A stretch of 64,000 nucleotides of DNA, taken from the NCBI GenBank assembly GCA_035623825.1, contig DASPSR010000052.1, positions 10,699 to 74,698 of the forward strand, given 5' to 3'. The notes under the pieces were generated by a model. It ran no database searches and was not told the DNA's origin. It saw only the letters and a list, made by a program, of their open reading frames with translations. The translations under genes and the position numbers were made by a program. Shown piece after piece: positions 1 to 64,000 of this stretch (positions within the stretch are counted from its first letter, which is position 1; each line of letters begins with the position of its first letter). The DNA comes from Nitrospirota bacterium. Its GTDB lineage: Bacteria; Nitrospirota; UBA9217.

Positions 1-441
1 GACAAAATGGGTAGAATCGCCGAGGCGATCGAGGACTTTGAAATGGCGTTGAGATTAAATATGATGGATCCCGGGACCGTGGCGTGGGCTCATAATAATC
101 TGGGGATTCTCTATGGCAAGGCAGGGATGTACGACCGTTCAATAGCTGAATTCAATATCGCCATTGCGATTGACCCAAACAACCCGATCACGTTTAACAA
201 CCGTGGTTTTGCCTATGCCTATAACGGTCAGGACCGAAAGGCAATAGAGGATTTCACTAAGGCGATTATCCTGGACCAGAACTATGCGAGCGCTTATTTT
301 CAACGGGGTGATGCATACCTAAGAACAGGCAATAAGGAGCTGGCGATTGCAGATTTCCAAAAAGGGTGTGATTTGGGCGACATGTACGCATGTAGCGCAT
401 TGCAAGCCGCACGGATGATAAAGCCACAAAAGGGGAATTGA
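1..441 (+). CDS. TPR-repeat C-terminus of a probable TMTC-like protein (5' end outside window)
   Basis: Frame is open from base 1. It has TPR motifs, and its end (YLRTGNKELAIADFQKGCDLGD) closely matches the end of the downstream TMTC-like gene (YLRTGKRELALRDFQKGCALGD). Confidence 0.75.
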   Translation, partial: DKMGRIAEAIEDFEMALRLNMMDPGTVAWAHNNLGILYGKAGMYDRSIAEFNIAIAIDPNNPITFNNRGFAYAYNGQDRKAIEDFTKAIILDQNYASAYFQRGDAYLRTGNKELAIADFQKGCDLGDMYACSALQAARMIKPQKGN

Positions 442-625
442 GAATACATGCGAGTCCCTTACGATGGCGCCGTATACCGGGGTTTTGGAAGAGGGGTATT
501 CATTTCGATATAATTGATTTTCAGGGTCGGCATGACACGAGGGGGCGCTATCTGCTGGCGCGTGCGCGCCCTCTCTCTGAGTCAGTCAGGGGATCATTTT
601 TCCCCGGGTTCTTTGGGAGCTGCCG

Positions 626-2419
626 GTGAGCATATCGAAAAACCTCAAATATTACCTTGCAGGCTCAGTCGCGATCGTCACCTTTGCGGTTTATCTCGCT
701 TCTCTCCGGAATGATTTCGTCAATTGGGATGATCCTACCTATATCACCGAGAATCCGTATATTCGCTCCTTAAATCCCGCTTTTCTCAAGTTCGCCATCT
801 TCGATTTTTACGCCGGCAACTGGCATCCCCTCACCTGGATATCTCATGCCGTAGACTACGCCATCTGGGGGGCAAATCCTCTTGGACATCATCTGACCAG
901 CAGCATTCTCCACGCCGTCAACGCCTTTCTGGTGGTCGTGCTCATTATGAGGCTGCAAGAGATCACAAAAGGGATGGCGCTTTGCGGTCAGGGGTCGTCA
1001 TCGCAGGATGAGCGCGGGATGCTTATAACGGCAGGAGTGACGGGATTGCTGTTCGGCCTGCATCCCGTGCATGTCGAATCGGTGGCATGGGTCGCAGAAA
1101 GGAAAGACCTTCTTTGTGCCCTGTTCTTCCTGCTTAGTATCATCTGGTACGGGAAATACGTAACGGCGACTGGCGCTGAGCCGACCGACAATGCGGTCCG
1201 ATCACGTTTTTACAGAAGGGAATATCTGCTTTCGTTCGGCTTTTTCGTTCTTGCCCTGATGAGCAAGCCGATGGCGGTGAGTCTTCCGGTAGTTCTGCTG
1301 ATCCTCGACTGGTATCCGTTTCGCAGGCTGCGTTCCGGCCCAACGGCAAGAACAGCACTCGCTGAGAAAATTCCCTTTTTCATGTTCACCCTGATATCCT
1401 CGGCCATTACCGTTCTTGCGCAGCGGGCAGGAGGGGCATTGGCGCCGATAGAAGTCATACCGCTATCCACTCGACTGCTTGCAGCGGTCAGGGCGGTAGT
1501 CATCTATCTGGCGAAAATTGTCCTGCCCGTGGATTTACTCCCCTTTTATCAGTATCCGCGACATGTATCGTCGCTGACATTGGCGGGCTATTTCCTTGCA
1601 GTCGCAGCGGTTGCCGGGATCACGGTTCTGTGCGTGATCATTGCAAAAAAAAGGCGGTTATGGCCATCCATATGGGCTTACTATCTTGTCACGCTGCTTC
1701 CCGTGCTAGGCATTGTTCAAGTAGGCAGTCAATCCATGGCAGACAGATACCTTTATCTGCCCAGTATCGGTCCATTCCTTGCATTGGGCTTGATCGTTGA
1801 ACGGGTTTACAGGAAGCAGAAGGCCTTCGTACGTTGGAGACAGATGGTCGTTTTTGCCTGTTCAGTGCTGGCAGTTTTTATAGTCGTTTCCATGGTCTCC
1901 TTGACATTCAAACAGATAGCCACATGGAAGGACAGTTTTGCTCTCTGGGGTTCTGCCATTGAGAAGGAGCCTGAGGGGGGGGCGATGGCCTACTATGGCC
2001 TCGGTTCAGCTTACCAAAAGAATGGACTCATTGAAAAGGCGGCCGAAAACTTCGATAAGGCAATCTCATTGGATGAATCGTTTTATCAGGCTTATGATAA
2101 TAAAGGCGTTATCTACGGCGACGTCGGGCAGTACGATAAAGCGCTGGAGTGTTTCAATAAGGCGATCGCAATTCGGCCAAACTATAGCGCTTATGGTAAC
2201 AGAGGATTGACCTTTTTTTTCCTTGGCCTGTACGACAATGCCTTGGACGATCTTTCCCGCGCGATCGAATTGAACAAGAATTTCAGCGCGGCCTATTTTA
2301 ACCGGGGAAATGTTTACCTCAGAACGGGCAAGAGAGAGCTTGCTCTTAGAGACTTTCAGAAAGGATGTGCCCTCGGCGACAGAAGATCGTGTGGCGCGCT
2401 GCAAGCTTCGGGGCTATGA
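626..2419 (+). CDS. TMTC-like multi-pass GT-C glycosyltransferase (O-mannosyltransferase-like) with C-terminal TPRs
   Basis: Motifs FVNWDD, WHPLTW, LHPVHVESVAWVAERKD and ADRYLYLP; many TM helices; TPR tail. Confidence 0.85.
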   Translation: MSISKNLKYYLAGSVAIVTFAVYLASLRNDFVNWDDPTYITENPYIRSLNPAFLKFAIFDFYAGNWHPLTWISHAVDYAIWGANPLGHHLTSSILHAVNAFLVVVLIMRLQEITKGMALCGQGSSSQDERGMLITAGVTGLLFGLHPVHVESVAWVAERKDLLCALFFLLSIIWYGKYVTATGAEPTDNAVRSRFYRREYLLSFGFFVLALMSKPMAVSLPVVLLILDWYPFRRLRSGPTARTALAEKIPFFMFTLISSAITVLAQRAGGALAPIEVIPLSTRLLAAVRAVVIYLAKIVLPVDLLPFYQYPRHVSSLTLAGYFLAVAAVAGITVLCVIIAKKRRLWPSIWAYYLVTLLPVLGIVQVGSQSMADRYLYLPSIGPFLALGLIVERVYRKQKAFVRWRQMVVFACSVLAVFIVVSMVSLTFKQIATWKDSFALWGSAIEKEPEGGAMAYYGLGSAYQKNGLIEKAAENFDKAISLDESFYQAYDNKGVIYGDVGQYDKALECFNKAIAIRPNYSAYGNRGLTFFFLGLYDNALDDLSRAIELNKNFSAAYFNRGNVYLRTGKRELALRDFQKGCALGDRRSCGALQASGL

Positions 2420-2606
2420 CAATGACGCCGTCCACATGAAATCAGCGAGAAAATAATTGTAGACTTTGACCTAAGATGCTGATAATATTTGCTGGGGACG
2501 TTCTCCTTCAAGTGTGCCGGTCTTCGATAAATCCATATTTCCGAAAGAGGCCTCTCCCCTCAATCCTCGGATTCCATTTCGACAGATACAATGCAGAGGG
2601 CAGACC

Positions 2607-3347
2607 TTGGTTAATGGTAAAAAAGTAGTTGTAGTTCTTCCCGCCTATAACGCTGCAAAGACATTGAAGATGACTTACGAAGAGATCCCCTTTGCATTTG
2701 TTGATGATGTTGTTCTTGTCGATGATGCAAGCTGGGATGGTACGCCCAAAGTAGCTCAAGAGCTTGGCATCAACGTGATTATCCATGAAAAGAACATCGG
2801 CTACGGCGGGAATCAGAAGACTTGTTATAAAAAGGCACTGGAGCTGGGAGCCGACATTGTCATTATGCTGCATCCCGACTACCAATATACACCAAAGCTG
2901 ATACCAACAATGGCCACCATGATAGCCTACGGTGAATTCGATGCTGTCCTGGCCTCGCGCATCCTGGGAATCGGCGCCTTGCGGGGTGGAATGCCGCTTT
3001 ATAAATACACTTCCAACCGTATCCTTACGCTTATTGAAAATCTCCTTCTCGGCCATAAGCTTTCTGAGTATCATACCGGGTATCGTGCTTTTTCCAGGGA
3101 GATTTTGGAAAGGCTCCCGCTTGACATGAACTCGAACGATTTTATTTTTGACAACCAGATGCTGGCTCAGCTCATCTGGTTTGGATACCGGATAGGTGAG
3201 GTCAGCTGTCCCACCAAGTATTTCGAGGAAGCATCATCCATCAGTTTCTGGCGGAGTGTCATCTACGGATTTGGAGTGTTGAAAACGGCTTTGCAGTTCC
3301 GTCTTTGCAAATTGGGATTTTCAACCTGTTCCCTTTTCAGGGCGTGA
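2607..3347 (+). CDS. GT2 family glycosyltransferase (DPM1/polyprenol-phosphate sugar synthase-like)
   Basis: PAYNAA, VDDASWDGT, GYGGNQKT and HPDYQY motifs. Start taken as TTG at 2607 after an AGAGGG RBS; the ORF track starts at 2514. Confidence 0.85.
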   Translation: MVNGKKVVVVLPAYNAAKTLKMTYEEIPFAFVDDVVLVDDASWDGTPKVAQELGINVIIHEKNIGYGGNQKTCYKKALELGADIVIMLHPDYQYTPKLIPTMATMIAYGEFDAVLASRILGIGALRGGMPLYKYTSNRILTLIENLLLGHKLSEYHTGYRAFSREILERLPLDMNSNDFIFDNQMLAQLIWFGYRIGEVSCPTKYFEEASSISFWRSVIYGFGVLKTALQFRLCKLGFSTCSLFRA

Positions 3348-3545
3348 ATATATACAAATCACTCTCGCGGCACAGATGAGTTCGAAAACCCGCCCCAGCC
3401 ATGGATCCGATGTCCCTACTGTCCCTTTCCCTCTGACAGTGCATAATAAAGCGCGCTATTCGCGGGAGCATCTCGCATCAAATCCCTTTTTTTATTCTTG
3501 GAGGCAGCCTGCGAATTCTTCTTTTGCCGACGACGTCGGCTGGAT

Positions 3546-3731
3546 TCAGATGATCCGGGAGGGATTTTTATTGCCTTCTACGATGGAAGGAAATGAGTAA
3601 GAATTCAGGATAAATTTTAGCAGCAGATGTCGTTCTTCAAGTGGCAGGTCAAGGTATAGATCGCTGTCCATAAGAATATTGACCAGCTCTTTTTGTTGCA
3701 TGGAAAGGTTGTTTAATATGTTTTTTTTCAT
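3546..3731 (-). CDS. small hypothetical protein (~61 aa)
   Basis: ORF MKKNILNNLSMQQKELVNILMDSDLYLDLPLEERHLLLKFIL..., amphipathic-helix-like, directly downstream of a sigma54-type promoter. Confidence 0.5.
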   Translation of the reverse strand: MKKNILNNLSMQQKELVNILMDSDLYLDLPLEERHLLLKFILNSYSFPSIVEGNKNPSRII

Positions 3732-3760
3732 TGCCACATTACACCTTTATATATTTTTTA

Positions 3761-3776
3761 TGCATTAAATATGCCA
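3761..3776 (-). promoter_or_regulatory. sigma54 (-24/-12) promoter
   Basis: Minus strand reads TGGCATATTTAATGCA, a GG-N10-GC match, in AT-rich DNA 30 bp upstream of the small ORF. Confidence 0.55.
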
Positions 3777-4052
3777 TAGGCTATCTTATTAAATAAAATA
3801 GTGTTTTTGGCTGCAGGGACCATCATAGCAGACCATGACTTTTGACTTTATCACCAGCGGTATAGGTGAAATAACCAGTACTTAAATACTGATTGACAAA
3901 GGAAGTCCTTGCATAGAGTGATTCTCCTCGGCAGAACAGTTGACTGGGAGAGTCCGCCGTGATAGTATCCCTTCCGATTTTTTGAGTGGATATGCCGACA
4001 TAATGCGCAGGACAAAACATCCACGACGTTTGAGGAGGTACCAAGGTACGAT

Positions 4053-5738
4053 ATGGCACATGAACCGAACAAAGTGATCTATTCCATGGTGGGGGTTGGC
4101 AAGTTCTACGACAAGAAACCGGTTCTGAAGGATATATATCTTTCCTACTTCTACGGCGCGAAGATCGGAGTTCTCGGTCTCAATGGCTCCGGCAAGAGCT
4201 CGCTGCTCAGGATCATGGCCGGGATCGATAAGGAATTTGCAGGCGAGGCAGTTCTCTCTCCGGGGTATACAGTCGGATTTTTGGAGCAGGAGCCGAAACT
4301 CGATCTTGACAAGACCGTGCGCCAGATTGTGGAAGAGGGCGTTCAACAGATTGTAGACCTCCTGAATGAGTTCAACAAAATCAACGAGAGTTTTGGGAAA
4401 CCCATGTCAGACGATGAAATGACTGAGCTTATCGCGCGCCAGGGCGAAGTGCAGGAAAAGCTGGACCATGCGAACGCTTGGGACCTGGATTCCAGGCTTG
4501 AGATGGCTATGGACGCCCTACGCTGCCCTCCCGGCGACACACCCGTTAGGGTACTGTCCGGGGGTGAGAGGCGGCGCGTGGCATTGTGCCGTTTGCTTCT
4601 CCTGAAGCCGGACATCCTGCTTCTTGACGAGCCGACGAATCATCTGGATGCTGAATCCGTCGCCTGGCTGGAGCACCATCTTCAGAAATATGAGGGCACG
4701 GTGATAGCAGTGACCCACGATCGCTATTTCCTCGATAACGTGGCAGGCTGGATACTCGAGCTTGACCGCGGCCAAGGCATCCCGTGGAAAGGGAACTACT
4801 CATCATGGCTTGAGCAGAAGCAGGAGCGTCTAAGGCAGGAAGAGAAGGCAGAGAGCGAGCGCCAGAAAACACTCCAGCACGAGCTTGATTGGATCAGGAT
4901 GTCTCCAAAGGGCAGGTATGCAAAAGCGAAGGCGCGGATCAGCTCTTACGAGGCACTGCTCGGCCAGCAAGGGGAGAAGCGCGCCAAGGAGCTCGAGATC
5001 TACATCCCTCCCGGGCCGAGGCTCGGCAAGGTGGTGATTGAGGCAGAAAACGTGACCAAGGCTTACGGCGACAACATTCTTGTGGAGAACATGTCGTTCA
5101 TGCTCCCGCCGGGCGGTATCGTGGGCGTGATCGGGCCAAACGGCGCGGGCAAAACCACGCTCTTCCGCATTATCGCAAGCCAGGAAAAGGCTGACAAAGG
5201 CGCGATCAGAATCGGAGAGACGGTAAAACTCGGTTACGTCGATCAGAGCAGGGATGTTCTGGATCCGAACAAGACCATCTGGCAAGCGATCACGGGCGGA
5301 CAAGACCAAATTCAGCTCGGAAAACAGCTGGTGAACTCCCGAGCGTACGTGTCGCGATTTAACTTCTCGGGCACGGATCAGCAGAAGAAGGTGGGCATGC
5401 TCTCGGGCGGGGAGCGAAACCGCGTGCATCTGGCGCGCGTGCTCAAGGAAGGTGCAAACGTGCTGCTCCTGGACGAGCCTACGAACGACCTTGACGTGAA
5501 CACCATGCGGGCGCTCGAAGAAGCACTCGAGAACTTCGCCGGCTGCGCCGTTGTCATCAGCCACGACAGATGGTTCCTCGACCGCATCGCCACGCACATC
5601 CTCGCCTTTGAGGGAGAGAGCAGGGTGGTCTTCTTTGACGGGAACTATTCTGAGTATGAGGCTGACCGGAAAGCCAGGCTCGGCACCGAGGCAGATCAGC
5701 CTCATAGGATCAAGTACAGGCATTTGACGAGGTCATGA
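4053..5738 (+). CDS. ettA: energy-dependent translational throttle protein EttA (ABC-F)
   Basis: LSYFYGAKIGVLGLNGSGKS N-terminus, two ABC domains, IPWKGNYSSWLEQK linker, PHRIKYR tail. Confidence 0.95.
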   Translation: MAHEPNKVIYSMVGVGKFYDKKPVLKDIYLSYFYGAKIGVLGLNGSGKSSLLRIMAGIDKEFAGEAVLSPGYTVGFLEQEPKLDLDKTVRQIVEEGVQQIVDLLNEFNKINESFGKPMSDDEMTELIARQGEVQEKLDHANAWDLDSRLEMAMDALRCPPGDTPVRVLSGGERRRVALCRLLLLKPDILLLDEPTNHLDAESVAWLEHHLQKYEGTVIAVTHDRYFLDNVAGWILELDRGQGIPWKGNYSSWLEQKQERLRQEEKAESERQKTLQHELDWIRMSPKGRYAKAKARISSYEALLGQQGEKRAKELEIYIPPGPRLGKVVIEAENVTKAYGDNILVENMSFMLPPGGIVGVIGPNGAGKTTLFRIIASQEKADKGAIRIGETVKLGYVDQSRDVLDPNKTIWQAITGGQDQIQLGKQLVNSRAYVSRFNFSGTDQQKKVGMLSGGERNRVHLARVLKEGANVLLLDEPTNDLDVNTMRALEEALENFAGCAVVISHDRWFLDRIATHILAFEGESRVVFFDGNYSEYEADRKARLGTEADQPHRIKYRHLTRS

Positions 5739-6190
5739 TCGCCCAGAGCACCGCGGAGGATACTCTCTAAGGTATACGGCGATGAAACTGCGGGCATCCT
5801 CGATGCCGGCGATCTTCAAGGTCTCTATGTTTTGGCACCTGTACGGCAATGAGGGGACCTCGGGGTTAACTTCCAAGGTGCACCGAGTCGGAGATCCGCA
5901 CGTCGCTCTTCCTCAAAATCGGCTGGGGATAGCCCCAGGGATAAGAGGCGGCATGCTATTGAAGCGATGCAATTCCCGCGTGAGCATTGTCAAGAAAAAG
6001 GACAACAGGGAAGTCGTTATTTTTTCGATTGACATAGTAGCGCGAGAAAGTGTACAAAAGAAGTTACACCCTTTGGCAAAAAGTGCCGGTTCCTTTGGAC
6101 GGCGCAGGCTGGACAAGGAATTCGGCTCAATCGGAGACGCGGGCGGATTCCTCCCGGTTATGGGGCGGGACAGGGTGAAAGGGGAAGGCG

Positions 6191-6508
6191 ATGTCGGAGT
6201 TCAAGAATGTGACTGTTGTTCGGGAGGCGAACATCTATTTCGGCGGCAAGGTCACGAGCAGGACGGTCCTATTCGGTGACGGATCAAAAAAGACACTCGG
6301 TGTAATGCTCCCGGGAGAGTACGAGTTCGGCACCGGTGATAAAGAGATCATGGAGATCTTTTCAGGCGATCTCGACGTGCTTCTTCCGGGGGAAAAGGCA
6401 TGGAAGACCGTCAAGGACGGTGAAGCTTTCGAAGTGGCTGCAAACTCGAAGTTCAGGCTGAAGGTGAGGAAGCTCACCGATTATTGCTGCTCGTTCGTCA
6501 AACCCTGA
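6191..6508 (+). CDS. ppnP: pyrimidine/purine nucleoside phosphorylase
   Basis: [29 protein letters not shown] and DYCCSF signature (DUF1255). Confidence 0.9.
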
Positions 6509-6649
6509 CAAAGGCGGGGAATTCGGAAAACAGCAGGTATCATGGCTGGAGGCAAAAAGCAGGGCGGTGTGCGGGCCTTTACAATTCTAAAGGGTTGCCG
6601 CGCTCCCTTGGTCGCCAACCACGGCAATCTTATGAGACGGGAGGAGATA

Positions 6650-7180
6650 ATGAAGAAAATAGTTGTGTCGATTGTGCTGATTCTCATTGCGGCTGGTTGC
6701 ACCCAGCAGAAACAGGAGCAGAAGGGGCAAGGTGGCTTCCCGCAGGGCGCAGCGCAGATGGTCACTCCCGGCGATATAAAGCTCCTGGAAGAGAAGGCGA
6801 AGGCGAACCCGAAGAACGCCGACACCTGGGCAGCGCTCGGAAACGCGCTCTATGATTCCGCCAGGTTCAGCGAGGCCATCGACGCCTACCAGAAATCGCT
6901 CAACATCGATCCGAAAAACGTCGATGTGCGGGTCGACATGGGCACCTGTTACAGAAACATCCACAAGCCGGAGCTCGCCCTCGAGGAATACCGCAAGGCG
7001 CTCAAATTAAACCCCAATCATCCCTATGCCCACAGGAATTCAGGCATTGTGCTCGCGTTTGATCTGAACGACAAGGCGCAGGGGATAAGCGAGTTTGAGA
7101 AATACCTCGCAATTGCGCCGAATGATCCCTATGCCGGCCAGACCCGTCAACTGCTAGAACAATTAAAGACAGGGAAGTAG
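6650..7180 (+). CDS. TPR-repeat lipoprotein
   Basis: GAGGAG RBS before the ATG at 6650, lipobox AAGC, three to four TPRs. Confidence 0.8.
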   Translation: MKKIVVSIVLILIAAGCTQQKQEQKGQGGFPQGAAQMVTPGDIKLLEEKAKANPKNADTWAALGNALYDSARFSEAIDAYQKSLNIDPKNVDVRVDMGTCYRNIHKPELALEEYRKALKLNPNHPYAHRNSGIVLAFDLNDKAQGISEFEKYLAIAPNDPYAGQTRQLLEQLKTGK

Positions 7181-7193
7181 CACGTTTGATAAT

Positions 7194-7218
7194 AAGCCCC
7201 GGATGATATCCGGGGCTT
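7194..7218. terminator. hairpin, probable terminator between convergent genes
   Basis: AAGCCCCGGAT-GAT-ATCCGGGGCTT inverted repeat just after the stop at 7180; no clear U tail on +. Confidence 0.55.
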
Positions 7219-7555
7219 CCTGGGTACCGTCTTCTGCCATGTCCGCCTTCCCGCTCCTTCGCCGTTTCGCTTCCCTTTTACTCGTCACCATCTTTACCGT
7301 GTCAGATGCATAGGAGCACCGTCAATTCATATCCATCCGGCTGGTCATCCGGAATCTCCTAGCCGTGAAACGGATGGATTGCGGCTCCGCATGCATCACA
7401 GGGGAAGTCGCAGCTCGTGGTCCGTTAATGGCCGGTTCCCAGATGGTCCGGCGTCAGCAGATATTTTAAAGACGGCATGGCATGGGGGTGGTTGACGAGA
7501 AGTAGTCCTATGAACAGGCCGGGCGAATGAACGGCAGAGGGCGGTCTCCCGCATT

Positions 7556-9202
7556 TTAAGGAGCGCTGCCTTTTCTGTACAGTGTGAAAATTTCCGTGGG
7601 GTGGTTGGAAGGGCGTTTGCATTCCCACATTTTTTGCCATGGAGGCCCAGCTGACGCCCGAGACGCCCCACCCCGCTGTTCGAGAAGGAGGTCGCAGTTG
7701 CCTAGGCCTGAGGTCTCGGTACGTCGCGGCTGTATCCCGGTGAAATATTCAAGCATGCCTCTCTCCGACTCTCCCAGGCCCACGCTCGCGAGACAGGCAT
7801 ACCGATCGGGCATGGACTTTTTGAGCGCCGTGAATGTATCGCGGTAGCCCGAGCCTGCATTCAAGGCGGGAAGCCATAGCGTCATGACCAGTCCCCAGGT
7901 GAGGACCACCCCCAGGGTCCAGTTTACCACGGCGAACTCAGGCGAGCGGGTGACCTTGATGACAATGCAAAGCCATGCAAGGCTGTAAAGGACAGCTGCA
8001 GCGAGCAAAACACCGTTGACGGAGGGGACATAGTCTGGCTGGAACTCGTGAAGCCTCTGCGCTATTACGACGGGACTGCCTGTCATCATCGCAAACCACC
8101 CGAGCCACAAAAGGAGTGCCACGCCGCTGAAGAACAGAACACTCGAGCGGTTTGCGATAAGCTTAGCTTTCAGCGGAAGCAGATTGATCCCCGGTACGGC
8201 AATCAGGGTTATCGGCAGGAGCATCGGTACGGCATAGAGCGCCCGATTGGTCGAAGAGGCGCTGAGTATCACAATCATCACGATGAATGCAACCAGGGGG
8301 ATCTGGAAGAGGGGATGTTCACGCCAGGACCGCCTGAAACGCCAGAGTGCCCAGAACGCCGGCAGTACTACTGGCCAAGCGATCCACACGAGATTCAAAA
8401 TGTAATAACTGTGAGAATCCGGAGCAGCCGCATTGAAACCGACGGATCCCCTGTTGAACCCCAGGAATCTGCCGAAGTTCTGGTCCCAGAGCCAATGTAC
8501 GAAAAAATCGGGTGACCTTCTGTAAAGCGCGGCTGGCCAGATGACTATCCAGGGGAGCGCCCCTATCAGGGCGGCCACGAGGGACACGCCGTAGTCTTTT
8601 CGGCGCCATTGATGGAAAAGCACGGGGAGGGCGGCGGCCGTAACGCCAATAACGCCTGGGGCGAGCAACCCTTTGGTCAAAAATCCAATTCCTGCGCCGG
8701 CTCCGATCCAGAACCCGCCTGCTATTCGACGCCGCCTGGAAAGCGCGAACCCATAGAGAGCAATGGAAAAGCCGGAGAAGAGACCGACGTCGGTGATCAG
8801 CTTATGAGCAGTTACTTGCAGGTGAACGCAGCCGAGCAGCAGTATCACGGCAATCGCGGCGTTTTCCTTGCCGAACAGTTCTCGTGCCGTGAGCGCGAAA
8901 AACAGGAAAGACAGGAACATATAGAAAGCGGCAGCCATACGGGCGGCGTCGTACAGCTCCAAGGGAGGGGAAAACAGCCGTCCGAAGCCTGCTGCGGTCA
9001 GAAAAAGAAGCGGCGGCTTTTCGAGGAAGGCCTCACCCGCAAGCGAAGGCACAACCCAGTCGCCTGTCTTTATCATATTGTAGACGATGTTGAAGCTATA
9101 GGGCTCGTCTGCCTTCCAGGGTTCTCGGCCGACGGTGCCTGGTATGATCCAGAGCAGGAAGAGAAGAATAAGTGCCGGGAGCGAAAGAATGTTGATTTTC
9201 AT
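7556..9202 (-). CDS. ArnT/PMT-family (GT-C) glycosyltransferase
   Basis: PWKADEPY, GDWVVPSLAGEAFLEKPPL and GFLTKG motifs; ~13 TM segments. Confidence 0.85.
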   Translation of the reverse strand: MKINILSLPALILLFLLWIIPGTVGREPWKADEPYSFNIVYNMIKTGDWVVPSLAGEAFLEKPPLLFLTAAGFGRLFSPPLELYDAARMAAAFYMFLSFLFFALTARELFGKENAAIAVILLLGCVHLQVTAHKLITDVGLFSGFSIALYGFALSRRRRIAGGFWIGAGAGIGFLTKGLLAPGVIGVTAAALPVLFHQWRRKDYGVSLVAALIGALPWIVIWPAALYRRSPDFFVHWLWDQNFGRFLGFNRGSVGFNAAAPDSHSYYILNLVWIAWPVVLPAFWALWRFRRSWREHPLFQIPLVAFIVMIVILSASSTNRALYAVPMLLPITLIAVPGINLLPLKAKLIANRSSVLFFSGVALLLWLGWFAMMTGSPVVIAQRLHEFQPDYVPSVNGVLLAAAVLYSLAWLCIVIKVTRSPEFAVVNWTLGVVLTWGLVMTLWLPALNAGSGYRDTFTALKKSMPDRYACLASVGLGESERGMLEYFTGIQPRRTETSGLGNCDLLLEQRGGASRASAGPPWQKMWECKRPSNHPTEIFTLYRKGSAP

Positions 9203-9495
9203 AGAAAAATCGAGCGCCAGTACCCTGACTCGCCATTTAGCGCCATGCGCAGGCAGGCCGCTCGCGGGTTCAAAAGAGGTTGCATGCTTTTATAGTACAG
9301 GTAGAAGTCGGTTGTCAAGCTGGAATTGCCCCAAGAGCGGTTTCATGCGGTAGGCAATTTCGACGATCGCTGCACTGCTCATCAAGAGTTCTGGCCAATG
9401 CCGAACCTGCGGCGTTTCGGTCATGATAGTGTCCGGGTTTTAATTTTCTTGATATGGATATCCAATTCTGATAGACTCGACAAGTACTGTCGGCG

Positions 9496-10701
9496 ATGGG
9501 GGTGAAGGCGGTGTCATTTTACAATAGGCGCGCAATGTGGCTGGCGTGGACAGGTTGGGCAGCTCTGTTCCTCGTGGTTGCTGCGATGATTGTTTCAGGG
9601 ACCACTCGGACTGCCGTTCCCCCCTACCGGCTGGCCGCCCTGAACTGGATCGCCGGACAAGGCCTTTACGACGGCACCGGCGTAGGGGGGTTCGTCTATT
9701 TTCCGCAAGCGGCCATTCTGTTCGTGCCGTTTGCATTGCTTCCCCAAGCAGTGAGCGAGATCCTCTGGCGTCTCATAATCATCGGCACGTTCGCGGTGGG
9801 CCTCCGCGGCTTCGCAGCACTTGCGGGTGATAAGACAGAAAAAGAGCTCTTTCCGCTCATGACGCTCGTGGCAATCCCGCTGGCATGGGACTGTGCCCGG
9901 AACGGCCAAGCCACTCTTATCATGACCGGCTTTATGCTCCTCGCGGTCGTCGATTCGGCCCGAAGCCGCTGGTGGCGCGCTACGCTGTGGCTGGCCCTCG
10001 GCGTGGCCATCAAGCCTCTCGCACTCGTACTCGTCCTGCTGATCGCGGTAATCGACCGCCCAATGACCTGGCGCGTGCTCCTGGGCATGATAGCTCTCGC
10101 GTTGTCGCCCTTTGCGGTCCAGCACCCGCTCTACGTCTTCCAGCAGTATTCGGCGTGCCTGCAGAACATGACGACGGCGGCGCACGTCGGTGTGGTCGCG
10201 CACGGATGGACGACGCCGTTCACGGCGCTGCGGGCGGTTGCCGGCGTAGACGTACCCGAGCGTATCCAGACCATTATGCGACTCATCGGTGCCGCCGTAA
10301 CTCTGGGACTCTGCTTCTTTGCAAGGCGGCGGTTCGATGCGACCCGTTCCGCGGTCTTCCTGTTCTCGCTGGCCGTCCTCTACCTGATGCTTTTCAGCCC
10401 TCGGACGGAGAACAATACCTACGCGATGCTTGGTCCGGCGATCGGCGTGTTTCTCGCTTGTGCGTTCCTGGTCGAGAAACGGACCGGGGAAGGAATCCTG
10501 CTCGCGGCCATGGTATTTACCCTTGCTAGCAGCCGGGTGATCGAGCGCCTGGTTGCGCCTCGCGCAGAAGCAATCTGGCTCCCACCCCTCGTGGCGGCAT
10601 GCTTTGCCGTATACCTGCTGGCCCGGTTTTTCAGAGAACCGATGATGCAGACAGACGAGGTGACCCGAAGCGCTGCCGGCCGTCGCCAAAGTACCTCATG
10701 A
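9496..10701 (+). CDS. GT87/DUF2029-like membrane glycosyltransferase
   Basis: LYD, FVYFPQAAILFVPF, NGQ and AIKP motifs; highly hydrophobic. Confidence 0.75.
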   Translation: MGVKAVSFYNRRAMWLAWTGWAALFLVVAAMIVSGTTRTAVPPYRLAALNWIAGQGLYDGTGVGGFVYFPQAAILFVPFALLPQAVSEILWRLIIIGTFAVGLRGFAALAGDKTEKELFPLMTLVAIPLAWDCARNGQATLIMTGFMLLAVVDSARSRWWRATLWLALGVAIKPLALVLVLLIAVIDRPMTWRVLLGMIALALSPFAVQHPLYVFQQYSACLQNMTTAAHVGVVAHGWTTPFTALRAVAGVDVPERIQTIMRLIGAAVTLGLCFFARRRFDATRSAVFLFSLAVLYLMLFSPRTENNTYAMLGPAIGVFLACAFLVEKRTGEGILLAAMVFTLASSRVIERLVAPRAEAIWLPPLVAACFAVYLLARFFREPMMQTDEVTRSAAGRRQSTS

Positions 10702-11819
10702 AAGTCGTCGTTATCCTTCCCGCCTGCAATGAAAAAGAGGATGTTCTGCTGCTACTTCGGTCGCTTCTGGGGCAATTCTCGAAAATTTCTCATGATATGC
10801 ATATCCTGATTGTTGATGACAACTCCTCGGTCGGAGTGGCGGATGCCGTCAGGGCAGAATTCAGGACAGCATCGAACATCTTTTTGATCACCGGTAGGGG
10901 GAAGGGTCTCGGGGCCGCCTATATACTGGGCATGAAATACGCAATCACTGATCTCCATGCCGATGCCGTGATCGAGATGGACGCGGACATCTCCCAGAAG
11001 CCCGATGACGTGCCCCGGTTGATCGGGGCTTTGGATCAGGGAGACGACTTTGTGATCGGCAGCGGCTGTGTACCGGGAGGGAAATTACCTGAGGACTGGG
11101 GCTTTCTAAGGAAGATGAATTACAAGTGGGGTAACGTCTTTGTCCGGTACCTGGCTGGGATATACAAGGTTAGGGATTGCACAGCGGGGTTCCGGGCAAT
11201 CCGCTCTCCGCTTATCAGGAAGATGGACCTTGACGCGCTCAAGGGAGACGGATACTCATTCCAGCTATCGCTCCTCCATGAGGCGATCGTCAATGATGCT
11301 GTTGTACGGGAAATCCCCGTCGAGTTCGTGGACAGGCGAAGAGGTCAGAAGAAACCGGGTTTTTCCGACATGGTCGGATTCATGCTGAATGCGTGGCGGA
11401 TACGGTTCGATCGGAGCAAGACCTTCTTGAAATTTTCCGTCGTCGGGGCAACAGGGGTCGTCGTGAATCTCGCCTCGTTCACGATATTGATGGCTTTCGG
11501 GCTGAGCAAATTTATCGCGTCTCCCTTAGCAATCGAGCTGTCAATCATATCTAATTTTGTTTTCAATAATTTCTGGACGTTCTCGGACAGAGGGGGTAAT
11601 GGCAGGATCCATAGCCGGGCCGTGAAGTTTCATATCATTTCCGTAGTTGCCCTCGTGGTCAGCTATAGCACATTTCTGTTGTTGAGCATGATCGATCCGG
11701 CTGGCATACCGCAAATTCATCAGGCAGTTGGCATTGTGCCCGCCGCGCTCATCAATTATTTCCTGAACGCCTACTGGACGTTCAAGGACGACGGGCACCC
11801 CCGTAGCCGTGCGCGATAA
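10698..11819 (+). CDS. GT2 (polyprenol-phosphate mannose synthase-like) fused to a GtrA-type flippase domain
   Basis: ATGA overlap with the upstream stop; MKVVVILP, MDAD and DCTAGFRA motifs; C-terminal FLKFSVVG...NNFWTF...YWTF GtrA pattern. Confidence 0.85.
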   Translation: MKVVVILPACNEKEDVLLLLRSLLGQFSKISHDMHILIVDDNSSVGVADAVRAEFRTASNIFLITGRGKGLGAAYILGMKYAITDLHADAVIEMDADISQKPDDVPRLIGALDQGDDFVIGSGCVPGGKLPEDWGFLRKMNYKWGNVFVRYLAGIYKVRDCTAGFRAIRSPLIRKMDLDALKGDGYSFQLSLLHEAIVNDAVVREIPVEFVDRRRGQKKPGFSDMVGFMLNAWRIRFDRSKTFLKFSVVGATGVVVNLASFTILMAFGLSKFIASPLAIELSIISNFVFNNFWTFSDRGGNGRIHSRAVKFHIISVVALVVSYSTFLLLSMIDPAGIPQIHQAVGIVPAALINYFLNAYWTFKDDGHPRSRAR

Positions 11820-11895
11820 CGGATCGCCTGTCAGGCGTTGAAGCCGCCCCGTGATTCTCCAGGGGGTTTATCGCTGCTCAACCCTTCCGAATGTT

Positions 11896-13761
11896 TTAGG
11901 AAATTTGTGCAAGCTCCTTTAACTGCCGATCGAATTCTTTTGCCTTCGCGTCGTGTTCGTTCGTTGCCTTCTCGAGTTCTGCGAAGAGCGTATCGATGTT
12001 CGTTTTGGCGTCGCGCACGGCCGTCGAGAGCCGCTTGATCTCAAGGGCCCGGCCCTTCATCGACGCTTCAAGGAGCTCCTGAGTGTCCCTCTCCACCCCT
12101 TGTTCTAGCCGTGTGATCTCTTGTTCGAGGAGCGCGATCCTGTTCTTGAGCGTCCCGAGGACCTTCGACTTGTCAGAGATGATCCCGGCACGCATTTTTT
12201 TAGCGTCCTTCCGATTCACGCTCCTGTCAGATTCCGCCTTCTCCCCAAGCTTTGCGCGCACCCCTCCCTCATCCCGCCAACCCAGGCGCTCGAGGAAGTC
12301 GAAGTATGTGCCTTCGAAGACACTGACAGTACCGCCATCGAAGACGATCAGCTTTGTCGCCACTGCCTCCAGTATCATCTCGCTGTGAGTAACAATGATG
12401 ACCGCTCCGTCAAAGACCTCGATGGCCTCGATCAGCGAGTCGATCGACTCCATGTCCAGGTGGTTCGTTGGCTCATCCAGCAGAAGCAGGTTGGCCGGCG
12501 AGACCAGCAGTTTTCCCAGCAGCACACGGCTTCTCTCTCCGCCCGAGAGGACGCTTACCTTCTTAAGCGCATTGTCCCCCTCGAACATCATGAGTCCGCA
12601 AATCGAGCGCGCCTCGTTCTGGCTGTGGTCCGGATGGGCGTCCATGATCTCTTGGAGCGCCGTTTTGTCAGGCCGCAGACGGTTGATATTGGTCTGGCCG
12701 AAGTAGGCGATCTTTGCATTCGGGTGGAGTTTGAGCGCTCCGCTGTTCGGAGAGAGCTCCCTGGCCAGCAAATTCAGGAGCGTGGTTTTGCCCTTGCCGT
12801 TCTTCCCGATCACTGCGATGCGGTCCTTTTTGCCGACGGTAAAGGTCAGACCGTCGATCAGTTTCGGGCCGTTCGAAGAGAATGAAAAAAAAATGTCTTC
12901 CACGGTCATAAGCCGTTTGGCCGCGAATGGAGCGTACCGGAACTGGAAGTCGAGGGACTTGATCTCGTCGAGCTTCTCAAGCTTCTCGTGTTTTTCGAGC
13001 GCCTTGATCCGGGACTGGACCGCACGGGCCTTCGTGGCCTGGGCGCGGAAGCGGTTGATGAACTGCTCGACTTCTTTCCTTTTTTTCTCATCGTTCTGTC
13101 GCGTCTTTTCATAGATCTCTTCTTCCAGGAGGATTTGATCGTAGTATTTCTGCGTGGATCCTGCGATCTTGCGCACCTTGCAGCGATGGATGCCCATCGT
13201 ATGGGTGGTGACACTGTCCATGAAGTCTCGGTCGTGAGTGATGATGATGAGCTCGCACCTCCAGGCGCGCAAAAACTGCGTGAGCCAGCGGACCGAGACA
13301 ATATCGAGATAGTTTGTGGGCTCATCCAAAAGCAGGAGGTTTGGCTCGGACACGAGTACCTTGGCGAGATTCAACCGCACCTGGTAACCACCCGATAATG
13401 ATTTGGGCGGGCGGTGGAAGTCCTCGTTCGTGAATCCGAGCCCGTGGAGAATGGTCTCGGCCTTATATGTCTCGTCGCGATGATCCTCATTGATCGGAAG
13501 GCTCAGACAGGTTTCCCGGAGAACGGTATCTTCCGTAAAATGAATGTGCTGCGAGAGGTGCCTGATCGTGTACCCCGAGGGCACAGTTATAGTTCCGCTG
13601 TCGGGATGTTCCTGGTCAAGGATCATGCGCAAGAGCGTGGTCTTGCCGTGGCCGTTCCTCCCGACGAGCCCCACGCGCTCGCCCGAGTTTATGGCAAAGC
13701 TGACTCCGTCGAAAAGCAACTGCTTGCCGTAGGATTTTTCAATGTTTGTTACTTGGAGCAT
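11896..13761 (-). CDS. ABC-F family ATPase (YheS/YdiF-like)
   Basis: Two ABC domains (GRNGHGKT, GKNGKGKT, LDEPTN) and a C-terminal coiled coil. Start taken at MLQVTNIEKSYG (13761). Confidence 0.9.
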   Translation of the reverse strand: MLQVTNIEKSYGKQLLFDGVSFAINSGERVGLVGRNGHGKTTLLRMILDQEHPDSGTITVPSGYTIRHLSQHIHFTEDTVLRETCLSLPINEDHRDETYKAETILHGLGFTNEDFHRPPKSLSGGYQVRLNLAKVLVSEPNLLLLDEPTNYLDIVSVRWLTQFLRAWRCELIIITHDRDFMDSVTTHTMGIHRCKVRKIAGSTQKYYDQILLEEEIYEKTRQNDEKKRKEVEQFINRFRAQATKARAVQSRIKALEKHEKLEKLDEIKSLDFQFRYAPFAAKRLMTVEDIFFSFSSNGPKLIDGLTFTVGKKDRIAVIGKNGKGKTTLLNLLARELSPNSGALKLHPNAKIAYFGQTNINRLRPDKTALQEIMDAHPDHSQNEARSICGLMMFEGDNALKKVSVLSGGERSRVLLGKLLVSPANLLLLDEPTNHLDMESIDSLIEAIEVFDGAVIIVTHSEMILEAVATKLIVFDGGTVSVFEGTYFDFLERLGWRDEGGVRAKLGEKAESDRSVNRKDAKKMRAGIISDKSKVLGTLKNRIALLEQEITRLEQGVERDTQELLEASMKGRALEIKRLSTAVRDAKTNIDTLFAELEKATNEHDAKAKEFDRQLKELAQIS

Positions 13762-13935
13762 GGTCAGTCTCTGATAAACGCCGCACCACCTGCCGATGCG
13801 ACAAAAAATATAATACCGTAGGACAGCCGCCCATGGCAAATGTTTTTTCACCACAAGCGGCCTGAGGAATCGTCTGTGATCCTGATCACTCTCCCGATCC
13901 GGCAAGGAATGCGGCAGGCGTTTTTCATCTCTCTC

Positions 13936-13964
13936 TTGACAATAGAGTGATGAAGTGATAGATT
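13936..13964 (+). promoter_or_regulatory. sigma70-type promoter upstream of the riboswitch
   Basis: TTGACA-N17-TAGATT with a TG extension. Confidence 0.6.
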
Positions 13965-13995
13965 TTAAACTACTTGTTGGAAACACTTGAATGGT

Positions 13996-14140
13996 AACTT
14001 TGCTCAGAGCAAACCATGGGAAACCATGGGGCGCAGAGCCACGAAGCTAAATAAAACAGGAATCTCTTCCCGCTCGTAGCGGGGTGATGAGCAGGAGGAA
14101 GAATAACTGTCTTATATGCTAGTCGAGCCGCCAAAGGGTT
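13996..14140 (+). ncRNA. cyclic dinucleotide class I (GEMM-I) riboswitch aptamer, A20 variant (predicted 3',3'-cGAMP)
   Basis: CUUUG-CUCAGAGCAAACC; P2 CCAUGG-GAAA-CCAUGG; GCGCAGAGCC junction; CUAA/UAUG tetraloop receptor; GCCGCCAAAG closing P1. Confidence 0.85.
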
Positions 14141-14164
14141 TGTGACTGCTTTGGCGGTTTTTTT
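14127..14164 (+). terminator. riboswitch expression-platform intrinsic terminator
   Basis: GCCGCCAAAG-loop-CTTTGGCGGT followed by a T run; the 5' arm overlaps the aptamer P1 3' strand. Confidence 0.85.
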
Positions 14165-14241
14165 ATTGAATAGAAGGGTGGCTGATGTTAACCTATGACG
14201 TCACCTTACGTTGTCAATTTCCGATTCAGGAGGAGAGGAAT

Positions 14242-14691
14242 ATGAATCGAGCAAAGAACCTCGTACTGGTTGTTCTGCTGTTCCTCATGGCGGCATGTTC
14301 GCCGAAGATATATGGGACCGTGCATCTTTTCGATGCAAATATGCAGCCCATTCCAGCCACAACAGAAAACCCGCAGGGTACGGTGGTGAACATGATCAAC
14401 ACTACCACAAACCTGGAGAAGGCATCTCATGCAGTAACGGTGAACGCCGAGGGCAAGTTCGAGTCCGTCAAGGACGCCATCATCCCGGGGATATACAAGG
14501 TTGAGGCAAGCAGGATCGGCTTCATGACGGAGACGCAGAGCGTGGAAGTTACCAAGTTCGGGCGCAAGAAGGTGGAGTTCAAACTCAAGAAGATCCCCGA
14601 GGGCAAACGCAAGACCATTGAAGGATCGAAGTCCGACGAAGACAAGATCGTGAACCCCGGTGAGGTCAATATCGAACCGCCGACCATGTGA
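14242..14691 (+). CDS. lipoprotein with a carboxypeptidase-regulatory-like (Ig/transthyretin) domain
   Basis: AGGAGG RBS, lipobox MAAC, PGIYKVEASRIGF motif. Confidence 0.75.
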   Translation: MNRAKNLVLVVLLFLMAACSPKIYGTVHLFDANMQPIPATTENPQGTVVNMINTTTNLEKASHAVTVNAEGKFESVKDAIIPGIYKVEASRIGFMTETQSVEVTKFGRKKVEFKLKKIPEGKRKTIEGSKSDEDKIVNPGEVNIEPPTM

Positions 14692-14766
14692 CGATGCGGT
14701 GCGTCGATATGGCGAATTTCAATCCTCTTTTCCCCATGTCTATATGTTTTTCGAAGGAGGCGTCCT

Positions 14767-17340
14767 ATGGGTAAGCTCTCTGTACGGTCAGCTCTGATCA
14801 TGTCGGCATCGTTGATGCTCTTTGCATGCGCGGGCGAAAAGCTTGAAATCGAAGTGAAGGCCCGGGTAGATGGCAAGCCTGCGACGCAGGCAACGGTCAC
14901 CATAGACGGCGAGGAGCAGGGCGTCACCGATGCGAACGGTACCTTTACGAAGATCTTGGTGAAGAAACCAGGCGCCGAGGTCGAGGTCGCGGTTGTCAAG
15001 GAAATGCCAGGCTACCGGATCAAGCCCTGGAAGACCACCTTCCTCGTCAAACTTGCCAAGTCTGGGACTGTGGAGAAGTATTCTTTCGAAGCTGAACTTC
15101 CAGCCTCGCGATATGTGACGATCCGTGCTACGGAGAAGGGAGTCCCGGTTCCCGATGCCGTGGTCAAGGCAGGTGGAACAGAAGCGGGAAAGACCGATGC
15201 AAAGGGCGAATTCGTATACGAATATCAGGAGCTGCCAAAAACGGGAATCGACCTGGCCGTGAGCAAACCGGGATACAGCGTCTGGCGCATGACCGGAGCA
15301 GTTGAACCTGGCCAGCAGATAGAGGCTGCCCTCAACAAAAGGGTTTTACTTACCATCTCGGCGCTCATGGAGGAATACGGCCAGGCGAGCGGCATCCCGG
15401 GGATTTCTGTGACCATTGACAAAAAGCAGGTGGGCGCGACTGATGCCAAGGGGATGTATACTTTCAGCTATGAAGGCGAGCCGGGAAGAAAGGTTCAGAT
15501 CGCGCTTGCCGCTGACGGTTATATTCCAGCAACCTGGAAGACTTCCGCTGTGCTTGAAGGCGATATCACCCTCCAACGGTATTTCTATCCGACGACGCCC
15601 AAGCCGATCCGGATCGGCATCTACCGCTTTATAGGAAATACGCCGAACGTTGACCTCAATGATGTTGTGGCACAGACAGAATCCGCCTTGGCAGCGCAGC
15701 TCTTCAAGAATTCCTGTTTCCGCGAGGTGCAGACAAAAACGCTCCAGGCCGAGATCAAGCGCGCGAAGTTGAACATTGAGAAGATCACCGCCAGGGGATG
15801 GAGGGACACACCGCTCCGTAAAACCGTGGACATGATCATTCTCGGCAGTGTAGCCAAGGAAGACACGGGCCTGCTGATCGAGACCAAGTTCTATACGTCC
15901 GGTGGCAAGCTCATCCTGAGCCATATCACGAGGGCCAGAGGGGCAGGAGACATCAACAGCGCTGCCAAGGAGATAGCCTCAGCCGTGCTTGAACGGTTCC
16001 CGTTTGAGGGCACCGTAATATCCATCGAAGGCGAGCGGTACCGGATCAATCTCGGCAAGTCAGGCTACCGGATCAGCAGCGGAACCGAGTTTGCCCTCAT
16101 GGCTCCGCGTCTCGACGAGAGCGGCAAGATCTCGGGATACCGGGAGACGGGCAGGCTCAAGATCAAGAAGGCCGAGGACGCCGGTTCTTGGGCGGAGGTT
16201 GAAGACCTGAAAAAAGGAGAGAAGATCGCGATCGGTGATCGGGCGGTGCGCCGCATCTACCGTGAAGGCGAGGAGGAGGGCGCGCGCAATTACTTTGTCG
16301 TCTCCGTAAAGGGGGGTATCCCTCCTGATGTGTCGCCCCTGGCCGGAGTGAACATCTATATGAACGATGAGTGGCTTGGCACCACGGGTGCCGACGGAAA
16401 GGCCGAGGTCCCCGTGCGCCTCGGTAAGAGCTTCAACCTCGTGCTCTACCGGCACGGGTACCAGCAAGTGAGCGATAAGGTCACGATCGAAAAGAATAAG
16501 GACACGAAGGAATTCGTACTAAGTGTCAATAATTCCGTGTTCAAGGTGGATTCCGATCCGCAGTCGGCAGAAGTTTTCGTGGACGGGGAGAAGATCGGGA
16601 AAACGCCGATCCTCGACGGCAAGCTGGTGAATCTCGGCTTCCATACGGTCAAGGTCTCGATTGGCGGCGATTACCGTGACTGGGAAGAGATAGTGGAGTT
16701 CTCCAAGAAAGAAGAGGACCGTACCGGAGACCGGAAGATCATCCTTCCCAAGGATTATCTCAAGATCGGGGAACGGGCCGAGCAGAATGGCGATGTCGAT
16801 GGTGCGATCCAAGCGTACCAGAGCACGGAGAAGGGACACCCTGACTACTCAGAGGCTCACCACCGGCTGGCTCAAATCTACCTCGATGACAAGAACGACT
16901 ACGATGCGGCGATTCGCGAGTTCGAGAACGTGCTCTCGCTGCCCGAGAACCAGCAGCTTGTCTATAAGCAGTTCGCTGTAGCCTTCACGAATCTCGGACA
17001 CGCATACTACGAGAAGGGAAGTGCCCTTGTGCAAAAAGACAGGGATGCTGCGGCGCAGGACTTCGCCATGGCTATCCAGAATCTGCAGATTGCGAAGCAG
17101 AACACGCGGTTCTTCCCGACAATGCATTACGACGAAGCCCTTCACGATACATATTATTACACGGCGCTTTCGTACCACAAGCTCTACCTTATCACGAGGA
17201 AGACCGCTATCCTGAACAGCGCCAACCGTGCGTGGCAGGAATACTTCGATTTTTTCCCGAAGAAGCTCGAAGGGAACAGCGCCTTCGATCAGGCCCGCGA
17301 GACGGCCCAGAAGTATTGGGACCAGATCAAGAACCTTTAA
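14767..17340 (+). CDS. large modular lipoprotein: repeated Ig-like/PEGA domains, CsgG/FlgT-like middle region, C-terminal TPRs
   Basis: Lipobox LFAC; repeated GxTDAxG; PEGA motif VDSDPQSAEVFVDG..GKTP; TPR-like helices at the end. Confidence 0.75.
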   Translation: MGKLSVRSALIMSASLMLFACAGEKLEIEVKARVDGKPATQATVTIDGEEQGVTDANGTFTKILVKKPGAEVEVAVVKEMPGYRIKPWKTTFLVKLAKSGTVEKYSFEAELPASRYVTIRATEKGVPVPDAVVKAGGTEAGKTDAKGEFVYEYQELPKTGIDLAVSKPGYSVWRMTGAVEPGQQIEAALNKRVLLTISALMEEYGQASGIPGISVTIDKKQVGATDAKGMYTFSYEGEPGRKVQIALAADGYIPATWKTSAVLEGDITLQRYFYPTTPKPIRIGIYRFIGNTPNVDLNDVVAQTESALAAQLFKNSCFREVQTKTLQAEIKRAKLNIEKITARGWRDTPLRKTVDMIILGSVAKEDTGLLIETKFYTSGGKLILSHITRARGAGDINSAAKEIASAVLERFPFEGTVISIEGERYRINLGKSGYRISSGTEFALMAPRLDESGKISGYRETGRLKIKKAEDAGSWAEVEDLKKGEKIAIGDRAVRRIYREGEEEGARNYFVVSVKGGIPPDVSPLAGVNIYMNDEWLGTTGADGKAEVPVRLGKSFNLVLYRHGYQQVSDKVTIEKNKDTKEFVLSVNNSVFKVDSDPQSAEVFVDGEKIGKTPILDGKLVNLGFHTVKVSIGGDYRDWEEIVEFSKKEEDRTGDRKIILPKDYLKIGERAEQNGDVDGAIQAYQSTEKGHPDYSEAHHRLAQIYLDDKNDYDAAIREFENVLSLPENQQLVYKQFAVAFTNLGHAYYEKGSALVQKDRDAAAQDFAMAIQNLQIAKQNTRFFPTMHYDEALHDTYYYTALSYHKLYLITRKTAILNSANRAWQEYFDFFPKKLEGNSAFDQARETAQKYWDQIKNL

Positions 17341-17361
17341 TTCACCGAAGGAGGGCCTTGA

Positions 17362-18579
17362 TTGAAGGCACGGAAGTATTGCGCGTTGAAGTATGCTGTG
17401 CTCGCTGCTGTGTTCATCGCGCGCGCCGGTGTGTCCGACGAGATCAAGTCTGTTCCCACGGATACGGCTGCTGGCGCCGGGACAGCGGTGCTTGAAAAGA
17501 AGCCGGAAGAAACAAAGACGGAGACGGTCGAGCCCTTGTTCGTGAGGCCCCTGACGAAGATTGAGGCCGGGCGGAACGATTCGAACCCGACATGGGCCCC
17601 GTTCGGCACGCTCATCGCGTTCGAGCGGAGCAGGGGAGACAAAAAAGAGATCATCATCACGTATCCCGACGGGACGCTTGTGCAGACCATTTACTTCCAC
17701 CTGTCCGAAGGCAGTAAAGAGATGAGGTTCTTCTTTCCCGGCGTCTATGAAGAGGAGAGCTACAACGCGGGCATCAGTTGGTCACCTGCCGGAGACCGCT
17801 TCGTGTTCATGAGCAACGGCGGAGTGGGAAACTATGACCTTTACCTGCAGGAGGTCGGCGGCAGTACAACGACGAGGCTGACGGACCACAAGGAAAAGGA
17901 CGGCCAGGCGCACTGGTCTCCCGTTGCCGATACCGTCGTTTTTGTATCAGGCAGGACCGGTAAAGGGGATATCTACCTGATGGACATCTCCACCCACGCA
18001 CTCACCCGGCTGACGCAGGGCGGGAAGGAATATCTGTACCCCCAGTGGTCACCGGACGGGAAAAAGATCGTGATGATGCAGGGAAGCAATGAGAACCACG
18101 ATATTGTCCTCATGACAGACATAACAAAGCCCATGGATTCGCAGAAGGCGCTGACGACTTGGCCTTTTGACGATCTGCGGCCTGTGTGGTCGCCGGACGG
18201 AAAGAAGATAGCCTTTTACTCGAACTATAATCCTGCGGGAGACCCAAAGATATGGTCGATCCTCGTGATCGCTTCTGACGGTTCGGACCCGACGCAGGGG
18301 GACGGCCTCGCCGCGAAGGTGGTGGCCATGGACGTTATCCCGGATGTGGAAGTAGGCCCTGCGTGGATGCCTGACAGTAACAGGATCGTGTACGTGAAGA
18401 ACGACCGGCAGGAGTACAATCCAATTTACGTAACCGATATCAGGAGGAAAACCTCCGTGCTGCTCAAGACAGACACAAAAATGAACCATGATCTCTCCTG
18501 TTCCCGCGATGGAACGATCTCATTTCGCGCACAAGTCGATCAGTGGGATCAGATTTACCTTGCGCAGATCAAAAAGTGA
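17362..18579 (+). CDS. TolB-like beta-propeller (PD40 repeat) secreted protein
   Basis: Repeated PxWSPDGKKI / WSP motifs after an N-terminal hydrophobic segment. Confidence 0.85.
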   Translation: MKARKYCALKYAVLAAVFIARAGVSDEIKSVPTDTAAGAGTAVLEKKPEETKTETVEPLFVRPLTKIEAGRNDSNPTWAPFGTLIAFERSRGDKKEIIITYPDGTLVQTIYFHLSEGSKEMRFFFPGVYEEESYNAGISWSPAGDRFVFMSNGGVGNYDLYLQEVGGSTTTRLTDHKEKDGQAHWSPVADTVVFVSGRTGKGDIYLMDISTHALTRLTQGGKEYLYPQWSPDGKKIVMMQGSNENHDIVLMTDITKPMDSQKALTTWPFDDLRPVWSPDGKKIAFYSNYNPAGDPKIWSILVIASDGSDPTQGDGLAAKVVAMDVIPDVEVGPAWMPDSNRIVYVKNDRQEYNPIYVTDIRRKTSVLLKTDTKMNHDLSCSRDGTISFRAQVDQWDQIYLAQIKK

Positions 18580-18691
18580 GAGGCAAGAAGGCAATGACGG
18601 AAACAAGGGCGGCAGAAATGACGCAGGAGAAGAGAGGGCGGGAACCGCTCGTTTTGCTGTCATCACGCGGGGTCTCTGAGATAGGGGTGTC

Positions 18692-20170
18692 ATGAAGCGA
18701 CTTATCTTTATCCTTTTCATATGTACCCTTACGGCTTCACCGGCATATTCCGCAGATGATGCCGTGTCGAGAGCGATGAAACTTTACGAAAAGCGTCACT
18801 ATGTCGAAGCAGCCGCTGCGCTCCGTGCCAATCCGGTGGAGCAGGGCAGACAGGGCGCTGCATATCTGACCCTTGGCATGATCTATCTCAAGAACGCCGA
18901 ACTGCACCGTGAGCTGTACCGGGAGTCGCTGTCGGTACACCTGGATTACCTCAAAAAGCTTTCCGCAATCCAGGGTAAGGACAGGAGCCGTTTCGTTGAT
19001 CTTTATTTTGGTGAAGCGCTCCTGGAGGCCGGGAAATACTCCCCCGCGCTGACCTATTTAGAGAAGTTCGCCGCCGACGAACGAGTGGAACCGCAATACC
19101 GGGCAGTTGCCAGAGCGTCCATCGGGATTTGCTTTTTTCTCCAGAATGACAAGCAGAAGGCGGAACAGATCTGGGCTGGACTGGCTACGTCCGATCCGAA
19201 GATGAAGGCGACGCTTGCCGCGGCGTACGCGAAGGCGGGTCTCAAGGGGAAAAAGCCCAGTGCATTGGCTGATGATGCCCTGATGGGTCTTAAGAAGTCC
19301 TCCCTGGGGCCGACCATGCAGGACATGGAGAATATCATTGCCGTCTATGCAAACGATGGACCCGTAGACAAGGGGCTCGATCTGCTGAAGCTCGCTGATT
19401 TAAAAGCGTTCTCATTCCAGGAATCATTGGGCAGGACCAAAGTGATCAATTTTTACGGCCTGTCGTTGCTCAATGACCTTTCCGAGCTCTACCTCCAGGC
19501 AAGCATCACCGTCCTTGAGAGGGTGGCCATGGATGCGAAGCTCAGGGATACGGCAAATTATTATCTTGGCGAGGCTTATGCGCTCTCTGGCAATATCGAC
19601 CAGTCCGTTCTGGCCACGTCATCGTTCATTTCCTCCCAGCAGATGCCGCAGCAGTATCGCGACAAAGCCGCCGTGCGCCAGGCCGCAAACCAGTACCAGA
19701 AAGACCGCCATTTCGATGTCATGGGCACTTGGGATGAGCTTTCGCAAAGGCAGCCCGAAGATCCCGACCTTCTTGCAGAGATACTCTTCGCCTGCGGCAG
19801 GTTGAAGGTAGATTGTCCCCAGATGGTCCAGAAGGCAGCGGCCTCCCTCGAGGCAGGAGAAGGAAAGCGGTTCTCCACCCTGAACATTGCTGTCGGCAGG
19901 TACTACCTCGGGAAAAAGGACTATTCGAAGGCAGTCATGTACCTCGAAGCCGGCCGCGACAAAGGCAACAAGAACAAGATCGAGTTCAACGACCCCCTGA
20001 TGCTCGTCGACCTGGCCGATGCATACTACCGGACAAAAAAATTCTCAGAGGCTCTTGAAATATATTTTGAGATGAGCAAGCAGTTCCCGGAGGTACGTCA
20101 AATTCAGGATGCGCTTCAGGGCATCTATGCAATGGAACACAAGAGCGCGGGAGACGTGAAGATTTTCTAA
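18692..20170 (+). CDS. secreted TPR/alpha-solenoid protein
   Basis: Signal peptide ending AYS-A; multiple TPR-like repeats. Confidence 0.75.
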   Translation: MKRLIFILFICTLTASPAYSADDAVSRAMKLYEKRHYVEAAAALRANPVEQGRQGAAYLTLGMIYLKNAELHRELYRESLSVHLDYLKKLSAIQGKDRSRFVDLYFGEALLEAGKYSPALTYLEKFAADERVEPQYRAVARASIGICFFLQNDKQKAEQIWAGLATSDPKMKATLAAAYAKAGLKGKKPSALADDALMGLKKSSLGPTMQDMENIIAVYANDGPVDKGLDLLKLADLKAFSFQESLGRTKVINFYGLSLLNDLSELYLQASITVLERVAMDAKLRDTANYYLGEAYALSGNIDQSVLATSSFISSQQMPQQYRDKAAVRQAANQYQKDRHFDVMGTWDELSQRQPEDPDLLAEILFACGRLKVDCPQMVQKAAASLEAGEGKRFSTLNIAVGRYYLGKKDYSKAVMYLEAGRDKGNKNKIEFNDPLMLVDLADAYYRTKKFSEALEIYFEMSKQFPEVRQIQDALQGIYAMEHKSAGDVKIF

Positions 20171-20250
20171 AGTGAACAATTTCCTTTCAGACTGAAGAGG
20201 TCGCACTGGTTTCCGCATTCCGTATTTCGAAATCGTTTGAGGAGGAGCTT

Positions 20251-21867
20251 ATGAAAAGGATACTACTTGTTCTGCTGTCACTCGTTGTCGTGACGTTCGC
20301 AGTATCGTTCCCCGCTGAAGCAGGCCGAAAGAAAGACGGCAGGCCGGACGGAGGTGTCCTGAGCTATGGCGAGTACGGCCGGCCGGCGACCCTTGACCCG
20401 ATTACGAGCAACGAGATGATCTCGCTCCGGCTCACTGAGCTCATTTTCAACGGTTTAGTCGGGATCAACGAGAAACAGGAGATTGTACCCGAGCTGGCGG
20501 AAAGATGGGAGCGCACACCCGATGGCCGTATCTACACCTTTTATCTGCGAAAGGACGTCACCTGGCATCCCCGGGAGGGGGAAGAGCCGAAACCGTTTAC
20601 GGCCGAGGATGTCGTCTTCACGTACAGGATCATGATGCACCCCAGGACCATTACCCCGCTCAAGGTGCGCTATGAATTCATCGAGAACGTGGAAAAAGTC
20701 GATGATTATACGGTCAAATTCACGCTCAAGCGGCCGATCTTGAATGCGCTGGCCAAGTTCAGTTTCAAGATAATCCCGAAGCACGGTCCGACCAATCCTA
20801 CCTACCTTACGCGGGATGATCAATTTGTGCAGAACCCCATCGGCACCGGCCCGTATATATTGAAGAACATAACGGCCGAGCGCGAGATCGTCCTCGTGGC
20901 GAACGATAACTATTTCAAGGGCAGGCCGCACATAGACAAATTCATTGCCAAACCCTTTGCCGACCAGAACATCATGACACAGGCGCTCATGTTCAATGCC
21001 ATCGACATGATCGTGCTCGTGAACCCCCGTGACATCCCCGAGATCCAGGGAGACAAGCGCTTCATCCTCCAGCCGTACAACGCGCTCTCCTATTCGTTCT
21101 TCGGCTATAATACCCGCAATCCGCTCCTCGCGGACAAACGCGTGCGCCAGGCGTTCACCTACGCCGTGAACCGGCAGGAGATGCTCGATTCGTTCTTCAA
21201 TGGCCAGGGAACCATCATCTCCGGCCCCTTCGCACCCGGGAGTTGGGCCTATAACCTGGACGTGCAGCCCCTTCCCTACGATCCGCAAAAGGCGATAGCG
21301 CTTCTCCAGGAAGCGGGGTTCACAAAAGGCGCGGACCGGTTTATGCAGAAGGACGGCAAGAAGCTCGCCCTCACGCTCAAGGTCCCCATCGAAAAAGAGA
21401 GCGAGGCGGTGAAGCGCGTGGTGCTCGCGTTCAAGAACTACCTCAAGAACATCGGCGTTGACATCAATGTGGAGTTCAAGGAATGGCAGGCATGGAAGGA
21501 AGACGTCTTTCTCGAGCATGACTTTGACATCATTTTCGCATCATGGGTCTTCGACGATTCAGCCGACATCTCTTCCCTGTTCCACTCCGGAGAGATTGGC
21601 CCGTGGAAGAACAATTTCGGCGGCTACTCGAACCCGGAAGTGGATAGCCTGATCAACGAAAGCAAGCTCACGCTCGACCACGAGAAGCGGAGGACCATCA
21701 ACCGCAAGCTCCACGCCATCCTTGCAGACGAGAACCCGTATACTTTCCTCTGGACTCTGACGAACTACGCGGCGTACAATAAGAAGGAGAGGCATGTGGC
21801 CATTCATCCCTACAAGTTTTTCTCCTATGCTGATGAGTGGTTCATAGAGGAGAAAGATCAGAAATAG
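20251..21867 (+). CDS. peptide/nickel ABC transporter substrate-binding protein (family 5)
   Basis: TLDP, PELAERWE, YTFYLRKDVTWH, PIGTGPY and VRQA motifs. Confidence 0.92.
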   Translation: MKRILLVLLSLVVVTFAVSFPAEAGRKKDGRPDGGVLSYGEYGRPATLDPITSNEMISLRLTELIFNGLVGINEKQEIVPELAERWERTPDGRIYTFYLRKDVTWHPREGEEPKPFTAEDVVFTYRIMMHPRTITPLKVRYEFIENVEKVDDYTVKFTLKRPILNALAKFSFKIIPKHGPTNPTYLTRDDQFVQNPIGTGPYILKNITAEREIVLVANDNYFKGRPHIDKFIAKPFADQNIMTQALMFNAIDMIVLVNPRDIPEIQGDKRFILQPYNALSYSFFGYNTRNPLLADKRVRQAFTYAVNRQEMLDSFFNGQGTIISGPFAPGSWAYNLDVQPLPYDPQKAIALLQEAGFTKGADRFMQKDGKKLALTLKVPIEKESEAVKRVVLAFKNYLKNIGVDINVEFKEWQAWKEDVFLEHDFDIIFASWVFDDSADISSLFHSGEIGPWKNNFGGYSNPEVDSLINESKLTLDHEKRRTINRKLHAILADENPYTFLWTLTNYAAYNKKERHVAIHPYKFFSYADEWFIEEKDQK

Positions 21868-22021
21868 CCAACGAATTAGAATCGTGGAGAGAAGAACAAG
21901 GAGAGAGGCGTCAATCGGAGGCCGATCGAGAATCTACTGTCAAAGCGTACGATACATGAACGTCACGCACATCGCGGCCTTTTGACGACACAGGCATCGG
22001 AGCCGTTGCCATAACATAACC

Positions 22022-22987
22022 ATGAAATTGCCGGAAGTCAGACCCATAACGCTGGCGCTGTTCAGAGAAATTGCTATCGCGGCGCTCCTGCTGCTCGGCG
22101 TAAGCTTCGTGGTTTTCATCATCCTCTACCTGTCGCCTGGAGATCCTTTCAGCGTCTTGCTCGAAGGACAGATGCCCACGGCAGAGGCGCGGGCCGGGTT
22201 GCGCGAAGCCTTGGGTGTTCCCAAGGCATGGTATGCGCAATACCTGTCCTGGCTTACCGGCATGCTTCAGGGGAACTTCGGCACATCCATTCGCACGGGA
22301 TTGCCGGTCCTGAAAGAGGCGCTTCGGGTGGGATTGAACACCCTTTTCCTCACCATTGGCTCAATGCTCATAACACTGGCGATCGCCGTTCCAATCGCCC
22401 TCTATACGGCTGCACGAGGCACAGACAGGGTCTCCTGGACGCTCACCATCTTGTCCTATGTGGTTTCCGCTCTCCCCGTGTTCTGGCTCGGGTACATCGT
22501 CATCTATTTTTTTACACACAAGCTCGGCCTGTTTCCCCTAGTTTTCGGATATTCAAGCTCGGGGCAGAAGTACGGATGGCTCTATTCGCTGCTGCCGATT
22601 TTCGTGCTCGGCGTCGGGAACGGGATGATCAGCGAGGTTATCCGGTACTTGCGTGACGAGATAGGCAGGGTGATGTCTGAGGACTACATCCGAACTGCCC
22701 GGGCCAAGGGTGCTTCGGTCTGGAAACATGCGTTCAAGGAGGGCCTCCTGACCCCGGTAGCAGAGATCCTCGCATCCAAGATTCCCTTTGTTCTCGGCGG
22801 TGCGGTAATCGTTGAGCAGGTATTCAACTGGCCTGGCATGGGCAGGATGGCGTGGCAGGCGGCGCAGGACCGTGACTATCCGGTAATCATGGGCATCGCG
22901 ATCATCTCCGCCGTTTTCGTGCGCCTTGGCAGCCTCTTCAAGAGCGTAGTGTATGTAGCAGTGAACCCGAGAGCATCGAAGGGGTGA
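22022..22987 (+). CDS. peptide ABC transporter permease (DppB/OppB-like)
   Basis: PGDP, EAA loop DYIRTARAKG, VEQVFNWPGMG, RDYP. Confidence 0.92.
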   Translation: MKLPEVRPITLALFREIAIAALLLLGVSFVVFIILYLSPGDPFSVLLEGQMPTAEARAGLREALGVPKAWYAQYLSWLTGMLQGNFGTSIRTGLPVLKEALRVGLNTLFLTIGSMLITLAIAVPIALYTAARGTDRVSWTLTILSYVVSALPVFWLGYIVIYFFTHKLGLFPLVFGYSSSGQKYGWLYSLLPIFVLGVGNGMISEVIRYLRDEIGRVMSEDYIRTARAKGASVWKHAFKEGLLTPVAEILASKIPFVLGGAVIVEQVFNWPGMGRMAWQAAQDRDYPVIMGIAIISAVFVRLGSLFKSVVYVAVNPRASKG

Positions 22988-23104
22988 GTCCAGTAAGTTC
23001 AAGGTTCCCATGTCCATCAAGTTCAAATGGCCCAATTCCCAATGCTTCTCTCTTCGAACGTATCCATTTGATTTGAACTTTGGCTCTTTGATTTGCAATG
23101 CATT

Positions 23105-23998
23105 ATGAAATCGTATTCCCAAATATCAGGCGAGATAGGCGAGCTTTCGGATCTGCCTTTCTGGAAAAAGACGGACATTGAAGACCTTGCTTACGTGGGC
23201 TACGGCCTGCTCATCGTCACGCTCGTGGTGTCGTCATACATCCTCGGTTCGTTCCATCTCCTGACGCGCGATCCGCAGGATATCGATCTTGAACTCATGT
23301 TGGCGCCGCCTGGGACCCCCGGGCATATCCTGGGTACGGATTTCATGGGCCGGGACATGTTGTCCCGCCTTATCGTCGGCATACAGGCATATTTCCTCCC
23401 CGGCCTCCTCGCCATATTCGTATCGCTTGTTTTCGGCAGCATGTTCGGCGTGCTCGCAGGCTATCGGGGCCGCAGGTTCAATACGGTCATTACGTACATG
23501 AACAACCTGGTGGACTCCTTTCCTCGCCTCGTGCTCATCCTGCTCGTGATCGCGGCGTTCAAGCCCAACATTTACTACATCATGCTCATCGTGGGCCTCA
23601 CCAATGTCCCCGCCGTCGCTTCGCTCATCAAGGGGAAGATCATGTTCCTCAAGCAGAAGAACTTCATCGAAGCGGACGTTGCATTGGGCTTGCCGACGAG
23701 CACCATCATCTTGAAGCACATCTTGTGGCACAACTGCCGATCCCTCCTCATCATCCGGGCCACGCTGGGCATGGCCGAGGCGATTCTGATGGAGACCAGC
23801 TTAAGCTACCTGGGCTTCGGCGTGCAGGAGCCCACACCGTCGTGGGGCAACATGGTTCAGGCCGGGGCAAACTACCTCCTGCAGGGCAAGTTCTGGCCTT
23901 CCACAGCCCCGGCGCTCGCGATCCTTTTCACGATCCTCGGGTTCCATTTGCTCGGCGACGGCCTCAATAACATTCTGGAAGGCAAGAAGGGGAAATGA
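23105..23998 (+). CDS. peptide ABC transporter permease (DppC/OppC-like)
   Basis: HILGTDFMGRD and LSYLGFGVQEPTPSWG. Confidence 0.9.
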   Translation: MKSYSQISGEIGELSDLPFWKKTDIEDLAYVGYGLLIVTLVVSSYILGSFHLLTRDPQDIDLELMLAPPGTPGHILGTDFMGRDMLSRLIVGIQAYFLPGLLAIFVSLVFGSMFGVLAGYRGRRFNTVITYMNNLVDSFPRLVLILLVIAAFKPNIYYIMLIVGLTNVPAVASLIKGKIMFLKQKNFIEADVALGLPTSTIILKHILWHNCRSLLIIRATLGMAEAILMETSLSYLGFGVQEPTPSWGNMVQAGANYLLQGKFWPSTAPALAILFTILGFHLLGDGLNNILEGKKGK

Positions 23999-25095
23999 CG
24001 ACGGCGCCCATTTTAAAGATCGAGGACCTGCGAACGTACTTCTATTCACGGAGCAAACAGGCTTTCATCCGGTCCGTGGACGGGGTGAGCCTCAAAATCG
24101 CGAAGGGGGAGACGCTCGGCATCGTAGGCGAAAGCGGCAGCGGCAAGAGCATAACGGCCCTGTCCGTCATGGGGCTGGTGAGCGGCGGTCCGGGGGTCTT
24201 CAGCGGAAAGATAGGTCTCAAGACGGAACGGATCCAGAAGAACCTGCTCCAGGACCTTGAAGACTTTGTCCTGGTTACGAAAAAGGACGGCCGAATCATG
24301 GCGGTGAGCAAAGACATGGCAGGGTGGGAGCGGCATGCCGAGCGCGTCATGGCCAGGGTGCGGGGCAAGGAGATCTCCATGATCTTCCAAAACCCCAAAT
24401 CGTCGCTTAACCCCTTCACCCCCGTCGGTAAGCAGATAACCGAAGCCATTCGGAGACATACCGCGACCAAAAATGAACAGGAAGCCAGGGAGCTTGCAAT
24501 CGCCTGGCTCGAACGTGTGAAGATCGACTCACCCCGGCTTCGTTACGATAACTACCCATTCGGGCTTTCAGGAGGCATGTGTCAGCGTGTCATGATCGCG
24601 ATGGCGCTCGCCTGTGAGCCGTCGCTCCTGATCGCCGATGAGCCGACGACGGGACTCGATGCCACGATCCAGTCAAAGATTGTTGATCTGCTCGCAGAGC
24701 TCAAGTCAGAACTCGGTATCACGACCATGCTCATCAGTCATGATATCAGCATCATCTCGCGGCTCTCGGATAGCGTGGCCGTAATGTATGGGGGGACGGT
24801 GGTTGAGTGCGGCCCGGCAAGGGACATCCTGGCGGCGGACGTTGCCTCCAAACATCCCTATACGACCGCGCTTCTCGCATCCATACCGAGCGCCCAGAAT
24901 ATCAGGGAAAAGGGCTATCTCCAGGCCATAGAAGGAGACGTCCTCGACACCATTAACATGCCTGAAGGGTGCAGGTTCTACTCGCGCTGCAACCGCGTGA
25001 CCGATTCAATTCGGAAAAAGTGCGAACATCACGAGCCGGACCTGAGGGAGATCGCTAAGGGGCACAAAGTGAGATGCTGGATTTACTTTGAATAA
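23995..25095 (+). CDS. peptide ABC transporter ATPase (DppD/OppD-like)
   Basis: GESGSGKS, LSGGMCQR, ADEPTT, C-terminal GCRF..RC. Confidence 0.92.
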   Translation: MTTAPILKIEDLRTYFYSRSKQAFIRSVDGVSLKIAKGETLGIVGESGSGKSITALSVMGLVSGGPGVFSGKIGLKTERIQKNLLQDLEDFVLVTKKDGRIMAVSKDMAGWERHAERVMARVRGKEISMIFQNPKSSLNPFTPVGKQITEAIRRHTATKNEQEARELAIAWLERVKIDSPRLRYDNYPFGLSGGMCQRVMIAMALACEPSLLIADEPTTGLDATIQSKIVDLLAELKSELGITTMLISHDISIISRLSDSVAVMYGGTVVECGPARDILAADVASKHPYTTALLASIPSAQNIREKGYLQAIEGDVLDTINMPEGCRFYSRCNRVTDSIRKKCEHHEPDLREIAKGHKVRCWIYFE

Positions 25096-25195
25096 GAACG
25101 ATCTCCCGGCGGATCAAGCAAAGGAAACGAAAAAAGGGAATATTTTCTAGCAATCTTCACACTGTACGATCTTCGGGAAACGGGAAACAAAACGC

Positions 25196-26206
25196 GTGTC
25201 CAAGACAATACTTGAAGTCATAGACCTTAAAAAGCATTTTACCTACCGCCGAGGGCTCTTTTCCGCTTTCAAGGGAGAGATACCGCTTATCCCCGCGGTG
25301 GACGGGGTGAGTTTTTACCTTAAGGAACATGAGACGGTGGGTCTCGTGGGCGAGTCGGGCTGCGGCAAGACCACGATAGGGAGGACAATCCTCAGGCTCA
25401 CACCGGCGACTTCAGGAAAGATCATTTTCGACGGCAAAGACATCGTTGCCCTGCCGACCGAGGAGCTTCGTCAACTGCGCAGCGACATGCAGATGATCTT
25501 TCAGGACCTGGACGCAGCCCTCAATCCCAAGATGCGCATACGGGACATTCTCAAGGAGTCCATTACAGTTCACCAGAAAATAAACGGCGGAGAGGTCGAT
25601 AAGAAGATAGGCGAGCTGCTCGAACAGGTAAATCTCAAGAAGAACAAGCTCTGCAATTTCCCATATGAGCTCTCAGGGGGGGAGAAGCGGAGGGTCGGTT
25701 TGGCGCGCGCTCTCTCGGTCGGCGCCCGGTTCATAGTGGCCGACGAGCCAACGAGCGCACTCGACGTATCCATACAGGCGCAGGTTGTGAATCTGCTTCG
25801 CGACCTGCAAAAACAGCTCGGCTTGTCATACCTGTTCATCTCGCACGACCTGCGGGTCGTGGAGCTCATCAGCCACAAGGTGGCAGTGATGTACCTGGGC
25901 AAGATCGTCGAGAAGGGCCTTTCCGAGCACATTGTCAACAGGGCACGCCATCCGTATACGCATATCCTCTGGTCCTCCCTGGTCGAGAAGCAGAGCAGGG
26001 AAGCGTCCCGGGGATCCGAGAACGGTCAGGCCGGACAGTGGGGGGTGTTCGATTTTGAGCGGCCGATCGCAGGCTGCAGGTTCGCGCCGCGCTGTCCGGT
26101 TTACGAGGCAAACGGCAGGCCAACGGTCTGTACTGACCCTGCCACGGAGCCTCAGCTCCGCGAGCTTGGCGCCGGCCACTACGCTGCCTGCCATTTCCCG
26201 CTATGA
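25196..26206 (+). CDS. peptide ABC transporter ATPase (DppF/OppF-like)
   Basis: [36 protein letters not shown]...AACH. Confidence 0.92.
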
Positions 26207-26383
26207 TAATGCATTGCGTTCACCGGATAGGATGACGACGGGTGGGGTGGCGCGAGAGACTTATCCGCCATCTCCTTACGCGGACCCTTTTCTGCCCTTC
26301 TGACTTTCGAAGACGCTTTTATCTTTTGAGCGCCGCATAGTCTTCTCTGTTTGACTTTTACGGGCCAACAGTTATAATACATC

Positions 26384-27082
26384 ATGTTTTCCAAGCGACT
26401 TGTCCTGCTCGCCGTACTGACGGTCTTCAATCCGTCATCGATCCTTTTCGCGGATTCCGCGGTTCCGCCCATCATCGAACACGGACCGCGGAACGACTCG
26501 AAGATCGCGCTCACATTCGATGCATGCCCAACGTCGAGGTCCGATGAATACGATGAAAATGTAATCGATGTTCTGCTCGCGGAGAAAGTTCCCGCCACGC
26601 TCTTCATGAGCGGCCGGTGGGTCGAAAAAAATCCCGAAAAGGCAAAATTCCTCGCCTCCCAGCCGCAGTTCGAGATCGCTGCACACAGCTATTATCATCC
26701 CCACATGATGGAAAAAGACAATGAGCGTGTTCTTCGCGAGTTGAAAAGGACGCAGGCGTTGATCAGGAAAGTGACCGGGAAGACACCGCACTACTTCAGA
26801 CCGCCCTTCGGCGAGTGTGATGATCGGGTTGCACAGCTCGCGGCCGAGACAGGGCTGGTGACCGTTCAGTACGATATCTCATCCGGTGACGCTGATCCAA
26901 ATCTCTCACCGCAGAGGATAGCACGCAGCATACTCCGAGACGCACGCGGGGGGAGCATCATCGTCTTTCACATGAATAGGAACGGCATGCACACTGCAGA
27001 GGTCCTGCCTGTGATCATCAGTGGATTGCGTCAGAAAGGTTTTACGTTCGTGACGGTCGGAGAATTGCTGGAAAAAAAATAA
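26384..27082 (+). CDS. secreted polysaccharide deacetylase (CE4/NodB-like)
   Basis: ALTFDA, HSYYHP, FRPPFG and IIVFH motifs; signal peptide. Confidence 0.9.
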   Translation: MFSKRLVLLAVLTVFNPSSILFADSAVPPIIEHGPRNDSKIALTFDACPTSRSDEYDENVIDVLLAEKVPATLFMSGRWVEKNPEKAKFLASQPQFEIAAHSYYHPHMMEKDNERVLRELKRTQALIRKVTGKTPHYFRPPFGECDDRVAQLAAETGLVTVQYDISSGDADPNLSPQRIARSILRDARGGSIIVFHMNRNGMHTAEVLPVIISGLRQKGFTFVTVGELLEKK

Positions 27083-27118
27083 GGGCTGACCGTCCGGCCA
27101 ACCCTTGTGTCCTGCCGA

Positions 27119-27604
27119 TTAACTCTCTTTTCCCATTAACTTTTTGCTAAACCTGTCGAGCCACACGATATGGCTCTTCTCTTCATTGATGACCTCGTCG
27201 ACGACATTTTTCTCTCTCACAACCGTGCGAAGCTCCATGAAATAGAGCAGGGTCTCCTTCTCGAAGCCGAGCGCGAATTTCACCACGTCCTGTACCGTTT
27301 TCAGATGATCCATGGACGGGAGGGACTTGCCCTTGCCGAGGAAAAATTCTGATTCGACAAACGCCCTCATGTAAGTGGTCACCTCTTCCCACTGAACCGG
27401 TTCTGTGCCGTGCTTCGCGACGATGTCCTTGAGGTTGGTAAAGGTCCTTTCGTGCACTTTTTCCTTCGCAGCGAGCGTGGTGAAGAGCCTGACCAGCCCG
27501 TCGTCCTTATTGAATTTTTCCGACATGCCGGTGTAAAATTGATACCCGAGTTTTTCCGTCTGAATCGCCATCTCCAAGATTTCGTCGATCGAATACTTGT
27601 TCAT
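27119..27604 (-). CDS. ferritin-like/rubrerythrin-family diiron protein
   Basis: AIQTE...FY, EKVH, EKE and EEKSH ligand pattern. Confidence 0.85.
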   Translation of the reverse strand: MNKYSIDEILEMAIQTEKLGYQFYTGMSEKFNKDDGLVRLFTTLAAKEKVHERTFTNLKDIVAKHGTEPVQWEEVTTYMRAFVESEFFLGKGKSLPSMDHLKTVQDVVKFALGFEKETLLYFMELRTVVREKNVVDEVINEEKSHIVWLDRFSKKLMGKES

Positions 27605-27871
27605 TTGTTCTCCCCGTTAATGATATCCTATGATTCTTTCATGCTGATAAATGATTACCCAAGGGCAATAATAGCGTGATACTCCATGGGTGTCAACCGT
27701 ATTTTTTATTCTGCACCGGGGACTAGAATTGAGGCGGCCCCGTTGATGCGCTGGGCCTTTCGCTGGGCCTTTCGTGTTGACAATTTCAGCTTGTTTTGCT
27801 ACAGTTGTCCCGTATCTTCGGAGCGTTGAAAATTGAAGCAAGACCCACAGTTTTTCTATCAGGAGGAAGCA

Positions 27872-29107
27872 ATGGGGGAGAAGCTTGCGATTGTTATCGG
27901 CGGGGGCCCGGCCCCGGGGATCAACGGCGTGATCAGCGCTGTCACCTTTGAAGCGGCGAAGCACGGCCTGCAGGTGGTCGGTATCTATGACGGATTCAAG
28001 TGGCTTTCCAAGGGAGACACATCGAAGACCATTCGCCTGGATAATGGAGAAATAACCCGCATCCACCTGCGCGGCGGATCAATTCTGCGCACGTCACGCG
28101 AAAATCCCACCAAGAGCCCGGAGAAGATGGCCAACGTGGTAAAGGCATTGACTGACCTCGGCATCAAATATCTCGTAACCATCGGCGGCGACGATACGGC
28201 CTTCACTGCGACCCGGGTCGAGCAGGAGGCAGGCGGCAGGATCTCCGTCTGCCATGTGCCGAAGACAATAGACAACGACCTTCCGCTCCCGTACGGGATC
28301 CCGACCTTCGGGTTCGAGACCGCGCGCGCGCTCGGCACACATCTGGTCGAGAACATCATGGAGGATGCACGCACGGCGGGAAGGTGGTATTTCGTGATCG
28401 CCATGGGCCGCTCCGCCGGCCACCTCGCACTCGGAATGGGCATGGGCGCGGGCGCCACGCTCACGCTTATCCCGGAGGAACTGGGCAGCAAGATATCGCT
28501 GAACAAGGTCGTTTCCATCCTCGAGGGCGCCATAATCAAGCGACTCTCCGCCGGCAGAAACCACGGCGTCGCGGTGATTGCCGAAGGTGTGGCCGCACGG
28601 TTCGACCCAGAAGAACTGACGTTTCTCAAGGATGTGCCGAGGGACGACCACGGCAACATCCGCCTGGCCGAGATCCCACTCGGCGAAATGCTCAAGAAGA
28701 AGGTGCTTGATGACCTCGAAGGGCTCGGCCTCAAGACCACCATAATCGCGAAGGATATCGGCTACGAGCTGCGCTGCCAGCCTCCACTCCCTTATGACCG
28801 TGAGTATACGCGGTACCTCGGGTACAGCGCGGTGAAGTTCCTGGTCGCTGGAGGCACCGGTGCCATGATCATGCTCAAGGACGGAAAAAGCCTGCCGATA
28901 AAATTCACAGACCTCCTCGATCCCAAGACGGGAAAGACACGTATCCGCACCGTGGACGTCAAGGCCGATGATTACCTCATGGCGAGACGATACATGATTC
29001 GTCTTGAACGGGAGGACATGGAGGGTGAGCCGCTCAGAAAACTCGCGGCCGCGGCGAAGATGGGCATCGAGGATTTCAAGAAGAGATTCTCGGCGGCTGT
29101 CGATTAG
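27872..29107 (+). CDS. pfp: pyrophosphate-dependent phosphofructokinase
   Basis: GGGPAPGIN and MGR; GGDDT together with PKTIDND are the Asp/Lys residues diagnostic of PPi-type enzymes. TTGACA-N17-TACAGT promoter at 27777. Confidence 0.85.
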   Translation: MGEKLAIVIGGGPAPGINGVISAVTFEAAKHGLQVVGIYDGFKWLSKGDTSKTIRLDNGEITRIHLRGGSILRTSRENPTKSPEKMANVVKALTDLGIKYLVTIGGDDTAFTATRVEQEAGGRISVCHVPKTIDNDLPLPYGIPTFGFETARALGTHLVENIMEDARTAGRWYFVIAMGRSAGHLALGMGMGAGATLTLIPEELGSKISLNKVVSILEGAIIKRLSAGRNHGVAVIAEGVAARFDPEELTFLKDVPRDDHGNIRLAEIPLGEMLKKKVLDDLEGLGLKTTIIAKDIGYELRCQPPLPYDREYTRYLGYSAVKFLVAGGTGAMIMLKDGKSLPIKFTDLLDPKTGKTRIRTVDVKADDYLMARRYMIRLEREDMEGEPLRKLAAAAKMGIEDFKKRFSAAVD

Positions 29108-29140
29108 GTCGATGGCGCCCTTACCATGAAATGATGCAGG

Positions 29141-29176
29141 AGAATGGATAGCCGCACCCGGCTATCCATTCTTTTT
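29141..29176. terminator. intrinsic terminator between convergent genes
   Basis: AGAATGGATAGCCG-CACC-CGGCTATCCATTCT followed by TTTT. Confidence 0.8.
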
Positions 29177-29456
29177 ACAGCGGGATCCTTTTTTCCCGGG
29201 CGACGTTTCTGAGGATGATCACGGCGTTGTGCAGTCGCTGGAGCTTCATGTTCCTCGATCTGAGCGCAGCCTGATCGCTCCATTCTATCTTTTCGTTCCT
29301 CGTGCCCGTCATCGTCTTATTCAAGTTCTCGAACAGATCCTTGATCATGTCCTTGTCGAATTTCTTAAGGAAGAGTGGGTTCACGGATATATACCCTTCC
29401 GCCACATCAACGGCGACTGCCTTCATGCTCTTCCCTTTATATCCGCTTTCAGCCAT
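29175..29456 (-). CDS. hypothetical protein
   Basis: 93-aa ORF with natural composition, 9 bp downstream of the HAMP gene and ending at the terminator. Confidence 0.65.
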   Translation of the reverse strand: MAESGYKGKSMKAVAVDVAEGYISVNPLFLKKFDKDMIKDLFENLNKTMTGTRNEKIEWSDQAALRSRNMKLQRLHNAVIILRNVAREKRIPL

Positions 29457-29465
29457 ATCTGGGCT

Positions 29466-30026
29466 CTAACTTTTCCGGTAGGATTTGATGGCTTTGGCCA
29501 GCAGTTCCTGTCTTTTGTTCACGCTTTCGAGCTGCTTCTGTATCTCATCGCTGTCCGCGCCCTGCCTGATTTTTTCCTGAAGCGCCTGAATGTCTTCGAA
29601 CAAGATCTTTGCCGTATCTTCGATGAGGGTCTGGGTGTTTCTACTGTTGTCGCAGAGGCGGCTGAAAGACTTGACCAGGTCCTGGAGCATGGGGTCGTCT
29701 GACGATCTCAACCTTAAGCATACCGATGTCTCTCCATCGGCCAGGAGTTCGACTGCCCGCTGGATGCGCTGTATGGGGCCAACAAATTTGTGAGAATAGA
29801 GCGTGCCCACGATGCCGATGAAAACCAGTAGCGAGATCAGCGATAAAGGGAGAAAGACGGGGAGTTGAACGATTTGCGCCAGCTTTTGGAAAACCCTCAA
29901 GAGGAGCGTATAGGCGATAAGGAGGAAGATGAGAAATATGATGAATCTCGCCTGCGGCCCCGCAACGTGCAGCAGATATCCCTTCCCCCTCTTGCTTACT
30001 ATGGTGCGCTTGACGGTTTTTGGCAT
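29466..30026 (-). CDS. two-TM HAMP-domain protein (short MCP-like)
   Basis: Two TM helices, SHKFVGPIQRI...LADG...LRLR..D HAMP pattern, then a coiled coil. Confidence 0.7.
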   Translation of the reverse strand: MPKTVKRTIVSKRGKGYLLHVAGPQARFIIFLIFLLIAYTLLLRVFQKLAQIVQLPVFLPLSLISLLVFIGIVGTLYSHKFVGPIQRIQRAVELLADGETSVCLRLRSSDDPMLQDLVKSFSRLCDNSRNTQTLIEDTAKILFEDIQALQEKIRQGADSDEIQKQLESVNKRQELLAKAIKSYRKS

Positions 30027-30174
30027 AGAGCCGTTTCAGTCCTGACGATACGCCTGTTCGGCCGATTCATGCGTCTGGAACAAACGTTGGTTGAAATTAT
30101 ACTGATAAAATAGTGGTAGGTCAAGGTCATAATTTTGCCTTGAAGTCCCGGCACCCCTGTGGTAGAGTTTTATC

Positions 30175-31164
30175 ATGTCACTCTACGATCCTCTGCAGAG
30201 GCGCATCGATTACCTGCGGGTATCGGTCACCGACCGTTGCAACCTTGCGTGCGTATACTGCAAACCCAGGACAAAGATGAAAGTGCTGACGCACGATCAG
30301 ATCCTGCGATACGAGGAGATACTTCGTCTGGTAACGGTCGCGGCATCGCTCGGGATATCCCGTGTCCGCGTGACCGGCGGGGAACCACTCGTACGTCGTG
30401 GGATCATTGATTTTATCGCATCGCTGAGGGGGTGCGGCGGCATCAAGGATGTCAGCATTACCACCAACGGCGTTCTGCTCGAGGAAATGGCCGAAGCGCT
30501 CGCTGAAGCAGGCAAGCCCAGACTGAATATAAGCCTTGACTCGCTGAATGCCCGAAAATTCCACGAAATTACGGGAAGCGATTCCTGGGCGGCGGTATGG
30601 CGAGGGATCGCCCGCGCCGAAGAGATGGGTTTTTACCCGCTGAAGATTAACATGGTTCCCGTCAGGGGGATTAACGAGGACGAAGTGGCGGATTTCGCTC
30701 GACTCACGCTTGACCGCCGGATCCATGTCCGCTTTATCGAATTCATGCCGATTGGTGCGAACGATCGCTGGAAGCGGGACATATGCGTTACTTCGGACCA
30801 GGTGCGGAGCGTTATCGAGCAGGAGGTCGGACCGCTCATTCCGTACACCGAAGGAAAGACGGCGGGCCCTTCTGACAACTACCAGATACCCGGTGCGCAC
30901 GGGGTGATCGGCTTTATCAGCCCCATTACCAAACATTTTTGCGGAACATGCAGGCGCCTCAGACTGACTGCGGACGGCAGGATACGTCCCTGCCTGCTTT
31001 CGGATACCGAGATCGACCTGAAATCGCCCATGCGCGGGGGATGCGACGACAAAGAGCTGGAACGGCTGCTCAGGCTTTCACTCGAGATCAAGCCGGAGAG
31101 GCACTATATAGATGATCAAGGGGCCAGATGCTATAAACGGACCATGTCCAGAATCGGCGGATAG
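30175..31164 (+). CDS. moaA: GTP 3',8-cyclase MoaA
   Basis: YLRVSVTDRCNLACVYC, FCGTCRRLRLTADG..PCL, C-terminal RIGG. Confidence 0.97.
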   Translation: MSLYDPLQRRIDYLRVSVTDRCNLACVYCKPRTKMKVLTHDQILRYEEILRLVTVAASLGISRVRVTGGEPLVRRGIIDFIASLRGCGGIKDVSITTNGVLLEEMAEALAEAGKPRLNISLDSLNARKFHEITGSDSWAAVWRGIARAEEMGFYPLKINMVPVRGINEDEVADFARLTLDRRIHVRFIEFMPIGANDRWKRDICVTSDQVRSVIEQEVGPLIPYTEGKTAGPSDNYQIPGAHGVIGFISPITKHFCGTCRRLRLTADGRIRPCLLSDTEIDLKSPMRGGCDDKELERLLRLSLEIKPERHYIDDQGARCYKRTMSRIGG

Positions 31165-31301
31165 AGATCTAAATTCCGAATCACGATTGCCAGGCCCCTG
31201 ATAAGCGCTTGCAGCTTTTTTAACAAAACAGCTTGAAATTTGGCCTTTTGGGATTAATTTGTGATTTGCCCTTGAGATTTGCAACTCTTTATTGGTGAGC
31301 G

Positions 31302-31787
31302 ATGTCTAAACTAACTCATTTTGATGAACAAGGGGCCGCGCGCATGGTCGATGTCTCGAGCAAAGAAGAAACAGCACGCGAGGCTGTGGCTGCGGGCCGT
31401 GTCACCATGAAGGCCGAGACACTGAAGCTCATTCTCGACCGAAAAGTCGCCAAGGGAGATGTTTTTAGCGTCGCGAGGATCGCGGGAATCATGGCCGCCA
31501 AGAAGACCGCAGAGCTTATCCCCCTGTGTCACGCTCTGAACCTCACGTCTGTCGAGATAGCCTTTGAGCCGAACGAAACATCATCGTATGTTAATATCCA
31601 CGCCGCTGTCAAGACCACCGACAGGACCGGTGTCGAGATGGAAGCGCTCATCGCCGTTTCGGCAGCGGGGCTCACGATCTATGACATGTGCAAGGCCGTT
31701 GACCGGGCCATGACCGTCACCGACATCCGTCTGGTCAAAAAGGCAGGGGGTAAAAGCGGCACGTTTGAGCGAAAAAATGATACGTGA
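31302..31787 (+). CDS. moaC: cyclic pyranopterin monophosphate synthase MoaC
   Basis: LTHFD..G.ARMVDVS.K, LIPLCH, TGVEMEAL, YDMCKAVD. Confidence 0.97.
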   Translation: MSKLTHFDEQGAARMVDVSSKEETAREAVAAGRVTMKAETLKLILDRKVAKGDVFSVARIAGIMAAKKTAELIPLCHALNLTSVEIAFEPNETSSYVNIHAAVKTTDRTGVEMEALIAVSAAGLTIYDMCKAVDRAMTVTDIRLVKKAGGKSGTFERKNDT

Positions 31788-31845
31788 CGCATGATGCATG
31801 CGGAATCCATATGAGCCGCTCAATCCCGCAACGGAGAAGTGGACC

Positions 31846-32571
31846 ATGCCTGAACTCCGAATCGGCTGCAGCGGGTTTAGCTATCAGCACTGGCGAGGGA
31901 TATTCTACCCGGAGCAACTGGCAGAACGCAGGCGGCTTGGATATTACAGCAGCGTATTCTCTACCGTGGAACTCAACGTTACCTTCTACCGCCTGCCTCG
32001 GCCGGCTACCTTCGATCTATGGTATAAAGAAACCCCTCCTGACTTCCGATATTCGGTAAAAGGCAGCAGGTTCATCACCCATGTGAAGAGACTCCTCAGC
32101 ACGGAAGCCCCCCTCAAATTGTTCTTTGAACACACGCTGCGATTACAAGAAAAGCTCAAAGTCATCCTTTGGCAGCTCCCTCCGACGCTCAAGGGGAATA
32201 AGGAGAGGCTCGCCGCATTTATAGCGTTGCTCAAAAAATTCCCGGTTCGCAATGCCCTTGAGTTCAGGCATGAAAGCTGGATCGATACCGATGTCATGGA
32301 TCTCTGCAGGGATCATAACGTGAGCGTTTGCATGGCGGATTGGCCCAGGTTCATCGATGACCCGCCGCTGACGGCTGATTTCGTCTATATCCGAAGGCAC
32401 GGCGAAGGCGGGTCGTATGCTACACGCTATTCAGCGGCTCAACTGAACAAGGATGCGGCAAGGATAAGACAATACTTGAAAGATCATAGGGATGTCTTTA
32501 TTTACTTCAACAACGACGCTTTTGGCTATGCGCCGACAAACGCACGGGAACTGATGGAGATTTTGAAATGA
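31846..32571 (+). CDS. DUF72 family protein
   Basis: IGCSGFSYQHW.G.FYP, VELNVTFYR, EFRHESW, YFNND. Confidence 0.9.
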   Translation: MPELRIGCSGFSYQHWRGIFYPEQLAERRRLGYYSSVFSTVELNVTFYRLPRPATFDLWYKETPPDFRYSVKGSRFITHVKRLLSTEAPLKLFFEHTLRLQEKLKVILWQLPPTLKGNKERLAAFIALLKKFPVRNALEFRHESWIDTDVMDLCRDHNVSVCMADWPRFIDDPPLTADFVYIRRHGEGGSYATRYSAAQLNKDAARIRQYLKDHRDVFIYFNNDAFGYAPTNARELMEILK

Positions 32572-32656
32572 TCGGCGGTATTGAAAAAAAAACAAAAGAG
32601 CAGTACTATTCCACGACCGGCAAGCCGGAGAAGAAGACTAATCAGTGGAGATTGGG

Positions 32657-32914
32657 ATGAAAGAAAAACTTATGGAAGAAGAGAAAAGAATGAGGCGTCT
32701 TCGTTTCATTGTCGACCTTGCGCAGGCGATCCTCATGCAGCAAAACGACCTAACCCTGAAGGAAGCTTTCACAATAATGAAGGACACAAAAGCAGCGGCC
32801 CTGCACCTGTTCCCGGAGAAAGAAGACGTCTATGAACTCATCTATGCGCCGAGATTCCGCAGAATCATTGCCGAGCGTTTTGTGATTCCTGGCGGACTAT
32901 CGGGCGGGAACTGA
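32657..32914 (+). CDS. hypothetical protein
   Basis: GGAG RBS; helical ORF with LFPEKEDVYELIYAPRFRR. Confidence 0.65.
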   Translation: MKEKLMEEEKRMRRLRFIVDLAQAILMQQNDLTLKEAFTIMKDTKAAALHLFPEKEDVYELIYAPRFRRIIAERFVIPGGLSGGN

Positions 32915-33030
32915 GCATCTTGCATTCCTCCCGCGGCAGCAATGACACCATGGGCTTTTCATTTTACCCTTCCTCAAGTGGCAGTCTAACCCAGAGAGTT
33001 AAAAAAACAATAAATACAGCATATTACATA

Positions 33031-33071
33031 TTAGCACTCTACTTGACAGAGTGCTAATATTGTGCTATAAA
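33031..33071 (+). promoter_or_regulatory. CIRCE operator (HrcA) overlapping a sigma70 promoter
   Basis: TTAGCACTC-N9-GAGTGCTAA at 33031-33057. The -35 TTGACA (33043-48) lies in the spacer and TATAAA is 17 bp downstream. Confidence 0.95.
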
Positions 33072-33300
33072 TAAAGTGCGAAAATAAAAGCAGCATAAGG
33101 AGGTGAACATCGGTGAAATAAAGACCTTTAAGGATATGGTTGAATTTACCTCTGAGATCTCCACAAGACAGACACTTCGTCGATTTTCGTCAGGCTTCAC
33201 CAGCCGCGGCCTGGGGAGATGAGCTCAGGTTAAATAAGCATTTTGATGTGGAGATGTTGAAAAATCTAGCCCATGAAGGGATAAAAGAGGAGGGATGGAT

Positions 33301-33831
33301 ATGAAAAGCATAACTCGTTGGGATCCCTTTAATGTCATGAGGAGCTGGGATCCTTTTGATGAACTTCATGAAATGCAAAGAGGCATGGACAGGCTATTTG
33401 ACCGCTTTTTTGGGAAAATGGGAAGGGACCTGAAGCCTCTAGAGCATGTTGCCGCGTGGACGCCGTCGATTGAAAGCTACATGAAAGAAGGACATCTCGT
33501 GTTCAAAGCTGAGCTCCCGGGTTTGGATCCGAAGGATCTGGATGTAAGCATCGTTGACAGAGAACTGGTAATCAAGGGCGAGCGGAAATCGGAGAAAGGC
33601 GCGAAGGAAGAGGATTATATCTATCGGGAGATCACCTACGGCTCTTTTGAGAGGCGTTTCCTGCTGCCAGAGGGTGTAAAGACCGAAGAATTGAAGGCAA
33701 AATACACCAACGGTATCCTTGAGATTACGGTGCCGGCGCCCGCTGTTGCCAAGGCGCGCAAGATCGAAATCGAAGCACCCAAGGGAACGAAAGTGGTCGA
33801 GGGTGAGGTTGCCGCAAAAAAGGCAGCGTAA
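33301..33831 (+). CDS. small heat shock protein Hsp20/alpha-crystallin family
   Basis: Duplicated WDPF N-terminus, AELPGL, YGSFERRF.LP, YTNGILEITVP, IEI motif. Confidence 0.93.
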   Translation: MKSITRWDPFNVMRSWDPFDELHEMQRGMDRLFDRFFGKMGRDLKPLEHVAAWTPSIESYMKEGHLVFKAELPGLDPKDLDVSIVDRELVIKGERKSEKGAKEEDYIYREITYGSFERRFLLPEGVKTEELKAKYTNGILEITVPAPAVAKARKIEIEAPKGTKVVEGEVAAKKAA

Positions 33832-33885
33832 AACAACCCAGGGTTCAATGAACTGCTTCCGATGCCCTGATTACACGAAGGGAGG

Positions 33886-33922
33886 GCCATCCTGCATATG
33901 AAGCAGCAGGATGGTTTTTTTT
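33886..33922 (+). terminator. intrinsic terminator after hsp20
   Basis: GCCATCCTGC-loop-GCAGGATGGT followed by a T run. Confidence 0.75.
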
Positions 33923-33958
33923 GCCCTGGGCAGTAAAATTCATGCTACTAATAAGCAC

Positions 33959-34015
33959 TTGACACAAAGGAACCCATGTGCTAAATTATTAGCACTCTAT
34001 TGCTATGAGTGCTAA
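33959..34015 (+). promoter_or_regulatory. sigma70 promoter plus CIRCE operator for hrcA-grpE-dnaK-dnaJ
   Basis: TTGACA-N17-TAAATT, then TTAGCACTC-TATTGCTAT-GAGTGCTAA at 33989-34015. Confidence 0.95.
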
Positions 34016-34030
34016 TAGGAATGTAACGGG

Positions 34031-35086
34031 TTGTTAGAAATGGAGTTAGAAGAAAGGTATAGGAGAGTACTACAGTCTGTCATAGACAGCTATATTGCGA
34101 CCGGGATCCCGATTGGTTCGCACGTTCTGGCAAGGCGCTATGACTTCGGGTTGAGCTCCGCAACGCTCCGGAACATCATGGCCGAACTTGAGGAAATGGG
34201 TTATCTGACCCATCCACATACTTCGGCCGGCAGGATACCCACGGACTGGGGGTACCGGTATTATATTGACACCCTGATAAGCATACATAACGAGACCGAC
34301 GATATCGAAGACCATTTGCGTCAGACACCTCCGCCGCACAGTGGGGATCTCCATGAGCTCATGGCGGAGGCCAGCCAGTTCCTCGCAGCCCTCTCTCACT
34401 GTGCAGCCGTCGTAATCGCGCCATCCGAGCCCGAGGGGAGATACAGGCATGTAGAATTCGTGCGTCTGCGCGGGAGACAGGTGCTCATTATCTTCGTCAC
34501 GAGCACTGGAATCGTCCAGAACAAGCTCATCGAACTGGACGAATCCATCCAGCAGCACGATTTGAACACATTCAGCGTTTATCTCGATGAGGAGCTCGTG
34601 CACCACTCCTTATCCGAGATCCGGCAGCGGCTCGTTGAAAAGATGAATGAAGAAAAGCGCCTCTTCATGCGCCTGATGGAGCAGACATACCGGGCCAGCC
34701 AGGAGGTGCAGGAGCGGGACGTCGAGAAGGTATATATTGGCGGAGCATCCCAGATACTCGAGAACCCCGAGTTCGCGAACGTCGACAAGATGCGATCGCT
34801 GTTCAAAGCTCTGGAGGACAAATACAAGCTGCTCAAGCTCCTCGACCGGAGCGTAGCCGCCGAGGGAATCAAAGTCTTCATCGGATCAGAAAATCCTTAT
34901 TTCGAAATGCAGGGGTGCAGCCTGGTTGTCAGCAGCTACAAAGCGGGAGAGAGCATTATCGGCACCTTGGGAGTGATCGGCCCCACGCGGATGAAGTATA
35001 GGCAGGTGATCCAGGTCGTGGATTATACGGCAAAGCTGGTGAGCAAGCTTCTGGATGAGCGGTTTCAGAAAGGTATCAAACGATGA
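34031..35086 (+). CDS. hrcA: heat-inducible transcription repressor HrcA
   Basis: SSATLRNIMAELEEMGYLTHPHTSAGRIPT and GVIGPTRM.Y; alternative ATG at 34040. Confidence 0.97.
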   Translation: MLEMELEERYRRVLQSVIDSYIATGIPIGSHVLARRYDFGLSSATLRNIMAELEEMGYLTHPHTSAGRIPTDWGYRYYIDTLISIHNETDDIEDHLRQTPPPHSGDLHELMAEASQFLAALSHCAAVVIAPSEPEGRYRHVEFVRLRGRQVLIIFVTSTGIVQNKLIELDESIQQHDLNTFSVYLDEELVHHSLSEIRQRLVEKMNEEKRLFMRLMEQTYRASQEVQERDVEKVYIGGASQILENPEFANVDKMRSLFKALEDKYKLLKLLDRSVAAEGIKVFIGSENPYFEMQGCSLVVSSYKAGESIIGTLGVIGPTRMKYRQVIQVVDYTAKLVSKLLDERFQKGIKR

Positions 35087-35688
35087 AGAAAGAGTTTGAA
35101 GACGTTAGAGAAGAGGACGAAGAGTGGAACGCTGCGTCGCATGAGAAGGGCGAGGAGGGTGCCGTGTCCGCGATTCCGGAAGAGGAGTCAGACAAGCTCA
35201 AAAAGGCGCTCGAACGGAAAACAAAAGAGGCCGCAGACGAGCACGATAAATATCTCAGACTCTATGCGGAATTCGACAATTACCGCAAGCGCATGCAGCG
35301 TGATCTCGCGGATTTCCGTAAATACGCGAACGAACAGCTCGCTTTGGAACTCTTGAGCGTAGCGGACCATCTGGGCCTTGCCCTCAAGCACGCGGCAGAT
35401 AGTGGCGAGACGGTACAGGGTTTACGCGAGGGAGTGGAGCTTGTGCTTAAGCAGCTCCGCGATGTGCTCGAGAAATTCGGAGTCAAGGCATTCTCGGCTG
35501 CCGGACAGCCCTTCGATCCAGCCCAGCATGACGCCATGATGCAGACGATCACGGACGAGGTGCCCGAGAACACAGTGGTGGATGTAATGCAGGAGGGCTA
35601 CTTGTACCACGACAAGGTGTTACGCCATGCTAAGGTGAGTGTATCTAAGAAACCGCAGGGGGAAGATGAAGAGGCGGTTAGTGAGTAA
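35083..35688 (+). CDS. grpE: nucleotide exchange factor GrpE
   Basis: LRLYAEFDNYRKR, FDPAQHDA, GYLYHDKVLRHAKV. Confidence 0.97.
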   Translation: MKKEFEDVREEDEEWNAASHEKGEEGAVSAIPEEESDKLKKALERKTKEAADEHDKYLRLYAEFDNYRKRMQRDLADFRKYANEQLALELLSVADHLGLALKHAADSGETVQGLREGVELVLKQLRDVLEKFGVKAFSAAGQPFDPAQHDAMMQTITDEVPENTVVDVMQEGYLYHDKVLRHAKVSVSKKPQGEDEEAVSE

Positions 35689-35828
35689 AGTACAAAGCAC
35701 GAAGATCGGAGTCCTATAATTTCCAAGCCCGATCGTTCGAATTTCTGCATAGTTTCAGTTTTGCATTTCGGTTCTGATGTTTTTTAGGGTTTACGATTCT
35801 GTATTCCGAAATTTTCAAGGAGGCTTTT

Positions 35829-37754
35829 ATGGGAAAAGTGATAGGAATTGATCTGGGGACGACTAACTCCTGCGTTGCGGTCATGGAAGGCGGCGAGCCT
35901 GTCGTTATCCCGAATTCAGAAGGCAGCCGTACCACCCCATCCGTAGTAGCCGTCACCGAGAGCGGAGAACGGCTTGTGGGCCAGATCGCGAAGCGGCAGG
36001 CGATCACCAACCCCGATAACACGATATTCTCGATCAAGCGGCTCATCGGCAGAAAATACGATTCACAGGAGGTGACCGCGGCGAGGAAACATCTGCCGTA
36101 CAAGATTGTGAAGGCCGCGAACGGCGATGCCCATGTGGAGATCCGAGGCAAGGCTTACAGCCCTGCGGAGATTTCCGCGATGATTTTGACGAAAATGAAG
36201 CAGACCGCCGAGGACTACCTGGGTGAAAAAGTGACCGACGCGGTGGTCACTGTGCCGGCGTATTTCAACGACAGCCAGCGTCAGGCCACAAAGGACGCCG
36301 GCCAGATCGCGGGGCTGAACGTGCTCCGTATCATCAACGAACCTACGGCCGCATCCCTGGCATACGGCATGGACAAGAAGAAGGACGAGACAATAGGGGT
36401 GTACGACCTGGGCGGCGGCACGTTCGATATCTCGATCCTTGAACTCGGAGAGGGTGTGTTCGAGGTGAAGTCGACGAACGGCGATACGTTCCTGGGCGGA
36501 GACGATTTCGACGAACGGATCATCAAGTGGCTGGCGGATGAGTTTTTAAGGGACCAGGGTATCGACCTGCGCAAGGACAAAATGGCGCTCCAACGCCTCA
36601 AAGAGGCAGCGGAGAAGGCGAAGTGCGAACTGTCCACGGTCATGGAGACAGAGATCAACCTGCCATTCATCACCGCCGACGCCAGCGGGCCGAAGCACCT
36701 GCTCTACAAGCTGTCGCGAGCTAAGCTTGAACAGCTTGTAGACGATCTTGTCAAGAAGAGCATCGAACCGGTCAGGAAGGCGCTGAGCGACGCCGGCAAG
36801 AGCGTGGAGCAGATCAACGAAGCGGTCCTCGTGGGCGGTATGACGCGCATGCCCAAGGTGATACAAACGGTGAAGGAGTTCTTCAAGAGGGAGCCGCACC
36901 GCGGCGTCAACCCCGATGAGGTCGTGGCTATTGGTGCCGCCATCCAGGGCGCAGTGCTCACCGGACAGGTGAAGGACGTTCTGCTTCTCGATGTGACGCC
37001 GCTGTCCCTCGGCATCGAGACCCTCGGCGGCGTGACGACGCGTCTTATTGAGCGAAACACAACGATCCCGACCAAGAAGAGCCAGGTGTTCTCCACGGCG
37101 TCGGACAATCAGACCGCCGTGTCCATCCACGTGCTTCAGGGAGAGCGTGAGATGGCGATGGACAACAAGACCCTCGGCAGGTTCGAACTGGTCGGTATTC
37201 CACCTGCGCCGCGCGGTATTCCTCAGATCGAGGTGACCTTCGACATCGACGCGAACGGCATTGTGCACGTCCTGGCCAAGGACCTCGGCACAGGCAGGGA
37301 GCAGTCGATCAAGATCACGGCGTCGAGTGGGCTGAGCAAGGACGAGATCGAGAAGGCGCTCAAAGAGAGCGAGGCGCACTCAGCGGAAGACAAGAAGAAG
37401 CGCGAGTTCGCCGAGGCGCGGAACGAGGCTGATACCCTTATCTATTCAGTTGAGAAGTCCGTGGCTGATTACGGCTCAAAGCTCTCAGAGGCGGAACGAT
37501 CTGACATCCAGAAGGCTCTCGAACATGCGAAGAGCGTGAAGGACGGTACGGACATCGATGCCATCAAAAAGGCCGTGGCCGATCTCTCCAAAGCGTCACA
37601 TAAGCTCGCGGAGGAAGTCTACTCCAAGATGAGCAGGGAGCAGGGTCAGGCGGGCACCGGCGGGGCTGCCGGGAGCACGGCCGGAGAAGGCCGCAAGCCC
37701 GAGGAAAAGGTCGTTGACGCAGAGTTCGAAGACGTAGACAAGGACAAGAAGTAA
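35829..37754 (+). CDS. dnaK: chaperone DnaK
   Basis: [35 protein letters not shown]. Confidence 0.99.
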
Positions 37755-37769
37755 CAGAATGCACGACTC

Positions 37770-37818
37770 AAGAGGATAGCAGGGAAAGGGTTGTCGCGAA
37801 CCTGCTGTCCTCTTTTTT
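37770..37818 (+). terminator. terminator/attenuating hairpin after dnaK
   Basis: AAGAGGATAGCAGG...CCTGCTGTCCTCTT followed by TTTT. Confidence 0.7.
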
Positions 37819-38022
37819 GTGAATAACGCCAAGACAGGCATGGAGACACGGGGAAAAGCCAAATCCCATGCTTCAAACCACGAGTCACAAATCAATGGCA
37901 GATTCCCGGATGCCGGGAGTCTTGAGATGGATGTTCGAGATTTGATTGTGATTTGACTGAACGTTCAGGCTTCCCCAAGCTCTTTTTTGATCTGTGGTGT
38001 CTTGCGTTTCATGAAGGATATT

Positions 38023-39138
38023 ATGGCAACGGATTATTATGATCTGCTTGGTGTTCACCGGAACGCGACTGATGCCGAGATCAAACGCGCCTACCGCAGG
38101 CTTGCGCACGAGTACCACCCGGACAAAAATCCTGACAACAAGGCGGCCGAGGAGAAGTTCAAGGAAATTAACCAAGCGTATGAGGTCCTATCCGACGCGC
38201 AGAAACGCGCTTACTACGACCAGTACGGGACGATTCCCGGAGCACAGGGCGGCCCGGGCTTCGGCGGGTTCGGCGCCGGCATGGGCATGGGCGACATTTT
38301 CGGCGATATCTTCGAGGAATTCTTCGGCGGCCGCGGCAGGGCGCGGGCAACAGCGGGAGAAGACCTCCGTTACAATCTCCGGATAAGCTTCGAAGATGCG
38401 GCGTCAGGAACGACGACCAAGATCCGCGTCCCCCGCTGGGAGCGCTGCTCCGAATGCGAAGGAAGCGGAGCCAAGCCGGGTACCTCGCCGGTAACGTGCA
38501 CGGTTTGCCATGGCGCGGGCCAGATCCGTACTCAGCAGGGGTTCTTCAGCATCAGCCGTACCTGTTCGCGCTGCGGCGGAGAAGGCAAGATCATCACCGA
38601 CCCCTGTCCGACGTGCCGAGGCCGGAAGCGAGTGGAGCGTGAACGCACGCTGTCAGTTAAGATCCCGGCCGGCGTGGAGACCGGCAATACCATTCGCTTG
38701 ACGGGTGAAGGCGAACTTGGTTCATACGGCGGACAACCCGGAGACCTCTATGTGTACCTTGCAGTGGATGAACACCCGCTGTTTAAACGGGAAGGGCAGG
38801 ACATCATCTGCGATGTGCCGATCAGCTTTGCTCATGCGGCGCTCGGCGAGGAGATCGAGGTTCCCACGCTCACCGGGAGCACCAAATTGAAGATCCCGGC
38901 AGGAACCCAGCCAGGCCATGTCTTCAGGCTGCGCGGGAAGGGTTTCCCGTTCCTGCGCGGTTCGGGTTCCGGCGACCAGCTCTGCAGGGTTGTTGTCGAA
39001 GTGCCATCAAAGCTCACCACTCGCCAAAAAGACCTGCTTCGAGAGTTTGAAAGCCTCAGCGGTGACACGGCAACGCCAATTACGAAGGGATTTTTGGAAA
39101 AGGTCAAGGAGATCTTTGGCGAGAAGGCTAAGAAATAA
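38023..39138 (+). CDS. dnaJ: chaperone DnaJ
   Basis: J-domain HPD, G/F region, four CxxCxGxG-type repeats. Confidence 0.98.
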
Positions 39139-39443
39139 CGATGAGCTGGAACTGAAGAGTCGGGTGACGATTTGATGAAATCGCCGTGGATGATACCCGC
39201 TGGGGAGTGCAGCTTCCGCCTCGATTAGCACCACCCATTTCGTGATATTGCGTTTATACCTGCGTCGGACTCCAGTGAGCCACATGAGAAGCAGAGCGGT
39301 GCAGCCTTGATTTGTGTCGTTATTAGAGCCCGAAAAAAGCCCGCCCTTCATGATGAACATCGCGTGTTTCCTTCGGGCGGGCATGATACGTGTCTCCCCC
39401 TGCTTCATGCTGATGGCTGCAGTCATGTTTATCCTGGAGGGCC

Positions 39444-40220
39444 ATGATTCCCTATCCTCATATCGAACCTGAGATCATGCGTGTCGGGCCTTTTGCCGTG
39501 AGGTGGTACGGCCTGATGTACCTGATCGGATTTGCGGCGTCCTACGTTCTGGTCAAGTACCAGGTAAAGAAACGAGGTCTTGCCCTGACTGCGGATTTTC
39601 TCGACATCCTCTACACGTGGATCTTTCTCGGCCTTGTGGTCGGCGCGCGTCTGGGGTATGTGATTTTTTACGATCTGTCTTCCTACATCAGCCATCCTCT
39701 GGAAATATTCGCGGTCTGGCATGGGGGAATGTCGTTCCACGGCGGATTGATCGGGAGCGTGCTAGCCGGAGTATGGTGCTGCCAGCGCTTCAAGGCGGAC
39801 CCGTGGCAGGTCGCGGACCTTGTCATGGTGACTGCGCCGATCGGGCTGGGTTTCGGCAGGCTCGGGAATTTCATCAACGGCGAGCTTTTCGGCCGGGTCA
39901 CCGATGTGCCGTGGGGAATGGTGTTTCCTGCCGGCGGACCGTACCCGCGCCATCCTTCGCAGATCTACGAGTTCTTGCTTGAAGGTTTCGTGCTCTTTAC
40001 CGTCCTGTGGATCATGAAGGACAGGTTAAAGAGGACCGGATTGCTCACAGCGCTGTTCGTCATGCTGTATGGTGTGTTAAGGTTTTTCGCTGAATTTTTC
40101 AGGGAGCCCGACCCGCAGCTCGGTTTCATCGTGGGCCCGTTCACCATGGGTCAGCTCTTGAGTTCGCTCATGGTGCTTGCCGGAGGAGCGCTCCTGTACG
40201 TGAGGCGAAAAAGACAGTAG
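39444..40220 (+). CDS. lgt: prolipoprotein diacylglyceryl transferase
   Basis: VRWYGLMY, GGMSFHGG, GRLGNFINGELFGR, RHPSQIYE. Confidence 0.97.
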   Translation: MIPYPHIEPEIMRVGPFAVRWYGLMYLIGFAASYVLVKYQVKKRGLALTADFLDILYTWIFLGLVVGARLGYVIFYDLSSYISHPLEIFAVWHGGMSFHGGLIGSVLAGVWCCQRFKADPWQVADLVMVTAPIGLGFGRLGNFINGELFGRVTDVPWGMVFPAGGPYPRHPSQIYEFLLEGFVLFTVLWIMKDRLKRTGLLTALFVMLYGVLRFFAEFFREPDPQLGFIVGPFTMGQLLSSLMVLAGGALLYVRRKRQ

Positions 40221-40338
40221 GGTCCCGCCGCTTTCTCGGTATGCATACCGGCCCTTCCTCCTGACGACCGTTCGTTCAAATGATGAAATATTTGTTGTCA
40301 TGAGGCCTTTGGATAGTATAATATGGTGGCCTTCTCCT

Positions 40339-40959
40339 ATGGACACGATAATCTTTCTCAAGGGACTCATCCTCGGCTTTGTGATTGCCGCGCCTGTCGG
40401 TCCAATCGGCATTCTCTGCGCGCGGCGCACACTGACGCACGGACGGCGCGCAGGCTTCTTCTCCGGCATAGGGGCGGCCACTGCGGATGCCATCTATGGT
40501 TTCGTCGCAGCCTTCGGCCTCACGATCGTATCAAACTTTCTGATCGGACACCAGTTCTGGCTCAGGCTCGTTGGCGGCGCGGTCCTGTGTTTATTGGGAG
40601 CAAGAACGCTCTTCATGCAGCCTGAGGGAAAAGAAGACATCCCGCCGTCGATGAGAAAATACGCCGGAATGTACACATCGACGTTCTTTCTTACGCTCAC
40701 CAATCCCATGACGATCTTTTCTTTTGCCGCGGTCTTTGCCGGGTTCGGCCTTGCGGGCACGAAAGGGAGCTTGGTCTCCGCCGGCATCCTGATTCTCGGG
40801 GTATTCCTCGGCTCAACGTTCTGGTGGCTCCTCCTGGTCGGTGTTTTCACGATCTTCAGAAGAAGGTTCGAGCATCATGAACTCCAGTGGATAAACAGGA
40901 TCGCCGGTGTTATCATCGCCGGATCCGGAATTCTTGCACTGTTAAGCCTGGAATGGTAA
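40339..40959 (+). CDS. LysE family exporter
   Basis: IAAPVGPIGILC, G.ATADAIYG, LTLTNPMTI. Confidence 0.9.
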   Translation: MDTIIFLKGLILGFVIAAPVGPIGILCARRTLTHGRRAGFFSGIGAATADAIYGFVAAFGLTIVSNFLIGHQFWLRLVGGAVLCLLGARTLFMQPEGKEDIPPSMRKYAGMYTSTFFLTLTNPMTIFSFAAVFAGFGLAGTKGSLVSAGILILGVFLGSTFWWLLLVGVFTIFRRRFEHHELQWINRIAGVIIAGSGILALLSLEW

Positions 40960-41209
40960 AAAACGCCTTGTATATTTGGAAGTTAATCATTCCGAACCTA
41001 TTTTCAGTTTACATTTCCTGTCGCAATTTCCTCCTCGCTGTTCACTCAATCGCACTCTCTTGAATTTGCCGGCGAAAAAAGCAACTAAATGAAAAAAATT
41101 GCGCCCTAGGCAAAGAATGAAAGAACGGACATGACAGCTTGACAACTCATAAAACAGTGCTATGAATTTACATATACGGATTTATAATTTCTGGAGGGGG
41201 AGGTGCGCC

Positions 41210-42367
41210 ATGACAATACGTAAAACATTGTTCTGGCTGCTGATCGGGTCTCTTGCTGTCTTAACATCCGCGGTTCTTTTGTACTCGTGCTCTGGGGGGG
41301 GCGGGGGCAGCGCCGGTGGAACTCCGTTCGGCGCGGTGGGAGTCTATCTAACTAACGATACGCTGTCTACTCAGGATACGGGGACTGATACGTCATCGAT
41401 CTCTCAGCTTACCGATACCATCATGTCTCTGTTTTCTCAGGTTACCGGGACAATCGAAAAAGTTCAATTGATCAGCACGGGCACGGGAACGACCTGCGAT
41501 GTGTTAAACGGACCGACAGCTGTGAATATCGCTGACCTTGCCAATGTGTTGCAACTGGTCAATGTAACGCAGTGTCCCGCTGGACCGTATAACCGTATCC
41601 ACATCGAATTCGACAAGAGCGTGGATCTGATGAGCGCACCGACCGGAACGCCAGTGTCCTGTTCCTTTGTCTCCTATAAAGACGAAGGGAATCATGACAA
41701 GCCGAATGTCCTTCAGTGCGATCCCGCCAGCAATATCTGCACGCTGGATATCAACGGTGCGGTGAACGTGCTTGCCAATCAGCAGAACAAGCTGGCACTC
41801 GATTTCAATCTGAAGGACTTTGATGTGTTTTTCGGCGAATCGGGCTGCGCTGTGACGATGAAGGTCTCGCCCCTCTATACCGAGGAGATCGAAGCGCGCA
41901 GGCATCCGGAAGCGGTCACGGGGATCGTATCTCAGCTCAGCACGACGAACCAGACATTTGATCTTACAGATAGGCATAGGACCTACAACGTTCTGTATTC
42001 GGGGATAACGACGACCGATCAGCCAGGGATTAACAGCCTTCTCCAGCGCGCACAGGACGACCAATTGAAGGCAAAGGTCAAGTCCTCCAGCGTCGATTTC
42101 ATGAACAACATGATCGACGCATCGGCCATCCTGGTGAAGGTTGAAGGTACGGTCTCGAATCTCGTGTCCAACGCCACCTTTTCCTTAAACTATGGTCCGG
42201 GAGGAACTAAAAACATCAATGTCGACTACAGCAAGGCGACCGTAGAAGGCACAGTGACCAACGGATCATGGGTTGATGTGAAGTTATATGGTTACTCCTC
42301 CGCGAGCAACGATTTCCTCGCTAACCAGGTAGAAGTGGAGTGCGACGGAACGACGACGGAAGACTGA
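41210..42367 (+). CDS. lipoprotein, DUF4382/DUF5666-like beta-rich domains
   Basis: GGAGG RBS, lipobox LYSC plus Gly linker, VYLTND, LALDFNL, VKVEG...V.G.V repeats. Confidence 0.65.
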   Translation: MTIRKTLFWLLIGSLAVLTSAVLLYSCSGGGGGSAGGTPFGAVGVYLTNDTLSTQDTGTDTSSISQLTDTIMSLFSQVTGTIEKVQLISTGTGTTCDVLNGPTAVNIADLANVLQLVNVTQCPAGPYNRIHIEFDKSVDLMSAPTGTPVSCSFVSYKDEGNHDKPNVLQCDPASNICTLDINGAVNVLANQQNKLALDFNLKDFDVFFGESGCAVTMKVSPLYTEEIEARRHPEAVTGIVSQLSTTNQTFDLTDRHRTYNVLYSGITTTDQPGINSLLQRAQDDQLKAKVKSSSVDFMNNMIDASAILVKVEGTVSNLVSNATFSLNYGPGGTKNINVDYSKATVEGTVTNGSWVDVKLYGYSSASNDFLANQVEVECDGTTTED

Positions 42368-42407
42368 CCGCGGCGCGAAGCCCGAATTCTACGATGGCAG
42401 AGGCATC

Positions 42408-42437
42408 GAGGGGAGCAGAAGCTCCCCTCTTTTTTTT
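42408..42437 (+). terminator. intrinsic terminator
   Basis: GAGGGGAGC-AGAA-GCTCCCCTC followed by a T run. Confidence 0.85.
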
Positions 42438-42785
42438 GTTCTCGTGCTCGGCTCTTGCATGAGGATGCGGTTACAGAACTACAATCTGCAAAAAAGAATG
42501 CTGCCTTCACGAACTCTTCCGACCCCCGCATCATCCTGAATAGGGTAGCGCTGTGCATATTTCTCTTTCTTCGAGAGTATTCCAAGAGGAACCTTCCCAT
42601 TGCACCGTGGTGGACATAAATATGCTATAATAAAATAGAAACGCGATCGATAATTGAGGATGATCGCTGTCCCGATTTATGCGTGCCGGATCGATGGAGA
42701 TAACAAGCGCGAACCATGAATTGAGAAGAGGAAAGTCTACATCTAGCATGTGTGATGTTCCATTAACGTTAAGAAGGAGGGCGAG

Positions 42786-43271
42786 ATGGATGCTCTAGAG
42801 ATAGCGATGAAGATGGAAAAAGACGCAATTACATTCTACAGCGAGGCGGCACGGAAAACGAAATATCCGGCGGGGAAAAAGATGTTCGATACGATCAGTC
42901 AGGACGAGAAGAGGCACTTGGAGATGATCTCAGAAATAATAAAGGGGCTTAATGTCACGCACAAGGACGTGAGCCCCATGAAGAATGTGAGAACCGTCTT
43001 CGAGTCCATGAAGAAGGAGATGATGAAGAAGGTCGAGGCATCCGCCGATGAGCTTGAGGCTTTCAAGATCGCCATGAGGATGGAGCAGGAGGGGATGGAG
43101 TTCTATAAGAAGACTCTTGCCGGAGCCAAAAAAGAGAAGGAAAGGACACTGCTGGAGAGGCTTATTAAAGAGGAGGAGCAGCATTACGCCATCTTCGCGA
43201 ATACTTATCAGTTCCTCGCTGACACCGGAAACTGGTTCCTCTGGGAAGAGCGCGGAATTGTCGAGGGCTGA
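42786..43271 (+). CDS. ferritin-like/rubrerythrin-family protein
   Basis: Duplicated AMKME...FY...DEKRH / AMRME...FY...EEEQH pattern. Confidence 0.88.
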   Translation: MDALEIAMKMEKDAITFYSEAARKTKYPAGKKMFDTISQDEKRHLEMISEIIKGLNVTHKDVSPMKNVRTVFESMKKEMMKKVEASADELEAFKIAMRMEQEGMEFYKKTLAGAKKEKERTLLERLIKEEEQHYAIFANTYQFLADTGNWFLWEERGIVEG

Positions 43272-43389
43272 GTGACGCCTGGATTGCAGAATGCGGATTG
43301 TAAATCACAAAAAACATCGGGGAAGGGAATTTGCGAGCCGACAACCCGGGGTCGGGAATCCCCCATTCTGCATGAGGCAAGGAGGAGCA

Positions 43390-43662
43390 ATGTATACGAT
43401 TGTTGCCTTAAAGGATAAGATTCAGGAAATGTATCCCGAGATCAGGGAGCATAGTCTCTCGATGGGGCTTGACTTTGATGTACAAAAGAACGCCTACATC
43501 ATCACATTTAAGCGGGGCACGGAAGAACTCACTACGCATCTTGAGAAGAAAGACGCTGATGAGTGCATGAATGGCATCAAGTGTGTATACCTCGGGGTCC
43601 AGGTCGAGCAGTTCATCAAAAACTTCGAGGAAAGGAAGGCTTTTGGTAGGAAGGTGGCATGA
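43390..43662 (+). CDS. hypothetical protein with a CxxGxxC motif
   Basis: GGAGG RBS; 90-aa ORF containing DADECMNGIKCVYLGVQ. Confidence 0.7.
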   Translation: MYTIVALKDKIQEMYPEIREHSLSMGLDFDVQKNAYIITFKRGTEELTTHLEKKDADECMNGIKCVYLGVQVEQFIKNFEERKAFGRKVA

Positions 43663-43789
43663 ACTGCCATGCGGCCATGAAGCCGGGAGACTGCCATCAT
43701 GTGCTCCCGCGGCGCCAGGTTCTGCCGTCGCTGTTGAGCTTGTAAGGAAACAGAAAGGGGTTTGAACCGGTTCCTCTCGTCATGAACAA

Positions 43790-43820
43790 CAAGAAAGCCT
43801 GGGAAGGTCTTCCCAGGCTC
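43790..43820 (-). terminator. intrinsic terminator after the precursor peptide
   Basis: Minus strand GCCTGGGAA-GACC-TTCCCAGGC followed by TTTCTT. Confidence 0.7.
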
Positions 43821-43856
43821 TCGCGTTTTTGAAGTGATGCCGCGCTCAAGGATTGC

Positions 43857-43919
43857 TCAGCAGGAGCTTTTGCACTTGCACGTTGTTGCCATTTTCTTCG
43901 AAACCTTCCTGATCGTCAT
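43857..43919 (-). CDS. putative RiPP precursor peptide MTIRKVSKKMATTCKCKSSC (20 aa)
   Basis: Strong AAAGGAGGT RBS; 68 bp downstream of, and co-oriented with, an rSAM/SPASM gene; basic leader plus CxCxxxC core; terminator follows. Confidence 0.8.
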   Translation of the reverse strand: MTIRKVSKKMATTCKCKSSC

Positions 43920-43987
43920 AAGACACCTCCTTTCCAAAGCTATTCCTTCAGTCCGATATGATTTTTTCATCATCTACTGTCAAAAAG

Positions 43988-45130
43988 TCATGCTTTATCG
44001 TTTATTATACCATAAAGAGCGCATCTGTACGGATCTCTCCCGCGGGGTCCTTCAATCAGCTCGGCCCGGTAACGGCATCCTCCCCGGCAGGCTTCGATGA
44101 ACTCGCAATCGCATGCCAGATCTTTGAGCAGAACGGGCTGGATCCTCTGCCAGGATGACCGGAGCCCCTGGTCAACTGTTCCTGCGGTGCGGTCCCCGTA
44201 AAACGTACATTTTGCAACATTCCCGTTCGCCATCACGGACACCAGGTGCAAGCCGCATGCGTACCCCGTTCCTGATGCGTGGACGCCGCCGCCGTAACCG
44301 TATCCAAGGTATCTCCCTCCCTCTTCCGGATTTACCCAGAATTCAGCGTTTTCCCTTAGTCTCCCCGAGGCGCAGGGAACATCAACGGTCCACTCCTTGA
44401 TACCCAATCGTTTAAACAAATGCTCCATCTCGTCGAAATCACGGAGATTCCTTTGGTGAACCATAGTAGATATCGAAACATTAAAGCCCGAGTCCAAGGA
44501 GTTTTTCACGGCATCCAGGGCGCATCGGTACGTCCCATTGCCCCGTAGCGCATCGTGGGCCGCTTCGAGCCCGTCGATACTGACCTGTATCTCGTCGACC
44601 TTAAGCATTTTGAGGATTTCTTTCCGCAGGAGCATGCCGTTCGTGAACAGTGCTTTTCTGATTGAATAGTCTGGGAGCACTTCATTTATAGCCTCGAAGT
44701 TTCCATGGAGCAGCGGCTCCCCTCCCGTAATCATCACCCTCAGGCCCTGCATATCTTCAAATTCACTCAGGACATTCCGGATTTGCGTGAGAGAAAGCTC
44801 ATGGGAGGCGCCATCACCTATATAGCAGTGTCTGCACCGGAGATTGCATGCGTTCGTGATCTGGAGCTCGAGATACCGAAGGGAGGGTACAGGTGCTTGT
44901 ATCAGGAGAGGCCTTTTTACAGTCACCTGTTCAGTCGTAAGCAGCCCCTCTTCAACACAGTAATCGATGAATGCGCTGTCCTTCGATGCGCACCCACTTT
45001 TCGAGGCGCAGCTTTTCATAAAGCTGAACGAATCGGCATCGAGTTCATAGAGCTCATCCTTCGCCATGTGATATATCGAGGGCGTTTCGAGCCATTTCAG
45101 AACGGCCTTCCGCGCCAGATAATAATTCAT
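43988..45130 (-). CDS. radical SAM/SPASM peptide maturase with a probable N-terminal RRE
   Basis: CNLRCRHC, TGGEPL, SIDG...HDALRG; SPASM-type C..C..CDC-x5-CRGGC..C; ~80-aa N-terminal extension ending EEGLL. Confidence 0.9.
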   Translation of the reverse strand: MNYYLARKAVLKWLETPSIYHMAKDELYELDADSFSFMKSCASKSGCASKDSAFIDYCVEEGLLTTEQVTVKRPLLIQAPVPSLRYLELQITNACNLRCRHCYIGDGASHELSLTQIRNVLSEFEDMQGLRVMITGGEPLLHGNFEAINEVLPDYSIRKALFTNGMLLRKEILKMLKVDEIQVSIDGLEAAHDALRGNGTYRCALDAVKNSLDSGFNVSISTMVHQRNLRDFDEMEHLFKRLGIKEWTVDVPCASGRLRENAEFWVNPEEGGRYLGYGYGGGVHASGTGYACGLHLVSVMANGNVAKCTFYGDRTAGTVDQGLRSSWQRIQPVLLKDLACDCEFIEACRGGCRYRAELIEGPRGRDPYRCALYGIINDKA

Positions 45131-45177
45131 GCCTTTTATTATAGCACCGCGTCCTGATTTTTTGTTATAATGAACCC

Positions 45178-45507
45178 ATGAAAAAGAAAGCTCCCCTCAT
45201 TAAAACGCTTTGTTTAAAATATTGCTCATACTTCAAGCCGGACAAGAACGAAAAGCTCGCCTGTAGAGGCTATCATGTTGTGGAACGATTAATGCAGGCG
45301 GGCACGTCTGTCACCTTGGGAAAAACTGGAATTTCCGCCGATACAAAGGTCACGGGTCAGCTGGTCCAAGCCCTCTGCAGCGCCTGTCCCTTTCATGAGC
45401 ACGACTGCGATTTCTTCCACGACCTGGTATCGAACCCCTGCGGCGGATTCATGCTACTGTCGCAGCTTCTCGGATCGGGGCGAATCACGATTGACGAGAT
45501 AAAATAA
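45178..45507 (+). CDS. Cys-rich (7 Cys) hypothetical metal/Fe-S-binding protein
   Basis: CLKYC..ACRG and CSACPF..DCDF..PCGG; divergent from the rSAM gene. Confidence 0.7.
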   Translation: MKKKAPLIKTLCLKYCSYFKPDKNEKLACRGYHVVERLMQAGTSVTLGKTGISADTKVTGQLVQALCSACPFHEHDCDFFHDLVSNPCGGFMLLSQLLGSGRITIDEIK

Positions 45508-45653
45508 AAAATGCTTCGCTAAACGTGCAGAGAATGCAGCCTTAAAGGCCGCGGCTCTCGATCAGCTGGCATGTTATATTCGCGGTATACGGCTCCGCAG
45601 GCCCAAACGCGCTCCAGCCTGCCGCGTCAATGACGTTCAATTAAGAGGCAGTC

Positions 45654-47384
45654 ATGGACTACACCATCAAAATCGGCGGTGAGGCGGGGCAGGGTATTCA
45701 GACCATCGGCGATACCCTCGCGCGCGTCTTCTCGCGCACGGGCTGCCATGTGTTCAGCCATCAGGACTACGAGTCACGCATCCGCGGAGGCCACAATTTT
45801 TACCAGATCAGGCTTTCGAACAAACCGATATCCTCCTCGAGGGACAGGATTGACATTATCGTGGCGCTAGACCAGGAGAGCATCAAGCGCCATGAGCGCG
45901 AGATCACAGAACGCGGCCGGATCATCTACGACGCATCGACACTCAAGATGAAATACGACAAGCAGCCCTTTCTCGACATCCCCTTTGCTGACCTCGCCAT
46001 GCAGACCGGAGGGAGCCGGATCATGGCGAACACGGTCGCCACGGGGGCTGTGCTCGGCATGCTCGGGATGGATCTCTCACCCTTCCTCGACATCATAAGC
46101 GAGACCTTCCGAAAAAAAGGCGACGACGTTATCATCGCGAACAAGAACGCTGCGCTCGCGGGATACGATTATGCGATTAAAAATTGCACACGGTGCCCGT
46201 TCTCAGTCGTTGCCGATGCTTCTGCCCGGCCGAAGATGCTCATCGGGGGCGTCGAGGCCATCGGGCTCGGCGCAGTCGCATCGGGATGTAAGTTCTATTC
46301 CGCATACCCCATGACGCCGTCAACGGGGATTATGAACTACCTCGCGACAAAAGAGAAGGAGAACGGCATTGTGGTTGAGCAGGCGGAGGACGAGATCGCT
46401 GCGATCAACATGTCACTCGGAGCATCATTTGCGGGCGTGCGGTCGATGACCGGAACGTCGGGCGGCGGTTTTGCGCTCATGGTCGAAGGACTTTCGCTCG
46501 CGGCAATGACCGAGACGCCGATCGTGATTGCGCTAGGGCAGCGACCGGGGCCTGCCACGGGATTTCCCACGAGGACCGAGCAGGGCGAGCTTCAGTTCGT
46601 GCTCTCCGCTGGACATGGTGAGTTCCCCCGCGCGGTTTTCTCCCCGGGGACGCCTCGGCAAGCGATCTACCTCACAAACAAGGCCTTCGACCTGGCGGAG
46701 AGATATCAGATCCCGACCTTCATCCTTTTCGACACCTACCTCGCCGATTCCCAGTGGACCTTCGACGGTATCGACGTGAGCAGGCTAAGGTATGTCGATT
46801 ACCGGCTACGGGGTGATGCGTTCAGGCAGGTTGCGGAGTACAGGCGCCATGCCTTTACCGGGAGCGGGGTTTCGCCCTTCGGCGTGCCAGGAGACGCCGA
46901 ACACCTTGTGGTCACCGACAGCGATGAGCACGATGAAGAGGGCCATATCGTGGAAGACGCGACCACGCGGGTGAAGATGGTGCAGAAGCGGCTGCTCAAG
47001 AAGCTCTCGTTGATCAGGGGGGAAATCGCCCCGCCTTTCGTCTACGGCGACCATAGGCCCGCCATCGTGATTGCGGGCTGGGGTTCGACGTACGGCGTCA
47101 TGAAAGAGGCGGTGGACGAGCTTTCGAAATCCCAGCGCATTGCCATGCTTCACTTCAGTGAACTTTTCCCTTTTCCGCAAAGGGAGCGGTTCGACTATGT
47201 TCAGCTCCTGCAGAATGCGAAACACACGATGTGCATAGAAAACAATGCAACGGGTCAGTTTAGCCGGCTCATGAGGGCTGAGACAGGATACGAGTTCACA
47301 CGACACATACGCAAATTCGACGGCAGGCCGTTCACGCTCGAGACGCTGGCAGGAGAGATCAATGGTTACCTTAGAAAGCTATAG
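45654..47384 (+). CDS. korA: 2-oxoacid:ferredoxin oxidoreductase alpha (gamma-alpha fusion) subunit
   Basis: GGEAGQGI, YESRIRGGHN, AYPMTPST, QRPGPATGFPT. Confidence 0.9.
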   Translation: MDYTIKIGGEAGQGIQTIGDTLARVFSRTGCHVFSHQDYESRIRGGHNFYQIRLSNKPISSSRDRIDIIVALDQESIKRHEREITERGRIIYDASTLKMKYDKQPFLDIPFADLAMQTGGSRIMANTVATGAVLGMLGMDLSPFLDIISETFRKKGDDVIIANKNAALAGYDYAIKNCTRCPFSVVADASARPKMLIGGVEAIGLGAVASGCKFYSAYPMTPSTGIMNYLATKEKENGIVVEQAEDEIAAINMSLGASFAGVRSMTGTSGGGFALMVEGLSLAAMTETPIVIALGQRPGPATGFPTRTEQGELQFVLSAGHGEFPRAVFSPGTPRQAIYLTNKAFDLAERYQIPTFILFDTYLADSQWTFDGIDVSRLRYVDYRLRGDAFRQVAEYRRHAFTGSGVSPFGVPGDAEHLVVTDSDEHDEEGHIVEDATTRVKMVQKRLLKKLSLIRGEIAPPFVYGDHRPAIVIAGWGSTYGVMKEAVDELSKSQRIAMLHFSELFPFPQRERFDYVQLLQNAKHTMCIENNATGQFSRLMRAETGYEFTRHIRKFDGRPFTLETLAGEINGYLRKL

Positions 47385-48213
47385 AGGGCAGGTCCCGGCG
47401 TGGTGCCCGGGGTGCGGAAACTTTCCGATCCTCAGCGCCTTCAAGGATGTAATGGTCGAGCTGGGCATGGAGCCCCACCAGTTCACCGTGGTATCGGGCA
47501 TTGGCCAGGCAGCGAAACTCCCTCATTATACCAGATGCAACACCTTTAACGGACTTCACGGAAGAACGCTGCCGGTGGCCACCGGAATCAGACTTGCGAA
47601 CCACAAGATGCCGGTGATCGTCGTGACCGGCGACGGCGATTGCTACGGCGAGGGGGGCAACCATCTCATGGCCGCTATGCGAAGAAACATCAACGTGAAG
47701 CTCTTCGTGCATGACAACCAGATCTACGGCCTGACCAAGGGGCAGCCTTCCCCCACCACCGGCGAGGGCATGGTGACCAAGAACATGCCCTACGGAGTCA
47801 TCTCAGAGCAGTTCAATCCCATGGTGCTCGCTGTAGCACTCGATTGCAGCTTCGCCGCCCGGGGGTTCGCTGCCGACACGGACCATCTCAAATCCCTCAT
47901 GAAAGCGGCAATCAAGCACAATGGCTTCGCCATCGTCGACATCCTCCAGCCCTGCGTGACGTACAATAAGGTGAACACCTACGAATGGTATCGTCAGCGA
48001 GTATATCATATCGGGCCGGACCATGACCCTGAGGACCGGAAGGCAGCGTTCAGCAAAGCGACCGAATGGGGCGATCGGATCCCGATCGGCATCATATACC
48101 GCAACAGCCGTCCGACGTTCGAGGAGCAGGTACCAATGATCGCCGGCAATCCGCTTGTGCACCAGGCCTTCGATGTAACGAAGATTCAAGAGGCGATCAA
48201 GGAATTTTATTAA
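47362..48213 (+). CDS. korB: 2-oxoacid:ferredoxin oxidoreductase beta subunit
   Basis: WCPGCGN, GDGD TPP motif, YGLTKGQPSPT. Confidence 0.9.
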   Translation: MVTLESYRGQVPAWCPGCGNFPILSAFKDVMVELGMEPHQFTVVSGIGQAAKLPHYTRCNTFNGLHGRTLPVATGIRLANHKMPVIVVTGDGDCYGEGGNHLMAAMRRNINVKLFVHDNQIYGLTKGQPSPTTGEGMVTKNMPYGVISEQFNPMVLAVALDCSFAARGFAADTDHLKSLMKAAIKHNGFAIVDILQPCVTYNKVNTYEWYRQRVYHIGPDHDPEDRKAAFSKATEWGDRIPIGIIYRNSRPTFEEQVPMIAGNPLVHQAFDVTKIQEAIKEFY

Positions 48214-48438
48214 GGGCGGCCACGTCCGGGTTCTCCAAAATACGGACCGAGAATAGCCGGTCTTCCTCTAGAGACACAGGTTTGCCGCCTGGGAGAAAGA
48301 AGAAGAGAATATCAATGTCCTCACCCCGATCAGAGCAAATGACACTTTCTTGAACCAGGGCAGGCCGCAGTCGAAGACTCCGTCACTCTTTCCCGTCGTT
48401 TGTAGTGACCGGATCAATTACTGCGGACGAATCCCTCA

Positions 48439-49896
48439 TTAATATCTCATTCTCACTCGGTAGGTCAGTTTCACTTCCTTGTCCCGGGGCACGGGAATGT
48501 TGAACTCGGCAGTAAATGCCTCCGACTTCTTGAACTCATGGGATGAGCTCAGCATGGTCCATTCGCCGGGGATGGGTTCCACAACCTTCACTACCACATC
48601 CTCCTTTTTGTGGTTCCTGAGCGATATCTCGAATGCCGCTTCATAGGTGTCATAGGCGATCTTCTTCCAATCTGTCTGCTTTCTGCTGCCCACGACATCG
48701 AATGCATCGCCGATTTTTATCCTCACCTTCTCATCCTTGGGGGTGTGATCAATCCGGTCTTCGCCCGCGAACTGGAGGCTGCCCTCTTTGTCAGCCTTGT
48801 AGACCCGCACGGTGCCCTTGGGCAGCGGAATTCCGAGATTATGTTCTCTTCTGTTCTGAATCTCCACGAACACGCCGACCTTCTGGTTTGATATGACATC
48901 GCCGTAGCGGTCGTAATAGTAGTACTTGGCGCCAGAGTACAAAAGCTCTTTTTTGACGGGGATGTCGTTGGCTGCCACGAGGCTGATCTGCTTGGTCTGG
49001 TTGTCCTTGACCGTGGCAGGCCGATCGAGGGTATAGATGTGGTATTCCAAGAATGAGTCTTCTTTGAATTGCGGCGCATCGGCCTTTGCCGCCGCTTGGG
49101 CGATACGCATCATCTTGCTTCCATACTCCACTTCATCCTTCACCTGGTTGATATCTCCGGCAACAAGCTTGAGCTTCGCGTTCTTGTAGGTCGCACCGCT
49201 GTGATTGTCGATCGTCACCCATCCCGACAAATCCGCCTTGTCGTCTTTTTCATTCAGAATCACCACGTAATCGGAATGCCAATTGATCCCGCTTGTCAGA
49301 TATGAGGCCTCGATCTTCTGTGCCGAGGTCAGGCCGTTCTCAATCATCCAGACGAGAGTCGGTTTCGCGTTGAGGTCTTCCGGCACACCGGGGAAGACGA
49401 TCCGGCCGGGGTGGCCAAAAGTTATCTCGTCGCCGATCTTGAAGATCGGCTGGCCGTTGTTCGACAGCAGCGTAGCCGCGACGACTTCCTCCCGTTCGGT
49501 ATAGGGGTTCCTGATGTAGAGCTTCACCTCTTTTCCCACATACTTGTCGAGGAGTTTTTGCGGATTCAGCAGATCGTACTCGTAGTTCTGCTCGAGTACC
49601 CGCAGAGTCTCTGGATCTACGAGAGATTTGATCTGGACGCTTGTGGGGATGATTTGGGACGAAACGTCCATGAAACGCAGGCTGCCGGTGCCCTTGAAAA
49701 GCTTGATCCGGCGTTGATCCTTTACCAGGCCGATATTGGCGTTGTAGATCGTCAGCGCCACCCCTGCCTGATCATCCTGAGTGCTTGCCGCTACGCCATT
49801 CTTTGTTTCCTTGTTCTCTGCGTTTGAAACCGAACAAAAACAGATGCCTGCAAGAAAAAGAACCGGGAGAAACGTGATTAGATTTTTGACGCTCAT
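48439..49896 (-). CDS. secreted DUF4139-domain protein
   Basis: GGAGG RBS, signal peptide, ALTIYN, EQNYEYDL, YLTSGINW.SDY, PLPKGTVRVY. Confidence 0.85.
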   Translation of the reverse strand: MSVKNLITFLPVLFLAGICFCSVSNAENKETKNGVAASTQDDQAGVALTIYNANIGLVKDQRRIKLFKGTGSLRFMDVSSQIIPTSVQIKSLVDPETLRVLEQNYEYDLLNPQKLLDKYVGKEVKLYIRNPYTEREEVVAATLLSNNGQPIFKIGDEITFGHPGRIVFPGVPEDLNAKPTLVWMIENGLTSAQKIEASYLTSGINWHSDYVVILNEKDDKADLSGWVTIDNHSGATYKNAKLKLVAGDINQVKDEVEYGSKMMRIAQAAAKADAPQFKEDSFLEYHIYTLDRPATVKDNQTKQISLVAANDIPVKKELLYSGAKYYYYDRYGDVISNQKVGVFVEIQNRREHNLGIPLPKGTVRVYKADKEGSLQFAGEDRIDHTPKDEKVRIKIGDAFDVVGSRKQTDWKKIAYDTYEAAFEISLRNHKKEDVVVKVVEPIPGEWTMLSSSHEFKKSEAFTAEFNIPVPRDKEVKLTYRVRMRY

Positions 49897-49937
49897 GATC
49901 AACCTCCTCATGTCTTAAATGAACCGCTCTTGGTACA

Positions 49938-49966
49938 TTAGACAGGGGAGGTTGGGGAAAAGTTCC
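49938..49966 (-). promoter_or_regulatory. ECF sigma-type promoter (copy 2)
   Basis: Minus strand GGAAC-N18-GTCTAA upstream of the DUF4139 gene. Confidence 0.7.
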
Positions 49967-49998
49967 CGATGGAGCAGAATTCTGATGCCCCAGTAAAA

Positions 49999-51009
49999 TT
50001 ATTCTTTCAGCCAGAACCAGTCATAGTTAGATCTTCCTGATCGTTCAACGCCATCTGGAGAAAATTCCTTGAACCATTTGAGTTTTCCATGTCCATATTG
50101 AGCTTCTGTCTTTACTTGCCCGGACTCATAGTACTCTCTCTGTATGCCGTGTCTTTCTCCTTTTATGTTGAATCTTTCCTCAGCAAGCTTCACTTTGCGC
50201 AGATCGACGACTTCGTAAGTTACAATTAATTTAGGCGTACCGTTAGAATGACTTTCGAGGGCGACCCTTTCGAGGTTGCCCTGCATATCCGTTCTGGCGG
50301 ATAGGCCAGCGGTTTTTTCTAGAGGGCTAATAGTTTTGCTTTTTGCCCCCGCCTGCGGCTCTGGACCAGCCGACGGCGCTGCTCGCTCTTGTATTGGGGG
50401 CGGTGCGGCGGCTTGAGGTTTAGCAGCGCCCTTACCCAAAACGTCTTCGTTTGCTGCTTGCGGTGGCTGTTGTGCCGGCGCCGCAGGCTGTTCCCGGGGA
50501 ATCGGGGGCGCAGGCTTTTCGTATTCCAGCTTCATGTCCAGGGCCTTGTACTTCTGGGTTTGAGGTGCCTTTTCCGAACGAGGGGAAGAGCGGTCCGTCT
50601 TGCCGAGTTCATCCTTTGCAATTACTGATGACGGAGCCTCCCGAGTCGGCGCTTCCGAAAGATTAGGAGTTGGCTGAATGTTCCGATAGATATAGAAGGC
50701 GATGACGGTAAGGAACAGCACGGCAAAAATCTGGATTGGCAACTTGGCGCGGACAGGGAAGAACAAAAAACCCCTGCGCCTCCTTTCTGTCTCGGCACGC
50801 ACCTTTGCCATGGTTTTCTGCGTCATCCATGCCGGCGGCTCCACCTGCTCGACGGTCTTGATATGCTCAATGGTCCTCTCAAGCTCCCTAAGCGCATCGC
50901 TGCAGGCAGCGCATGTCTTCAGGTGCTCCTCGATCTCCGCTTTTGCCGCTGAAGGAATCGACCCGTCAATGTACTCGGACAGCTTATGACGCATCACATG
51001 GCGCTCCAT
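49999..51009 (-). CDS. zinc-finger anti-sigma factor (zf-HC2) with TM helix, Pro-rich linker and MORN-like C-terminal repeats
   Basis: LSEYIDG...HLKTCAAC; TGATG coupling to the sigma gene; YYESGQVK-type repeats. Confidence 0.85.
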   Translation of the reverse strand: MERHVMRHKLSEYIDGSIPSAAKAEIEEHLKTCAACSDALRELERTIEHIKTVEQVEPPAWMTQKTMAKVRAETERRRRGFLFFPVRAKLPIQIFAVLFLTVIAFYIYRNIQPTPNLSEAPTREAPSSVIAKDELGKTDRSSPRSEKAPQTQKYKALDMKLEYEKPAPPIPREQPAAPAQQPPQAANEDVLGKGAAKPQAAAPPPIQERAAPSAGPEPQAGAKSKTISPLEKTAGLSARTDMQGNLERVALESHSNGTPKLIVTYEVVDLRKVKLAEERFNIKGERHGIQREYYESGQVKTEAQYGHGKLKWFKEFSPDGVERSGRSNYDWFWLKE

Positions 51010-51608
51010 CAAAGTTCTCCCATGATTTTCTTCAAGCAATCCTTGACCGCTTCTCGTGCCCTGAAGAGCCGCGATTTCACCGTGCCTTCGCGCATATTGA
51101 GCACCCCGCTGATTTCTTCATATGAAAAATCCTGCAGGTCCCGCAAGATGACGACCTCGCGATATTCCGGCGCGAGGGCTTTGATGCAGTCCTGCACCCG
51201 GCCCTGAACGTAACGCTTCTCAAGCAGGTCCAGCGCAGAGGGCTCTTTTGACGGCGGGTCCGCCACCATCTCTCCGTCATCCGCCTTCACCGGGGCATCC
51301 AGTGAAAAGGCTTCATGGCCGGATCTGGACCTCATCCGCTTCAGGCGGTTCCGCGAATGGTTCACGGTGATGGCTGTTAGCCAGGTCGTGAATTTCGCCT
51401 GGCCGCGAAAATTCATTATGTTCTTAAAAGCCGAAATGAAGGCGTCCTGCACCGCCTCGCACGCCTCGTCGTAATCACCGATCATCCTGAAGGCAATGTT
51501 CAGCATCCTCTTCTGGTGCTTGTTCACCAAGCTCTCAAAGGCGTTCAAGTCCCCCTGCCTGGTACGCGAGACGAGGTCGGCATCTTCATCCGAAGCTGTA
51601 TTTCCCAT
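51009..51608 (-). CDS. ECF RNA polymerase sigma factor
   Basis: GDLNAFESLV, FTTWL, SYEEI...GTVKSRLFRAR. Start taken at MGNT after a GGGGAG RBS. Confidence 0.93.
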   Translation of the reverse strand: MGNTASDEDADLVSRTRQGDLNAFESLVNKHQKRMLNIAFRMIGDYDEACEAVQDAFISAFKNIMNFRGQAKFTTWLTAITVNHSRNRLKRMRSRSGHEAFSLDAPVKADDGEMVADPPSKEPSALDLLEKRYVQGRVQDCIKALAPEYREVVILRDLQDFSYEEISGVLNMREGTVKSRLFRAREAVKDCLKKIMGEL

Positions 51609-51621
51609 CGCTCCCCTACTA

Positions 51622-51650
51622 TGAGACAGTCCGAACGGGGCGTTTGTTCC
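51622..51650 (-). promoter_or_regulatory. ECF sigma autoregulatory promoter (copy 1)
   Basis: Minus strand GGAAC-N18-GTCTCA upstream of the sigma gene. Confidence 0.7.
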
Positions 51651-51760
51651 GTTGGCCATGATGATTTTAATTGTATCGTAAACAGTTTACTTTTGCACTG
51701 GCAAAATGCTATGTTACCTTAAAAGTGGTATAATATAGTATTTCTAAGCGGGAGGGAGCA

Positions 51761-51979
51761 ATGGATGACAAGGTCGTGATATTCGGGAAGGCCGGGTGAC
51801 CGCATACGGAAAAGGCCAGGTCGGTCTACGGCGATAAGGCTGCGTATTACGATGTTAAGACGAACAGCGCGAAACTGGAGGAAATGCTGAAATATTCAAG
51901 AGGCGTACGGAAAGTGCCCGTCATTGTTCGAGGTGAAAACGTTGTCATCGGATACGAGGGTGGTTCCTGAGGCGTGTAA
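51761..51979 (+). CDS. glutaredoxin-like selenoprotein with two in-frame UGA (UXX-star family-like), 72 aa
   Basis: GGAGGGAG RBS; MDDKVVIFGKAG-U-PHT...RKVPVIV...IGYEGGS-U-GV*; UGA at 51797 and 51968, each followed by a hairpin. Confidence 0.85.
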
Positions 51980-52097
51980 CAGCCGGCAGGCGGCCGGCAA
52001 GAATGGTCAGGAATTCGGGCCTCATGTTCAGATTGGCGGGGGCAAAGTTCTGATTGCGATATGAAAGCATCACTCATGGGCGGGAGAAGCGGAAAAC

Positions 52098-52655
52098 ATG
52101 ACACTGGACAAATATTTTCTTGAGAGAGACGATTCCGTGCTTTTGATTGTCGACATCCAGGACAAGCTCGCGGCGGTGATGAAAGAGAAGGACAAGGTTG
52201 TCAAGAATAACCTCATTCTGATCGAGGTCTCGAAGATGCTCAAGATCCCGGTCGTCGTGACGGAGCAGTATCCCAAGGGTCTCGGGCGAACCGTGCCGGA
52301 GATTCGGGCTGTGCTGTCCGAGTATCGACCGGTCGAGAAGATGACCTTCAACTGTTGCAGCGCGGCCGCATTCTTGTTAGAGATCAAAAAGACCAACAGG
52401 AAGAAAATTATCATCACGGGCATGGAGACGCACATCTGCGTGCTCCAGACCGCGACGGGCTTATTGCGCGACGGCTTCATCCCTCACGTCGTGCAGGATG
52501 CAGTATGTTCGAGGACGAAAGAGAACTGGAAAACGGGTACTGAGTTCATGCGGGACGCCGGGGCTGCCGTTACCTGCACCGAAACGGTGCTATTCCAGCT
52601 CCTCGGGGTCGCGGGCACTGAGGAATTCAGGGCGGTCTCGAGGATGATCAAATAG
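52098..52655 (+). CDS. isochorismatase-family hydrolase
   Basis: IVDIQDKL, TEQYPKGLG.T, GMETHICVLQT. Confidence 0.92.
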   Translation: MTLDKYFLERDDSVLLIVDIQDKLAAVMKEKDKVVKNNLILIEVSKMLKIPVVVTEQYPKGLGRTVPEIRAVLSEYRPVEKMTFNCCSAAAFLLEIKKTNRKKIIITGMETHICVLQTATGLLRDGFIPHVVQDAVCSRTKENWKTGTEFMRDAGAAVTCTETVLFQLLGVAGTEEFRAVSRMIK

Positions 52656-52795
52656 AAATGCTAGAAGACAGAAAGCGAAGACAGATGTCAGAAAGCACGT
52701 GGTCAGCGAACGAGAAGAGGCCAATACTCAGAATAAGCCCATCACGCTCCTACGGCCGATTCCTGAACGCTAGATAGGATTCCAAGGGTGACAGT

Positions 52796-54433
52796 ATGGC
52801 AGAAGAACAACTTCCAGACGACGTAAAAAAAGTAATCAAGGAAACCTTCTTCAAGGAGCTCAAGGAAGATGTCGCCCTCGAAGTCTATACGAAATCCGGC
52901 GTGAACGATCAGTTCAACGAAGCGGCGGTTTCCCTTATCAAGGCCCTTTCGGCATTGAACGACAAGCTCAAGGTTTCCTTTCACGCGGTGGATGATGAGC
53001 AGTCGGTAAGACGCAATGTCCATCGGTCGCCTACGGTGCTCATTGCGCCAGACAAATACCGACTTCGCTATACGGGCGCGCCGCTCGGCGAAGAAGGCAG
53101 GTCGCTCCTTGTTGCTATCCTGATGGCGTCAACGGGCCAGAGCGTCCTGACCCCGCCGGCACTGGAGAAGATAGCCGGGCTCAAAGAAAAGCGAGACATT
53201 CAGGTCTTTGTCAGCCCCACGTGCCCCTATTGCCCGCAACAGGTGCTCACCGCGTTCGCCGCGGCGATCATGAAGCCGGACCTGATCTCTGCCGAGGCTG
53301 TCGAAATTTATGAGAACCAGGACCTGGCGCAAAATCTCGGGTCTCTTTCCGTACCTCAGACATTCATCAATGGCACCTTCACGGGCATGGGACTCCAACC
53401 CGAGGAGTTCTTTGTAGAGTCGCTCCTGTCGCTTAGAGAGCCCGAGTACATCTCTGAACAGATATCAGCGGAACCCATCGAGAAGGACCTCGTCGTCGTC
53501 GGAGCCGGGCCTGCGGGTCTCACGGCTTCGATCTACGCCGTGCGGGCAGGCCTTTCTGCAGTCGTGGTCGAACGGGAGGTCATCGGCGGACAGGTCGCCA
53601 TTACACCCGTTGTCGAGAACTATCCCGGATACATGCGGATCGGCGGAAAGAGCCTGGTCGACCTGATTTCACAGCAGGCGGTCCAATACGCGGACATTCA
53701 TGTCGGCGAACAGGTGAAAGAGATCGCGCAGGACAAGCAGGACGGTAAGTTCAGCGTCAAGACCAACCGGGCGATTTACATTACCAAGGGAATTGTCCTG
53801 GCGACCGGGGTCGGAAACAGGGCCCTTGATGCCGCGGGCGAACGGCGGCTTTACGGCAGAGGAGTGAGCTACTGCGCCACCTGTGACGGTTATTTCTTCA
53901 AAGACGGAAGAAAGGTGTTTGTGGTCGGCGGCGGCAATACGGCGGTGACCGACGCTCTCTATCTCAACAACCTAGGAGCGCAGGTAACGGTCGTCCACTG
54001 GCGGGACTCGCTCCGCTGTGAGGCAAAGCTGCAGGAAAGCCTGAAGGAGTCCGGCATTCCCGTCCTATGGAACAGCGAAGTGAAGGAGATCATCGGCGAC
54101 AAAACGGTGAAATCCGTAAGGATCGAGAACAAAAAGACCCATGCCGTCACCGAGATGCAGGCCGATGGCGTGTTCGTGGCTATCGGCTACGTACCGAACA
54201 ATGAGATCGCAAAAGCGCTCGGACTCGAACTCGACAGCGAAGGTTACATCAAGGTGGACCTCACCACCATGCGGACGTCGATGCCGCATGTATACGCAGC
54301 AGGAGACATCACCGGCGGACTCAAGCAGATCGCCGTCGCCGTTGGACAGGGCTCCATCGCGGCGATGAGCGCCTTTGAGGACATTTCAAGCCCCTATTGG
54401 GCGAAGCAGGAAGACGCGCAAAAGGTTTCTTAA
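52796..54433 (+). CDS. thioredoxin-fold (PDO/AhpF-N-like) domain fused to thioredoxin reductase
   Basis: CPYC in the second Trx fold; GAGPAG, GVSYCATCDG, GGGNTA, YAAGD. Confidence 0.9.
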   Translation: MAEEQLPDDVKKVIKETFFKELKEDVALEVYTKSGVNDQFNEAAVSLIKALSALNDKLKVSFHAVDDEQSVRRNVHRSPTVLIAPDKYRLRYTGAPLGEEGRSLLVAILMASTGQSVLTPPALEKIAGLKEKRDIQVFVSPTCPYCPQQVLTAFAAAIMKPDLISAEAVEIYENQDLAQNLGSLSVPQTFINGTFTGMGLQPEEFFVESLLSLREPEYISEQISAEPIEKDLVVVGAGPAGLTASIYAVRAGLSAVVVEREVIGGQVAITPVVENYPGYMRIGGKSLVDLISQQAVQYADIHVGEQVKEIAQDKQDGKFSVKTNRAIYITKGIVLATGVGNRALDAAGERRLYGRGVSYCATCDGYFFKDGRKVFVVGGGNTAVTDALYLNNLGAQVTVVHWRDSLRCEAKLQESLKESGIPVLWNSEVKEIIGDKTVKSVRIENKKTHAVTEMQADGVFVAIGYVPNNEIAKALGLELDSEGYIKVDLTTMRTSMPHVYAAGDITGGLKQIAVAVGQGSIAAMSAFEDISSPYWAKQEDAQKVS

Positions 54434-55005
54434 AATTTTACTTTCGGTGCTTCCTTCTCGGCTTGCGGTATCTCGTAGTACGTCGCCTCTCCCACTCCTG
54501 CCAGCGAAGCGAAGAACCTTCCGAAAACGGTCCTCCGGTAAGTGTTCAGCGTACGGACGTCATCGTTATAGCGCTTCCTTTCCACAGAGATCCTGTTTTC
54601 CGTTCCTTCGAGGCTGTCCTGCAGCTTCAGGAACGACTCATTCGCCTTGAGCTGAGGAAAGTTCTCCTGTAACAGGAGGAGGCGGGAGAGTGCGCCTTCG
54701 AGCTGTTGGGAAGCCTGGATCTTGTCTTTTACTGTGGCAGCCTGAAAGTATTTGGTGCGCGCATTTGCGATGTTTTCAAAGACTTCACGCTCGTGCTTGG
54801 CGTATCCTTTCACCGTCTCGACAAGATTCGGGATCAGGTCGTAGCGGCGTTTCAGCTGGTTCTCGACCTGCGCCCACTGTGATTTTACCTGCTCGTCCAT
54901 TGCAATGACCCTATTGTATTGACCGACGCCCCAGAACATCGTCAAGAGCGCGAAACCCGCGATGACTGCAAGAATAATAAGAATCGTCTTTGCTCCGTTG
55001 CTCAT
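54430..55005 (-). CDS. lemA: LemA family protein
   Basis: QLKRRYDLIPNLVETVKGYA, ENFPQLKA, TENRI.VER..YN. Confidence 0.95.
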   Translation of the reverse strand: MSNGAKTILIILAVIAGFALLTMFWGVGQYNRVIAMDEQVKSQWAQVENQLKRRYDLIPNLVETVKGYAKHEREVFENIANARTKYFQAATVKDKIQASQQLEGALSRLLLLQENFPQLKANESFLKLQDSLEGTENRISVERKRYNDDVRTLNTYRRTVFGRFFASLAGVGEATYYEIPQAEKEAPKVKF

Positions 55006-55111
55006 AGCCACCTCCTGCTATATATAGATAGAAAACGAGATCTGCGCGTTTGAATTTGAACGGTTTTCCCCTCGCGTATATCCTGCATTCCTGCAACAAT
55101 TCCTAGGCCCT

Positions 55112-55906
55112 CTACCAGCCCCCTGATGCTCCGCCGCCGCCGAATCCTCCACCACCTCCGCCGCCGAATCCACCGGAACTGCCCCCGCCAAACCCTCCGT
55201 ATCCGCCGCCGTACCATCCTCGACCCCTGCTCCCAAGTGACGAGGCGAAAAACAAGAGGAGACATTGGCGGGGATTCGTCACGAATAGTACAACTGCGAT
55301 AAGAAAAAGAACTATCAGCGATATGGTGCCGAAGATGCCGACTGGCTTCTGAACGCGGTCTTCGTGTATTCTCCGAGTACCGGGAACACCTGTTATCTGT
55401 ACTCCCTCATGCGACGCAATTGCCTGTATCACTGCGAGCGTAGCAGTAAATATTCCCGTGCTGAAGTCGCCTCTCCTGAAATAGGGGACAAGATATTCCC
55501 TCCCGATCGATCCGACCAGGCTGTCGGGCAGAACACTTTCCAAACCGTATCCGACTTCAAGGCGATACTTTTTGTCTTTTACTGCCACGACGATCAGGAG
55601 ACCGTTGTCCTTTCCTTTTTGGCCGAGCTTCCATTTTTCTGCTGTCCTAAGAGAAAAGCCCTCGATATCCTCGCCGTCAAGGCTCTGGATGGTCAGGACG
55701 AGCACCTGTGCTGTGGTCTTCCTTTCCAATTCCGAGAGATAAGCATCGAGCTGGTTTCTGACGTCGTCCCTGATGATGCCCGCGAGGTCAACCACATAAT
55801 CCTGAGGAACTGCCGGCGGCTCCGGTGTCACGGCGGCGGCAGGAGACGTGAAAAGACATATTACGAGAATCGCGCAGAGGACGAGTTTTTTAAACACGAA
55901 GTTCAT
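55112..55906 (-). CDS. TPM-domain (YgcG-like) membrane protein
   Basis: VVDLAG, KDNGLLI, EVGYGLE..LPD, Gly-rich tail GGGASGGW. Confidence 0.92.
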   Translation of the reverse strand: MNFVFKKLVLCAILVICLFTSPAAAVTPEPPAVPQDYVVDLAGIIRDDVRNQLDAYLSELERKTTAQVLVLTIQSLDGEDIEGFSLRTAEKWKLGQKGKDNGLLIVVAVKDKKYRLEVGYGLESVLPDSLVGSIGREYLVPYFRRGDFSTGIFTATLAVIQAIASHEGVQITGVPGTRRIHEDRVQKPVGIFGTISLIVLFLIAVVLFVTNPRQCLLLFFASSLGSRGRGWYGGGYGGFGGGSSGGFGGGGGGGFGGGGASGGW

Positions 55907-56636
55907 CGATGATCTTTCCAGTTCCCTCGAGCGCGTTGTAGTAGCGATCGAACAGTGCCCTGAGTTCGTGGTCTGATGGCTTCATTTCTCCGGATTTCAG
56001 CAACAGCAGCTCTGTGAAGATGTCCGCTTGAATGTCGGTTGCGGATTCATACGTTTTTATTACCTCCGCCCTGGCGACGGGAGGCTCCTTGCCCAACAGC
56101 GAGATGATAGCCCGGAAGAGGGCCATGGAGCCGGTAATGGACCGGACGAGCAAGGTCGCGAGGGGCTCCTTTTTGCCTAGCGATGATATATATCCCTGCC
56201 TCAGCCCCATGAGTTTGGTCTTGATCTCGCGCTCGGCTTGGAGACGCAATGGCTGCCTGGCGATCTCAATGTCCCTGAAGATGTCCCCTCCGTAAACCGT
56301 CTTGTGAATGAGTTTGAAATCGAGGAATTCGATCGGAAAAGCATCTCGCGAGTCCTGTATATACTCCGGCGTCATCACGAGCGGAGCGGCAATCCTCTTC
56401 TTCCCGTGTCTCTTCCCGAGCGGGGCAAGAAAGGAAATAAATCGCAGGTCCATCGTATGAAGGATGACCACGGAATTGATATCGGACAGCTTCTCGTTGT
56501 AGTCCGGCATGACAGCGCTCCCCACGACGTGGAACGAATGGATGTCCTGTGGGCGCTCCCGGACGATCTCCTCAACCATCGGAGATATCCTCTTCGCGAC
56601 GCTCGGGACGAGTCCGGCAAGTTTGAGTTCTTCCAT
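55890..56636 (-). CDS. nucleotidyltransferase-like protein
   Basis: GSAV..D.....SDIN motif and D.FPIEF; co-oriented with TPM and lemA. Confidence 0.75.
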   Translation of the reverse strand: MEELKLAGLVPSVAKRISPMVEEIVRERPQDIHSFHVVGSAVMPDYNEKLSDINSVVILHTMDLRFISFLAPLGKRHGKKRIAAPLVMTPEYIQDSRDAFPIEFLDFKLIHKTVYGGDIFRDIEIARQPLRLQAEREIKTKLMGLRQGYISSLGKKEPLATLLVRSITGSMALFRAIISLLGKEPPVARAEVIKTYESATDIQADIFTELLLLKSGEMKPSDHELRALFDRYYNALEGTGKIIDELRV

Positions 56637-56829
56637 GGTGAACTGATTATAGCACAGGAGGTTTTCCTTCTCAATCAAATCCGCCGCCGGCTGATTGCTT
56701 TTCCTGGTAATAGAGATATAATTTAAGCATGACCCGAAGCGTTGAGGAGGCAGGCCGTAGTCCCAACCTGCCATAAGGACGGCAGGCTGAAACCTCCTGG
56801 TGCATTATCTTTGAGGGGAGGGATGGTAA

Positions 56830-57165
56830 GTGGAAATCATTCAGCGGTTGCTGCAGTGGGTGATTACGGCTATCTGCATCGTAGGGGCCATCGTCGTCAT
56901 CTGGGGAATTGGAGAGGCTGCCTCAGCATTCCTTACGATGAAGGTCACGCGAACCGCAAAAGATGCAATTCAGGAAAGCGAGACCATCCGACTGCGGCTG
57001 GGTGCACACCTCCTGTTGGGGCTGGAGATATTCATCGCTGCGGACATTGTCAGTTCGGTCGCAAGCCCGACTTGGGAACGGGTTGGTATACTCGCATCCA
57101 TTGTCGGCGTGCGAACAGTCCTGAGCTATTTTCTGCGAATAGAAATCAAGCAGGGTGTTCAGTGA
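56830..57165 (+). CDS. DUF1622 membrane protein
   Basis: LGLEIFIAADIV...IVGVRTVLSYFL. Confidence 0.88.
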   Translation: MEIIQRLLQWVITAICIVGAIVVIWGIGEAASAFLTMKVTRTAKDAIQESETIRLRLGAHLLLGLEIFIAADIVSSVASPTWERVGILASIVGVRTVLSYFLRIEIKQGVQ

Positions 57166-57260
57166 TCGGCCTTTACCTCAATCATCATGCAGGTCAGTCC
57201 AGTTTGAAAATAGCGACGCGAGCTTGAATGGTAGTTGACCTTCGATCGTGGAGGTGCTTT

Positions 57261-57797
57261 ATGGACGTTATTGAAAGAAAGATCGGTAAGGCGACCATGC
57301 GACTTATATCCGCCGACATCACCGAACGGGACGTGGGCGCCATTGTGAACGCAGCGAACAGCCGCCTCCAGCATGGCGGTGGCGTAGCAGGAGCGATTGT
57401 GAGAAGGGGCGGCAGGATCATCCAGGATGAGAGCGACAAGATAGGCTACGTGCCTGTGGGCGGCGCGGCAATCACTACCGGCGGAAAGCTGAAGGCCCGG
57501 TACGTCATCCACGCCGTTGGGCCGAAGATGGGTGAGGGCGATGAGGATAATAAGCTCAAAGGTGCGATCAACAGCGTGCTCAGCCTAGCCACCGAGGAAA
57601 GGCTCATGAGCATCTCCGTGCCCGCCATAAGCGCGGGTATCTTCGGTTTTCCCAAGGCCCGGTGTGCGGAGATACTCGTGGGCGAGACGGTCACGTTCTT
57701 GAAAAACAGGCCAGAGGGCTCACTTGAACTTATAGAGTTCTGCATATTCGATAAAGAAGTATTTGGGCATTTCAAGTCTGCATTTGAAAAGGTCTAA
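57261..57797 (+). CDS. macro domain protein (ADP-ribose binding/deacetylase)
   Basis: DIT, AIVNAAN..L.HGGGV.GAI, IHAVGP, PAISAGIFGFP. Confidence 0.93.
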   Translation: MDVIERKIGKATMRLISADITERDVGAIVNAANSRLQHGGGVAGAIVRRGGRIIQDESDKIGYVPVGGAAITTGGKLKARYVIHAVGPKMGEGDEDNKLKGAINSVLSLATEERLMSISVPAISAGIFGFPKARCAEILVGETVTFLKNRPEGSLELIEFCIFDKEVFGHFKSAFEKV

Positions 57798-58040
57798 GGA
57801 TCGATGCCAAAAAAAGAGTGACGGGGCAGAGACCGTAAGGGGAAGTCCGACTCGTAACCCCGGAATCCCGCTCGACGCGCCGAATATTTTTTGAACATTT
57901 TAGGGAAAATATAGTATCCTTTAAATAAAGACGCCGTTAGCGTGGTCCCATCGGTCCCATAGATATGCTTTGTATGTCGAAGGGGGCAGCGCCTCCGGTG
58001 GGCTTTGATCGGAACGAGGTATTTTCTGAACCCCCGGCCT

Positions 58041-58850
58041 ATGAGTTCGCCTAAGAAGAAGGTACACATATTCATTGTCTCTGACTCTACAGGGACGACG
58101 GCTGAAATGGTCATAAATGCGGTTTTGGTGCAGTTTAAAGAAATAAGGCCGGTCTTCAAGAAGTTTCCCTATATCAGCACGAAGGCGCAGATTAAGGCGA
58201 TTCTGAACCAGGCGCATGCGGTCCAAGGCATCGTCATTTACTCCCTGGTCTCACAGGAACTGAGGACGTGGATCCGCAAGGAAAAGCGGTCAATGGATAT
58301 GTACGCCATCGATCTCCTCGGCCCGATCCTTGACCGCATCAGAAAACAGTGGGATTTGATCCCCCTCCTGGAACCAGGCCTATTACGGGAAATCGACGAA
58401 GAATCGCTCCGCCTTGCCGAAGCCATCGATTTTACCTTAAAGCACGACGATGGACAGGGAGCGGAGACATTGGGGAAAGCGGACCTCATCATCTTGGGCG
58501 TTTCAAGGACCTCAAAGACCCCAACCAGTTTTTATCTTTCCTGTAACCACGGCTTGAAGGTGGCCAATATACCTCTTATCCTTGGCATGAGACCGCCGGA
58601 CAAGGTATTTACGCTAAAGACCCAGAAAGTGGGTTTCACCATTGAATATGAAAGGCTCGCTTTCATAAGGCGAAAGAGGCTGAAATACACGGAGGCTGCC
58701 GATTACATGGATCCAACGCATATCCAGGATGAGCTTGATTACAGCCGCCGGATATTCAATCAGGTAAAGGGACTTCAGATCATCGATGTGACCCATAGTT
58801 CTATAGAAGAAGTTGCGAACAAAATCATGGAGGCAAGGCAGGAAAGCTGA
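58041..58850 (+). CDS. ppsR: PEP synthase/PPDK regulatory kinase-phosphotransferase (DUF299), copy 1
   Basis: SDSTG.TA, HDDG, GVSRTSKTP, SIEE.A. Confidence 0.9.
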   Translation: MSSPKKKVHIFIVSDSTGTTAEMVINAVLVQFKEIRPVFKKFPYISTKAQIKAILNQAHAVQGIVIYSLVSQELRTWIRKEKRSMDMYAIDLLGPILDRIRKQWDLIPLLEPGLLREIDEESLRLAEAIDFTLKHDDGQGAETLGKADLIILGVSRTSKTPTSFYLSCNHGLKVANIPLILGMRPPDKVFTLKTQKVGFTIEYERLAFIRRKRLKYTEAADYMDPTHIQDELDYSRRIFNQVKGLQIIDVTHSSIEEVANKIMEARQES

Positions 58851-58908
58851 GGGTTGGCCGCCATGAAAACCATGAGCAGTTGCCATCCGGGAAGGGGGCG
58901 ATATTGTT

Positions 58909-61305
58909 ATGCAGAAGCGCGATCTGGCGATATGGTTCAAAGACCTTGGCAAGGAGGATATCCCGCGAGTCGGGGGGAAATGCGCCAATCTCGGAGAGCT
59001 CTACGGGAAGATAGGCGTGCCGGTTCCAAACGGTTTTGCTGTTTCAGCAGATGCATACGGGTTCTTTCTGGAAAAAAATCGCGCTCCTGAACGGATTGGT
59101 GCACTGCTGGCCGATATCGATATGAACGACCTGGAAGCGCTAGAGGGGGCCTCACGGCAGATCAGGGCGCATATCGAAGGCCTCTCGATGCCCAAAGAAA
59201 CAGGGGATGCAATCCTTGCCGCATACGGCGAGCTCTGCAAGCAGCGCGGGGGGAAGGAGGTTGCCGTGGCGGTCCGGTCATCGGCAACGGCAGAGGACTT
59301 GCCGGGCGCCAGTTTTGCCGGCCAGCAGGACACTTTCCTGAACGTGACTGGTCAGACCCTCCTCCAGAAGGTTCAGCAGTGCTGGAGCTCCCTGTTCACG
59401 CCGCGGGCCATCTTTTACCGGAAAGAAAAAGGATTTGCCCAGGACGAAGTGCTGATAAGCGTGGCAGTCCAGGAGATGATTGATTCGAAGGCTTCGGGGG
59501 TCATGTTCACGCTGGAGCCGGTACGGGGTGATAGAAATCTAATAGTTATCAACGCAGCCTGGGGGCTCGGCGAAGCTGTCGTGAGCGGCCAGGTAACGCC
59601 TGACGAATATGCGCTGGAAAAAGGCACGTTCCGAATTATCGACAGAAAAGTATTCAAGAAACAGAGACAGATCGTGTACGATCAGGCGGGCGGCACCATG
59701 TGGGCGGCGGTTCCCGAAAATATGCAGAACATACAGGCGCTTAGCGACGCATTAATTGTACGGCTGGCTCGCTACGGCATCCAGATCGAAGACCATTATG
59801 GAACCGCTCAGGACATAGAGTGGGCAGTCGATAAAGATGACCGCATATTCATCCTCCAGGCACGGCCTGAGACCGTCCATCAGTCACAGGCAGGAGGGCA
59901 GGAAGGGAAAAAGAGAGAGGAGAAGGGACCTATGGAACAGGAAATCCTAGTTCGCGGTCTGGGAGTAAGCCCGGGGCAGGGTTCGGGCGAGGCAAAAGTC
60001 ATTGTCAATGTCAAGGACATCGGCAGTTTTCAGGACGGCCAGGTCCTGGTGACGGAGATGACCACGCCTGACTGGGTGACGGCCATGAAAAAGGCCTCTG
60101 CGATCGTTACGAATCTGGGAGGCAAAACATGTCATGCCGCTATCGTGAGCCGCGAGCTCGGGATCCCGTGCGTCGTCGGCACTGAGAACGCGACAAAGGT
60201 CCTGTCGGGCGGTGAGACCGTGACCGTGGACGGGCAGCGGGGCCTGGTATTCAGGGGTGCGGCCGTGAAAAGGGCGAAGGAGCAGCCAGGCATAGCGCCT
60301 CCCGCTCTATCTTCTGCTCAGCCCGTAACGGCCACCAAGGTGTACGTGAATCTTTCGGTTCCCGAGATCGCAGACAAGGTTGCCCAGGAGACGAACGCCG
60401 ACGGCGTTGGCCTGCTGAGGGCAGAGCACATGATGCTTGAGATCGGGAAACATCCGAGACTTCTTATCGAGGAGGGCGGAGCGCAGAAGATGGTGGATAC
60501 CTTCGCACATGGCATTGGGAAGGTGGCCGAGGCGTTCTTCCCGCGTCCTGTGGTGTATCGGTTCCTCGACTTTAAGCCCGACGAATTTCTCGCGCTGCCG
60601 GGCGGAGAGAAATACGAGCGGGGGCACGTCGGCCCGAATCCCATGATCGGATTCCGGGGTGAATACCGGTACGCAAAAGAAGACGATCTCTTCAGGCTTG
60701 AACTGCGGGCTGTGAAACACGCCAGGAAGACGATGGGGTTCACCAACGTATGGGTGATGGTTCCTTTCGTAAGAACGATCGAGGTCTTCCGCAAAACGGT
60801 CCAGATCATGCATGAGGAAGGATTGGACAACCGGGCCGATCCCGACTTCAAGCTCTGGATCATGGTGGAGGTCCCGAGCGCTTGCTTCATGATCGATGAG
60901 TTCTGCAGGGAAGGCATCGACGGCGTGAGCTTCGGCACCAATGATCTAACCATGTTGGTGCTCGGCGTGGACCGGAACGATACCTCTGTGCAGGAGATAT
61001 ATGATGAGCGCAATCTCGCCGTCCTGCGGGCGATTGCTTACACTATTGCGATCTGCAGGAAGCATGGCGTAACCACATCGATATGCGGGCAAGCTCCGAG
61101 CGTCTATCCCGACTATCTGGAGTTCATGATCCGGTGCGGATCCACCTCCATCTCGGTCAATCCTGACACTGTTGTCGCATCCAGGAAGATGGTCGCCGCA
61201 GTGGAGCAGAAGATCCAGCTGGAAAAGGCGCTCGGCTTGGCGCCTCGTCCCAGGATCGCGAAGATACCCATGGAGCGGGTTGAATTCTGGAAGCTGGTGG
61301 AATAA
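58909..61305 (+). CDS. ppsA: phosphoenolpyruvate synthase
   Basis: GGKCANLGE, RSSATAEDLP.ASFAGQQ, QARPETV, GGKTCHAAIVSRELG, SFGTNDL. Confidence 0.95.
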   Translation: MQKRDLAIWFKDLGKEDIPRVGGKCANLGELYGKIGVPVPNGFAVSADAYGFFLEKNRAPERIGALLADIDMNDLEALEGASRQIRAHIEGLSMPKETGDAILAAYGELCKQRGGKEVAVAVRSSATAEDLPGASFAGQQDTFLNVTGQTLLQKVQQCWSSLFTPRAIFYRKEKGFAQDEVLISVAVQEMIDSKASGVMFTLEPVRGDRNLIVINAAWGLGEAVVSGQVTPDEYALEKGTFRIIDRKVFKKQRQIVYDQAGGTMWAAVPENMQNIQALSDALIVRLARYGIQIEDHYGTAQDIEWAVDKDDRIFILQARPETVHQSQAGGQEGKKREEKGPMEQEILVRGLGVSPGQGSGEAKVIVNVKDIGSFQDGQVLVTEMTTPDWVTAMKKASAIVTNLGGKTCHAAIVSRELGIPCVVGTENATKVLSGGETVTVDGQRGLVFRGAAVKRAKEQPGIAPPALSSAQPVTATKVYVNLSVPEIADKVAQETNADGVGLLRAEHMMLEIGKHPRLLIEEGGAQKMVDTFAHGIGKVAEAFFPRPVVYRFLDFKPDEFLALPGGEKYERGHVGPNPMIGFRGEYRYAKEDDLFRLELRAVKHARKTMGFTNVWVMVPFVRTIEVFRKTVQIMHEEGLDNRADPDFKLWIMVEVPSACFMIDEFCREGIDGVSFGTNDLTMLVLGVDRNDTSVQEIYDERNLAVLRAIAYTIAICRKHGVTTSICGQAPSVYPDYLEFMIRCGSTSISVNPDTVVASRKMVAAVEQKIQLEKALGLAPRPRIAKIPMERVEFWKLVE

Positions 61306-62157
61306 ATGGAAGGCAGCGATTTCAGGAAGCGTCATCCCCGGAAAAAGGTCATTTATCTCGTAGGGGATAGCACCGGGGAGACGATCAGCAAGCTTGCACG
61401 GGCATCACTGGCGCAATTTAGCCGTGAACAGGTCGAGGTCAAGACCTTTTTCATGATCACGGACAAGCACCACCTTGCTCAGGTCATCAAGCAGGCAGCA
61501 GAGGATGAAGCACTCATCGCATTCACCATCATCCAGCCGCTCTTGAGGGATTTCTTGATTCGAGAGGCCGAGCGCCAGGGGATGAAGGCTATCGACGTAA
61601 TCGGCGACTTCATTCTCCAGCTTTCCACCTTCCTGGAGGAGAAACCCGCGGAGATACCCGGACGGCAGTACGTCCTGGACGAAGACTACTACCGGAGGAT
61701 CGAAGCAATCAATTTTGCGGTAAAGCATGATGACGGGAAAACGCCACAGGGGCTCAAGCTTGCCGATCTGGTCCTCGTCGGGCTTTCCCGGACGAGCAAG
61801 ACACCGCTATCGGCCTATCTCGCCAACCAGGGCTGGAAAGTAGCCAATGTTCCCATTCATCCCGACATGGACCCACCGGACGAGCTGTTGAAGCAGGTCG
61901 ATCCGAAAAGGGTTTTTGGCCTGCTCATTGATGTTGAGCATCTTGTCAAGCTCAGGGCGGCGAGACTGCAGCAACTGGGTCTGGAACCTTACGCGAAATA
62001 TGCCGATCCGGTCACGGTCTGCGATGAGATCGAGTGGTGCAGGACATTTTACGAGCAGCATCCGCGCTGGCGGGTGCTGGACATCTCGAGCCGGGCCATT
62101 GAGGAAACCGCAGCAAGCATCCTCCGTGCGTACCAAACCGGTAAAAAGCCGACGTGA
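61306..62157 (+). CDS. ppsR: PEP synthase/PPDK regulatory kinase-phosphotransferase (DUF299), copy 2
   Basis: GDSTGET, RIEAINFAVKHDDG, GLSRTSKTP, AIEETA. Confidence 0.9.
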   Translation: MEGSDFRKRHPRKKVIYLVGDSTGETISKLARASLAQFSREQVEVKTFFMITDKHHLAQVIKQAAEDEALIAFTIIQPLLRDFLIREAERQGMKAIDVIGDFILQLSTFLEEKPAEIPGRQYVLDEDYYRRIEAINFAVKHDDGKTPQGLKLADLVLVGLSRTSKTPLSAYLANQGWKVANVPIHPDMDPPDELLKQVDPKRVFGLLIDVEHLVKLRAARLQQLGLEPYAKYADPVTVCDEIEWCRTFYEQHPRWRVLDISSRAIEETAASILRAYQTGKKPT

Positions 62158-62612
62158 GCCGATTCTCGGACCTGTCCAAAGCCGTTGCCCCTTGCTGCCA
62201 CAATTATGAAAACATGCCCGGTGCTGGTCAAAAGCGGCGCTCGACCAGAGTTAGGATATCATAGCCCCTGCGCCCGTAATCTCCCCACCGAGAAATCGCA
62301 ATAAAACCAAGTCACTGACGAGTACGCACATTACCACCTACCGCCTGGCTTTTGCTGTCCGCTGCCATATGAGGGGCCAGCCACTTCACAACCTCTCGAT
62401 GACATGTTTAATAAACGACACCATTCGCCTGCCGGGCACTCGCGCGGTCTGACGAGCGAGACCAAAACCAAGACAGCAATAAAACGCAAACCACCTGAAT
62501 GATTTTGACATTTATATGCATGAAAACCTGGTTTGAAGTTTTTTTTGACACACATGTGTGCGAAGTGAGTTTTATTTTCATTATAAAACAAAGCCTTGCG
62601 GAAGCAAGCTAT

Positions 62613-62628
62613 TGGTATAATATTTGCA
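62613..62628 (+). promoter_or_regulatory. sigma54 (-24/-12) promoter
   Basis: TGGTATAATATTTGCA (GG-N10-GC), 70 bp before the GGDEF gene; it also contains TATAAT. Confidence 0.55.
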
Positions 62629-62698
62629 AAAAAATTATACGGATGAATATTCTTAATATCTGCCGGCCAAAAGCCTTGCTCGAGGAAATGGACGCCCT

Positions 62699-64000
62699 AT
62701 GAAATGGAAGATAATTGCTTCATTCATGTTGCTTTTTATAATTTCCGCCCTTGGTTCTGCTATTGTAACTTTGTACGTCGCGAACGCGACGGAGGGCCGC
62801 GATAGCGAAATAAGGCTTCAACAGATGGAGAGCATCCATAGGGAGTTAGTCCGGTCCATTCAAATGGTCCAGTCCGGGATGCAATTGTCTTACATGCCCG
62901 TCGACGGCAAACATTTTCCCAAACCAGGATACTTCACATTCATCAATCAAACGGTCGAACAATGCATAAACTGCCATTATGATCAGGAGATTGTTAGCCA
63001 GATTGATGAAATCCATGCTCTCATTTTGGATTATGGGAAGGCTCTAAACTCTGGCAACAACGCTTGGGCGATCAGCTCCGAGGTCGGCAAAAAGCAAGTT
63101 GACGCTGCAGCCGTCGGGAATAAGATCTTGATCAGTGCTGAAGCCTTGTTCATGCAAGCGAGCAACAAGTTACATTCCACAGCGCAAATCACAAAAAGTC
63201 GGATTAGGCTGGCCTGGTCGATACTGATGGCAACCGTAGTGGCAACTTTCGTCGTGGGCGTTACCATGGCCATGCATCTTATGAAGGCCATTGTCCAACC
63301 CATTCACGCACTCGTTAATGCGACTCGGATGATCGCATCGGGCAAGATGGGATATACAATTGACTATCAGGACAAGACCGAGTTCGGCGAGCTCGCGTCT
63401 CACTTCAACGCCATGAGCATCTCATTGAAGGACAGCTACGCGAAGCGTGATGATGAGATTGCCGAGAGGAAAAAAGCTGAACAGAAACTCATCCATGATG
63501 CTTTCCATGACGCACTGACCGGCCTGCCGAACCGGGCCCTTTTCATGGACAGGCTCCAGCACGCCATCACCACATCTCAGCGCCGGGCCGGCACTCCCTA
63601 CTACGCGGTGCTCTTCTGCGACATAGACCGCTTCAAGGTGATCAATGACAGCCTCGGCCACCCCATGGGTGATCAGCTCCTTTTCACCGTCGGGCGAAAG
63701 CTCATTGACTGCGTTCGCCCCGGCGACACCGTGGCGCGCCTGGGAGGAGACGAATTCGCAATCCTTCTGGAGAACATAGGCGATCTCGCTCACGCTAAAG
63801 ATGTTGCCGAACGGGTGAAGCGAATGTTTTCAGCGCCAGTCGCCGTCAGGGAAAACGATATTTTTACATCTTTGAGCATCGGAATCGCGATAGGAACAGA
63901 GCGGTATGAACGGCCGGAGCAGGCCCTGCGCGACGCGGACATCGCAATGTACGAGGCAAAAAGCCGAGGGAACTCCTCCTATGAGATCTTCGATGCCAAG
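62699..64000 (+). CDS. membrane diguanylate cyclase: TM, periplasmic CxxCH domain, TM, HAMP, GGDEF (runs off the window end)
   Basis: Hand translation from ATG 62699: MKWKIIASFMLLF...CINCH...QPIHAL...HDALTGLPNR...NDSLGHPMGD...RPGD..RLGGDEF. Not in the ORF track because there is no stop in the window. Confidence 0.9.
   Translation, partial: MKWKIIASFMLLFIISALGSAIVTLYVANATEGRDSEIRLQQMESIHRELVRSIQMVQSGMQLSYMPVDGKHFPKPGYFTFINQTVEQCINCHYDQEIVSQIDEIHALILDYGKALNSGNNAWAISSEVGKKQVDAAAVGNKILISAEALFMQASNKLHSTAQITKSRIRLAWSILMATVVATFVVGVTMAMHLMKAIVQPIHALVNATRMIASGKMGYTIDYQDKTEFGELASHFNAMSISLKDSYAKRDDEIAERKKAEQKLIHDAFHDALTGLPNRALFMDRLQHAITTSQRRAGTPYYAVLFCDIDRFKVINDSLGHPMGDQLLFTVGRKLIDCVRPGDTVARLGGDEFAILLENIGDLAHAKDVAERVKRMFSAPVAVRENDIFTSLSIGIAIGTERYERPEQALRDADIAMYEAKSRGNSSYEIFDAK

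Follow-up and report, generated by a model that had tools for sequence, protein, structure and literature searches.

The SCIFF systems (CteA/CteB, Tte1186a/Tte1186), of ranthipeptide/sactipeptide type, combine a radical SAM (rSAM)/SPASM enzyme carrying a fused N-terminal RRE with a short Cys-rich peptide of about 45 aa and 6 Cys, and they are widely conserved in a lineage of anaerobes, without an adjacent protease or exporter. SuiB makes the Lys-Trp crosslink of streptide in SuiA, and the solved SuiB-SuiA complex 5v1t shows the RRE gripping the SuiA leader. SkfB, which forms a Cys-Met thioether in the sporulation killing factor SkfA, has a Twitch domain instead of a full SPASM domain; its operon also encodes export and immunity functions, and the product is a secreted toxin. 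PqqE/PqqD/PqqA and MftC/MftB/MftA join rSAM/SPASM and RRE components to a very small conserved precursor with invariant C-terminal residues, and their products, PQQ and mycofactocin, are used intracellularly. [quoted passage not shown] Radical SAM enzymes bind the 4Fe-4S cluster that cleaves SAM through a CxxxCxxC motif within a partial TIM barrel. A SPASM array, located C-terminally, reads CX9-15GX4C, a gap, CX2CX5CX3C, a gap and a last C, and holds two auxiliary clusters.

A locus in a Nitrospirota bacterium combines these elements around a peptide of 20 aa. We analyzed a window of 64,000 nucleotides, the whole stretch of DNA examined, for which an initial annotation had proposed a RiPP system made of an rSAM maturase and a hidden precursor. 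The dedicated rSAM/SPASM enzyme, the RRE-like domain and the precursor-like peptide of that proposal all stand; a match to SCIFF or ranthipeptide models does not, the peptide matching 0 NCBIfam families and the enzyme scoring under every listed NCBIfam cut-off. The ranthipeptide (SCIFF) core resembles the peptide, a likeness pointed out by the annotation, and both systems are widely conserved within an anaerobe lineage without an adjacent protease or exporter. The peptide differs in having 20 aa and 3 Cys, and the system occurs in Nitrospirota rather than Clostridia. Our main reading, to which we assign a probability of about 0.7, is that the 20-codon ORF is a real gene and encodes a substrate dedicated to the neighboring rSAM/SPASM enzyme. 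The features of the locus are as follows.

45178..45507, plus strand: 109-aa protein with seven invariant Cys, divergent from the enzyme gene (adjacency and phyletic pattern)
43988..45130, minus strand: radical SAM/SPASM enzyme P0001, 380 aa (Pfam Radical_SAM, E 8.4e-22)
44906..45130, minus strand: RRE-like domain of the enzyme, PqqD-type winged helix, residues 1 to about 75 (model and structure search)
44825..44848, minus strand: CxxxCxxC motif of the radical SAM cluster, C95-x3-C99-x2-C102 (invariant in 53/53 relatives)
44021..44257, minus strand: SPASM-type auxiliary-cluster Cys array, C292, C308, C340, C342, C348, C352 and C370 (conservation and structural alignment)
44004..44012, minus strand: extended -10-like element TGGTATAAT, within the last rSAM codons
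43925..43933, minus strand: Shine-Dalgarno sequence AAAGGAGGT of the peptide ORF (read from the sequence)
43857..43919, minus strand, stop included: 20-codon peptide gene, MTIRKVSKKMATTCKCKSSC (read from the sequence)
43793..43822, minus strand: intrinsic terminator 3' of the peptide gene, a 13-bp stem followed by the U-rich tail UUUCUUGUUGUU

An rSAM enzyme with a SPASM-type cysteine array

The enzyme carries a canonical rSAM core and a near-canonical SPASM array. It scores 78.5 bits against Pfam Radical_SAM (PF04055; cut-off 29.5) in a match that begins at residue 90, leaving the N-terminal extension of ~80 residues noted earlier; the CxxxCxxC motif reported by the annotation is likewise present. 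The array reads C292-x10-G303-x4-C308, then C340-x-C342-x5-C348-x3-C352, then C370, providing all seven Cys of a SPASM domain. C292 to C352 are conserved in 53/53 aligned relatives and C370 in 52/53. Its only deviation is CxC in place of CxxC, which the annotation had singled out; this is real here and is not fixed in the wider family, whose more distant members show CxxC or CxxxC instead. Structural alignment sets the region on the SPASM domains of anSME (model 79..378) and CteB. Pfam SPASM (PF13186) is matched neither by the whole protein (E 0.01) nor by its C-terminal 130 residues (E 10). Two Atlas searches returned own-family or generic rSAM clusters, and 28-92% of the members of neighboring Atlas clusters carry PF13186.

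Structural comparison places the enzyme among peptide maturases. Its AF2 model has a pLDDT of 93.7, above 95 in the barrel, and the best matches are SuiB (Z 26.4), SkfB (26.0), anSME (23.8) and CteB (23.7; rmsd 3.1 over 280 residues), with PqqE at 19.9. By its modeled fold, the protein is thus predicted to be a SPASM-type rSAM peptide maturase. SuiB is the best whole-structure match (rmsd 4.1 over 354 residues), aligning model 2..375 with chain 1..439, RRE domain included, so that residue 2 of the model falls on SuiB residue 1. The two share 16% identity, and the peptide here has invariant Lys residues and no Trp; a crosslink unlike that of streptide is therefore expected. SkfB is the closest solved relative by sequence (E 7.1e-21) and differs from the present enzyme, which has a SPASM-type array and no export or immunity operon.

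The enzyme belongs to no named maturase family. NCBIfam returned 79 families, all matching through the shared core (residues about 85-270), and no cut-off of a named rSAM maturase (MftC, WgkB, ScmE/F, AlbA, SkfB, StsB, others) was reached: the best score was 95 bits against cut-offs of 265-850, the 25 matches listed all fell far below, and MftC scored 92 bits against 265. Neither family models nor the literature searched name the enzyme family or the peptide. PQQ and mycofactocin offer the closest analogy for a possible use of the peptide system, although PqqB/C/F and MftD/E/F were not seen at the locus and the core is built on Cys, Lys and Ser, where PQQ uses Glu and Tyr and mycofactocin Val and Tyr.

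A conserved peptide gene inherited with the enzyme gene

The peptide ORF has its own translation and termination signals. As first annotated, it lies 68 nt after the rSAM gene on the minus strand, exactly so from the rSAM stop to the ATG at 43919, and ends in a stop at 43857-43859. The strong ribosome-binding site and terminator claimed for it were also recovered. GGAGG is spaced 6 nt from the ATG, and across the 88 loci listed the peptide start follows a site of GGAGG or GGGGG type. The terminator folds at -26.2 kcal/mol (z -5.7), with 0/200 shuffles as stable. A longer in-frame ORF of 38 aa begins at 43973; it lacks a comparable ribosome-binding site, and the 19-20-aa form alone is retained in relatives.

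Signals for separate transcription are less definite. We infer that TGGTATAAT is a candidate promoter of the peptide gene, with a predicted transcript start near 43997. The pattern TGnTAnnnT occurs 45-115 nt 5' of the peptide start in 58/88 loci versus 105/1760 control windows, made up of 5/9 unlinked loci and 53/79 linked loci, the latter count being confounded by coding for ...YGII. A consensus promoter scan found no two-hexamer promoter for the gene. Rfam gave only sub-threshold chance matches over 43300-45800 and a single tRNA over six related loci. In two metatranscriptome runs, contigs, possibly DNA carry-over, covered parts of the rSAM gene and its convergent neighbor, with zero over the peptide ORF.

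The peptide recurs beside rSAM homologs, as the annotation had anticipated for their 3' flanks. It lies directly 3' of the rSAM gene in 68/80 related genome loci (among the remainder, one is truncated by the contig end and another is short of flank), in 11/20 loci from more distant Nitrospirota and in 20/31 metagenome loci. Where the rSAM is only 42-46% identical, relatives retain ...CKCK(A/V/G)SC peptides; in ten such metagenome loci (L132-L141) the peptide is 3' in 9/10, and its start or ribosome-binding site often overlaps the rSAM stop. Length is fixed at 19-20 codons across the 88 peptide ORFs collected, and M1, I3, K5, C14, C16, K17, S19 and C20 are invariant among 59 distinct 20-mers. 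Codon-position entropy is 0.45/0.38/1.22 for positions 1/2/3, the third being ~3x more variable. Recurrence in 68/80 loci and this coding pattern of substitution make the ORF more than a chance occurrence.

If the ORF were a regulatory leader peptide, such as a Cys- or Lys-sensing attenuator, or just a portion of a conserved RNA element, its product would be functionless in itself; this would account for the strong terminator directly after the ORF. It would also suit the two covarying 5' UTR hairpins, the second masking the ribosome-binding site, found in 32 loci picked by eye from the 88. The window's own 5' UTR folds no better than shuffles (z -0.99), leaving the twin-hairpin element unsupported for its clade. 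We consider this reading extremely improbable: third codon positions change under a conserved amino acid sequence, and no attenuator would follow the rSAM gene through genomes in which the two are unlinked. The genes 3' of stand-alone peptide copies also differ from genome to genome, for which reason we rejected the attenuator idea.

The peptide has escaped sequence resources. NCBIfam returned 0 families at E up to 10 and Pfam zero matches, and none of ten peptide sequences looked up (0/10) was present among about 15 billion predicted proteins. Searches of the source genome and five others for further peptides ending C-K-C-x-x-S-C gave only out-of-frame matches inside other genes. The source genome itself has a single rSAM copy and one copy of the peptide.

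Peptide and rSAM are inherited together across anaerobic Nitrospirota. Among 401 sampled genomes of the phylum, 154 have the rSAM and the peptide motif, 8 have the rSAM without the motif, 2 have the motif without the rSAM and 237 lack both, counts that come from related genomes and so are not independent observations; a reversed control pattern gave 0 matches. Two of the 8 rSAM-only genomes carry the variant tails TCTCKSSC and TCKCHSSC, and in 2 further ones a contig ends beside the gene. In seven families of mixed presence (f3, f11, f13, f18, f20, f24 and f26), both genes are absent from the same genomes. Where the rSAM has no adjacent peptide, a stand-alone peptide gene was found elsewhere in 5/5 and in 4/5 genomes tested. 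Two near-complete genomes, G188 (98%) and G197 (100%), keep the rSAM, with neither the peptide nor the 109-aa protein found. Source names of distant rSAM relatives are limited to Thermodesulfobacteriota, Chloroflexota and Nitrospirota, and a cluster look-up of ten distant representatives gave Thermodesulfovibrio sp. MAGs as the sole named source.

The neighborhood lacks the hallmarks of secretion. No transporter or protease is evident among the nine neighboring ORFs translated, which bears out the annotation on this point, and across the neighborhoods examined the pair has no recurrent companion gene for a protease, immunity or export. In one of the families, f2, genes that we read from their sequence as an exporter-like set of ABC type lie convergent to the peptide.

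These neighborhoods bear on whether the product is a classical secreted antimicrobial RiPP, akin to a sactipeptide-like bacteriocin. The enzyme class and Cys-rich core do recall sactipeptide and ranthipeptide systems, and the exporter-like set of family f2 would suit secretion. Such a role is nonetheless very unlikely, given a core that is nearly invariant between families with rSAMs of only about 45% identity, two single-copy genes with a core-like distribution, and the failure of protease, immunity and exporter genes to recur with the pair.

Modeled docking on the RRE-like domain, and a co-inherited 109-aa protein

The N-terminal extension adopts an RRE-like fold, and RRE-bearing proteins head the structure search, in line with the PqqD-like fold anticipated for it. 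The model has four strands followed by two helices (pLDDT 85.7 when modeled alone) and agrees with the RRE fold, a winged helix-turn-helix in which a three-stranded sheet precedes helices and the leader adds a strand. Against 48,161 chains, the domain alone matched the TigE N-terminus and TbiB1 (Z 7.1), lasso B1 (6.9) and MibB (5.9), then ThcOx and PqqD (both 5.4; rmsd 2.1 for PqqD) and the PbtF RRE (5.0), Z-scores that are modest throughout (at most 7.1). Foldseek placed TbiB1 first (E 0.1, probability 0.98). Pfam matched neither PqqD nor any other family to residues 1-89 at E up to 10, and NCBIfam gave zero matches for the N-terminal 89 and C-terminal 130 residues. A Cys triad (C41, C47, C58) was dismissed as a family-wide extra cluster site; of 53 relatives, just 28, 16 and 34 have Cys at these respective positions.

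Modeling of the enzyme-peptide complex predicts that the peptide threads from the RRE-like domain into the barrel. The median ipSAE was 0.85 (runs 0.85, 0.88 and 0.83) against 0.02 for the best of 3 controls, passing a mark reached by 58/80 solved complexes and 2/110 mismatched pairs, for a partner of under 30 residues and own alignments that put the score outside the tool's calibration. The runs shared at least 64% of contacts, with partner pLDDT of at least 62. In the model, peptide residues 1-6 contact the RRE-like domain; residues 2-6 pair as an added strand with enzyme residues 26-31 and touch 54, 57, 58 and 61. Residues 8-20 touch barrel and SPASM residues, so that the Cys tail lies within the catalytic barrel. 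Because structures of RRE-leader complexes, SuiB-SuiA among them, have been solved, the pass may stem from resemblance alone.

A second Cys-rich product travels with the enzyme. The 109-aa gene is adjacent and divergent to the rSAM gene in 66/80 loci, and its product, for which Pfam and NCBIfam returned zero families, has invariant C12, C16, C29, C67, C70, C77, C88 and PCGG. It occurs in 148/401 genomes of the phylum, 142 of them with the rSAM; 20 have the rSAM only and 6 the 109-aa protein only. It is a candidate third component. A 123-aa neighbor likewise matched zero Pfam or NCBIfam families.

The same distribution raises the question of whether the 109-aa or another protein is the true substrate or obligate partner of the rSAM, the 20-aa peptide then being an unmodified small protein of the same pathway, for example one that carries metal or sulfur or acts as a helper. 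Divergent adjacency and a phyletic pattern nearly that of the rSAM fit this. So does a distant rSAM sub-branch from metagenomes (L151, L152 and L156) without the peptide, where a 109-aa-type gene lies directly 5' of the rSAM and overlaps its start codon; the enzyme family can thus work with another partner. Crosslinking by rSAM/SPASM enzymes is known to extend to whole proteins (PMC13692751). We judge this alternative unlikely. In distant genomes the 109-aa gene stands away from the rSAM, right after a CutA-like gene (annotated by sequence reading), and in such relatives the peptide often still adjoins the rSAM; in the docking model, moreover, the leader of the peptide rests against the RRE while the tail reaches the active site.

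A proposed pathway and its implications

With the peptide as the dedicated substrate, maturation could proceed through a very short leader. The basic N-terminal part (M-T/K-I-K/R-K-V...) would serve as this leader, docking as an extra beta-strand on the fused RRE domain. Docking would thread the C-terminal heptad C-K-C-K-x-S-C, which is invariant, into the barrel, where it would lie with the SAM cluster on one side and the two auxiliary clusters on the other. There, the 5'-deoxyadenosyl radical would abstract hydrogen, giving one or more intramolecular crosslinks. Our best guess, by analogy, is that these would be Cys thioethers to a neighboring Lys, Ser or Thr carbon.

The product most likely works inside the cell. 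A core nearly invariant throughout an entire class of anaerobes, single-copy genes and the absence of a traveling protease, exporter or immunity gene point to an intracellular product, a role that the annotation had favored and with which the neighborhoods examined are consistent. It would most likely be a small peptide that binds metal, is redox-active or resembles a cofactor, and it may act together with the seven-Cys 109-aa protein inherited alongside it. Most likely, then, this is a mini-peptide, so far undescribed, that the enzyme modifies and that serves the cell rather than acting as an antibiotic.

More speculatively, the crosslinked Cys-Lys heptad could serve strict anaerobes as a prosthetic group or metal/redox cofactor of a new kind and of ribosomal origin. 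Two genes would suffice as a minimal pathway for making it, and the seven-Cys protein would use it or be loaded with it. We regard this extension as possible and rather doubtful. If true, PQQ and mycofactocin would be joined by a third cofactor system of peptide origin, and we know of no shorter rSAM precursor.

The peptide gene is conserved like a housekeeping gene across anaerobic Nitrospirota and has never been annotated. At 20 codons it falls below the limit of gene callers, and annotation pipelines systematically miss such genes. If the pairing with the enzyme holds, the system would constitute a new rSAM-modified peptide family, and its unusually short leader of 13 residues would be a compact model for RRE recognition. 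The system would be directly testable, since a homolog is named from Thermodesulfovibrio sp. MAGs. It would also point to new physiology in sulfate reducers and related anaerobes, concerning how they handle thiols, metals or redox balance.

Conservation of the downstream peptide gene

In the window, a 20-codon ORF for a Lys/Cys-rich peptide begins exactly 68 nt after the stop codon of the gene for a radical SAM/SPASM enzyme (rSAM). The initial annotation had proposed the pair as a new RiPP system, a maturase with a hidden precursor, and direct reading of the sequence located every sequence feature that it claimed. The terminator hairpin has a folding energy of -26.2 kcal/mol (z -5.7), equalled by 0 of 200 shuffles. 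An in-frame start at 43973, giving 38 codons, was rejected: it lacks a ribosome-binding site, and relatives do not conserve it.

Features of the locus in the window
43988-45130, minus strand: rSAM ORF, 380 codons, radical SAM protein
44004-44012, minus strand: perfect extended -10 element TGGTATAAT, within the last rSAM codons (..YGII)
43925-43933, minus strand: ribosome-binding site of the peptide, AAAGGAGGT, spacer 6 nt
ATG at 43919, stop at 43857-43859, minus strand: peptide ORF, 20 codons, product MTIRKVSKKMATTCKCKSSC
43793-43822, minus strand: terminator hairpin 3' of the peptide ORF, 13-bp stem and U-rich tail
45178-45507, plus strand: divergent gene for a 109-aa seven-Cys protein, adjoining the enzyme gene in 66/80 (best 80 of 483 loci)

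The peptide bears the marks of a translated gene. Scanning genomes at one per species gave 483 loci with an enzyme relative; all but one of the best 80 carry Nitrospirota-type titles. Downstream of the rSAM gene, 68 of the 80 have an ORF that fits M-[TKS]-I-[KR]-K-V-x-K-K-x-x-x-T-C-K-C-K-[SNG]-S-C, bearing out the expectation that homologous enzymes have a similar peptide. Among the remaining 12, one ORF is broken by a contig end (L070), one flank is 149 nt long (L068) and ten lack the ORF. The 88 copies gathered comprise 59 distinct 20-mers, in which M1, I3, K5, C14, C16, K17, S19 and C20 are invariant and T13 and K15 each occur in 58. Across 80 distinct 63-nt sequences, columns at first and second codon positions average 0.45 and 0.38 bits of entropy and those at third positions 1.22 bits; the same pattern holds in N-terminal codons unconstrained by the search pattern (codon 3, for example, 0/0/1.23). 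A GGAGG- or GGGGG-type site lies 5' of every listed copy. At the sequence level, the conserved 20-mer, third-position variability and upstream ribosome-binding sites are hallmarks of a gene that is translated and strongly constrained by purifying selection. Against this background, we consider it extremely improbable that the ORF is a regulatory leader. One genome (G029) also has a second, divergent copy, MNIKKVIKVSTGLCKCKSSC (L215:2939-3001, minus strand), standing alone 3' of a TetR-like regulator gene and 5' of a glyoxalase-like gene.

Joint inheritance of enzyme and peptide

Enzyme and peptide occur in the same genomes. We searched 401 evenly drawn Nitrospirota genomes for the enzyme (E 1e-60 or better) and for the DNA pattern C-K-C-K-x-[S/T/C/R/W]-C-stop, with the reversed pattern as control. 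The enzyme is present in 162 genomes, one copy each, and the pattern in 156; the reversed control had no match in any genome. Both occur in 154 genomes, the enzyme alone in 8, the pattern alone in 2 (G154, G361) and neither in 237, counts that are tallies over per-genome rows in which related genomes are not independent observations. Three families have neither gene in this sample (f9, 0/76; f10, 0/28; f17, 0/40), and in the mixed families f3, f11, f13, f18, f20, f24 and f26 both are missing from the same genomes.

Among enzyme-only genomes, two have variant tails (...TCTCKSSC in G257; ...TCKCHSSC in G315, which shares its genus with enzyme-only G373), two have a contig end beside the gene (G011, G038) and one is fragmented (G107). 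In G188 (98% complete) and G197 (100%), both near-complete, from the same family as the window and with rSAM identity of 58-62%, the enzyme is kept and no peptide was found, an absence that seems real; nor was the seven-Cys protein found in either (loci L127 and L128).

The association outlasts physical linkage. In more distant loci of the phylum sample the peptide adjoins the enzyme in 11 of 20, and in two sets of non-adjacent cases the pattern was located elsewhere in the genome (5/5 and 4/5 genomes). Unlinked peptides are stand-alone genes of 19-20 codons with their own ribosome-binding site, often a terminator, and varied surroundings; two more pattern matches here proved false, lying out of frame within another gene. 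Such co-retention is hard to explain unless enzyme and peptide share a function.

The peptide tail also persists in distant relatives. The enzyme matches 98 clusters at E 1e-30 or better (50% clustering), and a metagenome scan seeded with its distant members gave 31 loci for inspection. A peptide ending ...CKCK[A/V/G/S/N]SC lies downstream of the enzyme in 20; one other is broken after MTI, two are short of flank and eight have no peptide. In ten loci with enzymes 42-46% identical to the window's (L132-L141), the peptide is present in nine, its ribosome-binding site or start often overlapping the enzyme stop. By these comparisons the enzyme has diverged to about 45% identity with the tail, C-K-C-K-x-S-C, held constant. 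Source names of distant relatives include Thermodesulfobacteriota and Chloroflexota MAGs, the range outside Nitrospirota consisting of a few names. In family f2 (L213:3-3004, L214:786-3178), cysteine desulfurase-like, NifU/IscU-like and rSAM genes, named by reading, precede in that order a CKCKESC-ending peptide. At L212 and L217, an ABC-type exporter-like gene set, likewise named by reading, is convergent to the peptide.

Enzyme fold and predicted peptide docking

The enzyme resembles peptide maturases. Its sole Pfam match is Radical_SAM (residues 90-237); 79 NCBIfam models match the shared core, the best at 95 bits against cut-offs of 265-850, and the closest solved protein by sequence is SkfB. 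The AlphaFold2 model, built with 53 relatives (pLDDT 93.7, pTM 0.92), best matches SuiB (Z 26.4, rmsd 4.1, 354 residues aligned, model 2..375 against chain 1..439), followed by SkfB (26.0), anSME (23.8), CteB (23.7) and ChlB (22.3). The top structural neighbours of the predicted fold are thus peptide maturases. The SPASM-type array has seven Cys, each found in all or in 52 of the 53 relatives; the first pair is CxC in the window's enzyme and CxxC or CxxxC further out in the family, and an eighth Cys, C253, occurs in 29/53.

A separate model of the first 88 residues (pLDDT 85.7) has four strands, then two helices. A structure search of 48,161 chains, run without Foldseek, placed the TigE N-terminus and TbiB1 first (both Z 7.1; TbiB1 rmsd 2.2 over 63 residues), then lasso B1 (6.9), MibB (5.9), ThcOx and PqqD (both 5.4), PbtF RRE (5.0), NisB, McbB, SuiB, MccB and LynD; Foldseek's best match had E 0.1. 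RiPP recognition elements (RREs) dominate the list, an enrichment that is clear for the model although each Z is modest, and the PqqD-like fold anticipated at this N-terminus is represented by PqqD itself.

We modelled a complex of enzyme, peptide, SAM and three 4Fe-4S clusters, supplying an alignment for each protein. The median docking score was 0.85 (0.85, 0.88, 0.83), and the highest-scoring of three controls reached 0.02. The score lies outside the tool's calibration (partner under 30 residues, user alignments), and likeness to solved complexes can yield a pass; the mark is reached by 58/80 solved complexes and 2/110 mismatched pairs. Runs agreed in at least 64% of contacts, with partner pLDDT of at least 62. 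Modelled peptide residues 2-6 run beside enzyme residues 26-31, which form the final strand of the RRE sheet; Ile3 contacts 54, 57 and 58; and residues 8-20 contact the barrel and SPASM region (85-88, 131-133, 160-162, 219-223, 246-250, 280-296, 308-310, 347-352). The predicted placement is the canonical RRE mode.

We put the probability that the peptide is the enzyme's substrate at roughly 70%. Its 13-residue leader would dock on the RRE, and its Cys-Lys heptad would reach into the active site, where radical chemistry would form a crosslink. Likeness to SkfB, CteB and similar enzymes tentatively suggests a thioether, at somewhat below even odds; a crosslink centred on Lys, as in SuiB, and Cys or Ser oxidation, as in anSME, are possible alternatives.

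Partner genes, expression and role

The seven-Cys protein has invariant C12, C16, C29, C67, C70, C77 and C88 as well as a PCGG motif, and matches nothing in Pfam or NCBIfam. It occurs in 148/401 genomes, 142 with the enzyme and 6 alone, with 20 having the enzyme without it; distant-family matches are near threshold. In distant genomes its gene lies away from the enzyme, directly 3' of a CutA-like gene (by reading). In Thermodesulfovibrio-like and other distant genomes it follows and overlaps this 104-aa CutA-like gene (divalent-cation tolerance, by reading; L120:2243-2859, L121:2242-2858, L122:2182-2804, L124:2499-3115, L126:2484-3121), a neighbour that hints at metal handling. In an rSAM sub-branch 35-39% identical to the window's enzyme (L151:2125-3664, L156:2127-3649, L152:137-1649), no CKCK peptide was found downstream of the rSAM gene and the seven-Cys gene and the rSAM start overlap; L151 and truncated locus L163 have a methyltransferase-like ORF 3' of rSAM. 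Adjacency, phyletic pattern and this overlap mark the protein, by sequence, as a recurrent partner and candidate substrate, product user or helper. That it is the real substrate in place of the peptide we judge unlikely.

Other genes recur around the module, including those at window positions 42786-43662 and 45654-48213 (both plus strand). Over the best 80 of 483 loci, a rubrerythrin-type gene flanks it in 45, a 123-aa ORF without known family in 28, and a 2-oxoacid:ferredoxin oxidoreductase-like two-subunit pair (by reading) in 39 and 36. These may be plain synteny among relatives.

The peptide gene may have its own promoter, giving a putative ~200-nt transcript, as suggested by the extended -10 element in the last rSAM codons and similar elements at 5 of 9 unlinked genes. 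TGnTAnnnT occurs 45-115 nt 5' of the start in 58/88 loci versus 105/1760 control windows, a count confounded in linked loci by coding for ...YGII. In 32 of the 88 loci, picked by eye for showing the twin-hairpin motif (alignment A7; L112:1558-1635 on the minus strand, L113:1390-1467, L048:5114-5191 and 29 more), two short hairpins with A-U/C-G-A-A pentaloops lie in the 5' UTR of the peptide gene, the last pairing with the ribosome-binding site; L112 and L113 have three. In this eye-picked set all 10 pairs have compensatory changes, and paired cells reach 87.5% versus 75.8% in shuffles (0/500 attain 87.5%; slid registers are lower). The element, which matches no Rfam family, may be a translational switch under protein or ligand control. 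The window's own peptide UTR has no significant fold, and twin hairpins are not evident there. Contigs from RNA libraries, possibly DNA carry-over, span parts of the enzyme gene and do not reach the peptide ORF.

In NCBIfam and Pfam, the peptide matches no model and the enzyme family goes unnamed; ten peptide sequences looked up were absent from about 15 billion predicted proteins. In searches covering journals outside subscription, no paper contained the tail strings or joined Thermodesulfovibrio, radical SAM and RiPP. By title and opening abstract lines, the broader literature retrieved consisted of general rSAM-RiPP papers. A passage search of PMC10288494 gave neither Nitrospir- nor Thermodesulfovibrio, and its supplementary lists of ~15,000 enzymes could include the family.

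An intracellular product, cofactor-like or metal-binding, is favoured on three counts: the core is nearly invariant, the distribution is that of single-copy core genes, and no protease, exporter or immunity gene recurs alongside the pair in the neighbourhoods inspected. On the same evidence, a secreted bacteriocin is highly improbable. The initial annotation had seen no protease or transporter gene beside the pair, as would fit an intracellular role; both points agree with these neighbourhoods. G188 and G197, which keep the enzyme and in which neither partner was found, are natural test cases of enzyme action without partners or of decay in progress.
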